A model generated the notes under the pieces. It worked only from the letters and a program-made list of their open reading frames with translations, ran no database searches and was not told the origin of the DNA. The position numbers and the translations under genes are program-made. Of a DNA stretch of 64,000 nt, positions 1 through 64,000 are shown piece by piece (the stretch's first letter is position 1; each line of letters starts with the position of its first letter). Source of the stretch: Eremomyces bilateralis CBS 781.70 (Eukaryota); assembly GCA_010015585.1 (NCBI GenBank), contig ML975155.1; one strand, given 5' to 3'.

Positions 1-537
1 CAGTTGGTCGACGTCAAGTTCATCTACATGGACCTCAAAAAGCGGCACCAGGCTAATGTCCCCATGAACCCCGAAGCGGCCAGCATGATGAGCCGACTGA
101 ACGGCAAAGGTACCCTCCAAGACCTCGCCGACGAGCTCGGCTGCCAACGCTTCGGCTCGCCCCAAACCTGCGGGACGAACGCCTGGATGACCGGCAACAT
201 CTACTTCGCGCTGCGTAGCAAGATCTACGAAGGGCAGATCCCCGAGGAGTTTTACGGCCAGATGTGGGGCATTACCAGCGTGGGGAACCCGGCGTCTGCG
301 ACGATGCAGCAGGCCATCCTGGCGCTCCAGAGCGGGGGGGGGATGAACGGCACCAACGTCGGCGGCATGAACTTCCACTCCGGCACGCCGTCGCGCGACG
401 GGGCGCCGAGTACGCCAACAACGAATCCGGCGGGGTTGGCGACGTCGACGCCCGGGCCGCAGGGCAGCCATCCGGGGATGGGGACGTTCACACCGGGAGC
501 CGGAGGGATATTTGGGAACTTCCAGTACGGGAAGTAA
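1..537 (+). CDS. POP2: CCR4-NOT deadenylase subunit CAF1/POP2, 3' part only (gene starts before window)
   Basis: DVKFI...GTLQDLADELGCQRFG...MTGNIYFALRSKIYEGQI..FYGQMWG matches the CAF1 C-terminal pattern (DIKYL...GLQ.VA..L...RIG..HQAGSD..LTG..F...R...F.G.I....Y.G..WG), followed by a low-complexity tail; stop TAA at 535-537. Confidence 0.8.
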   Translation, partial: QLVDVKFIYMDLKKRHQANVPMNPEAASMMSRLNGKGTLQDLADELGCQRFGSPQTCGTNAWMTGNIYFALRSKIYEGQIPEEFYGQMWGITSVGNPASATMQQAILALQSGGGMNGTNVGGMNFHSGTPSRDGAPSTPTTNPAGLATSTPGPQGSHPGMGTFTPGAGGIFGNFQYGK

Positions 538-1512
538 ATGGGCATGGACGGATCGGGAGCAAAGCCGGGTCATAGATCTTTCGTTTACGGTCGGGATGGA
601 TATGCTGGTTTCTTGATACCTTATTTGCGGCAGCTTGAGACGGTCTTCAAATGGGTCTTGGAAGCATGTCTCTCGGGATCTTGCTGAGGCGTTTGCTTTG
701 AACTGCACCTGTAAGATATCATCATGCACTGGCGACCTGGTGGTACTCACGGCGTCTTACGGGACAGGACGTTTTCAATTTGATTGACCCTTCCATCTTC
801 AAATGATACCCTAAGCGTTCGTTCCGTGTCTGATATACCCCAAAAAAGGGCCGATATTCCCTATTCCAGACAGTATAATATCAGATTTCTGAGGTAAGTA
901 CACTATATGTGTGCTCTATGGACTGCATCCCGAAAGTCCGAAACACTTGCAAGCCCCACAGCCCAAACCCCTGTCCATTCCGACGCTCCACCCAGCGAAC
1001 TCGCACGACAACACCACCACAAGCTCCCTGATAACACACTCTCCCCTTACCCTTATCGGGACAAAATCTCCCCTTATCAACGCCAATGATGATCAATTGC
1101 ATCGCGTGGAGGCGCCATTTGTCGAGCTTTCCTCGTGTTTTACTTAATCTCACGTTTCTCAACCCCCTCCATTTGGGTCCATGTGGAGGTCTAGCTCGAT
1201 TTAGGTAGGTTGAGCCGGAGAGATGCGATCTGGCGAGGGTAAAATATGGCCATGGACCTCCGTCGCCGATCTGGATGCGTTGGAGTGAGCTTTATATCGG
1301 TCGAGAGTCGAGACCGCTTGGTATTGTGTCCGAGTATCGTGCGAGCGTTGTCGGCTCTCAGCATTCAGATCCGGAACTAGGTAAGGTTGTTGCCCTGGAG
1401 GATCTCAATATCCATATATACGTGTTGTCCCGTGTCTGTTTGGGTTCTTCAATTGTTCTTCTCGCTTTTCCACTTCATAGTCAATCCGTACATAGCCGCT
1501 TTGCACTCCATC

Positions 1513-3718
1513 ATGGTTGTCGACCGCCTCAAGCAGGTGGCTTCCCACGTGTCGGGCCAGACCGGCCCTCCCCACCCTCTGGACCCGCTCTCCGAAGCGG
1601 AAATTGCCCAAGCCGTCGCGATCGTGAGAAAGGAACATTCGGGGCTCTTCTTCAATGCCGTCACATTGTGGGAGCCCCGGAAGGCCCAGATGTTGGCATG
1701 GTTGGCGGATCCGAAAACGGCACCACGGCCGGTTCGCACGGCGGATATCGTGGCCCTGGGGCTGGGAAGTAAGGTGTACGATGGGACTGTGGACTTGGAG
1801 GCGGAGAAGATTGTGAGCTGGAAGTTGACGGAGAATGTTCAGCCGTTGGTAAGTGGGCTCGTCTGGTTGAATCGGATTTGGCTCATGGATGATAGATTAC
1901 GATGGAAGACCTCCAGGTGGTGGAAGCAATCGTGAGGAAAGACCCTCGAGTGATCGAACAATGCGGCATCATCGGTATTCCACCGGAGGATATGCATAAG
2001 GTCTACTGCGATCGTAAGTCTCCCAGGGAGTACGGATAGACATTGTACTAAAACGGCCCTAGCATGGACGATCGGCTACGATGAGCGATTCGGGAACAAA
2101 ATCCGGTTGCAGCAAGCCTTCGTTTACTATCGACCAAATCCAGATGACTGCCAGTATACATATCCGCTGGATTTCCTTCCCATCTTCAATACCGAGACAC
2201 ATGAGATCATTCACATCGACATTCCTCCGGTCAGAAGACCACTGAATAAAGCCCCTCCGATCAACTACCACGCCGAAGCCATTGAAAAGGAGGGCGGTTT
2301 CCGCGACGACCTGAAACCGATCAACATTACCCAGCCGGAAGGTGTCTCCTTCAAGGTGGACGGCCGAATCATTGACTGGCAGAAGTGGAAGGTTCACATC
2401 GGGTTCAACTATCGTGAGGGTCTCGTGCTGAGCAACATCACATTCAACGACAAGGGCACGGAAAGACCAGTATTCTGGAGATTGTCGTTGGCGGAGATGG
2501 TCGTTCCGTACGGTAACCCCGAGCATCCGCATCCCCGAAAGCACGCTTTCGATCTCGGAGAGTACGGTGCTGGATACATGACGAATAGCTTGACACTCGG
2601 ATGTGACTGCAAAGGGGCAATCCATTACATGGATGCTGCCTTCGTGAACCGAGCCGGCGAGGCGACCTCCATCAAGAATGCCATCTGCATACACGAAGAG
2701 GATGCCGGGATTCTGTTCAAGCACACTGATTTCCGCGACGAATCCTGCACGGTGACCCGTGCCCGCAAGCTCGTCATCTCCCAGATTTTCACCGCCGCCA
2801 ACTACGAGTACTGCGTCTACTGGATCTTCCACCAAGACGGCACCATCCAGCTGGAGGTTAAACTCACCGGCATCCTCAACACCTACCCTATGAACCCGGG
2901 CGAGGACCTGCATGGCTGGGGCACCGAGGTCTACCCCGGCGTCAACGCTCACAACCACCAGCATCTCTTCTGCATGCGCGTCGACCCCAACGTCGATGGG
3001 CCGAACAACACCGTATTCGAGGTCGACGCAACCCGTGGGCCCGGCGAAGTCGGCAGCCAGGAGAACTATCACGGCAATGCGTTCTACGCGAAGAAGACGA
3101 AGCTCGCAACGGCCGGCGAATCGAAGCGCGAGTACGACGGGTCAACCAGCCGGACCTGGGAAATGGTCAACCCCAACAAGATCAACCCCTACAGTCACAA
3201 GCCTGTGAGCTACAAGCTCGTCAGTCGTGAAGTACCCGGTCTCCTACCGAAAGAAGGCGGCCTCGTCTGGCGACGCGCCGGTTTCGCCCGCCACGCCATC
3301 CACGTCACCAAATGTAAGATTCCAGCCCGTATCCCCAATCCTCCAACTAAACCCCCCAGACTCCGACGACCAAATCCACCCCGCCGGCCGCCACGTCCCC
3401 CAAACCTCCGGCACCCCCAGCCACGGCCTTCCCGCCTGGATCGCCGCCAACCCCGCCGAGAACATCGACAACACTGACATCGTGCTGTGGCACACGTTCG
3501 GGCTGACGCACTTCCCCGCGCCCGAGGACTTCCCCATCATGCCCGCCGAGCCGATGACGCTGCTGCTGCGCCCGCGGAACTTCTTCACGAGCAACCCATG
3601 CATGGATATCCGGCCGAGCCATTCGAGCACGCCGACAGCGGTGGCGAAGGGGCAGGCGGTAGCGGTGGGGGATCCGGCGAGTCGGTTGGTGGGGGGTGGG
3701 GAGTGCTGTGCAAAGTGA
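1513..3718 (+). CDS. Copper-containing (TPQ) primary amine oxidase, probably peroxisomal
   Basis: Exons 1513-1848, 1896-2013, 2063-3313, 3360-3718 join in frame (687 aa); HPLDPLS N-terminus, TPQ motif ANYEY, copper ligands HNHQH, HFPAPEDFPIMP. Confidence 0.95.
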
Positions 3719-4121
3719 GGATGGGGGTCGTAGGATATCTGACTGCAGGCCTTTTCTAATCGACGGCCATTGTTCTGGCGTTGGTGAAAATCTACTTGCA
3801 GAACTTTTGGATATACGGATGATGATGACTATTAGTATGAAACGAATGGAATTTCTACGCTCTTGATGCGAAATGCAAACGAATACCGTACAGGGGTTGT
3901 GAGTTGTAACTTTTGGCCATCGGAACTTCACTGAATACGTACCGCCCCTGTGGGGTAGTGATATGTCGAGCTCCATTCCAGAAAAGGAAATGTACCCGCC
4001 AAATATCATCATCATATCAACAGAAACCCCAACAAGAATTCGATGATCCCTGCATTTGACAATTCTACAGATCCAGACTCGGCTTTCTTAACACAAATCT
4101 AAAAGTCTCATTTTCGCAAGG

Positions 4122-5828
4122 ATGCAACACGATCCACAGATCCGTACGTGTTTTCGCTGGTAGTCGGACCCGATCGTGCTAATCCAGCCTCACAGCGCCG
4201 TACACCACGGCCGATAAGACGTCGTTCGCACACACATCTGCCGAAGCCCGGTGGCCTGTGATTCTGGTACTACTTCCTAATTTTTAAGTAATACCATAAT
4301 CTAACTTGATGGCAGACGGGAGCCATCGACGACGTTCACCGTGCAACATGGAAGACTGACGATGACGAGAAGCTAAAAGAAGGGAAGAAGATCATCGAGG
4401 AGCTGGCGAAGCTGAAATATGAGCTGCAGCATAACCGGCAACTGACGTGAGGGATCTTCGATTTACTGTTGTTTGAAGTGTGAGGCTGATGTTCGTAGGC
4501 CGGTTCCGGACGATGGGGAAGGGGATGTCAAGTCCTATAACGTCGAGCTCGAGAAACGAGGTTCGCCAACGTGGTTCGACGTCTCTTGGTTGTATTCGGA
4601 ATGCTATCTCTACAGGTAACGCAGCCCAGACCACCACAAGAGGCACCGGAAATACTTACGATGGCAGGCGAGTCAACACATTGTTCTCAATGTCCAAGCA
4701 CTGGAAGAGCTACGATATTTTCGAAAACCAGAAGATGTCTACCTTTAAATCATCGCGTCCGGCTGTACTGGAGCTGGCATCTCGATACAAGGATCTGATC
4801 CATGAGATCAAAACCGCTAATGATCACGAGTCGACAAAGTCCCCCCAGGAAATCGAAGCTGCGGAGGAGATCCTCTTCATGGAGATGTGTGAGATATGCC
4901 TATGGGGCAACGCAACCGACTTGTCCCTCCTCACCACCCTATCGTACGAGGACATCCAGAAACTCCAAGGCTCCTCAGCGCGCAAAGCCGCCGAGAAAAA
5001 CATCATCGCGAACGACCTACCCGCCGCCTTCGCGGCGCTGAAAGCCGTGCAGAAGAACGGCCACCCGCACCGCCGCGTCGACATCATCCTCGACAACGCC
5101 GGCTTCGAGCTCTTCGTCGACCTCTTCCTCGCCGGCTACCTCCTCGCCTCCGGGTTGGCCACCACCGTCGTCCTTCACCCCAAGTCGATCCCCTGGTTCG
5201 TCTCTGACGTGGTCCCGAAGGACTTCGGCGACCTGCTCGGCTTCCTCGCGGATCCGAGGGCGTTCTACGAGACGTTGTCGGAGGACGAGAAGCATGCGGG
5301 GAAGACGCCGGAGCCGTTGTCCGATGGGGATGCGGAGAACCTGGCGTTCTTATTTGAGAGTTGGAGGGGCTTTCATGCGGAGGGGCAGTTGGTGATTCGG
5401 CCGAATCGGTTCTGGACGATGGCGGGGAGCTTCTGGCGGATGCCGGGGACTGCGTCTGAGCTATTTGAGGATCTGCAGGAGAGCGAGTTGGTGGTGTACA
5501 AGGGCGATCTCAACTACCGGAAGTTGACCGGCGATGTAAGATCAAAACCTATGTGTTGATTCTATTGACTGACAATGTCTTGCAGGTGATGTGGGATCCG
5601 ACGACACCGTTCGTCGAGGCCGTCGGACCGCTGGGAAAAGGCTCAGGCATGAGGACCCTGGCGTTGCGAACGTGCAAGGCGGATGTGGTGGTGGGGTTGA
5701 AGAAGGGAGAAGATGAGCGGCTTCGGGCTACGGAGGGTGGAGGGGGAGACTCAGGTGCGCGGAAGTGGGCGTGGAGTGGAAAGTGGGCGGTGGTTCAGTT
5801 CTGCGATGGCAAGCAGAAAGCCGCATAA
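4122..5828 (+). CDS. DUF89/ARMT1-family damage-control phosphatase (YMR027W-like)
   Basis: Six exons with GT-AG introns; motifs RWPVIL, WLYSECYLY, CLWGNATDLS, LDNAGFEL, KGDLNYRKL, LRTCKADVVVG. Confidence 0.92.
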
Positions 5829-7048
5829 GTAGGAGTATTGCCTGTGGGAACGAATAGAATTGACTATGGATAGAGGGATGTTTCCATACCGATAAGTAAA
5901 TATTCGAAGCGACTCACCACTGGATTGATGGCTGATCTGCACTGTGATATCGCTTAGAACAAGTAAATTTCTTAAGGCAGGTATTCTTGGCTCACGACGC
6001 CCACTTCGTCATTGGATATGCTCAGTCCCGTCCTCAAGTTACCAATAACGATAGAGCCAGATCCTATACTTTCACGGGGTGTGTGCTTTACGTCTCCAGG
6101 ATCTGCGTTGGCTAATGATGCCTCTTCCCAGTCGCTTTCGACCCCGACATTGTCACCACGCAAGGCCGCCATCTTCTCCCCCACCCCAATACCCTAACCC
6201 ATCTACTTCCCGCGACGGGATTACCACTCACGCTGGAGGAAGTGTTGCAACTTGCGGTGTTTCAGCATGCGGCTTGAGTTTAAAGTACGGTGAAGAGGAT
6301 GCTAGGGAATGGCTGCACCGTTATACTTCCCCCCATATTCGACAGAAATGGATCGACAAACACAACACAGCTGTAGCTGCGTTGGACTATTCGTCTGTAT
6401 CATCGGGCTATTCACCGACACGCAGTCTGGAGCCCACGCGGCGTGGCCATCGCAACCATATTTCGCCCTCAACTCTAGGCGGTGACATTACGGATTCCAG
6501 CAATAAGTCCAAGTCGGAATTCACAAGACAACGGCCAGAGGAGGATCTTCTCCCAGCGCCGGGGCTGAGAGACGCCTTAACGACCTTGCGGGGGGTATAA
6601 ACCGCAAGGTGTCTATCAATAAGGCGCGGCACAACTCACAAGGCACCAGGCTGATCGGAGGAAAATGTCAACGGCACCAATGGGCATATGAGGGAACCCG
6701 CGTCATAATAGAAGAGACGGCGCAGAGACCCAAACAAGGACCGCGATTGCCGACCAGCAAGTAAGCGGGAGCATGGTTGGAGTACGGCATTTGGCTCGCT
6801 TCAAGAAGCTGATGGTTGGTTCTGAAACTACTGATAGTAAATGCGGGGTTCCCCCGTCTCGTATGGGAGGGAAAGTAAAAGGCGATAAGACTCACAAGAG
6901 ACCGTCGAGCATCGACTTTAATTTCTATAGTTGCGCGTTGTTAAGGATAAAGATAAAGTGCTTACCATTTTGTAGTTATTTATTATGGAGTTATCTGGAT
7001 ATCAGTTCCAATTCAAGCCTTATAGCCTGAGGCATCAAATCCAAAATC

Positions 7049-7066
7049 GAAAGGTCCAGAAGGTTC
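7049..7066. promoter_or_regulatory. Heat shock element upstream of SIS1
   Basis: GAAagGTCcaGAAggTTC = four alternating nGAAn units with one mismatch, ~390 nt upstream of the SIS1 ATG; second HSE-like TTCtaGGAgcTTC at 7264-7276; SIS1 is an established Hsf1 target. Confidence 0.6.
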
Positions 7067-7456
7067 GATGATCTCAACAGCTGATTGGGCGGAAGGTGTC
7101 TGACGTAACCGAACAATACGCTTCCGGTTGTGTCGCTCATTGTGGGAGAAGCTGTTCTATCACCAGTTCACCACATTAATGCCATATTCCTGTCGGTAAT
7201 AAAGAACAATCAATCCTATCTCATCAGGCTTGTTTACTCCTCTCTTCCATTTCCCTCCATTCTTTCTAGGAGCTTCCAAATCTGCCTCCCCCGCGGGACT
7301 CCATCTCGCGCTATCACCACCACCCCACCATCACAAACTTGCACCGTCTGCCATTGCCACGCCATATATCTTTCCCTCTCGCCTTTCCTTAACTTGGCTA
7401 CCACTCTTGAACCACTCCAGATTCTCGGACCATTGGGTCCATTTCATTAATTCACC

Positions 7457-8209
7457 ATGGTTGCCGAAACAAAACTATACGATCATTTGAGTATGCCCCC
7501 CGCTTTTCATATATGGCCTGGTCACTCGTCTGATCAATGGAGCGTGGCTGCTGTCTCACTTTTCAGAAGAGCTACTTGTCAAAGACCAAGCTGACCAGTT
7601 CGTTTGCAGGTATCAAACCCGACGCCTCTCAAGATGACATCAAGAAAGCCTACCGAAAGGCCGCCCTGAAATACCATCCCGATAAGAACAAAGACAACCC
7701 CAGCGCCGGCGAGAAGTTCAAAGGTCCGTCCTCTCTCTCATCTCACGCCTCCTCATTGCAATTGCTAACCCTGTGAACCGCAGAGGTCTCCCAAGCCTAC
7801 GAAATCCTCTCCGACCCCGAAAAGCGCAAAACCTACGACCAATACGGCCTTGAATTCATCCTTCGCGGCGGCGTCCCACCCCCCGAAGGCGCCGAGGCAG
7901 GAGGCATGCCCTTCGAAGGCGGCGCCGGCGGTTTCCCAGGCGGTTTCGGCGGGGGCGGGATGCCCGGCGGGGCGCGCACCTTCCACTTCAACACGGGCGG
8001 CGGCGCCGGGGCTGGGGCGGGCGGGTTCAACTTCTCGAACCCGGAGAACATCTTTGCGGAATTTGTGCGGGGCGGAGCGGGAACGCGGGGGGGAATGGGG
8101 GACGAGGATGATTTCTTCCAGGCGTTCATGGCGGGGGCGGGGGGGAAGCCGGGGCGCGGAGGGCAACGGGGGGCGAGTCGGTTCGGGGGGGTGGGGGGCG
8201 GGGGGGCCG

Positions 8210-8260
<51 letters not shown>

Positions 8261-8870
8261 ACGAAGGCGCCGGCGCCGGAGGTGACGGTGTTGGAGAAGC
8301 CGTTGCCGGTGACGTTGGAGGAGATCTTCGGGGGGACGACGAAGAAGATGAAGATTAAGCGGAAGACGTACGATCAGGTGACGGGAAAGCAGAGCATTGA
8401 GGATCGGATCTTGGAGGTACCGATCAAACGGGGGTTGAAGCCCGGGAGCAAGATCAAGTTCTCGAACGTGGGCGATCAGACGGAGGGAGGGACGCAGGAT
8501 CTGCATTTCATCGTGAAAGAGGTACGTTTCCCCCGCACATCCCCATTCCGCGCACTCCACTAACCCTCCCCCCCAGAAAGACCACATGCTCTTCAAGCGC
8601 GACGGCGACGACGTCCGCACCACCATCGACCTCGACCTCAAAGAATCCCTCCTCGGCTGGCGCCGCACCGTGTCCACTATCGACGGCAAGCAGGTGATTG
8701 TGCAGCACGGCGGGCCCACCCCGCCCACTTGGGAGACGCGGTATCCGGAGCTCGGCATGCCCAAGAGCAAGAAACCCACCGAGCGCGGCGACTTTGTGGT
8801 GGGCGTACGGATTAAGTTCCCGGCGAGTTTGACGGAGCAGCAGAAGGAGATTCTGCGGGATGTGCTGTAG
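7457..8870 (+). CDS. SIS1: Type II Hsp40/DnaJ co-chaperone Sis1/Psi1 (apparent frameshift in a poly-G run)
   Basis: MVAETKLYD..., J-domain HPD (KYHPDKNK), G/F-rich region, DnaJ_C ([30 protein letters not shown]); exons 7457-7490, 7610-7723, 7784-8521, 8577-8870 sum to 1180 nt (3n+1). Confidence 0.93.
8214..8255. repeat. 42-nt G homopolymer
   Basis: Uninterrupted G run inside SIS1 exon 3. Confidence 0.95.
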
Positions 8871-9357
8871 ATGGGTGGGGATTGGCTGAAACAGTTAAGC
8901 ACGATCACGTCTGGTGGCGGATGTGCGGCGGCGGACTCCTTTCGCATTCCTGTGTTTCCGAGGTGGTTTTAATCGTTGCATCTGATGTGTATGGGTATAC
9001 AAAGGCATATCGGTTGGTCAAGGCGGTCGAGCATTCTCACCGTTACAGAGGCGACTGAGGAATTGGGGATCAGCATAGGGGCGATGTGGCGAGGGCCAAC
9101 GACATTAGATGATTTCATGGCAGCGATGGATTCTCCTTATCTATTCTACCACATACATCAGCAGGCGCATTTGGAACAGCACGAACGGAGCCCCAAAAAA
9201 GGGGACCTCGTTTCCGAGAGAACGGCGTTCGGGGAGGTGGTTTTTGAAGGCACCCTGGAAGGAAGATGCCACAGATGGCTTGGTATTATTTGGATTACTT
9301 TACTTTCTCTTCCTGTATCGTAGCTTGCTTTGTTTTGTGCAATGGCGGGCGGGACGT

Positions 9358-12300
9358 CTAGTCTAGCTCAATAGCATCGTCTGCACTCATCCCGGTTCCC
9401 GACGCGGGCCAGCTATTCGATGCCGGCGGCGGGTTGGCCTTGTTCGACACGTTTCTGAGGACCCGGTTGACGAACTGTCCTTGCGAAGCCGGCTGCGACG
9501 GCTGCTGATGATCTTCCGGAACTCTCTCCTTCCCCTTCCCATTCATATCCGCCGGGCGCGGCCTCAGCTCCTCCTCCTCCTCCTCCTCCTCCTCCTCCTT
9601 TGGCACAAACTTGCTCACCCGCCCATAATACTTCGGCAAGCTCCGCGGCGGCGACCCCGCATTGATCCCACCCGCCCCACTCGACGGCGACATGCTCGGC
9701 CCCGTATACCCCCCGCTCGACCCAGCGCTCGACCGCAGCCGCGCCGCCTCCTTCTCCCGCTCCTCGCGGAAGAACGCGATGCTGTCGTCCATCGCCTGAG
9801 TGACTGTGCGGACGCGCGCGAAGAGCGCCTCGTCGTCGGCGAGGACTTGTTGGAAGGGTTTGCGGGGGGGGGAGGGGGCGTGGGTGCCGGTTGGGGTGGG
9901 AGAAGGGTCGTCGTTGGCTTGGTCCCAGTTGCGTTTTCGGGAGGGGGGTTGGGCGACGAGGGAAGGGGGGATGCCGCGGGCTTTGAGGCGGAAGTAGTCG
10001 CTTTTGGTGGTGCTGGTGCGGTAGCTGGGTGTGAAGGTGCTGGAGCCGAGGGAGGCGTTGCGGAGGGGGGAAGGGATGGGGGGGTGGGTTGATGTGGTGG
10101 AGTTGGCGTGAGAAAAGTGGGCGGAGGGTTGGGTTTGGGACCGGCGGTGGTTGGTCGGTGGTCGAGATGAAGGGTTGACGCTGTTTTTCAGGATGCCTTT
10201 GAGCTGTGATGTGCTGCTTGCTTTTCCATTGATGGAGCCGGCGAGTCGCTCCTTATCCTTCCCCTCGGAGTGGACACCATGATCGCTTCGGTCGAGTTCG
10301 GGTTGTGATCGACGGAAACTATCGGCGAAGATGCTGCTTGCCAATGGTTCGCCGGTTGACCGCCTCATCCTTGCCTCCTTGATCCGGATCCTCCTCTCGT
10401 GCCCGCGTCTTCGATGTTTCAAACTGTAGGACAGGCGGTGCCAAATCGTGCCATATTTCTTTGCCAGCTTCCTGCTCCGGAATTCATCCGCCTCTTGACA
10501 TAATTTCTCATCCTCCCATTCCATCATCGCGTTGGTAATCAGGGGTCCAGATATGAACTCGACAAACTGCCTCATGAACCCGTCTCGGCGGTTCAAGACC
10601 AACTCGTGTGCGAGATAATCATAAGTCTCAGATTTCCTCCTCTTTTTCGCTTCGACTACTTGTTGCTTTGCTGCTTCTTCAGCCTTCCGTCGATCTTCGA
10701 TCTGACGTAACACCTCCGCCTTGCGCAATTCCTCTTGTCGGCGCTGTTCCTCGAGTCGTTTTTGTTCCGCCGCTCGCTGCTGCTCTGCAATTCTCTGCTG
10801 CTCGACAATTCTCTGCTGTTCCGCGATCCGTTGCTGTCCAGCTGCCTTTTGTTGAGCAGCCAAATCATCCTGTCCGGTTTGAGCGGCGACTTGAGGTGGA
10901 GTAGGATTCTGCGATTGCTGTTGACTGCCGCCGCTGAATTGAAACGACCCTGACGATGATGGAGCCTGGGCTGATGTCGAGAAGATAGACTGGTTCGTTC
11001 CCGTCGATTTCGAGATGCCGTTTGCTGCATTTGGGCTCGCTGGTTTCGGGGCGAAAGGACTCGTAGATTGATTGGCACTCGTTTTCGGAGGGTTGAAACC
11101 CGACGGGGCGCCGAACGCCAATGGTGACGATTTATTGGTACTTGAATCTGGAGGATTTCGCTGTGGGGGGGGGAACATTTGCGAATTGGGGCTTCCGAAA
11201 AAGGACCCTGACCCTGAAGGTGACGGTTGTGGTTTGCCGAAGGCGCTCGTAAACGGTTGAGGAGAATTAAACACCCCATTCAGGCCAGAGTTTTGAGGAA
11301 TCGCTGGAGGTTGACCTCCGCCGGTGAATATTCCAGGGGATGATTTCGGTTCGAATGCCGATGCCCCTGAATTCAAGAACCCTGTGGCTGCCTCCTTCTC
11401 TTTCGCCTTCCCTTCCGGATCCTTGACAAAGAGCGAATTGCCGTCGTCTTCCATGAACTCATCCCTTTCATGCTCCCCCTCTTCCGAATCCACAAGTGAA
11501 TCGACCTCTCCCTTGTCACGCGCTACCTTGACGCTCAGCCCATAAATGACGGCGGTGAGCGTACGCCCTATTCTTTTTTTTTCAACCAATCGAACAGACT
11601 TCCTCTGATCTCGCATCCCCCCGGTTGGACTAGGGAAAACCTTCCCTGGCACCGATGCCAAGTCAATAAACCGCTTTCCATCCGCCCTCTGTCCAACAAC
11701 AAATCCATATCCTTCGCAGAATTGCACAACTTCCCCCTCTTTATCAAATCCTAAGGCACCTTCCAGGTCCTCAACAATCCAATCCTCTATTTTTCTGGGT
11801 CCTCCTGGTCGGTATGACTTCCAGATGGTACGAAGAGCGGCCTCTCGAATCATGCCGAAGAATATCTCAGCGACACACGCCATGAGGTAGGACGTTCGAG
11901 GTGACGCAACTAAGTTCCAGAAGCGACCCCAGGAGCCTTGTGACGTCAGGTGACGCGACTTGGGTTCAAGGGGACCTTGTAGGTTATGAACATTGGATGC
12001 TGCGTGGTACAGCTTCAACGCTTGTTGCACTCGACGGTCCATTAAAATATCGCTTGGCCAAGACTGTACTCGATCCTCCAAATCTGGAATGCGAGCTTGT
12101 AGCTGAAAGATGATGCAGTATGCCCGGAATTCGGCTTCGTTCGGCGACCTATATCGTTCTCGATTATCATCGTAGTACTGCATTAGTGAGAGAAGAGTCC
12201 GGTCCAGTTGCTGCCGTTCTTGGAAGGAATCGTATTGATCGTAAGGCTTCTCAGCGAGCGCAAACTGGTGCAAAGACAAGATGTGGAATCGTGCGATTTC

Positions 12301-13307
12301 TTCGTAGCATTCGATGGCAATACGGACATCCGGGATTTTCGTAAGTTGTTGGATCGAGAAATCGTTTCGGATTGCACGCGTTCGATCCCAAAGGAAATGG
12401 TGGACCGATGCGAGGGTATCTGACTCCGCAATGAGATCGGAGAACAGGTACCTGACCGTTTTCTTGGACATGTCAGCTGCGAAGTATCTCTGGCAGCATG
12501 AATTCATACCTGAAGGGTCGTGGGTGGGCGCAAATCGGAGGGAAGTTGTTCATCCATGCCGGCAGCAGCACGTCGAAATTTCTTGACCATCTTATGCTCC
12601 GCCGGCACAGGCTTGAGGGTCCCGTCCGCTTCCTGGAGTTCCTAGAAAGCCAAATTAATTCATCCTTGAAATCGAAACACCAAATACACTATATACTCAG
12701 CCGGTGATTGGGTATCGTACCGTTTCGGCGCCCCAAACATCCTTCTCCACGATTCGTTGTACTCGTTCGTATTCGGGACACATGTCCGGACAGTTGCCCA
12801 CAGGCTTGATCGCTTCGGATAGGAGTCGGGGTTTGTCCGGATCGGCAATGAGACCGGATTTGATGCCCTCCTCTCGTTCATGTTCGCGCTTCCGCTTGAG
12901 CTAAATAGCCGAGTATCGAGTTAGTTTCCAGTCGTGTTTCGGCCTTTCGGTTTGGCGCGCATTGTCACCAGCTGAGAAAGATGATTACTGACCGTCACAT
13001 ATTTCTGCGGATAAGACATTGACGCATGTAGTGTTGTAGGTGCCGTAGGCGCAACAGTTCTTGGTTGTGGTTGTTGGACGCCGTCGCGTCCTCGTCGCGC
13101 TCGCTGTGCAGTACCTCCGCGCGCTGGTCTTGCATTGTTGTTGCCCTCCGCGAACCGGACTCGTCGCGCTTCGAGACGGGATTTGGATTCATCGTCGCTT
13201 GCTGGCGTGGCGGCGCGACCATTCCTAAGCGTTCCTCCACCGCGTCCCCTTCCCCGTCCGCGGGAGCTCCCATCTCCTCCGCCGCCGCCCCGTCGAGGCG
13301 TCGACAT
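9358..13307 (-). CDS. SAC3: SAC3/GANP-family TREX-2 mRNA export scaffold
   Basis: GNCPDMCPEYER, FLWDRTRAIRNDFSIQQ, IARFHILSLH, NEAEFRAY motifs; RG-rich N-terminus from ATG 13307; F/G-rich middle; short 5' introns. Confidence 0.92.
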
Positions 13308-14733
13308 GTTTGCGGTGGACTCAATGCATGTAAAAGATCGTTCGAAGAGGTGTGTTCGAGTACAAAGGTGCGAGTCGAGATAATATCGGCAGGGTAAGTC
13401 GAGGAGCTGTGGATGTCCGGATGCCGCGTTGAGAAGAGGGTGAATGGAATACCACCTAAGGGACAAAGAACGGGGATATCGCAAAAGGAATCAAACGGAA
13501 GTAGTGGAGAAGTGGAAGGGCTATATCGAAGTTCCTGCAACCAGCGACAGAAATATGATGAGTGTGAAAGCAGGAATGTGAAGGGGTATCTAAGTGAATG
13601 TGAGAGAGTCAGTCCAGATATTGGAGAGTTCGACTCAGTGAAGTGAGAGACTCCAAGAGAGGGAGACGTGACGTCTGGGCGTTGGCGTGTCGGAGCCAAT
13701 CAGAGGCTCCAGTTCATTTCCATGTCGACAATAATTATTAGATGCCTTAGGACACAAGGCCTCAATATTTATTAACAGTCAACAGAACTCATTGATTGTG
13801 ATTCAAATCAAGGAAGTTTCTCTTGTTCTATTCATTCAATCCAATTCACGTCAGTTCTGTTTATTGTCACAATAGTCCATGTCCAGCTATTCAAGCTTCT
13901 GGTCCCGCAGAACTGTATGGTGCTTTTCGTCCATTGTTCTTCGAGCACCTCTTACAAGCACCATTGCTATGGACGACATATTTCACCACAGTACCATAGG
14001 GGACGTTCACCGATGCAGACACATTTGTTGATCGTGAAATTGTTCTGTTTGTTCCAGAATCAGGAAAACTAATTACGGAGGCACCTAAGGTATGCAGGTC
14101 ACATGGGAGCTCAGTGGCCACAATTAACCTCATCCCCTCCCACCGCCGGTGCGCTGAATTCGCTCTCGCAAGCAATCAAGAGCCTAGCAGCTCGTCATCT
14201 AGACGTCTTTGTATAATTGTCGACGCCGTGTGATGCAAAACAGTCTCTCCGTGACATCCCCTTCCATGTCGAAAAGAGTTCTTTAATTTAAATAAAAAAA
14301 ACGCAAATGCAACCGACACCCGCTATGCAAACCGGCAGGCTCCGGCGTGGGGCGCAGCGGAGATGTGAACAGCAATGCTAAAGAGCAAAAATCAGAGACG
14401 GAGTGAATCAAGAGCCGGAAGGGCCGCGGAGGGCTGCACTTTCAGGGACCAAAATGTCGGCTGAAACTCAATGCATGCATCGCTCGCGGAAAGTAAGTCA
14501 TACTGCTGTATTATACCAGAAATACACAAATTGTTCGAGGTCGTGAAAGTCGTGATGGGCCGTGGCGTAAGGAAATTCGATATGATACAGCTCGAGGGAG
14601 AGTGTCGTGTCGCGTCGCGTCGTGTATCGTGGCGTAGCGAAGAATGAACCTGTGGAAAGGCAGCAACCTCTTTGGTGATCGAGGCGAGTGTAGTCAACCA
14701 GTAGAGACAGGACGTGGATGGGATTCCAAAGAC

Positions 14734-16895
14734 TCAGGAGTAATAGGAAGCCGAACCACCAACAATACCGCCGCAACTAACGTAGTTGCCGTACTCCCAA
14801 CCAGTCGGTTGTGAAAACACGAAGCCTGGGGCTTCCGCGTTGGAGTTCGCGTAGCACATTTCGGGAGCCATAGGGTTGGCCGCCGCTGAATCCTCCATCC
14901 CGATGGTCTCGGCAGTGGCAGTCGGCGGCGCATAGTACAGACCCTGCATTGAAGTGGGCGCTGGGCTAGTGTATGTCCACGTCGGTGGCTCGACGAAAGA
15001 CATGAAAGATGAGGTTGCAGTAAGCGGCTCCGTGATCGAGTCAGGTTCGTACTTTGAGTCCGCCTCGAACCCTTCACCGGCCCAAGGCATGGATTCAGCC
15101 GGGAACTGCGTGATAGGCGCGATATTTTCGTCCTGGTTGACGAAGAAACCAGTATCAGGCTGTTGAGGGGGGGGAGATGGCGACCGATGGCGGCCCTCCT
15201 GCTCAACGCTGGCAACTGAAGGCGTTCGCGGGTTGCTTATGGTGTCTTCCTGGATTTTGACACGCTCAGTCTCCACTGGCTCTTCATTGGGTTTCGGTTG
15301 AGACTCCTTCCGCCTCCTTCGAGGCGGGATTCGAGGCAGGGAGCTAGGCAAGACGTCGAGGTGAACGGTAGTGTCTCCATCAATATCACCGTTCAGGTAC
15401 TCTTCCTCCCGTCCGGCGAGCGTGTAGATTTGGCCCAGGATCTTTTCGCGTTGGGCAGCCTTGTCCATATTGCCTTTGTCGCCCTCGAAGGTGAAGGTTT
15501 TGCTCGACGTGGACTTCTTGAGCCAGTCCACCCAACTCGGCTGGCGGATCTCCTCGGCTCGCATGTTGCGGAGGATATGCAAAGCCAGTTCGTTCCTGTC
15601 TTTTTTGCACAGGTGATCCGGTTCCATGTGCTTAACCTGTTCAGGCCACCAGGGCGGGACCTTTCCATTCTTGCCGAACTTCTTGGTCGAGATGTAGGGG
15701 AAGTTCGTCTGCTTTTTGGGTTCCGTGGCCTTGATCCACTCCTTCAGGATCATCTTCACGGCCATCTGCTGGATGCATTCGAATCCTTCTCTGTAGAAGG
15801 CAATAACTGCAGTTTCATCACCAATCCGGATGGACATGACTGGAACCCCGTTGGATCGTGTTCGATTAAGGAACATCTCAGCTTCAGCTTCGCCCTCATC
15901 CGTGATGACCGATGCCTTGGCATCGACAGTCTTGGTAGCAACAGTCGTATCAAGGCGAGCTTGCTTTCTTCTTCGGGATTCCCCTTCCATGGGTAGGTCT
16001 GTACTGGAACTGGATCGGCGGCGTCCTTTAGGCTTGCTAGATGGGATCTTTTCTGGAACCAGCTGGGTTTCCACAGCCGCCAAACTACCTTGAGCTGGTT
16101 CTGCGGCAAGAGGGTAACCTATGACTAGATGTGAGAGGGAATTTGGAGAAAAGGAACGGAAGGGCCTTACCAGACGAATGGACCATCGGTTGGGTGGATG
16201 TCATAGCACGGCTCAAGTACGTGTAGCCAAAGTCCGGTTGAGGGCAACCAGACGACAGAACATGAACACGCCCATGTGCATCACGAACTGCAACGTTCAT
16301 CTCGACAGGATTGACGCCAAAGAGTTCCTGGACTTCTTTTAACAAAGTCTTATTGAGAGTCTTCGAACTTCTCGAGCTTTGGTCCGAGACGGACAACTGA
16401 TTGACTGAATAGGGCAGTCGAGTGATGTTACCCTCAATTTGGGGCTCTTCACCAGTTGGGCTCCTGCACGATTCGGGTTAGACTATCACGATTAAGGATG
16501 ATCATAAAAATTGTCCACTGAATAAAGAGTCAAATCGGACTTGGAATGATCAATGAAAGACTCAAGACGCACAGTTCCAATTGATTGTGTTCACGAAGCC
16601 CCGCACCACCAGGACTTCCGATCGCCTGTGGTTCCGTTCGACAGCCATTGCGTTCCTCAACTTTGTCCAATCGTTCCGGCTCGGTGTCTAGTTCCATGTT
16701 GGTTGCGACCGCAGCTGTTCGCCCTACACGTTGTGCATGCACCTTGGCAGTCGCTCGTCGATTAAGTTGACCGATCCGTTGACCTGACACAGAACCCGGT
16801 CGTACTCCCTCGTTTCCGTCTAAATTGCACCGCAATCTCTTGGTATTCCGCTTGGTCGGGCCCGTAGGAACGTTAGATTGTGTCCCGCGAGCCAT
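14734..16895 (-). CDS. DUF2841 / YDR124W-like protein
   Basis: IQQMAVKMILKEWIKATEPKKQTNFPY...PPWWP..VKHMEPDHL.K.DR..L..HIL; two upstream exons (GTGCGT and GTAAGG donors) join in frame back to ATG 16895; both ends tentative. Confidence 0.8.
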
Positions 16896-19610
16896 CGAGA
16901 CGACTGGTGATTTCCGAAATGTCCCAAAGAGGGGATCTTTGGTTGGGCCTTGCAACAGATGATTATTCCATAGGCAGCCAGAGGTTCATATTTCGTAAGG
17001 GTTTGGGTACAATGAATAGATTAAGAAGAAGGACCAGGGTAAGATTATGCTCGTGCGTGCGGAAAGGACTCAACGGACGTACTTGGAAGCAAACAAGAAA
17101 GAAGGCACAATAAGCGAAGGACATAGAGAACCCTAAAAGATCCTCGTCGGACAATTGTTATGTGCAATGGATTTGAGGAAGCGTATGGTTGATGGAGGAC
17201 CACAGGACTCTCCCTTGAGTCGGCACTTGGTCAGGCTATATGAATGGCTTGCTGAAAGCAGTGCATCCAGCATCTACGCTGGACTGGACCCACCCCCAAT
17301 GCTTGAGAAAGTGATACACGGTTCACCTCGCCATCGCCAGATGTACCTTCGTGTGTTGCTGGGGTGGTAGCAACTGGCGAGATAGGATTGGACGCGCAAG
17401 GGGACATTTTGTGCCCATTACCTGAATATGGCAAAGGGTAACTGCAGTACAAGCGGATGCTGCAAGACACGACATCGAGGCTGCATGGAGGGGCGGGTAC
17501 ATGAAGCGTGGGTGAGCCAACGGTTGACCCTGTCGATGCGATTGGAAGACGACAAAAGCCTTGTTCCTGCAAGAAGTGACTGACGACCGGAGAGATACAT
17601 GAAGTTTAGTATGAGAATATCCAAGTAAAAAAGAACAACGGACTGAGGAATGACGATGGGGGGAAAACGTTCAAGCCCAAACAAGGGTTTAGAGTCGCGC
17701 TAACTCTCGCGGAAACCCCTCTAACCAACTTCAATCTCTTGCGCAAAAAGCAGATCAATATCATGGTAGTGCGCCCAGAACGCCAGGACTCTCAATGAAG
17801 GCGTGGCGCTGGAGGATGACTGGAACAGTGGACCTTGCGAGTGCCCATGTTGCAACTCCAAGCGAGCCCTTGGCTTGAAGATTTCCAGATTTCCTAGCTA
17901 CACATAAGTCAAAATCAGAGCTGCGAGTGGTTAAGTCGGGCATTTGGGGCGCTACCACTGCGTGAGTTCCACAAAGCATTACCATCTCCATCTCGGCTGC
18001 GACAGTACAGCGCTAAGGCAGAGATCGTACGGGAGGCCCCACAGCTTCCCGGCACTGTGCCCTGCCGAAAGTCCGAAACCAGTTACGGTATATGCAACAC
18101 ATCCGTCGATCCCCAGTAGCCAAGGCGGATGGATCTCCCCGACTTGTAGTGGCGGCTATCACCGCAGAGACTGCTGTGAGTTGTGTAACGCCGGGGAGAT
18201 GTTAGGTGCGCCAATGCACCAATGCGCCACTCCTGTTGAAGGCTCCCGCACAGAACCAGGTCAGTGGTCGACTCCCTGTTACCCAAATTTGAATTACCCC
18301 TCCCTGGACGCTGGACGAGCGCTGGATAAGGCACCTGCAACGGATTGCAGTCCAGGTCCTCCTCTCTATTCCCTCTGGGCATGAACTTACCAGTTCCTCG
18401 GGGGCTCGGGATTATATCGAAGGCCTACCGGCTCAAGGGATTGAGTTGCGGATGGTGGTCGATAAGCGACGACAGATCGACCAATCCCGACTTCGTCCCA
18501 TGTAGTCGATCAAGATTCAAGATCAAGGGCAATCGAGATGCCCGAATAGTTGGGTTCCCGGAAACCGGGTGTCGAAAATCCAGTTGTCAGTCTTACTGAC
18601 TCGAAGGACTGGCCATCATTCACCTGCAGATTGTTTTGGTTCCGTTGTTTGCTGCTATTGCCCGTGAAAAGCGGCCAGATGCGCCTTGAACCTTACTAAG
18701 GAATTTGCCGGGTTGATCGATTGCCGTCCCCGACGGCAGTTGGCCTCGTCTAGTTGCGTCGGATCTGCCGATTGACCGATGGTGAAGATTGCCCCAGTAT
18801 ATGTGAAATTGAGAGCGTGTTCCGGCTCATCTTTCAGTCTTTTTGGCCAAAGTTCGTATTTACGTCTAAGCGAGGTGCTCCCCCGCATATGTAGTGCGCG
18901 GTATTCCATACAACGGTATCCGTCAGCTGGAGACGTTCTCGAGGGGTGATCCTTGAGGCTGGTGCTTTTTGTGTTTGACAGCATTTTAGCCTATCATTGG
19001 AGCTCTAGACCCTCCTCCATACCAGCACCATGGTTGTCATTGTTCAGTTGTGGGGTGAATCTCTAGTTCACAACTGTGGGAAAGAAAAGGCAACCAGAGG
19101 GGTACAGGAGTGGGCCCGAGAATGAGACAATGAAAGAAGAAACGTTGTGGCGTTGCGCCACGTCTCCACAAGAGTGAGGAGAAAGGAGTACGTAGCGAAT
19201 CCGCGGAGCATCTAGATCTATTGTGGAGCGTCTATGAATTCCGCCCCCTTTTCCAGGAGCCAGGTTTCCGTTCGCGATATACATATTTTTGGCCCATTTG
19301 CGATCCTGCTGGATTGCATGTGGCATAGCACTGGTCCTGGGAGTCGGTGCGATAGCCGCCAAGGCAAGTATCAAGCCTGAACATCGCCAATCTATTTCCT
19401 ATTTTATTTCCAGCAACAAGGTGCATCAGCCACGCAACCCTTTCATCCCAAGATGTATCTGTTCGCGATTAGGGCTTAGGGAAGCTCCGTCTCCGCTGGA
19501 AAGCCCAAGGGAAACAGCCGCTGCCACATGGGTTTCCACTTGCTGCTGCGATTTCACCCTTGGGTCCCGGTGACCCGGTGACCCGGTGACGGGGAAAAGA
19601 AGCACCTCGT

Positions 19611-24840
<5,230 letters not shown>

Positions 24841-25462
24841 TGGAGAAGGGCTAGACGAATATCGACGACTTCACGGTAAAGAGAAGATGTCGAAATACAG
24901 TCAGAAGGAGAAGAGAGGTGAAAAGAAGAATAATAATACTCAGAATCGTTAGTTGCGGTAGTCAAGGCGGCCAATCTATTGCTTATGAAATACTGAGTCT
25001 GTCTATGATCTGCAGGTGGTGACCAATAATGGCGTCGGTGTCTCTTTAGCTCTGGATCTTTTGACTCCAACCGTTTCCCCAACGCCGCCAGCCTGGGGTC
25101 CCAGGTTTACTTGGCTGGTTCCAGACCCGCTATCGGACCTCTTTTGCTTATTTTCGGGCTGAATTAGTAATCCTCAACACGAGCATCCAAACTCCAGAGT
25201 GGTTCTTAATATGATCGCTATAGGGAATGTTGATCATCAATGGAGTTATCGCGGTTCGGCTTTCTCGGAATGCCAGTGGTACAATCTCGTACTGTCTATA
25301 CTACTATGGCGTCTATATACGTAAGTACAGACTATGGATACAGATGTCAGATAAATGTGGATGGATTTGATATTTCATCGAATTATTAGTTGGCTACGGT
25401 AGCTTAAATACCCTCTCGAACACACCCTCACGGAAATCGCGTTAGTGGGGGACCTTGTCACC

Positions 25463-27877
25463 TCATTTGATAAAGTTCGTCCACATGTCGTCGTCGGATT
25501 TCGACGGTGGAATCATCCTGAAATCCCTCCATTCCGTATCTCGATCTTTCCGCACTGCTTCCCGATTCTTGTCTACATGCGTCTGGACTTCCCTTTCGAA
25601 AGTTTTGTTGTCTAAGGCGACGAACGCCTGGTGATCGGAAAGGTTAGTAATTAGGGACACCGATTTGTCTAATGCGAGGATGGGAGTGACGCTTGAGGTA
25701 CGTACCTTCAATGCCTCGGGGATGGGTGTCAGCTTCGGTACATCGACCGCATCATCGCTAGCATAGACGAGTACGACATTCTTGCTGTCGTTCTCAGCGG
25801 CCCTCAGTACATCGGATACATCAACCCGCTGCAGATAGATTAGCATCAAGCCAGACCAGCGTTAATGACTACACGTACGTCGCAAGAGGTTGTCCCCGCG
25901 GTTCCAAAATAAAACTTCCACCACTCCGGTCCAGTTGGCTTCGGGTCCCAGTCGTCTTCTTGCGCTGCCTCTTCTTTCGACCGAAACCCCTGGGCGAGGT
26001 AGGTCGTGTTTTTGTTCATGATGACCCCTCGGAGCTGGTATCCGCGATTTTTGGCCGGTAGGGATTTATTCTCTTCGGCCTTTAACCAGTTTTGATGGTC
26101 ATCCACTGTGGCAATTACTCCCTTCTTCTTCAATTCCACAGCTACGAAAGTTAGTGTTGTTAAACAAAGTACGACGGTGACAGCTTACCTTCGACATTCG
26201 CCTTGAGTTTTTGATATGCCTTGTCCAGTTCGTCGAACATGGATTGGTCTTTCAACCCGTTGACGCGAGGCACCACTTCGGAGACATTCGAACGATTGGG
26301 GGCGCAGCGCAAGACGTCGTCGAAGACTCGGAGCATATCAGGAACGACAGTCCCGTCTTTCTTCGTGAACTCCAAGAGCTTTTTGAGCTCTTTCTCGTGC
26401 TTCTTAACTTCCGCTCGAGCAGTGGAGATGGCGTCGCGGACGGCTCGGGCCATTTCCTGGTTTGCCGTCATATATCTGCCCATGTAGAGATATTCGGCGA
26501 TGCTGATACCCAGGCCGTCGGTCTTCGTGCTGCTCCGTGTGAGCTGCACGGTGAGGACTTTGGGCGCCTCGCTCAGGGAGGCCACCTCGAAGTTAGAATC
26601 CGGGCTGGCCCAGAAGACCATATCTAACGTATCATAGAGGTCTTCCAGCACTTCATCCAGGTCGTCCAAATCGATGTCCAGCGTGTAAAACGGTGCGGTC
26701 TCGCCATCCTCTTCTTTGACGACCGCGGCTCGGAATAGCCGCGAAAGATTCAGATCGGCCTGAAACCGACTGAACGAAATCTCGAAACTATGCATGAACT
26801 GCTTAAAGGAGGGAAGTATCGGGCCATCCGAATCCGGAGGAAGATTCTGGAAAGATCTCATCCTGGTTAGATTCTCGACACTACCGTAAGATCGAATGGT
26901 CAGTTCGGCGAAAGCGAACAATCGCTGAATTTCGGCCATAAGCTCCCAGTCATCGTATTCTTCATCGTTGAGATCGATGAGGCTTTCGAGGGATTCCTCC
27001 TCTCTGATACTTCCGTTCCACCAATTTGCCCAGACCCTGTAGTCAACGCCCGTACGTCCGGAGAAGACGATGTTTCGCACCAGAGGAATGTGCGTCACGA
27101 TGGCGACGAAGTTCGGGAGGAGATCATCATCGTGTCTCGGCTTCATAAAAGTCGGCTCGTCGTCCGTCTTTCTACGGTCAGGCGGATCGGGATCGTCGAT
27201 TTCTCCATGTAGCGTTAAGGCCCATTTGGAGCTGTCATAATTGGCTTGCGTCGCGGGGCGGAGTTGCCCTCCTCCAATAACGCCGCTCTCTTGCTCACCC
27301 ATAAAATCCTCCGGCCCTGCATCCACGAAAGTAAGCAGAGTGTTCTACGCACTCGGATTCTGTCAGGGCATTTTACCTGGGAAGATCTCAGTCGCTCCAT
27401 CTCTGAAGCTTACTCTTGATGGCGGCCGCGACATGGCGGACAAATTCGGATCGACTTGGATCAAATCCGGCATTGATGAATCGATTTGAAAGGCTGGAAT
27501 GAATCACAATATTAGTCGATTGATCCGCGAAAGGGCAGCGAGGTTTCTCACAAGGTACGTTGGTCTCCGTGCCGCCATCTCGGTCTTGTGCAAACGCACT
27601 TTCGTCCCATGCGGTGTCTTTTTTAACCTGAAATTGGGAACGGGTCAGCCAAAGTCCGCAAATCAATATGGCAGTTGGCTTACGAGCGCTTCTTGGCCGT
27701 TCGTCAGGAACTGGACGACGGCTGCATCCAGGTCACCATTGTAGATCTAGTGCCAGTGTCAATTTGGCTCGACGAGTTCATGTACTCTGTGTAATGTACC
27801 TCAATAAGTCGCCTAGCATCAACTCGTGAAAGGTTGGTGATCTCCTTGACCATATCGACATTCTCGTCGGACACCAT
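25463..27877 (-). CDS. UBA-domain protein with degenerate USP-like body (Rup1-like)
   Basis: N-terminal UBA-like helices (VDMVKEITNLSRVDARRLIE), EQESGV, PTFMKP, WWNG, EIQRLFAF..T.RSYGS, YQLRGV, WWKF, VVLVYAS. Confidence 0.7.
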
Positions 27878-28621
27878 GATGCTTAGGACAAGCCCCAAGC
27901 CCCAAGGTGTTAGGTTGGTGCGGCGATGTCGGCTTTGATAAAACGGGAAGAAGACCAAACGGGGATTCTTTAACAATGTGAATCACATTCCTAATAGCCC
28001 CCAGTGCAAGAGTTAGATGGTTGTGTTTGCCGCCACCCGTTGAGTGGTTTGATGGACATTGCGATATTCTACGGACAGCTGGTCAAAGGGAGGGAACAAA
28101 TGTGTGGACGCCAGAGGCTCCCAAACCAACGCACAGGAATAATCAGTGAATACGTCAATTCAGGTGTCTTCCATGATGATGTTGAATAACAGGCGATGTT
28201 ACTTTTCGAGCGATAATAAATAGCTATGGGCTAAGTTTCATGGTTCATTGTTGACTTGGCTTATGGGATTACGCCTCCAGAAGAGTGGATACAGCCAATG
28301 ACAATTGACAGCCGCCCCATTTACTCAGCGTCTAACTTCGGACAAGATCATCTGCGCCTCCTGATATTGCGTCTTTCATGCCAATGCATACTTGTACCCC
28401 GATCTATGGTACGTTATACAATATCAAAATGTGACGTGAGAAGTGTACATGGCTTTCCATTATTCGTTGGATACCAAACCTAAACAATTCTATCATACAA
28501 CCATAGGTGGAGTGAACACTATTTATACACTATACTAGTATCCAAGACCCTCCATGCGCACACCTATGCGGACGCCTTCCCCGATCTATTCACAAAAAGC
28601 TAAGGGAACCGCCATGAGTCC

Positions 28622-31578
28622 TCAGCTCTTCTCCCCATACAGCCACGCCATATAGGAATCCACACTATCCTCCCTCGCCTTCCCCAATTCCTGCAACGTA
28701 TGCGCCGACACATTCGGATGCGTCGGCCTAAACACAACCGTCCCCTTCCGATCATCAATCCGATCCTGCGCCCGCCGCCACTTCTTGCTCTCCTCCACGT
28801 AGTGGCGGATGTGCCGGAACCAGAACCGGTCCTCCTGCCGGTCCACGCTGCCCCGCGTCAACGCCTGCCGCCGGGCCGTCAGCAGGGCGTAGTAGCGTCG
28901 GGCGGAGGACTCCTTGAGTTCTGTGATGGCGTATTCGACTTTCCAGGAGTCTTCGGGGGCGAGGTCGACCGGTCGGTCGACTTGGAAGCCGTTGACGAGG
29001 TTTCGGACGGTCACCGTGAATCCTAGTAACGGCGTCTCCGCCTGCTGTTCGGGAGAAGACGTCTTCTTTCCACGTTTTGCGTTGGGTGCGACCTGGTGAA
29101 CATCCTCCTCCAGCACATCGTTTGGAGCCTCATCTGACACAGTCGGCTCTTCGGTGACTTCGTCACTTCCTTGTTCCTGCTCCAACGCATCCTCAATGGA
29201 ATCCCGAATCTTGGCCCATTCGTTTTCGTCGATGCTCTTTTCGCTGTCGACATCCTCGCCGAACAAAGACGCCTCATATTCCCGTTGCCGTTGGTCTGAA
29301 GCGCCTTGGATCTCCTCGATCTCGGTTTCGGAGACTGGCTCCGCGAATGCATACATGAAAGGAACGACGCCCTCTCGTGTTTCAAAGCTCAGGCGAATGG
29401 ACTGCGGTCGTCAGCGAAGCCACAGGATATCAGCGCACACAAACTTACTTGCTCCGGGAATCGAGCCGTCGCCTTGTCGAAAATGTCATCGACGACCTTT
29501 AGACTCATCCCAAACTCCTGGTCCCCAAGCGACGGGTCCTGCTGCCCGTGAATAGCCTCATCCATCTCCGCTAGGCTGACGTACTGGAACCCAAAGAGCC
29601 GCTCGACATTATGATATGCAACGAAGATGCCATCCATCCGTCCGATGCGGACCTGAAGCGAATATTTCAGCATCGTGGCGCGCATCATGTCGTGGAATTC
29701 GCGCTCGTATGACATCCAGTTCCCCTGGCTCTGCCGCAGCTCGTACCCCAGATAATCCTCGAATTTCTCGCTGGGGGCGTGGCGGAGGGACAGCACCGCG
29801 CGGGTTTTCAGGTCGAAGACGCCGGTGCCCGGCATGCGCGGGTCTTTCGCGTCGAGCTGCGAGCGGAGCAAGATCTTATCGCTCGAACTGAAATGGTAGC
29901 CTTCAGGCACCTCGTCGACGCCTTTCGACAGTGCGGGGCTGGTCCTTCGGTAGGTTTCGTAGTCGTCGGCGGGGAGGACAAGGAGTTTCTCCAGCGAGTG
30001 ACCCAGGAGACCGAAGATGTTCGGAGTCTGGCCATCTTTTGACTTATCCACGGCGTAGACGCCGTTCTTCCATCGGAGAAACACCGTCGTCGGACCGCGC
30101 GAGAACTTGGAGAACTTTTTGCTGGTGGTTTCGAACTTCTTGGAAAGCATGGAGAAGTTGAGTTCGCGCCATTGGGACAGCAAGAAATGAAGGTGTTCGA
30201 GAATCGAGGTCATGTTCGAGCTGGAGCTGTAGTATCGGAGATTCCGTTCTTTGGCAAGATGTGCTAAGGTCATATCTTTTGATGGGACGATATATTTGGT
30301 CAGTGCACCGTAGTTGAACTCCTTCGCGGGCATGATCTTTTGCAGATATGGATCGAAATTGTACACTCGGGAGCGGGGATCTTGTAGGTAATAGACTCCT
30401 GGGCTACATACTGTTAGCATCGAAACGGAATGTATGATAATGCGAGACCATACTTGAAAAGCACGCGGTCCAATCCATGGGCAAGGCCTGGAGCGTCAGA
30501 TGACCCGATATCGATATCTGTGATGTTTAGTGACATATCAACATGGAAGGATGATGCTCCACTCACGCGTCAGCTGGAAACCTTCTCTAGTGATAACCGC
30601 AACGTCTTGATTGGACCCGGCTTTGGCGTTTTTCCTCGAAACCTTCTTCTTGGGCGCATCATCCGTTCCCATGAAGGAAGGCAATTCCTCGCGCGGTAGG
30701 AGTACCCTCGGCGTATCCCCCAAATCTGTGCTCCCCCGGTTTCTCATCGAGAGCCGCGGACGCGCTCGATGGGAATGAAAGGTTTCCTCCCCATGGGCGA
30801 TCAAGAGCTTTCGAATCTGCGGTTGATCCTGCGAGCCCCCTATAGGATACGTCCGAATCCGAGGAGTCGACACACGATGTTTCCGGATTGTAACATGTCC
30901 TCTAGGCCGTTCGATTCGGGGCTTCTGCTTGACGCTGGAAATGGGAGGCTCCGTTCCTGGTCGAAGTCGATATCGGAGCTTAATTCCACCATTTGAAGGG
31001 TTGGGCTCGGTTCCGCTCTCGTCGGCTTTTGCGGGAGCGCTGTTTGGCAGGGAGTTAGGTACGGCTAGCTCAGTCGTTTCCGCGACCTTGTCTGAATCGA
31101 CCGGTCCACCCTTCCCTCTACCTGAATAGCTGATCCGAATCCCCGGTGTTGGAGAACTGGTATCCTTTCTGGCCGTCCACACTTTCCGAGACCTTGCTTT
31201 TATATTGTGTTCCGTCCCAGTCTTGCGCACAATGGTGCTAGACTTGGCTTTTATTTTGCTTCGGCGGACCAGTCGACTCGGTACTGTACTTGCGCCTGCG
31301 CTGGGTGGTTGGGGGAGAGATCGGGAGGAGACAAGTGACGACGGGTTCGAAGGAGTAAGGCGACGAACGAACGTCTTAGATTTAGGGTTGGGTTTGAGTT
31401 TCGCGCGCCCCGACCTATTTCCATTCTTCGGGGAAGGAGACTTTTCCCCGGTGGATGCATTGTCTTCGCTCTCCTTCGGTGTGCTATGTGATCTGGACAC
31501 TTGGACATAGTGTCTTGCGATCGATTGAAGTGTCGTAACCCTTGCTTGTCGTGCAAGACGCACTTCGATATTGAACAT
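28622..31578 (-). CDS. PET127: Mitochondrial RNA-processing nuclease Pet127
   Basis: PGLAHGLDRVLF.PGVYYLQDPRSRVYNFDPYL, RSQLDAKD, FDLKTRA, LQVRIGRMDGIFVAYHN; basic presequence-like N-terminus. Confidence 0.93.
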
Positions 31579-31900
31579 AGAGCGGAGTGTATATGGGGAA
31601 TCGGCGCATGGAGGAGAGGGTATCGTATCGGGTTGGGAGGGAGTAGGATGGGCCGCAGGAAGTCGAGGGGATTAGTCCATTACAGAATACAGCAAAGAAC
31701 TGGAAGATGGAAAATGCAACAAATGATTAAAGAGCGACGAGGAAAATGGACCACGATCAGGTCTTTTACACACCCTCTGTGATTCCTCCTATCAATTGTA
31801 ATATTGTGGTACTCTTTCAATGGCTGGACCAGACATCAGACATGGCGATGAACAAAAACCATCACCCATGTCGGAGTTGGAGAGAAGGCGCAAACCAGAT

Positions 31901-31936
31901 CCCTGCACAACTTCCCTGCACAACTTCCCTGCACAA
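31901..31936. repeat. 13-bp tandem repeat (CCCTGCACAACTT, ~2.8 copies)
   Basis: Directly visible in the divergent PET127/LRR intergenic region. Confidence 0.85.
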
Positions 31937-32463
31937 TTGGATGACCTCACACTGTCACACAACAACACAACGCGATCTAGTCACTACACTGGACTCCCGA
32001 CTCCGCCACTCCGGGATAGCCTACGTACGATGCTAGATTCTCGCTACTAACTTTCTGTCACTACCGAAAGAACTCGATTGTTCCCTTGCCCTCACCGGCT
32101 CATATCTTCACTCTTTTATTCCTCTCCCAGATCCCATTTCGAGCTGTGAGCGCTGCTGTGATGGGATCAATTCCTACCCCTGCTGCGCCTCGCTCCAGTA
32201 TCTGGCAATCGGACAACCCGGAGACATGCTTCCAGTGCTGAGAATACGATCTGGACATATGAATCTCTCAAGTGGCTGGATATCTTTGCGGATGAACACG
32301 AGGTCCTGACTTCTGAGGACAATCGGTTACACACGATAGTCTCATCCTCGGACCCCGCGATCTATGTCTCTGCGAGTCCCGCAATTCTCTCCATTGTACC
32401 CTTCCGAGATACGGATTTCGAGGGGGAAACGGCGGCACCACGCAAGAGCGTGACAGGGTCGTC

Positions 32464-35400
32464 ATGTCCTTCCGCAACAGCGGCAAAGATGGCAGGAAGA
32501 GGAGGAGCATCCTCGGCATGATGCCGCTGGCATCGTTTGCATCGAATGGATCGGAGGACGAGATCAAGCAGGAGGCCAAGCCCAAAAAATTGGTGAAGAA
32601 CCCTCGCGCATCGCGATCGGATTCAAACCCTTCCTTGAAGGCCTCCGATCATGAAAGGGATTCCTTGGACCGAGTCATGGCCTCTAGTCGGCCTTCGACG
32701 CAACCCAAGGGCAGGCCCGCGTCGCTGTTCGGGTCGCTCCGTTCGCTTCGCTCCCTGGACCATTACGAGGAACCCCTATCAGCAACGAGCATTACACCTT
32801 CAATACATTGGACACCACTCGGAGAGAATGCAATACCACCGTCCCGAGAAGTGCTCCACCATGGAGAGGTTCAAACGAGCAGCTCAATGTTTCGAAAGAA
32901 GAGGGAATATCTCGTGCTTACTGAGACTCACATCGTACGAGTGAAAAGCCAGCAAAAGGCCGCAGATACGTTTCCTTCGTATGCATGACATTACCATAGT
33001 TAGCTGTGCCTCTACTTGCTAACTATGTTGTAGAATTTCACCGTCCAATGGCAAAGGCCTATACGCTAGACATCGCTCAACCAACTCAGGTGGGTCATTG
33101 CATGACCTGCAATCCTTCACTTCGGAAGCATCGGGCGACAAAGACTACGGCATATCTCTCCGTCAAGTGGTTGCCGTGTACAACCCGGGCGACGGAAAGC
33201 CGTACTTCGCGATTGAAGTGGCATGTCTGGACGAAGAGGTGAACCAGGCTTCTATCATGACGTTACAATTTGACGACCCGAATGACCGTGATGCGTGGTT
33301 CTATGCCATTAAAAGCGCCGCCACCCAGGTCTCCATCGCGGATGATCAGCCCATCAGTCCGTACAACCTCAACCTCGCAGCCAGGACTGTGGAGGCAGAG
33401 AATGATTATGACCCGTCTCACTTTCTCGTGTATAAAGTCGTCGTCCGCCCCGCCGGCAAATCATCCACCCGATCTTCCGCCGACGACCTGTCCAAGATTG
33501 TCTCGACCGTGTGTTTTCTCGTCATTGGTGTGCATAAGATCCACCTGATACCCCTGTTTAAATCGCCGAACCGATCGTCCAGTCCAGCGCTTCACCAACC
33601 GTCGAACCAGGGCTCCTTCGGCATCCTGTCCATGTCGGCCGTCTCCCTTCTTGAGGCCGAGGATCCGTTCGAACTCTCCTTCAGGTTTGCACCCCGTAGC
33701 TGCTTCCCTCCGCGGGCGTGATGCTGACCCTTGCGAAGGCAGCCTCTGAAGGCCAATAAAGTCATCCACCTCGCCTCCCTCGCGGCCCCTGATATCGTGG
33801 ACCGGTTGCTCCATGTTGAGCGGTGCTTGCGGCCGGGATGGGTCGAAAAGCCGTATGCTCTCGAGCTGCCTCCGTCAATGAACGAGAAGCTGGTCACCCT
33901 CGAGGACCTACAACTATCCACGGCGGAAACCTTCGAAAGGACCTTGATAGCATATTGTGTGGCCTACGGCACTGACCCGGCGCATATCCGGTAAGTTAAT
34001 CGTCAACGGTGGCAATCCATGGCCTGATTTTATCCCTCAGCTTGTAATATGCTTCACTCAACCCTTCTAACGGCAAGACAGATATCAAGTGTCCGAGCGA
34101 TATGACAATACGCAATGCTTCGAGCTCCTTCCACCCGTGGGAGCCCCGAAAGTTGCCTATCATGAGTTAGAGCTTCTGGCCGTCATGCGCGCGTTACGGT
34201 ACAACATAGCCTTTAACAGCATATCCTTTGCCAAGGTGTCCCTTGATCCGCTCCGACGCATATATGATCCATATGGTACGGATTATATGTGCATACCCCG
34301 AAACGCCCTTGCCGCCTATCCATCGCTGCAGGAGGATTTCCAGGCCTCTTCACTGTTAGTCTCCGAGACACGGCTGTTGGCGATGGCCAACACGAAGTTA
34401 CGAGGCCTCGATTTCGACTCTTGCATCAAGCAAGTGCCGCGTGAACCGGGCGATGATGACCAGCAGCCCAACGACGGCTGCGCGCTGGTGGAGGCGCTCA
34501 TCCCGCTGTGCAAGACCCAGCTGACCAATGTGGATTGGATTGGATTCAACAACATCCAGCTGGGCGAGCTCGATATCGAGTATATCGTGGACGCGGCCGC
34601 CGACCGAGCGTGTCATTTCCGTGCGCTGGAACTGAGCAACTGCGGCCTGAACGACCGATCTTTGTCGCTAGTCCTGGACGCTCTGCGCGCACAGGAGAAT
34701 ACGCTAGAGTCGATTGACTTCTCCCGCAGCGCGGGACGGCTGAGCCCCGCGATCTTTGAGGGCCAGATCGGCGTGTTTGGATACCTGAGGAGCCTGAACT
34801 TATCGTACCTGTCGACAACGGGTGGCAATGAGGCACTGATACCCGCGGAAATTCTTATGAAGTGGAACCTTCAGAAACTTGCTCTCAGCGGATCCCCGAT
34901 CAGCGGCGCGATGCTTGATGCCATTGCTGTGTAAGTATTCTGCATTATCCATTTGAAAAGTTGATCTGACGGCTTCCACAGCTATCTCGAAAGTCCCAAG
35001 TCTTCCTGTTTGCAAGAGCTACGGCTCGATCACACTGCCATGACTGGGGGCGAAATGGCTAAAATCCTCCTTGCGATGACCAAGGAAGAAGGGTCGGAGC
35101 GTGAATTACACCTTGACTTGAGCGAGAACCGACCGGAAAAGGACCACCGTCTATTATCTTGGGCCATATCGAACGGACATGCACCGTCGAATCTTACCAT
35201 AAAATACCTGGAATATGAGAACGAAAGCCTCTTCCGCGAATTGATCCTTGCGTTAGGGAAGAACCGAACGATCCGATCCTTGGATATCTCAAAGGCAAAG
35301 CTGCCTCATGACGCCTCGGACGAGACCTGCAATGCCCTGGAGGCTTTGTTTAAATACAACACGTCCCTTGTCAGCCTCGACATCTCGGGAGAAGATTCGA

Positions 35401-36155
35401 AACTGGAGACATCGAAACTCGGAGTCGGCCTAAACCAAGCTCTCCACGGCCTGAAGGAGAACAAGGCCCTCCGATCGCTGTCCATCCAATACCAAATGCT
35501 CGGCTTGCCCGGGGCCAGTACGCTCGCCGACGTCCTCAAAATCAACGACACCCTCCAATACCTTTTTTGCGAACACAACGCCATTCCCCTCTCCGGCTTC
35601 ACCGACCTCATCAACACCCTCTACCGCAATACCTCCATCCTCTACCTCCCCGAGATGCAAGAAGGCCGCGATGACGCCCTCCGCCAGACCGAATCCCAAG
35701 TCAAAGCCATCCAAGACGACGCCGTCGCCCACACCCCGGGCAAGTCCTCCGTGCGCACCAAGCTCGCCCGCACCGCCCGCCCCTCCCACCGCCGCCAGTC
35801 CTCTAGCATCAGCTTCTCCGACCAGGACATCCAAGCGGCCCTCCGCCTCGTTGAGGAAAGCTGGGACCGCCAGGTCTATCGACTTCGTTTATATATGTAT
35901 CGGAACAACTGCATCGCGCAGGGCATCCCCGCGGAGATGGAGATCCTCGAGGAGGAATACGAAAGACCCGACGACGCGATGTCGAGTACGGGGAGGATCT
36001 TGGAGCAGGTGAAGAGCGAGACTACGCCGCGCGTGGAGAAGGAGCTGGAGCTGGGTAAGGGGGAGCAATCGCGGGACACGAATGGGGAGGAGATGTCGCT
36101 GACAGATGAGATCGAGCTTATGCTGGGATGGGCGAAGAAGGGAGAGAAGGCGTGA
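32464..36155 (+). CDS. PH-like + RNI-like leucine-rich-repeat protein (CARMIL-like architecture)
   Basis: Five exons; HGEVQTSSSMFRKKREYLVLT..HIVR (PH-like), repeated LxxLxLSxN units (LELSNCGLND, IRSLDISK, LVSLDISG). Confidence 0.8.
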
Positions 36156-37101
36156 AATGGGAGGTAGCACAGCACTCCTTGAACCCCTTGCGCTCAAGCG
36201 CGGATCGAAGCGTCTGCCGATAACAATCCAGCTTCCAAACCCTCACAATCTCCGTATACGAAGCGATTCGCCGGTCATAACGGCTGCCAGGCCACTCCAC
36301 AATCTCCCTAACCCGCTCACCCAAGGGCTTCCATGACCGACCTCTTTTGGTCCCGGGTCTAGCCCGGTTCGTACACTTGGAACTCTTCGCTTTTAAGATC
36401 CAGTATCCGGTAGCCGGCGGAACCCCACATTCGCGAAAAGTATCGCTATTGGAGAGGTCGCGGCGATGCCGACGGAGAGCCTGGACTTCGCGCGGTCGGC
36501 CAGACGTGACCGGCGGGCGCGGGGGTTTGTGGAGGGGTAGGGATGGGCTCGTAGGGTGGTGTAGGGTTTTTTGCGACGGCGTAATTTCATGATGTAGCTA
36601 GTTTGGGTTGTCTATATTCATTCTATGAAGAGATAAACGTCTATAAGTTGATAATATCGCTCCTAGAGGGTACGTCATAGGGTGTCTAAATGGTGCTACG
36701 ACTATTGTATCAATCCTGGCCCCTGGGTTGTTATCCTCTGTAAATCGATGGCCTTGTCTCCGTAGGTTGTGCTCCTCGAGTCTATCATGCAATCATCTAT
36801 GGCGAGGATTGATTGTCATTGGTTATTGCTCGCTCGACCTGTTGTGGATCCAACTTCCGGAGTCACAGCAGGAATGATGTGATAATTGCAGATACATAAC
36901 AATGCATTCGAGGCAGGTCAAGCAATCATGCCCCGAACAAGGGTCCCCAGATTATCTGTGGAGTAGAATCAGCCCTTTCCGTCCGAGAAAGCTTCAATTA
37001 TTTATCTCTCTCCTGATCCCGTATCCAATGCCGGTTTATTGCACCAAACCGTAGACGTTCGTCTTGTCTCTCCGTCCTAAGGAAGGCGACACTTCCTCAC
37101 T

Positions 37102-37748
37102 ATGCCTCCGGGTGGAAGACTCCAAGATGAGGAACTGGATCGTGCGGCATGGCAAGCTGCCAAAGCTGGCGCAATCGGTGCGGCAAAGGTACGTTTCCGC
37201 AACAATTGTACTTCATATTAGAATTTCCTACTTCGACATTGTTTTTTGAGTCTCTGTATTGTAAGGTCGCGTGTTTCTGTTTATTTGAGGAATCACTATC
37301 CGTGCTGTCATCGAAGGCTGCTGACGAAACCTCCCTCTCAGTGGGGCGTAGGTGCAGCAATGTTAGGGGGAGCGGCATACTTCTACAGTCCGATATATCG
37401 TGGATTGACCATCCAATTCAAAATGTAAGGATGTCTCCCTTTACCCTCACTCCCTAAGCATATTGTCTAGTCGGCAACGAGCAAGAACCATCTCTACCCC
37501 CTGCCGGTCCTGTCCTGTATTGGTCCTAATAACAGCCATGGCACAGCTATCTCCAGATGTCCGCGATGACGCTCGGTGGGATCCTCAAAGGGGAGAGCTA
37601 CATGCATGACCATAAGATCCGAATGAGACATTACCGCCGGCTACAGAGCGATAGTCGGAAGTGGAGGGAGAACGAGGCGGACTATGAGAGTCGAGGGACG
37701 CCGGGGGTGGGAAGCGAGGGACATGTAGGACGTAGAGAGGATAGATAA
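37102..37748 (+). CDS. Small membrane protein resembling the Rcf2 N-terminus / Rcf3 (123 aa)
   Basis: Exons 37102-37188, 37342-37424, 37547-37748 (372 nt) give MPPGGRLQDEELDRAAWQAAKAGAIGAAKWGVGAAMLGGAAYFYSPIYRGLTIQFKIYLQMSAMTLGG...; canonical donors, branch points and acceptors. Confidence 0.75.
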
Positions 37749-38081
37749 TATAATGATTCGTCTCCTTGGATACGACATGGAGTTGTTTGGTTCAGACACG
37801 AGAAGTCCGTCCCAGTCCACGTTCTATATCTCTTGCTCGTGGTCGACATGATCTGATCTGATACCAAAGCACGACTTGACTGTTTGCCTACTTAGTTGCC
37901 TCAGAGCCTTGCTGCCTTATCCTGCTCATGCCATCCTCACTGCCACGATCCTCCCGTCCTCTTCCACCTTGACCGCAACGTGTCTTTCTTCCTCAACATC
38001 ACCAGTAACATCACGAATTTCTTGTGGAAGATAGACCTCTAAGCTCCAAGGACCCCAAAGCCTCCATCGGCAGAATTCAAA

Positions 38082-39364
38082 ATGGACGTGTTTTGGGCCG
38101 CTCCCCCGGTGTCAAGGTACCTGACCCACAACCTGGATTGTTTGCAGCATCAAATCTGATAGCTGATCCCAGAACCATCACAGCCTTCTCGTTTGTGATG
38201 TCGACCTTGTCCCATACCGGGTTTCTGTTTCTCGACCCCGGCAGTTTGGTCTTCTTCCCGCCGTTGGTGTTCGGTAAATTGCCGCCGGAGCTCTGGAGGG
38301 TGGTCACATCATGCTTTCTAACCAGAGGTGGCCTCGCACTTTTATTTGAGCCGTATATGCGTGAGTTTCCCGCTCGATGTTGGTCGAAGATTTCTGACCG
38401 GATTAGTGTATCAATATGCGAGCGGCCTCGAGCGCGAATCGTCACGATTCCCGAATCCTGGGGATTTCTTCATTTTCCTCATTTTCCTTTGCACGGTGAT
38501 AATTGTAGGTCTTGCATTTGTTCCTTTACAATTTGGTCCTCGCACTCTCATATCCTTCCCCCTTATAGTTCACCAAACCTCACATTTCTGCCCGTACGGC
38601 CTCTAGTGGCTGTCACGGTTCCTGGTACCCAGGGAGATTGACCCTTCGTCAATGTTCGATCAATCATTCGCAATACTAAACAATCGAGCTTGGCGGAGGA
38701 ATGGTGGGCGCCTATCTTGCTGCCGCTGCCTCAAAGGCTTGGTTAGCCGGTAGGCGCCCTACATTCTTAGCTGTTTGAAATGTTATTTGAAATCGAGCCT
38801 TGTGGTCTTCGCGTCATTATATTATTGATTGAATTCTGGTTGCTAACTGAATTAAGGGACTGGCCTACACTATACTGGGGGCCGAGATGTTCCTTCCAGG
38901 TTGGTACATCCGCTATCATTTATAGACGACTCTGACCTCGTATAGCCCTCATTTTGGCGTTGGCCTACACCTTTGCGCAGGATAACCCGGACCGACAAGT
39001 CAACGTGATCTTCATTAACATGCCGGCCAAGTTCATGCCATATGCGATGCTCTTCCTTACCTACATCGTGGTCGGCCCTTACATGATGTATGTTGAGATC
39101 ACCGGTCTGGTTGCCGCTCATCTCTACAACTTCTTGACGAAGATTTGGCCTGCCTTCGGCGGAGGCACCAATATCATCAAGACCCCGGGTTTTGTGAGCA
39201 GGTGGTTTGGTGGAGGAAGCCCGCAGGCTAGGAGCTTCGGTATGGCCTACCCGGGACGAGTAACTGCTGCACAGAACCAGCCGGGTTCTGGGTCAGGTAG
39301 CGGATTCGGAGGCTTTGGCTCGGCATGGCAGAGAAGAGGTGGCGGGAGACGCCTTGGAGAGTGA
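38082..39364 (+). CDS. Derlin (Der1/Dfm1 family) ERAD rhomboid pseudoprotease
   Basis: Exons 38082-38116, 38173-38360, 38407-38504, 38857-38899, 38946-39364 (260 aa); PPVSRT, PELWR (WR motif), GLVAAHLYNFL, C-terminal SHP-box-like GGGRRLG. Confidence 0.92.
38585..38763 (+). ncRNA. Candidate structured intronic RNA in Derlin intron 3
   Basis: Six stems found by eye; G-U pairs favour the + strand; ends hairpin-ACA; family not identified. Confidence 0.55.
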
Positions 39365-39868
39365 AGATTGCAAGCGTGCTTTGTACCATTTAATTTGATG
39401 AAATCATATTCCATGCACTGGAATATCTAACTCGAATGTCTCTCGCGAGCATCTGCAACCCAATACTCTGCATTGCATTTCCCCGGGTCGGTTCGGATGC
39501 ACTATAGCGACATCATATTGTGGCGGTGCAGTCCGCGGTTCCTCGCTGTTACTGGCGCCTTCCCCGTCATTTCCGTTCAAGTTGCAAAGGGAATGTAATT
39601 ACATAACCACAGTCCATAGACTGATCCTACAAAGTTGGAATAAACAATCGCAAAATTTGACATTCACGATCTCTTTATCCCCTTCGGTGTACATTCATTG
39701 ATTGTCTAGCGCTGCTTTCGTTAGCAAGTCGCTTGCTTTTATTGTCCGGCGTTCGAACGCGTCCCTCGGGTCCCATCCAAGCCCGGGAACGCCGACGTCA
39801 CACAATTGTTTAAGAGCCTTATCCCCAACCCTATGCGACATCAATAACGCGGCGGTCATTGGGCGGCC

Positions 39869-42213
39869 ATGTATATATCAGCTGCACCAAATGCCGTTCC
39901 AGCTGTCTCCATAACTCCTCTCACCCTCGCCCGGTACGCCGCAGCCGCCAGCGAAGAAATCGATCCGCACCACCGCAGCGAACAATGGTCCTCCTTCATC
40001 GGCATCATCACCGCCATTGTGGGCAATATCCTGATATCATTCGCGCTGAACACGCAGCGGTATGCGCATACGCGGCTGGAACGGCAGTACAAGGAGCGGA
40101 AGAAGGCGAGATGGAAAGCGGAGAATCGACGGAATGGCGTGGGCGCGTATGGGATCGGCTCGGAGCAAGCGGACCGAAATGGAAGCGCGATAGGACATGA
40201 TTCACCTAATGGTCATGATGGAGAAGAGGAGGCAACCGAGACAGACACGCTTCTGCCTAGGAGCATTGACAGAGATTCGTCCGAGATAGAAAGGGAACAG
40301 ACCGACTCTGACGACAGCGCCTCGCAATCCTATTTACGCTCGCCATATTGGTGGACGGGCATCATCCTCATGATCATCGGCGAAGCTGGCAACTTTCTCG
40401 CGTACGGCTTTGCGCCCGCATCGATCGTCTCGCCGCTCGGCGTGGTGGCGCTCATCTCGAACTGCATGATCGCGCCATTTATGCTCAAGGAGCCGTTTCG
40501 AGGGAGGGACTTTTTTGGCGTCCTCATTTCCATTACGGGCGCGGTGACCGTCGTCCTGAGCGCGAACACCACAGACCCGAAGCTTGGACCGGACGAGTTG
40601 TTGGATCTGATGTCGCGGTTGGAGTTTAAGATCTACCTTGGGATCACGACGGCGATGATATTTGGGTTGATGTGGGTGAGCGCGAGGTATGGGCAAAAGT
40701 CTATATTCGTGGATCTGGGTCTTGTCGGGCTATTTGGTATGTTTATCGTAGGTTCAAACTCTAAAACGCTGCTAACCTGTTATCCGTAGGCGGCTATACT
40801 GCTCTTTCGACCAAGGGCGTCGCATCGCTGCTTTCCTATACCCTGTTCCGAGCGCTGACGTTCCCTATGACATATTTGCTGGTCTTCGTCTTGATTCTCA
40901 CTGCGGTCATGCAAATCCGCTATGTAAACCGGGCGCTCCAGCGGTTCGATGCAACCCAGGTCATCCCTACGCAGTTCGTCATGTTCACTCTATCGGTCAT
41001 CATCGGAAGCGCCGTGTTGTATCGCGATTTTGAGAGAACTTCAGGGGACTCGTCCGGAAAGTTCATTGGTGGTTGCGCCCTGACGTTCATGGGCGTCTGG
41101 CTGATCACGAGTGCCCGCGAACCCAGGGAGGAAGACGATGGTTTTGGATTCGAAGAAGAGGAGGAGGAACACATCAACCTGGCCCGGGACTCAAGGCGCC
41201 CGAGCATCCAGCAACGGGACGATCGCAGGGACAGTATCCGACACAATCCTCACGCCTCACTCCCAATGTCTCTCGGAACTCCAACACGATCAAGAGCGCC
41301 GCATTTACCCGTCACCGGCACTACCCCGGCCTTGGCTCCACCCGAAACCATCGAGGAGCAATCTCCCGAAACCCTTCGACCACAAACACCCCAGCACATG
41401 GCGCTTCATTCCGATCTGGACACGCCATCCGAAGTCTCTTCCATTGCCTCGACACCTACACTGCCCACTAATCACGCATTCGACTCGCATTCTCCCCTTC
41501 TCAACTCATACCAGGACGACTCCCACGAATCCTCGCAAACGCCCAAAAGGGCCGGTTTCCTCCACCCGCTCACATCCCTCTTCACCACGACCCCCTCGAA
41601 ACCCCCTTTCGAAACCCCCTCGCACTCCACCCCCTCCCTCCCCACCATCCCACCTCACCACCCCCTCCCACTACCCCGCACCCCCACCACCGGCACCACC
41701 TCCGGCCCCACCACCCCAACCCAATCCCATCCCCATCCTTCTTCCACCACCCATGGTCCCAAACCCCGCCGCTCCCTCACCAACCTCCTCCGCCACCCTC
41801 CCCCCCTCTCCACCCCCCTCTCCTCCTCCCTCAGCGCCGTCGTCGCCGACGAACTCCGCCGCGGCCCGCCGCGCCCCCTCCGCCGCCGCCACACCATCCG
41901 CTCCCCGCTCCCCGCCGCCAGCGCACCCGTGACGCCTAACTCAATCGGGTCACGGTCGCGCGGGGTTAGTGACGCCGGGTCGATCTCGGGGATGTTAGGC
42001 GGCGGCGGGGGTGGGTCGGTGTGGAGTGGGTTGGCGAGGACGAGGAGCGCGGAGGTGGGAGAGTGGGAGGAAGGGAAAAGGAGGAGAGGGTTGGGGGAGA
42101 TTTGGGGGGGTTGGAAGAGGAGGGGGAAAGAGGGGAGGGGGGAGGGGGAGGGGGAGGGGGAGCGGGAGGCTGATGTGGAGGCTGGTACGACGGAGGAAGC
42201 GGAAGGACGGTAG
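39869..42213 (+). CDS. NIPA/DUF803 magnesium transporter family protein
   Basis: GNILISFALNTQR, YLRSPYWWTG, GEAGNFLAYGFAPASIVSPLG, NRALQRFDATQVIPTQFV; intron 40737-40789. Confidence 0.92.
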
Positions 42214-42808
42214 GGTTAGGGGATGGTGGTTATAGACGGTCGCCTGGCGAGGTCTTGGTGATATCCAATTTGTGCAACGACTGTCGATATGGTCAGGTCT
42301 GAGCAGAGCCTGAAAGATACCCGCGGCGGTTGCCGTGCATGAGGGGCATTTTCGTTCCCTGTTAATAATACTTTCGTAGTTAAGTACCGGCGATATTAAT
42401 GTCGCCATCGTAACATGACGTACAATATCCCAACCGCCTACATGCTCTCTTACGTGATTCTCAACGTACGAATGAGGGATTATAGCCACTCTTCCATTGA
42501 TTCCTACGGTAGCTACAGAACCTCCCCCGTCCCGTTCAGCTGCCAATAAATCCCCGTCCCACATCCCCACGAGCCATCCATTCACCTCGCGAATTTTCTA
42601 GAAACCGCAAATGTCCTCATAATCCCTTGAAAAGCGCAAATGAAAGTAGTGTGGTTAATAAACCCACGGGCCATGGCGATATCATATCTGAGCAGCCGTC
42701 CGAACGCCCGCAATGAAATGATCCGTTCCGTCCCCGGTGAACCGGGGTGCCGTCTCGTGTACTTGAGTCCCACCGTTCAGGAGGAAGCACGTATGGAATG
42801 GAGATAGA

Positions 42809-43540
42809 TTAGCGGCTGGTGGGGGTTAGTGGATGAAGGAGATCGGACGGATGGGGAACGTACTCCTCGGCCCACTCGTTCTCCCGACGGATCTGGTCCT
42901 CTTCTTCGGGGGTAAAATCATTCTGGATGTTGAACGTCTTGCGAATCTCCTCGGGGGTCTTCCCCTTGATCATGTTCGCGACGGTCTTGCACCCGACGTC
43001 GAGGAGCGCCTTGATATCGAGGTAGTTGGCCGCCTGGGTGACGTTAGCAATCCGCGATGGGAGAGGGGTTGAGTTATGGGAGACGTACGAGGATGATCTC
43101 GAACAACATCTCCTGGTCCACCTGCATGAACTTCTGATCCCACTCGTCGATGTCGGTGCACTTCTTGCGCGACTCGGAGTCCTCGTCGTTGCTTGGCGGA
43201 GGGTCCTTCTTGTGCTGCTCGCACCACTCGAGGACTTTCCTCAAGACCGCCTCGTTGACCTAGAAGACGGAGTTAGCTCGTGCGGGTGGCGGGTGTTAGG
43301 GGTCTCTATGGAGGACGTCTCACGTTTGGCACAGGGATCGCCTCGGTGGTGGACTCCTCGGGCAGGTCCTCAAGCAGGTGCTTGATGAGAACGGAGCGTT
43401 CGGCGACGGGGCGATCTAGATGGCGGGTGGGTTAGAGGCGGAACTGCATGCGGCGAGGTGGGGTGGGGGACGGGATACTCACCGACTTCGATGACGGCGC
43501 CATCGGAGGAGGTCAGTTGGATTTTCGGAACCGCAGACAT
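42809..43540 (-). CDS. SKP1: SCF ubiquitin-ligase adaptor Skp1 (SconC)
   Basis: [80 protein letters not shown]; four coding introns, last exon completes DR-stop. Confidence 0.96.
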
Positions 43541-44545
43541 GGTAGAAGGAGTGAAGGGATGTAGGATTCAGTAGATGTTCTATGTCTTGGGATGGTTAAG
43601 AGAGCTGAAGAACCGAGGGTTTGTCGTCGTTGTGGATGAGAATGTTATGGAGGCAAGAAGAGGGAGGGAGATGGAGACGGATAGGATTTAAAGGGTAAGA
43701 GTAGGTTGGCTGGCAGAGTGGTTCGCAAGGTTACAGGCAACCGTAAAGTGATAATGCGGGATCGGGTGAAATATGAAACGGAACAGTTGATGGATGTGAA
43801 GTTGGTCAGACTCCAGATGGCGGATGGATCATGGAGGGATGGTTGGTCACTCACCTGGAGAGTGGCACTCAGTGACTTGGGGCCGCAGGCAGAAGTCGCC
43901 CAGCGATCCCGATCGCATAAGTGAGGCATCAACTTATTGTCGCCTGACAGCCTGAGGCGGCAAGGCGGTGAATCAGAATCTGTCAGATCACCTGACCCCA
44001 GCCAGATTAAAGGTGATGGACACGCGTTGATGCCTTAACACCTTAGCAGTCTTGTTTGATAAATATGATATTCCTCAGCCAATCAGCAACCAGCAGCGGA
44101 TTTAGTGCATTGCTGCTGACTTAGGCTTCCCTGCTGCTGATGATTCCATGATCCTGGATCCATCACATTATTCACATATGAACGACCCACGACCAACGTA
44201 TTCCGTATCAACTCTTCTTATTACTAACAACACCTCCGGCTCCGGCTGTCTGCGCAGCTGCTTACCATTTTCTCTCCCTTTTACTATGTACCATTTCTAA
44301 TACTGTTTCATTTCATTCCTAAGACCTTTTGTTCATTGTCCTGCTTGCACAACGCGCCCTTTCACTGCCGTCTCCTTCCCCTGCCTCATTGTTCCACACA
44401 ATCCCCTTCGTTCGGCCTCCGCTTTCTTGGAACAAAGACGGACATTAAATGAACATGTCCTCTCCCGAGCTTTTGCCTGACATACTCGACAAACGGGTAC
44501 GCTAGCTCATGCGAAAATTCTCCCCCCGGCGACATACGAGACACG

Positions 44546-46506
44546 ATGTGGCGCCGAACATACCTCTTCCTGATCCTAATCCGTCTCTACTTCGCGCTTT
44601 CCGCCAGCTACCTTCACCCGGACGAGCATTTTCAAGGTCCCGAGGTGATCGCAGGTACGTTCTCCCCTAAAACACGTTTACTATAACCGCAGCCCCTAAC
44701 GAGCTTCGACGCGCCGCAGGCCGCGTTTTCAAATACCCCGTCCACCAAACCTGGGAGTTCACCTCGTCGACACCGATCCGGAGCGTGTTTCCGCTATGGC
44801 TGGCATATGGGCTGCCGATGTACACCCTGCGACTCCTGTGGGAAGGGGTGGGACAGGACGAGGTCGCGCCGATAGTGGTGTACTGGGCCCTGCGCATCCT
44901 GATGTTCATGCTTAGCTTCGTGCTTGAGGATTGGGCGATTCAGGAGTTGGTCGAACAACCAAGGCAGCGGCACATGGCGTTATTGCTAGTTGCGTCGTCG
45001 TATGCGACGTGGACTTATCAGACGCATACCTTCTCGAACTCGATCGAAACACTGGTGGTCCTCTGGTGTGTGGTGTTGATACGGAGAATTGTCGAGGACA
45101 AAGTAAGCGATCTACCCTGGTATTAAGCAGACATGGCTAACAGAAGTAGAAGCATACCGGACTTTTCGCTTCTTTCGTGCTTGGTTTCCTTATGACATTG
45201 GGCACATTTAATCGAATCACCTTTCCGGCGTTTGTTTTACTACCAGCTCTTAGCTTGATACCCCATTTCCTTCGAAAGTGAGTCCTCGAAATCTCCTCAT
45301 TCCGTCGCAATGCTAACATGCTCTAGACCTCTTTCTCTTGTCACTATTATCATCGCGACGGTTACCACCGCTTCTATCGCGATCATCAGCGATACCAGCT
45401 TTTACCGCAATACCGATCTTGCGAAACTCACCCTCCGGGAGGTCATACAATCCCCTGTCATCCCGCCCCTCAACTCCCTCCGCTACAACTCCAACGCCTC
45501 CAACCTGGCCCACCATGGTCTCCATCCTCGCACGAACCACATCTTCGTCAATCTCCCCCTTCTTCTCGGCCCCGCCACGCTCCCCCTCCTCTCCACCTTC
45601 ACCAAGACCCTCCGGCGCTATCTCCGCCGCCTCCGCTCCGCCACCCCCCCGATCACTCCCATCAGCCCCTCCACTACCGGTCCCCGTCCCCCCTCACCCC
45701 TCACCCCCACCCAACCGCCCCCCAGCCCCTTCACCACCCCCCTCCCCCTCCCCCTCGCCTCCACCGCCCTCGTCGCCATCGCCATCCTCTCCCTCTTCCC
45801 CCACCAAGAACCCCGTTTCCTCCTCCCCGCCGTCCCCCTCCTCCTCACCTGCGTCCGCGTCCCCCGCCTCCGCCGCCCCGCCCGCTCCTTCACCCTCGCC
45901 TGGGTCCTCTTCAACGCCCTCCTCGGCACCCTCATGGGGACATACCACCAGGGCGGTGTCGTCCGCGTGCAGGGCTGGCTCGCGCACAACCTACAACTTA
46001 ACCAGAAGCTCGGCGCCGCCACCATCGCGCTTCCTCCGCCGGCCGCGCAGATCGCCGTCGACCCGCCGATGAACGTCACGGTGCGGGAGATCATCTGGTG
46101 GAAGACATACAGCCCGCCGCTCTGGATCCTGAACGGCGCCAACGGCGTGGTTGAGACGGTGGATATGATGGGCGCGGAGCGGGCGGTCGTCCTGGATCGG
46201 CTGAAGGTCGGGACGCGGAAGGCGTGCTATCCGACGGAGCGGTCGGGTCTGAGCGAGGCGGTCTTCCTGGTGGCGCCGAAGGCGGTGCGGTTGCTAGGGC
46301 CGGGGGACCAGTCGTACGGGGTGGTTGGGGAGAAGAACTTCGGGCGCGGGAGAGGGCTGCGGGTGCGGATGGAGCATCTGGATACACGGCATGTGGGAAT
46401 GGACGATTTGGATTGGGGGACAGACGGAGTTATTGGGACGTTATGGAACCTGGTGTCCGAGCGGGGACTGGTGGTGTGGAGTATCTGGCGGGACTGCGGC
46501 GGGTAA
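44546..46506 (+). CDS. SMP3: GPI mannosyltransferase 4 (Smp3/PIG-Z, Alg9-like)
   Basis: MWRRTYL...[60 protein letters not shown]. Confidence 0.92.
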
Positions 46507-46801
46507 AGTACGACGATTGTTTTGGATTTTTTTTCTATCTGATTTGCTTGCATACAAATGAAGGTTGTGTTGTGTTTCCATTCTGATCCAATACTTGCGA
46601 ACCGTGGTCCGGATAAAAACGATCGATATGCCCATCGCAGACTGATGCCAAAATATTCATGGTGTTGCAATGTGTTGAATGACGTCGCAGCCAAGCAATG
46701 AACTCCAGCTTCCTGCGCCTTATTTCCATACCAGAAGCCTTATTCCAAATGCCAAGCTTCCGACCTAACTCCATGCCAAATACCCTTGTCCATACCAAGC
46801 C

Positions 46802-48619
46802 CTACTTCGGCGAATGCGATGGCGACGGCGCTTGAACCTGCATCACCCTTGCTGCCTCCTCCACCTTCGGTTCCCTTACACTCTCGGACGACGACGCCTC
46901 CGACGGCCCGCCACCCCTTGACATTGTCTGCCGCAACCTCTGCTCCTCCTGCGCCTCCCGCTCCATCTTCCGAGTGATCTTCTGTGAGAACTTGCTGCGC
47001 GCGCGAATCTCCGGGCCCAGCCAGTAGAAGATATACACCGGAATCACGAACGCGATCGACAGGCCGCCGAGCAGCGTGCTCGCCTTCTGCAGCCGCCGCC
47101 TGGGGCCGAGGTCGCGGTACAGCGGCCCCGCGTACAGAGCGGAGATGCCGGCGAGGAAGTCGCGGGCGAAACCGTTGCCGCCGGTGGCCGACGCTGCGTA
47201 GGGCCCGTACGCGGCGACCATGTAGTCGATGGTGGCCATGTAGATGCCGAAATTCGCGATGCCGACGAGGCAGCCGAAGAACATGGGGACGATCCAGTGG
47301 AATTCGTCGGGGCCGCCGGAGGTCCAGGCGAAGCCGAAGAGGCCGACGACGAGGAGGGGCGCGAGGTAGAGGAGCCACCAGAGGCGGTCCTCGGGGCGGG
47401 CGGACTGCGGGTGGCGGTCCATTTTGAACATGTAGCGGCGGATGGGGTAGAAGAAAGAGAGGTAGCCGATGAGGTAGCCGACGCCGATGGGGAGGAAGGC
47501 GAGGCCGACGCCGATAGGGCCGAAGCCCCATTGGGAGAAGACGGGCTTGAACGACTCGAGGAAGGTGAAGATCAGCGCGTCGGAGAAACCCGAGAGGAGT
47601 GAGAGGCAGAGCACGATGGCCTCGGTGAAGAACATCTTGAACGGCCGCGCCCAGATCGTACAGACGCGGTTGAAGGTCATCTTCTCGTGCTCCGGCTCCG
47701 CGGGCGGGACGACGCCAAGCTTCTTCGCCTTGCGGATCTCCGCCTTCACGCATTGGCGTTGCTCCGTTTCGGGCACTAGGATCTGGTGTAGGGCTTGGAC
47801 GACGACGCCGAAGGCGGCCTGCGCGTAGAAGTTGGCGCGCCAGCTGCAGTGTTCTTCCAGGTAGCCGCCGGCCACGGGACCGACGACGGAGCCGAGCACC
47901 GATGCGAACACCACGAAGAGGACGGCGTATCCGTGGTTCTTGACATCCCACATGTCGGCGACGACGCCTAGGGTGACCGAGCCGCCAGCGGAGCAGAGGC
48001 CGCCCAGGAAACGGCCGACGAGGATGGTAGCGATACTGGAAGAGTAGTTAGCATTCGCAACAGAGCTGGTGAAGTCCCCAGAATGCACCTACTTTTTCGC
48101 ACAACTGCACATTATAGCCCAGATGTTGACGAGCATCATGCTAAGCAGGAGCACCTTTTTGCGACCAAACTCCTCCGACCACGGCGCCCAGAGCTCGCAG
48201 CCGAACGCGTAGGACAGCAAGAAGATCATCTGGCCTAGCATGACTTTCTCATGGCTGATGTTGAACTCCGCGGAGATTCCCGACGCGGCGTTGGGATAGA
48301 CGCTCGCGTTGAAGTTCATGGAGATCTGCACCCAGAACAGGACGAACAGGATGAGCCACTTCTTGCCTCGGGAGAAGTGGAAAGCCGGCATGGGAGAATA
48401 TGACACCCCATGGCGGATGAGGTCCGCTCCATTTGGGTTGATGGGAGAGTTGGCACGGTGGCCCTGTTCCTTTTGTAGGCGTCGGGTTTCATTGCTGGAG
48501 TTCGAGCCGGCGCGGGCCTTGGGTGTCGTTTCAACGGGCACTTCCACTGGCCGTTCCGCTCGCACTTCCATAGAGATTTCCTCCGACTCAGAGTCGGAGC
48601 GCGATGAGAGTTTCCCCAT
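46802..48619 (-). CDS. MFS DHA1-family drug/polyamine:H+ antiporter
   Basis: WAPWSEEFGRK, GRFLGG, RPFKMFFTEAIV, PEDRL, YAASA motifs; one intron (~48036-48091). Confidence 0.9.
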
Positions 48620-49847
48620 GATGACGGCTTGGGGTAACCCGGATGGCGTAGAGGAGTGTATAACGATGAGTGTTTGAAGATGAGTTGGTTTGGTGGTACG
48701 GTAGTTGCCGCGACAAACGACGAGAGACGGCTGACTAAAAATAAACTCCAACCCAAAAAGAAGCGATAAATCCGCCGCTTGATTCGATCGTGAGACGGCT
48801 CGTTGGTTTTGGGCGTTGCGCGCCGTATTAGTATGCAGGTGAGCAAGGTGCACCGGTCATCGTGAACTGGCGGAGGCGCGATCGCCAATGAGCGGCGGGA
48901 AATTAACAAGGGATATAACGGCGGTAAAAGAATACTTGTCACGATGTCGACATGATACCAGGTGACGATGCGTTCATTGGGGGTTTGTTGAGGTTCAGCA
49001 CGAAACGTGGACCGCATTTCCCACAGTTCCAACGAAGCGGCGGATCGCGGCGAAGCGCACCAGCGGGAGCCAATTGCGGGCGAGGTATTGGGGAGTCGTT
49101 CCCAGCTGAGGTATTGGGAGTCGCGATGGGGATTGCGAAGGGGAGAGCCTCTTCGCCTGGAGTCCTGCTTCCATGTCAACCTACCCATATCATGACCTGG
49201 CTTATCAGGATAATTCCCCAGATAACTCGACTTTGATTCCCCATGGGGATCGAAACATGACTTCGGTATCTCTTGTGGGCTCAAAATTCTTAACGCGAAG
49301 CAGGTTTTCCATGCTCTTGTGCGAAACCGCTGTCATTGGGAGGGAAATGGGAAAGATCCATGGATCGAAGCAAAGGAAATCGGGACCGCATGACGCACGC
49401 ATCATGCAACACCCAACATCATTGGAAGAATTGGTGTCGATAACGGTACGTGGTACCGTATGATTTATTTGTGTGGGAAATATGGAGGCTTCTCCCATGT
49501 TGCGTGGGCTGAGAGTTTGGTTCTAAATCTTGATTATTCCGCAGCTGGCCTCCATTTCTTGCAGCACGATGGACGGCGCCTCCCGGTTCCTACCAGGCAC
49601 ACCCGATTAGGTTTCCCTACTTTTCGGCATTTGGAGTTCAAATACACACAGCGATGTTGAAAAATCTCCAAACTATTCCCTTGAAACCGGAAGGAGGTGG
49701 TGCCAGTAGTCTAGACGGTACATGTCGGTTGTTTGCGATAGGTGAAGTTTGGCCGATTTTCCTCGTGGAAACCAATTCGGTCCATGAAAGGTAGCTGGAT
49801 GGATTCGATGACATGGTTCGGCTGGCTCACTGAACCAGGACTTCAGA

Positions 49848-49867
49848 NNNNNNNNNNNNNNNNNNNN
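49848..49867. other. Assembly gap (20 N)
   Basis: Run of N. Confidence 1.
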
Positions 49868-50008
49868 CCCCCCACCCACGCTTGCACCGGTGCAGACTCC
49901 GATCCTCTGAGCCGCAAGGTCAGCAGACCTGGAAAAAGGTGCAGCAGGTGAGCTGGGATGGGACTGTTGAACATTTTTTGCCCTTTTTGCGTTTCACGAT
50001 GTTCATTC

Positions 50009-51386
50009 TCAGGTCGGCTGCGCGCGGAACCGTGCCGGCCCAAGTTCCCTCCGGACTTCATCCATCTGTTCAATTGGAGTTTGCGCCTTTCCCTTCTTGA
50101 ACTTCCGCTTCCCATTTGCCGCATGGGAGCCCAGGAATTCATCCATGATGCTGTCGAAATCGGACCGTAGCTGAGGGACATCTCCGGATGCTTCACTGAT
50201 TTTTGAGAGGCCGGACATCCTTGACATGCCAGACATGCCAGACATGCCAGACATACCGGTCATGCCGGAGACCATGGAACCGGTATCATCCATGTCATCC
50301 TCTCCTGTATATTCTGCCTCAAGCTTCTCAAAGCGCCGATCAAGCAGAGTGAGTTGATCGGTACGCATAAGTGATGATGAAGTCATGCTGTATGCGGATG
50401 TGGAAGTCAACGCGCCCTTTCGCTTCTTCTTACGGCCTGCGGGCAACGACGCCAATGCGCTGTCAACCGCGGATTGTGCGGATTGTGCAACCGATGGCGA
50501 GGCCGTCTTGGTCTCCTTCTTGAACTTGCGAAACTCCGCCATCCAGTCGTGCCCAGCGGGCTCTCGTACAGCCTCAGGTTGATCATCGGGTCCGCCGATG
50601 GCTGGGGTGGCTCGCGAGGGAGCAGGATTTTCGGCCTTTATGGTATCGTCACTCTCCCAACCGTCGTCGTCTTCCGCTGTCGCCTCCCAGTCATCCTTGT
50701 CCATAACCTCGCCGTTCTCTGCGAGTTCCTTGAATATGTCCTCATCATCATCCACAAACGCATCATCCTCCAATGCCTCCAACACCTCTCTCAAGCGAGG
50801 ATCCATATCGGGTTGGAATCCTGCAATGGCATCGGGAATATTCTGCTGGTCCTGATACGTCCGCTTTAGAACGAATTCCGAAGGTAGCATTTCATCCCCA
50901 ATCAGCGACCTAGCACTCTCACTAGCAAAGCTCGCGCCGCTCTCACTCCTCATGTCTGACCCGGCCTCGCTCCGCAGAGCATCTTCCAACTTGACTTTTG
51001 TCTTGCCCTTATTCTGCGTATTCGGGGTCGCGTCAACCCAAACCGCGCCGTCCCCCGATCCAAACTCCCGCAGATGTTGCATGTAGTCGTATTGGGTGTC
51101 ATCGTAGTAGATTCCGTGGTTCGCCGCCTCTCCTTCGTTTTTCCGGATCTTCAGGCCGAACTCCTCCTCGAGGTTGCCGAGTTCTTTGACTTTCTTGTCC
51201 CGTTTCCCGGAGAGCTCCTTGAACACCATGGATGGGGCGTCTTCATCGTGAATAAGAGGATCATTTTGGGCTCGGTGAACGAGCTGGAAGGTGGTTGCGC
51301 TCTTCTTGTCACTGTTGAGAAGCGGGTGAGTATTCGCCTTGGAGCCGACATATAAGGACGATGACCTACAATTTGCGTCGAGGCAT
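50009..51386 (-). CDS. LTV1: 40S ribosome biogenesis factor Ltv1
   Basis: 17-nt first exon then DKKSATTFQLVHRAQNDP, GIYYDDTQYDYMQHLR, GFQPDMDPRLREVLEALED, YSMTSSSLMR. Confidence 0.95.
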
Positions 51387-51568
51387 CTTGGAAAACCTTG
51401 AGAGATCTGACTTGAGTGCTTGGTGTGATCTCTTTAGAGAATAGTGAAATCAATCAAGATTTCGAGCGGTTTAGACTTTAGAGGCCTTTAACTTTTGAGG
51501 GGTCAAAGGAATGTGGGATGGAACAGTTTTGTCACTGGGAAATCTGTGGGCAGGCGGTTCTGGCCATG

Positions 51569-51640
51569 ACAGCCTGACTGCCTGACTGCCTGACTGCCTC
51601 TGCCTGTGCAGCTGCTGACTGCCTCTGCTGACTGCCTGGA
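51569..51640. repeat. Degenerate 8-bp tandem repeat (CTGCCTGA) upstream of LTV1
   Basis: gcctgactgcctgactgcctgactgcctctgcctg...ctgactgcct. Confidence 0.8.
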
Positions 51641-52297
51641 TTTTCTAGCAGTCCCTCAAAAGGCAGTCCGTATCACGTGATCGACTCCCAGTGCATCCTC
51701 TTATCGGTAATATAAAAACAATTTCTTGCTCGCTATGTACCTTCCAATAGTGATTCCAACCCAGATTTCATCTCATCTTCATCCTAACCCTCCGATATCC
51801 GTACTTGCGTATCGCCTAGTTGGCAACTTCCTGGGAGGAAACGTCACCAAAACGGATACGATTTCATATGAACGGACTGAGCAACACAGACTATCGATAT
51901 AAGTCATGGAAGTATGAGCGACCGTGACACATATACCTGAAATACTGTGCGTCAGAAAGATGGTTCCACGTCGTAATCACAGAGAGTCGCCCTCCAAAAT
52001 CCAAACTCCACTCTTTGGCTACCCGTGACCGACCGTATCTAGTATGCAGGCACGAAATAGATAGGATGGCCATAGTGAAGTAAGGAGGAGCGGACTAACC
52101 TTAAACCGGCCGAACCTTGGTACAGGGCATGGCTACGTACATACTACATAGTAAGTGGTAATACCCCGCCGTGTAGGACAAGGTATGGTATATCAATCAA
52201 TCAATCAATCCACGCACGCTACCTCTTGTCAGTTGCCACGCTCTAGTATCTACTGTATCCATCATCACTCCTATTGGGAATTTGCAAATCTATCCGC

Positions 52298-53332
52298 ATG
52301 TCGACCGTACCGATCATTGATTTTGGCCCCTTCCTCACTGGATCTATTGGCGATCGCAAACGAACTGCGTCTGAAGTGGACGAAGCATTGAGAACAATCG
52401 GCTGCTTCAATCTTCGGAACCATGGCATTCCTCAGAGTCAGGTTGATGAATGTTTCTCTTGGGTGAGTCTACTACTTCCCTATATCCAAGCCTTCTTACA
52501 GAAATAAAAGAGCCGACAGCTCTTCAGCCTCTCACAACACGAGAAAGAGACTCTCAGTCCCAAGCCTCAATCATTCGAACAAGGTTACTTTGGCATGGAG
52601 AGCGAGAGGGTCCGCGGACGACCATCCGTGAAAGAGAATTTCGATTTTGGCAATCTAAAAGGCAAGCCATTGGGTCCATGGCCTGATCAGCTGCAAGGAT
52701 TTCGTGGTTTTGCTACGGACTTTCATCAGAACTGCTCTAGGCTGATGAACCAACTGCTGGAATGTATGTCGATTGCGCTAGGGCCGAAAGAATCGCTCGG
52801 CCCATACCATACCGGCTCTATGTTCACATCAAGCCTGATTCATTACCCTGCCGTATCCGCACGACTGATTCAATCGGGTGAGGTTGTTCGGAGCCCAGCC
52901 CACTCCGATTTTGGCACCTTGACGCTTCTCTTTCAACGCGATGTTGGCGGTCTTCAAGTCGCAGATATGAGTTCGACAGACAAGTTATCCAGTGCTGCGG
53001 TCGAGCGTACCGGGACGTTCTTGGATGTTGAACCGAATCCTGAAACCATTCTGATTAATGTAGGCTACTTGCTGATGCGGTGGACCAATGGACGGTGGAA
53101 AAACTCGGTGCATAAGGTAGTGGGACCACCTTCAAGCAGGACAAGCACAGAAACTGTTGGAGACCAGGAGTTGATTCCTGAAAGATATAGCATTGCTTTC
53201 TTTGGCTTCCCTGACGCGGAAACAAATGTTGAGTCCTTTGAAAGCTGCTACAGCGACCAAAATCCAAAGAGATGGAGTCCTTTAAATGCAGGCACCTACC
53301 TTCGTAAAAAAAGGGAGGACGTGTATTCTTAG
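52298..53332 (+). CDS. 2-oxoglutarate/Fe(II)-dependent dioxygenase (IPNS/DIOX-like)
   Basis: VPIIDF...GCFNLRNHGI, HSDFGTLTLL (HxD), SVHKV (distal H), RYS; intron 52463-52510. Confidence 0.9.
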
Positions 53333-53780
53333 AGTTGATGCGCATCTTTTCATCAGGAGTACAGAGGGTGAACTAGCCATCCAGTCCTTGACCGTATCTC
53401 TGACGTAACCTTACAATTCGGTTGTATGTGCAGCATCTCCCCAATCCTGATTCCCGCCGGACCCAGTGCATCCTGTCATCACTATCACACTCCTTTCAAT
53501 CAAGCTATTGCCTCTTCTTGGGGATATCCGCCACAGTGTATTAGAGTGGCATCATTTAGAATATACGGAGTAAGCCTATCTACAATTCTTCTTCCTATTC
53601 TCCTCAGCTAATCATTAACGGACAAAAGTTCCCGAACTCACTAGATTCTATCCTTAACACTCGCGAGATAATTCCAGCCATTTCGTCCGAATACCCGGAA
53701 AGTTATCCGTAATAGGGTATGGGAGGAATGATATATCCCGACTTTTCTATGCCACTGCTTCGGCACTTCAACCAACACGA

Positions 53781-54463
53781 CTATGTCTGGAAACTCGTCG
53801 CTCGTGATGAGACTCCGAGTTCGACGGGAGACCGGCTTGGCTCGGCCATATATATTTCCACTAGCGCGGCAGTATAGAAAGGTTGCTTCGGCTTGTCCCC
53901 GTTCACCATGGCCTGCTCATGCATTGCAGTGTTCAGATCCCGCTCCTTTCTCGCAGGTCTTTTCCGTATCAAGACCACTCCAAGGATGGTGAGACAGATC
54001 AAAGCCGTTGCCCCTAACACTCCTCCGACAATCGCGCCGATATTGAGTGAGGAGCCGTTGGCGGTTTCTGTCTGTGTAGGGGAGGAGGGTACCACTGGCG
54101 CGACTGACGTGGGCGCTGAACTGGTCGAGTCCAAAGTCGTTAAAGTAGAACTGGCTGCGCTCAAAGCGGTGGTGGATGAGGCGGAGGAAGATTGAGAATC
54201 GGTAGCAGTTGCACTTAAAGACTTCGGTAGCGCATAGTACGTCGCTCCTGGGGAGTCGCCGCATCCCACGTAGCTATACTGATCCGAGCCTAGGTAAAGA
54301 ATGTCGGTCGAGAAACACTATAGGTTCCCCCGCTGCTGAATTCAGTCCCGTTGTCTTAGTAAACGGTATTCACTGGTACTGACCATGATATCGCAGATAT
54401 TCCCTTGATACTGGCCGGCCTTCCACACCCTGAAACGCAAGAAAAGACATCTGTGCAACGGCC
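53781..54463 (-). pseudogene. 5'-truncated, frame-disrupted single-pass membrane protein (Cys-rich ectodomain, S/T stalk, TM)
   Basis: S/T-rich stalk + IGAIVGGVLG TM + RKR; in-frame TAG at 54318-54320; Cys-rich upstream exon (RCTDVFSCVSGCG) one base out of frame; no start codon or signal peptide found. Confidence 0.6.
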
Positions 54464-54522
54464 GCGGCCCTCCCGCACCACACTAGAGTCACCCCCCCAA
54501 CCCACGAGCCGAGCCTACGGTC

Positions 54523-55896
54523 ATGTGGAGACCAAGACTGAGGCTCGCGGTCGTGCTTGTTCTCCTCCTCCTCCTCCTCATAACGTATTCCATCCTCAAT
54601 TTCAGGCATGATGCGCCGCTCAAGGCCCTTGGCCAAAAGACACAGTCCCTTTGGACATATTGGTGGTCTCCAGCAGGTTAGTTCCCAACGAAACACCGAA
54701 CAGAGTGGGATGCTGATTGTTTGTTCCACCCCTTCAGAACCCGAAGATCATAAAACTTTCTTATAACCCTTCCCAACGCAGGGTCATAGAGATCATAATG
54801 CTACCCTCCTCAGGCTAGCTCCCGACTATGTCGATGCAATCATGAAACTTCCAGCGAGCACTTGCCTCGACTACACTGTCCTCCAGCGCCCAGCAGTCGC
54901 TATGGTTACCTTCGTGAACCATCTCGAAGCGCGACGGGGGAATTGTTGCCCAAGTACCTTTTTGCTTTAGATATTTATCAAAGTGCCCCGGTCCTTTCCA
55001 GTCTCTTCGGTTCGATCGTTGAGAGCATCCGGTACTTAGGACCCGAGAACTGCGCCCTTTCGGTGGTGGAGGGCCGATCAACCGACGGCACTTTCGAGAT
55101 TCTGTCGTCGCTCCAGCCAGTGCTGGAGGGGATCGGCTTGAAATACTACTTCCAAACCAGCGATATCGATCCTAGCAGCGATCGCATCCAGGCATTAGCG
55201 GCGCTTCGCAATCTCGCAATCGAGCCGTACACCGCCGCCCCCAATACGTTCTCCGAGTCGTCCACGATCATCTTCATCAATGATATCGTCCTCTGCGGCG
55301 AAGATACCCTCGAGGTGATCCATCAACGCCAATATCAAGGCGCCCATATGGCCTGCGCGATGGATTGGGTCTACGTTGGAAACGACCCGACCTTCTACGA
55401 TATCTGGATTGCGCGCGGCATGACTGGCGACTCATTCTTTAATATCCCCGAGGACGGAAGCTGGAATTATGCGTGGAACCTCTTCTGGAATGACCCCGAG
55501 GCTCGGTCAAGCTTACATGCGGGACTGCCGTTCCAAGTATTCTCCTGCTGGAATGGCATCGTTGCCTTTAACAGTCAGCCAGTCTTCGAGAAGAAAGTCG
55601 GTTTCCGGTCTGTAAACGATAAGGAGTGCTTCCAAGGGGAACCCAAGCTCTTCTGCAAAGATCTGTGGCACCGTGGATATGGCAAGATTGCCGTTGTTCC
55701 CAGCGTGAATGTTGGGTATTCTGTGGAAGAAGCGCAAAAGCTGAAGAAGCTTAAAGGGTATGTCTCTAATCGGCTATCCTCAGGAGAGCAAGAGAGGCAG
55801 ATTGCATGGAAAGGTGAGCCACCAGATTTTGTCAAATGTATGCCAGGATATGAGCACCAATCGTTTGTTCCATGGAATGAAGGACTTTCGGTATAG
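54523..55896 (+). pseudogene. GT69 (CAP59/Cmt1) alpha-1,3-mannosyltransferase with apparent nonsense and frameshift lesions
   Basis: Exon 1 (54523-54676) encodes a type II anchor (RLRLAVVLVLLLLLLITY); catalytic region intact (SVVEGRS.DGT, LAALRNLA, FINDI, CAMDW, FYD.W, QVFSCWNG, GEP.LFCKD); TAA at 54764 and a frame change near 54845. Confidence 0.7.
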
Positions 55897-56166
55897 ATTG
55901 TCATGGTTCAAAACTGCAGTTTGTGTTGATACCTGGGGAGGAGGTTAATGGCATCTAGTATTATCTCTGTCGCGTTCCTGGAATTCATCAGTCAGGCTTT
56001 ACGTTTCCTAAACCGCGACGCGTTCCCACCAACGCGAGAGATGGTTTCATAGATGATAGAACACGTCGTAGCAAGGCCCTAAGGCTCTTGTAAAGAATTA
56101 ATCAACTCCATGCTTTTCAATGCCGTCCCCAAGGGCTGTGAATAAGGCGTGATTCTCATTCATGGC

Positions 56167-58511
56167 CTAGTCTGGCGGTTTATCTCGATCGGCCCAACTG
56201 GGCTGGATCTTCTTACAAACCTGCACGTAATCCTGCCAACGCTCCCGAGGCGACCGCTTTCTCCACCCAGCCTCTTCAACATTGTCTTTCTGCCCCTCGG
56301 TGAGATGTCCCGTCCAGAACATCGTCCAGCCTTCGTCCCGATACTTCGTTGCTGGAGGAGCGGATGCCACCGCGGTTCGATCGCCGCCATCCCCTACTTC
56401 CGTATTCTCCGCCTCTGCTGCAATGGGGATCTTCCAAACTCCCATGGCGCGCTCGAAGTACCATTTGTTGACCGGATTCGTCCGACGACTCCTCCACACC
56501 ACGCCGCCAGGGAAGCAGTCCCGTACCATTGCATTGAATAGGATATCCGCGACGCCGCCGGCGCCTTGACTCCGCTTCAACACCGCGAACTTGTCAAGGT
56601 AGGGAACTGGCGGGATGTTGCTGTCTCCAGGACACGGTTCCTCCCAGGTGAGAATCGCGCCGCCTTCGTATTCTCCAGCAACGATGACTCCTGCTATTCT
56701 CCCTTTGATGCGATCCAAATAGTGCTTGGCGTCGAGCGGACGGCTGAAGCTGTCCTCGATGAGATATTTAAGTCGTGCTAGGTCGATGCGAGGATCGTCT
56801 TTTAAACTTAGGGTCGTGCCTTCGAGGCCTGGAGGCCTCCATGGTTCGTCCAAGGGATCAGGGATGATCGTAACCGGCACTCCTTTCTTCAAGAATGTTG
56901 CCGGCACGGGATTCAAAGCAGATGTCGATGACGTGCTATGCGAATCCGGCAGCCGGGCATGTGGCAAGGATGCTGAGAGCACTGGCTTATCTGTGAGTAG
57001 ATTGTGAATGAGTGGGTTACGCAGTCGCCGAGTCCGAACCCCGCCGCTTTCGGATTTCTCGATGAACGGTTTCGCGGAGGCGGCTACTTCTAATGGAGAG
57101 ACGATCAACGCTGACGACGTTGGGGGAAGGAAAGAGAGCGCGGAGTGGACTAGGTCGAGGTTCTTGGCGTGATGCGATAGGACTCTGGAAGGAGTCGGAA
57201 TTTCAGGTCGCATGCCGGGACTTGGGTCCCGGATTGCCGTATCATACTCGAGAAACCGAGTAAACGGATTGCTGAACCCGAATACCGTGCCATGCTGCTT
57301 CTTAGCCTCATCAATAGATAGACTTTCCTCAGAATTCTCCGAGCCCGCACGTAAAGCGCGGCGAATAATCTCGTATTCCTGCGCAAGATTGATGAAGATA
57401 TGCGGCTGCTCCTCTTTTCGGATGGCGGGTATGCCGCCCAGTGGGTCGAGCACGATGATACGATCGAGCGACATCACGGAGCTGGACTCTCGCCCCTGTC
57501 GAAGATAATCGTCCTCGGCGGTCGGCTGGTCGATACCGGCAAACCGTCTCGCCAACGCAAGGACCACGCTGTTTGGTTCGACGCGGCGGGCGTGATACGG
57601 ATCTCCGCTCCAGGCTAGGGGGATGATGACTGGCAAGGTTCCCTCGCGGAGAGCATTGAGCAAGAACCGGGAATACTTGACGTATATATCTCCTCGAACA
57701 GGTGCGGACTGCGGGATCGGTTCCGTGGGCGAGGTGCGCACCCCCATGACCTCGTCAATGACAAATGATGGCCTTTCATGTTTCTGAATCGCATTCGCGA
57801 TGCGATACCCCTGCTCCAGTTCCAGTTGACGCCATTTGGCGAAACTGAGCTCCCCTCCGGCAATCTGATCGCAGTCCACAACGACGGCGCTGTACATCCC
57901 TAGCCTCGCTAACTGCGAGATTGTCCGTCCGATCCCGTCGACAGCCTCATCGTCGAGGAGCTGCGGGCAGAAGACCTTCACAATGGAGATATGAAGAGGA
58001 CCTGGCTCGGACGCCGGAGAAATTCTGTCGGGTAGCTGTGTCTGTTGGGAGAAGACAGGGCTGGATGCAATAGCTCTCGCTGAGCCGAATAGCTCGCCGA
58101 GGTTCACACCGCTCTTCTTCAGCCGTGCACGACGTTCTTGCTCCAGATTGTCACCCGTGCTGGATTTGTCGCCCTTCTTAGAGCCATCGTCGTTAAAACG
58201 TGAGAGGAACCCTTTTGCGTCTCGTTTCGTGGCCGTCGAGCTAAGGACGGAATAGAAGAACTCTCGGTCACGCCAGTTTTCCGCGTTCAGATTCTTGCTC
58301 TTGCTCGGGCTGTTATGAGCCGAGGAGAATGAAAAGCCGCATCTTTGAGCCAATTGAGCCGATCTGGAGCTCGGAAGGTCGCTATGAGATATCGTCTGCT
58401 GTCAATTCCTATGGTCAGAAATAATCAAACTGTGAACTTGGGTAGCTCCCCGCTTACCTTTGGTGATGTCAAAACGCGGCTTGAATGCTGAATTGGCCGC
58501 CATGGAGTCAT
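56167..58511 (-). CDS. ARG2: Mitochondrial N-acetylglutamate synthase (amino-acid acetyltransferase)
   Basis: ATKRDAK.FL.RF, LDPLGGIP, PLIHNLLTDKP, YLDKFAV, VWRSR..NPVNKWYFERA; 54-nt first exon (MTPWRPIQHSSRVLTSPK) joins in phase 0. Confidence 0.93.
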
Positions 58512-58614
58512 CCTCCTTGCGTACCACGTATTCCCGAAGCCCATAGAGGGGCATCTTGCGATTTCTAGGATTTTGAAGAGAGAGGAGCTCAAAGACACGA
58601 TGGAAGTCCTGGTC

Positions 58615-58635
58615 GAGTCATGGTGGGTGCGTCAT
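58615..58635 (-). promoter_or_regulatory. Two Gcn4/CpcA-like sites upstream of ARG2
   Basis: ATGACTCG and ATGACGCA on the minus strand, each one mismatch from TGACTCA, upstream of an arginine biosynthesis gene. Confidence 0.5.
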
Positions 58636-58808
58636 TTTTGTCTGTGCTTGAGTTCCATTATTGCCGTTATCGATAAGAAATCATCCAATCTCATGAAACT
58701 TGAATGGATGAGCTTATTATCCACGCTATCATTGCTTATGGTCACATAGGACGTCATTACTTGAATAGGCTATTTAGGACTATTGTTTCTCAAAATCGTA
58801 TCAATACA

Positions 58809-60700
58809 TTAAGCTCCCCCCCTACGCGGAGAAAGAATCGACACCCCCAAGCCACTGTGGTTTCGGAAGGGTGGGAGGTGGATCAACGTTTCTCGCCCCG
58901 GAGGCGATTTCGTACTGTTTTGACCGTCCGAGACACCCTCCATTGGGGTTGGTCGCCAGCATTTCAGCCACTCCCGGAGCGCGTTTGTAAAGTGTCCTCT
59001 GCTGACATCACTGTCGGGGACGCTAGGTATCCGGAGATCATAGCAGTGTTGAGCGTTCTTCAACACCATTCCAAACACCGGCCCTCCTTCCCCTGTGCTC
59101 TCTCCACACTTGGGTATCGCTTGCGTGCTGTTAAATCCGGGAGAGAACCATTCGCCGCTCAACGGCGATAATGTCCGCCAGGGGTCAAACTCGCCGTCTG
59201 TCCAGTAAACATTTGATGGGCGGGTGCTCCAGCCTCCGAAATGCCGGTTTGCTCTCTCCATGTTTGGCCATTCCGGTAACAGGCCGTTCTTATATCCTTC
59301 AGGGAACTGTCGGTTGCAGATGTCTTGCTGGTGCTTCAGGTCATTCCAGCTACTGACCAGTTGGTTGGGTCCGTAGTTGGCGTATTGCAAGAAGCCCCAT
59401 TCCGAGCAGTACTGCCATACCCAGCTGATGTAGTTTGGCTCTGGGAATGGCAGGTTCAGATCACAGTCTGGAGTTGTCTCGGAAGAATTGCGCACGCCTT
59501 CGCACTCGGTGTAGAGGTTGATGTTCACGACGTCTTTGAAGTTGGCCCACTTGCTCCAGCGGTCGACTGTGAATTGGGGGCCTTTGGTCGCTGCCCAACC
59601 CCGTGCTGGTGCGGTCTGGTTTGTGGCAGGATCTGTGGAGATCCAATTGCAGAAGCTTCGTAGGCTATAAGGACCGCCTTCAACACCATAGGACTGCCAA
59701 AGGGCGAAAACTGAATCTCATGTCAGCGTTTGCCTATATAATTCACAGAAGATGGCTCACTGCTTGTTAATGCATCAGCAAATGCCGCATTGGTGTTGTT
59801 CGCTGCACGCCGACCAAGAAAGTCCTCCTTCAGGGTGCTTGATTTCGCCGGATCTACCATGATTCGATCCATGTAGCGAATAGCGGCATGGATGTCCTCC
59901 GTACAATTGCCCCAGCCGTACTTCCGCATACCTCGTGCCACAGTGTCGAAGTAGTAGTTCATAACGACCGAAGCCTGGACCGGTGCAGAGGATGCATAAC
60001 TGGCGAAGATAGTCTCCGGATAGAATTTTCGCATGAAAACCGCTCGCATTCCTGGATATGACCCGCCCAAAAAGATCCAGGGGGTCCCTTTCGGTGTGAG
60101 GTCAACATCCGGGAAGTTCGGCCTAGAAAAGGAGGACGCGAATTCCTTAACATCGGCTAACGCTTGCTCCGTAGTCAAGTATTTGAACGCTTCGGGGGGA
60201 GTATCCAAACCAATTTTTACAGGAAGAGATCTTCCGTAGTACCGGTGTTCCCAGACAATTCCAATTCCACCAAATTCATCAACCAGTTGTTTGAAGAACG
60301 ACGTAGAGCCGGTCAGTCGAAACATGGCGCCGGTTTCTGCGTCAGATTCTCCATTGTCGTAGATGAAAACGGGTCCCCCAGGCTTATATCCAGACTCAGC
60401 AACCCAGAATCGGTTCCGAAACGTTTGTTTGCCCTGGATGGTGCCATTCCCAAAATGATCCAGAGTGAGGGCTACCGATTCTTCCTCGATGTCCTCCTCG
60501 GAGTCGGTCGATGACTGCCTTCTGCCAACATCCGGATTGGGTTGATGGATCGGGTTTCCAATGGAATTCAGGCCCATCTCGGCCAGGAGCTCGTATTTGG
60601 CGGCATTGACGCTGATGCCGATAGCATTAACTAATGATGAGAAGGATACCAAGAGGAATAACAGGCTGATGAAGGGCCGCTGTCTAAGCGAATGTAACAT
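58809..60700 (-). CDS. Secreted serine peptidase, family S28
   Basis: Signal peptide, LDHF, WEHRYYG.S, EQALAD, nucleophile GGSYPG, WVWQYCSEWG, GEFDPW, HCYD; one intron near 59712-59759. Confidence 0.93.
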
Positions 60701-62527
60701 GATTCAAGAAAGAGGCGATGCCAGCGAAGCAGCTATTAAGGCTTGTTCCGGGCCATTGGCCTCGAGGTAGTAGAACTGACGACAAGGTACGAACTTTGAA
60801 GAAACGATTCAGGGCATCAGCGGTCCATATGAGCTGTGAGCAATAGTAGCGTGACTCTCATATTGACAAACTCTAGGCAGCAAGGAAGAAGGAGTGTGGA
60901 TTGAAAGTCCTGAGACGTTTGCGATAGGAAATGTAAGGTCCCGCAAACGGGTCCACGGTCGTCTTAACTGTCATACAAGGGACCGATGTCCAAATTGCAG
61001 CATGATCAAACGACATTAAAATGCCTTGTCGGGCTTGTCGAAAGATCTGATACCCAGGGAGGAAGGACTTACATCGTTTGGACTGTCTGGCAGGACCGAT
61101 GAGTCCCCTGAAGGCCAAGTCACTTTCTACATTGAACGAGCCTTTCCTCAGGCCAAACAGCATGAAATCTCCGCCATCGCGGACGAACACAAGCCGCTTG
61201 GCCGGTGAGCCTGGGCCTTAGAGACCAGGAGATAAATTAATAGATAGCCCTGAGAACAATGGCTCGCCCGTGCCGAATACCGGGCAGACGATGTACGAGA
61301 TTGATATCATATGAAATCCATATTAAGAATGATGGCTAAGCATCAGCGCGACTGCGCTATATCGTTTGGTCTGACGAAATTCGTGGCATCCTGGGCTGTT
61401 CGATCCGCCCAGACCAATTCGTTTGAAACGCTTCGGAGGTCCACCGTCCGCCGCAGGAATCCTTCTCTCTGCAACCATTATTGGTTATATATAGGAGTTC
61501 TTCATCATTATCGATGTTCTGCTTGTTCAATTCCTCAGTTATACGACACCGCCGCCGTAGATTAATTCGTGATTGCATCAGGTGGACTCCTGGGATGTTT
61601 GAGCCTCAAGCCCTCGAAGTCCCTTCACCTGTTCAGAACCTATTTTTATGGGCAATCAAAGAATGAAAATGAGCTCTCTTTACCGTCACATCCACAGAGA
61701 TCGCTCTATCGACCGAATCTGAAAGTCTCGAGTTGCATCGACTTTCGTTCATCTCCTCAGTTGTGCTGAGGATAGAATCTGAAGTCTGTAGCGCGGCGTC
61801 TAGGTGTGAACATCATGTGGCGCAGTCAACCATACCCACTCCAGCCACATATCAACACGGATCTATCCATCTTCAGTTCGTTCATGTTTGGTACATCCTG
61901 ATAAGGAATCTGATTCCATTACCATGCGTGACAAGCAGAGTCTATTACATCCAAGGCTGAAATGAGATTGTTAAGCTGAACCTCCAGTTCCTTTAGAACC
62001 AGACTCCTTGATTTTGCGTGCGAGAGTAATGAGCAGTTCAGGCGATGCCATGCAGATGGCGGGACCGTACCTCCGCCAGGGTCGTAGCTTGAGCGATAAA
62101 ACCTCCAACTCTCTGGACATACTTTCGATATGTCTCGACTTGAATTATTGAATGCGCGTCTGTATGTTGACATGTTGTTCATTGTTGAGGAGGACGGTAA
62201 GCCCTGCTGAGCAGATCACCAATATAAGCCTCGGCTGATTGGACACCCGGTTGCGGTCAACATGCGGGCATGGCAGTGTAACCTGTGTAAGGTACTCCGT
62301 ACATGTCGATGGGTTGGGAATAGCTTTTGGCCGTTGTGATGGCTTCATTTTGCAATATTCCCTTAATTTAAAGAAACCTAGATACTTCAGCGTCCAGAAT
62401 AATTGCTCGTGCAATCAGCGCATTATTTCCCCGGCCTCCTAGTACCGGTAACCTAATACCCGGTCCTACCCTGACCCCACAACTCAGCATTCGCCTGTCA
62501 CCCCAATATCTGAATCCACCGATCCAA

Positions 62528-63139
62528 ATGGAAGACGAAGCCAAGTTCGCCTCCATACCATGGGTATCCAAACTGATTCAAGACCCTCAATGGGTCTCCG
62601 TAACCACCCCATCCCGCATCCCCAAACCCACCGGCGAAGATTCATTTTTCGCGAAGCTTTTAAACTCACCCACCACAATCCCCGGGTACCTGTCACAATA
62701 CCGACGGCCTGATACGGCCATCGCGCACGGGGCGCCGATTTCGAACGACGGGAGCAAACATGAACCCGCGCAGATCAGCGAAGTGCGCACGTTCGTCACC
62801 CTGATGAAGGACCTGGCGGGTCACCCTAATCTCACGCATGGCGGCATCATTGCATCGGTGTTCGACGAAGTCATGGGCGTGATGATCATGATCCGGCTTC
62901 AAGGCGGAAAACCTGAGCACATGGATGTGGGTGGAGGGGGGCTTTTCACGGCGTATATGAACGTGCAATATCTGCGACCGGTCCCGCTCGGGGGCGCGGT
63001 GATGGTGGTGGCGTGGGTGAAGAAGGTGACGGAAGGGAGGAAGTTTTGGATCGAGTCGGAGATGCGGGATGAGGCGGGGACGGTGTTGGCGACGGGCGAG
63101 ACGCTTTACGTGAAGGCGAAGGCGAAGGCGAAGATGTGA
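62528..63139 (+). CDS. Hotdog-fold (PaaI/4HBT-like) acyl-CoA thioesterase
   Basis: GHPNLTHGGIIASVFDEVMG, TAYMNVQYLRPV, EGRKF; C-terminal AKM. Confidence 0.9.
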   Translation: MEDEAKFASIPWVSKLIQDPQWVSVTTPSRIPKPTGEDSFFAKLLNSPTTIPGYLSQYRRPDTAIAHGAPISNDGSKHEPAQISEVRTFVTLMKDLAGHPNLTHGGIIASVFDEVMGVMIMIRLQGGKPEHMDVGGGGLFTAYMNVQYLRPVPLGGAVMVVAWVKKVTEGRKFWIESEMRDEAGTVLATGETLYVKAKAKAKM

Positions 63140-63263
63140 AAGATCGCGGTCGGTCGAAATATACTTGCACCACGACACGGGCGGCATCATGAAGCATTAA
63201 AACCTGTGAATCGGGATCCTTTTTGGATGGATAGACAATATACAGGGGATATCGACAAATCAA

Positions 63264-64000
63264 TCATCTCCAGAGAGCTGGATATGCTCGTTCTAGATAA
63301 TCTCGTTGCGCCTCCCATGCTAGCCAGTCCGAGCGTGTCGTCCTATCCAATGTTAGTGAATCGTCCCGACTATCATATTGATACACATACGGCAATAAAC
63401 CCATCGCGTTGACTTTGTAGATTCCCAGACCCATCAGCAGGATATTCATCAGCACATAGACGATCTTAACCAGCAGCAACCGCGACTTGGTGCCTTCGGT
63501 TTCGAATCGTTGGAAGGCGCCTTGGACATTCATTATGGACTGGATCGGCGTTTTGAACAGCATAAACACCATCATGATGGAGAAGATCTGGAGTGAGTTG
63601 CCGCTCATGTACATGCCTGCGCAAGTTAGAAGGATCCTTCTCTGTATAAGAATAGAGGTATACGATAGGAGTTTATACGTACCGATTGCATTCATGGGTA
63701 TCTGCTTCGCCGGTCCCAGAGCAATCTCCCATGCCTTCTTCACTTTCAATGTGTCCATCTCCTCCGTTGTAGGTGCTTTTCGGGGAGTGGCTTGCTTGGA
63801 CGAGGCGGTTTTCTAGGTCAATATCAGCTACGGCGTTCAAGGGTTCATGCGCTGTGAAGGGCATTACCTTGCTCCCGCCCGAAGCAGAGAACCCCGGGGG
63901 ATCCGGTATATTGGCAGTTTTCGGTTTTGATCCTGGCGTAGAGTTCATGTCAAGAACCCATTGGGGGGGCGGAGGGGGAAGAGGGTTTGGGCCCTGTGAT
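63264..64000 (-). CDS. EMC4: ER membrane protein complex subunit 4 (start lies beyond window)
   Basis: IPDPPGF, LKVKKAWEIALGPAKQIPMN..MYMSGNSLQIFSIMMV, MGLLPTTRSDWL; three introns. Confidence 0.95.

Follow-up and report, generated by a model that had tools for sequence, protein, structure and literature searches.

A Probable Box H/ACA snoRNA of the ACA9/snR43 Group in the Long Derlin Intron of Eremomyces bilateralis

Introduction

RNAs of the box H/ACA snoRNA class show a hairpin-hinge-hairpin-tail structure, with the H box (ANANNA) in the hinge and the ACA box located three bases from the 3' end. They associate with the proteins Cbf5, Nop10, Gar1, and Nhp2 and reside in the nucleolus. Their pseudouridylation pockets provide two-sided complementarity around a target uridine and lie ~14-16 nt upstream of an H or ACA box. 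One RNA of this class, the yeast snR43, is transcribed individually and is not intronic. The sites guided by snR43 are Psi966 in the 25S rRNA and Psi73 in the 5.8S rRNA (PMC5699541). In Neurospora crassa, the snoRNA ACA9 (EU780988; Liu et al., 2009) was cloned as a cDNA and confirmed by northern blotting; this RNA is 201 nt long, intron-encoded, and described as an orphan (PMC2780460). An RNA of Schizosaccharomyces pombe (AJ632018), assigned to the family HACA_9, was reported to match snR43 (PMC5824354). The numbering of these families parallels that of the N. crassa RNAs, with HACA_3 corresponding to snR3 and ACA3, and HACA_6 to snR8 and ACA6 (PMC5824354; PMC2780460). Since the HACA numbering follows the N. 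crassa numbering, HACA_9 should include ACA9. Long introns with a stable predicted structure have also been described in Dothideomycetes as multi-copy introner-like elements (PMC3609843; PMC4457414).

Herein, we analyzed a 64-kb stretch of Eremomyces bilateralis DNA, referred to as the window, which contains a Derlin gene with one long intron. The segment 38576-38766 is very probably a box H/ACA snoRNA derived from the spliced Derlin intron, orthologous to N. crassa ACA9 and belonging together with the yeast snR43.

Results

The Derlin Gene and Its Third Intron

The host gene encodes a protein with the DER1 domain (Table 1). Its exon 5 demonstrates 100% identity to the annotated 260-aa DER1-domain protein of E. 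bilateralis, herein referred to as P0001. The exon-intron structure was taken from the sequencing run X3; this run is not on record as RNA, but its spliced Derlin contig shows that it contains RNA. In the spliced contig, joints were found at 38114/38171, 38360/38407, 38504/38857, and 38897/38944, and all four correspond to GT..AG introns. The joint 38504/38857 defines the borders of intron 3. The remaining three introns are 56, 46, and 46 nt long, in agreement with the original prediction, which had described the 352-nt intron 3 as oversized against other introns of 46-56 nt. Alignment of P0001 with 15 fungal Derlin orthologs is gap-free across the exon 3/4 junction, and thus intron 3 contains no coding sequence. 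A branch-point-like GCTAAC is located in this intron at 38841-46.

No second copy of intron 3 was found in the 64-kb window. The only repeats found were short chance ones and the 16-nt inverted repeat of the 3' hairpin.

Folding of the Intron Center

The center of intron 3 (38585-38763) folds on the plus strand with an energy of -81.3 kcal/mol, which corresponds to a z-score of -6.23; none of 200 shuffled sequences folded as well. For the minus strand of the same segment, the z-score is -1.73, and 12 of 200 shuffles were as good. For the entire intron 3, the z-scores are -3.05 on the plus strand and -0.55 on the minus strand. In a scan of 1414 segments of 180 nt on both strands, compared by GC-corrected energy, the intron center has rank 9 overall. 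All eight better segments have a GC content of 0.71-0.76, and the intron center has rank 1 among the segments with ordinary GC content. The shuffling results bear out the earlier description of the intron center as strongly structured and sense-favored.

Conservation of the Intron in Fungal Derlin Loci

For comparison, 80 metagenomic fungal Derlin loci were collected by a contig scan with a Derlin alignment. Both flanking exons could be anchored in 60 of these loci. According to tblastn with the Derlin protein, the coding sequence is interrupted after residue 107 by 300-500 non-coding bases in 57 of the 60 loci. The remaining three loci were mis-anchored, and the snoRNA was found there too by the covariance model (see Covariation and Covariance Model). 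The interruption starts with GT in most loci.

The intron of the window was aligned by blastn to 44 of 45 distinct orthologous introns. Identity in the main segment of each locus was 62-73%, with E-values down to 3e-13. The alignable part includes only the interior of the intron, approximately intron bases 65-210, and the flanks do not align. In the MAFFT alignment, near-invariant blocks alternate with variable stretches able to pair, and the conservation ends three bases past the invariant ACA. Introns in genes for proteins with only ~50% identity are otherwise unalignable. The conserved interior corresponds to an RNA gene rather than to a recent insertion. Conservation of the orthologous Derlin intron and compensatory changes in it, which had been set as a check of the original prediction, were both found in the metagenomic loci.

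Covariation and Covariance Model

In total, 38 base pairs were predicted by RNAalifold, 26 of them with compensatory changes. A structure of the H/ACA type, consisting of 48 hand-written pairs, was tested on an alignment of 46 sequences, herein referred to as A3. For this structure, 87.8% of the cells were paired, a value reached by none of 500 shuffles, for which the figure was 78.3%. Changes on both sides were found for 37 of the 48 pairs versus 18.1 expected, and the covariation score was 0.381 versus 0.085-0.125 with the partners slid. In the model-fitted alignment of 74 sequences, 90.7% of the cells were paired, and 38 of the 48 pairs change on both sides. The fold is thus of the hairpin-hinge-hairpin-tail type, here with three hairpins, and its helices have evolutionary support.

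A covariance model named R1 was built from 46 of the orthologous introns. Exactly one match to R1, on the strand of the gene, was found in 73 of the 80 loci, including loci outside the training set. Among the seven loci having no match, three are intronless according to tblastn, and four begin inside the last exon. The only R1 match in the 64-kb window was found at 38577-38766 (97.1 bits, E-value 4.9e-26).

The 5' CCUC block is misaligned by MAFFT because of variable spacing, and the closing stem of the 5' hairpin, P1, was therefore counted directly from the sequences. In the 45 sequences counted, CCUCNN pairs with N'N'GAGG. The fifth pair is G:C in 23 sequences, C:G in 6, A:U in 5, and G:U in 1, being unpaired in 10 sequences, including the window. 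In the model-fitted alignment, the closing stem is partly out of register, with 75% of the cells paired. Three orthologs fold alone into the closing stem, a pocket of 9+9 bases, and the upper stem.

All the pairings listed in the original prediction are literally present in the window, but only some of them are conserved across orthologs. Two of the listed stems covary, namely CGTACGGCC/GGCTGTCACG, which corresponds to the upper stem in the 5' hairpin, and TTCGAT/ATCGAG, which forms the middle hairpin's top. Also conserved are the last hairpin's base and the subsequent ACA, the latter being invariant in all 46 sequences. In contrast, the proposed closing stem TTCTGCC/GGCGGAG and the stem ATTGAC/GTCAAT are supported neither by RNAalifold nor by the H/ACA structure model. 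The 7-bp hairpin TTCCTGG/CCAGGGA is present but peculiar to E. bilateralis. In orthologs, the same bases belong partly to a guide strand and partly to the closing stem, as its 3' strand.

Anatomy of the Predicted snoRNA

The features of the predicted snoRNA are listed in Table 1. Its ends were placed according to the N. crassa cDNA, which begins two bases before CCUC and ends with ACAUCU, three bases after the ACA (PMC2780460). The mature E. bilateralis RNA would have the same ends; for this organism, the RNA is represented only by contigs, which cannot show ends.

Table 1. Positions of the Derlin gene elements and of the predicted snoRNA elements in the 64-kb window.
Feature	Position	Strand	Evidence
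Derlin (DER1-domain) host gene	38083..39364	+	Spliced RNA contig of run X3; protein P0001
Derlin exons	38083-38116, 38173-38360, 38407-38504, 38857-38899, 38946-39364	+	Stop codon at 39362-64
Derlin intron 3, host intron, 352 nt	38505..38856	+	Joint 38504/38857 in the X3 contig
Predicted mature H/ACA snoRNA, ~191 nt	38576..38766	+	R1 match, N. crassa cDNA, RNA contig
P1 5' strand of the 5' hairpin, CCUC	38578..38581	+	Direct count on 45 sequences
Predicted pseudouridylation pocket, 5' strand	38582..38591	+	CTGC invariant in 46/46; target scan
Upper stem P2 and loop of the 5' hairpin	38592..38618	+	MFE fold; 7/8 pairs change on both sides
Predicted pseudouridylation pocket, 3' strand	38619..38628	+	TTCCT invariant in 46/46; target scan
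H box, AGAUUG in the window	38635..38640	+	ANANNA exact in 38/45 orthologs
Middle hairpin, 17-bp stem, 22-nt loop	38643..38699	+	MFE fold; 18/21 pairs (helices 4-6) change on both sides
3' hairpin	38706..38759	+	MFE fold, alignment; lower 11 bp fully paired in the window
ACA box	38761..38763	+	CTACAT invariant in 46/46

The original prediction had found no ANANNA hinge; the hinge with the H box follows the first hairpin and is not located immediately before the last one. Positions 1 and 3 of the H box are occupied by invariant A. Position 6 is occupied by G in 7 of 45 sequences, the window being among them. A pseudouridylation pocket, of which the original prediction had seen no clear example, is present in the 5' hairpin and matches the 25S rRNA. 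Between the end of the upper stem, where the last pair is at 38618, and the H box (38635), there are 16 bases. The loop of the middle hairpin contains the near-invariant UCAUUCGC (38664-71), found in 43 of 46 sequences; in the window, the sequence AAUCAUUCGC is located at 38662-71.

An alternative H/ACA structure, having two hairpins and a hinge before the last hairpin, was also considered. The sequences found there, AGGAAU/AAUGGU, do not correspond to ANANNA, and this stretch is variable at the critical positions. The two-hairpin structure was therefore rejected.

Relatives Among the Known RNAs

No Rfam family matched the window at the gathering score. For the segment 38400-38950 at E <= 10, no H/ACA family was found, and the only matches were chance-level ones to ceN103 and BM-sr0117. 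No tRNA was found by the tRNA scan, and inspection by eye for snR30/U17 motifs, RNase MRP, U3, and box C/D revealed nothing convincing. At E <= 1, snR43 was found in one of 27 orthologous loci. In this ortholog (L064), the match covers the whole Rfam snR43 model (RF01256), with 28.5 bits and an E-value of 0.055; the gathering score of this model is 60. The cmscan check suggested with the original prediction was thus negative for the window itself and gave a weak snR43 match in one ortholog. Because the gathering score was missed, we claim here a shared function and probable common descent, and not membership in the Rfam model.

The similarity to ACA9 was detected by a motif look-up. The motif UCAUUCGCA, taken from the invariant loop, has a single occurrence in the supplements of PMC2780460, namely in ACA9. 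By reading, all the conserved blocks of A3 were found in the ACA9 cDNA in the same order. The RNA had been regarded in the original prediction as a possibly undescribed ncRNA; it has already been cloned and northern-blotted as N. crassa ACA9 (PMC2780460) and grouped with snR43 (PMC5824354). The literature search revealed no paper on a snoRNA in a fungal Derlin intron.

Predicted rRNA Targets

The LSU rRNA sequences were taken from 54 contaminant contigs in prokaryote assemblies, found by the site for the LSU primer LR5. All six of the contigs examined with Rfam were eukaryotic LSU rRNA. In a scan of four eukaryotic LSU fragments, the best bipartite match of the 5' pocket was the uridine in CCCUCAGGA-U-AGCAGAAG for 41 of 46 sequences, the window included. 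In the fungal-type LSU fragments, the sequence at this target is CCCUCAGGA-U-A-GCAGAAG. A different LSU site outscores the 966-equivalent in 5 of the 46 sequences.

In the window, UCUGC (38587-91) complements GCAGA directly 3' of the target uridine, and UCCUGG (38620-25) complements UCAGGA directly 5' of it. The 5' pocket of the window is thus an internal loop with a two-sided match around a uridine. Pairing with the guide requires one unpaired snoRNA base beside the upper stem. The window guide scores 12.0-12.5 on this target versus 10.5 for a typical ortholog. The 5' guide match is only moderately unusual, as shuffled LSU sequences were as good in 17 of 500 cases for the window guide and in 44 of 500 cases for the guide of the ortholog L080.

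When positions were numbered from the LSU start given by Rfam for fragment L113, the target uridine was at approximately 963. The closest other uridines are found 6 nt upstream and 10 nt downstream. The 5' pocket is predicted, from the pocket match together with the link to snR43, to target the equivalent of yeast 25S Psi966, and the position of the site fits 966. No Psi73-like target was obtained as the best match in the single 5.8S sequence scanned (L092).

The 3' pocket of most relatives (UUUGAGAAA, UUUGAGAA / GGU(G/U)U) matches (G/A)ACC-U-A-UUCUCAAA, located 73 nt downstream of the first target. This uridine is the best 3'-pocket target in 32 of 46 sequences, and shuffles were as good in 2 of 500 and 9 of 500 cases. 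In yeast numbering, the second target uridine is U1039, for which no modification is known in yeast. For LSU-1039 (yeast numbering), a different RNA, the intergenic structure 1, has been proposed in N. crassa (PMC8216456).

The loop of the middle hairpin also matches this region of the rRNA. It contains the exact complement of 25S GCGAAUGA(UU), located 33 nt 3' of the first target uridine. One uridine of the GCGAAUGA stretch corresponds to yeast Psi1004. The loop complement was found once per LSU fragment, at +32 to +36 in the seven fragments scanned. No other 8-mer complement is common to most of the orthologs examined; this one is present in 5 of 6.

The Eremomyces Copy and Its RNA

The E. 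bilateralis sequence has the lowest score among the 70 full-length R1 matches, 97 bits versus 128-210 bits. Its closing stem P1 contains three pairs: only CCU pairs with AGG (38631-33), because the partner of CCUC is CAGG instead of GAGG. The change from GAGG to CAGG also allows a local hairpin of 7 bp to form, which takes in the 3' guide strand. P1 is absent from the MFE fold obtained for the window's 5' domain, where the 3' guide strand is sequestered in the 7-bp hairpin; P1 is formed in three orthologs. In the 3' hairpin, the lower 11 bp are fully paired, and thus the pocket present in most orthologs is closed and its sequence is replaced. No target for the 3' hairpin of the window was found in the LSU/5.8S scan. 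Both 5' guide strands, the invariant loop, and the ACA are intact.

A separate contig of 288 nt, covering 38555-38836, was found in run X3. Its depth is 140 versus 1145 for the mRNA contig. This contig reaches neither of the splice sites and exceeds the predicted RNA by 90 nt. No X3 contigs were found on the other three Derlin introns, and the runs X4 and X5 gave no contigs here. The contig from the intron interior fits a stable processed RNA, contigs being unable to give ends or strand.

Discussion

Interpretation of the Intronic RNA

The original prediction had taken a hairpin followed by ACA as a hint at an H/ACA RNA. This hint proved to be right. According to the proposed mechanism, exonucleolytic trimming of the spliced Derlin intron would free the snoRNA. 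The internal loop of the 5' hairpin would pair with the 25S rRNA so as to flank a single uridine (UCAGGA-U-A-GCAGA), which is equivalent to yeast Psi966. Such pairing would present the target uridine to the pseudouridine synthase Cbf5, and both the binding of protein and the actual modification of this uridine are to be expected.

The peculiarities of the Eremomyces copy may also be read as decay of a single member of the family, the RNA of which is still made but guides poorly or not at all. Its R1 score, the lowest of the 70 full-length matches, would agree with this, as would the reduction of P1 to three pairs, with the 3' guide strand tied up in an alternative 7-bp hairpin, and a 3' pocket that is closed and has no target, versus 32 of 46 relatives sharing one. 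The G in position 6 of the H box could be counted as a further sign of decay, but the same G occurs in 7 of 45 relatives. Moreover, both 5' guide strands are intact and have a score on the target above that of the typical ortholog (12.0-12.5 versus 10.5), the ACA box and the invariant loop are preserved, and the covering RNA is present at about 1/8 of the depth of the mRNA contig. We therefore consider decay of the Eremomyces copy to be unlikely, and a functional snoRNA guiding the 966-equivalent is preferred.

It is far less likely that the RNA acts in cis on Derlin expression, instead of or besides its role as a snoRNA. Such an action might, for example, bring the 5' splice site of a long intron effectively closer to its branch point, or couple ERAD capacity to ribosome synthesis. 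It would suit the constant location of the RNA, found in this one Derlin intron in all the loci that include the corresponding DNA, and the specificity of the fold for the sense strand. However, the conservation is confined to the snoRNA and ends three bases past the ACA, the flanks being unalignable, and the conserved unpaired bases are accounted for by the rRNA complementarity. Additionally, the related snR43 of yeast is individually transcribed. Nothing points to the role of a cis-regulator of ERAD that the original prediction had considered.

A long intron with a stable fold in a Dothideomycete also required consideration of an introner-like element or another mobile insertion, since such elements are known from this class as introns longer than their neighbors and with low folding energy (PMC3609843; PMC4457414). 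This candidate was rejected once the orthologous introns were seen, with the insert found in 73 of the 80 divergent loci. Together, the intron and the insert are orthologous across dozens of divergent Derlin genes whose proteins are 43-63% identical, so that a recent insertion is ruled out, and intron 3 has no second copy in the 64-kb window. The probability of a mobile origin is thus close to negligible. The snoRNA, in turn, accounts for the presence of one Derlin intron ~7 times longer than its neighbors.

Significance

With the Eremomyces RNA, a known snoRNA family gains a new member that is somewhat degenerate, and an unannotated snoRNA gene is added to the genome of E. bilateralis. Members of this family in Pezizomycotina are missed by the Rfam snR43 model and would be found with the alignment built here. 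The published orphan ACA9 gains a predicted target and a candidate fixed host intron; the family had already been linked to snR43 in a later survey (PMC5824354).

The complementarities to the 25S rRNA lead to a tentative suggestion, which we regard as somewhat doubtful, that the snoRNA holds an ~85-nt stretch of the 25S rRNA at three points: the 5' pocket, the middle loop, and the 3' pocket. If so, the middle hairpin would be an accessory rRNA-binding arm, which could raise the guide efficiency or chaperone the folding of this segment of domain II, and the third contact would have been lost in Eremomyces, a natural variant. Regarding the ways in which H/ACA guides engage pre-rRNA, only the conserved loop, whose rRNA match falls between both guide sites, is possibly new.

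Comparison With the Known Systems

Introner-like elements resemble Derlin intron 3 in being long, stably structured introns found in the same fungal class. They are near-identical, multi-copy, recent insertions, whereas Derlin intron 3 is single in the window and anciently orthologous. A similar case among snoRNAs is the intronic H/ACA snoRNA #04 of Pezizomycotina (Gao, Jones and Rivas, 2021; PMC8216456), which was also found by covariation, is located in one intron of one host, and has a target proposed for its first hairpin. The snoRNA #04 is a different RNA, hosted by a gene for a vacuolar sorting protein and directed to SSU-743/744 (PMC8216456).

The cmscan alignment of L064 demonstrates that the family described here and snR43 share the order of elements, including a hairpin, the H box, the middle hairpin, the 3' hairpin, and the ACA. 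The guide cores beside the upper stem, UCUGCC and GUUC, and the H box AGAUnA are also shared in this alignment. The predicted 25S target of the E. bilateralis RNA is the same as that of snR43. In contrast, the 3' pocket differs from that of snR43, and in most relatives its match is instead the uridine of the 25S rRNA located 73 nt downstream from the 966-equivalent.

ACA9 differs from the E. bilateralis copy by its intact closing stem, CCUCGG/CCGAGG, and by its length of 201 nt versus ~191 nt. It also stands as an orphan, listed with no target, in its survey (PMC2780460). Like the RNA described here, ACA9 is drawn with three hairpins and with its H box, AGAUUA, after hairpin 1 (PMC2780460). 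As found by eye and by the motif look-up, ACA9 contains in the same order the blocks CCUCGG, AUCUGCCCG, GGUUCCUGG, CCGAGG, AGAUUA, UCAUUCGCA, CAUGGUGGGAAUGC, and CCCUACAUCU.

Variants of the Guide Pockets among the snoRNA Orthologues

Both guide pockets of the box H/ACA snoRNA vary among the metagenome Derlin loci with the orthologous intron. In a subgroup of four loci (L013, L018, L029, and L037), the guide strands of the 5′ pocket are altered (CCUUACUGC / UUCCUAAAUG). The top LSU match of this altered pocket is not the site equivalent to yeast Ψ966 but another uridine, GUUUGGGAA-U-GCAG, and the subgroup may represent a target switch inside the snoRNA family. The usual sequence of the 3′ pocket is replaced in L028, L035, L042, L068, and L077, as in the window copy; thus, loss or alteration of the second guide seems to have occurred on several occasions.

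Quality of the Analyzed Sequences

Short eukaryotic LSU rDNA contigs (L081–L134), evidently contamination, were found in the reference collection in over 54 genome assemblies or MAGs of prokaryotes. The whole window contains 20 N bases.

GC-Rich Stretches in the Window

Two stretches of the window pass from C-rich to G-rich sequence. The C-rich and G-rich runs of the downstream stretch are able to pair, resulting in the lowest folding energies of the whole window on both strands. The upstream stretch, with a very low folding energy, probably represents low-complexity sequence and not an RNA gene.

GC-rich stretches and their folding energies
Feature	Position	GC	Folding energy (kcal/mol)	Strand
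Upstream stretch	9700–9920	0.72	−104	+
Downstream stretch	41800–42100	up to 0.76	−103 and −101 per 180 nt	both
C-rich run	~41800–41925			
G-rich run	~41990–42100
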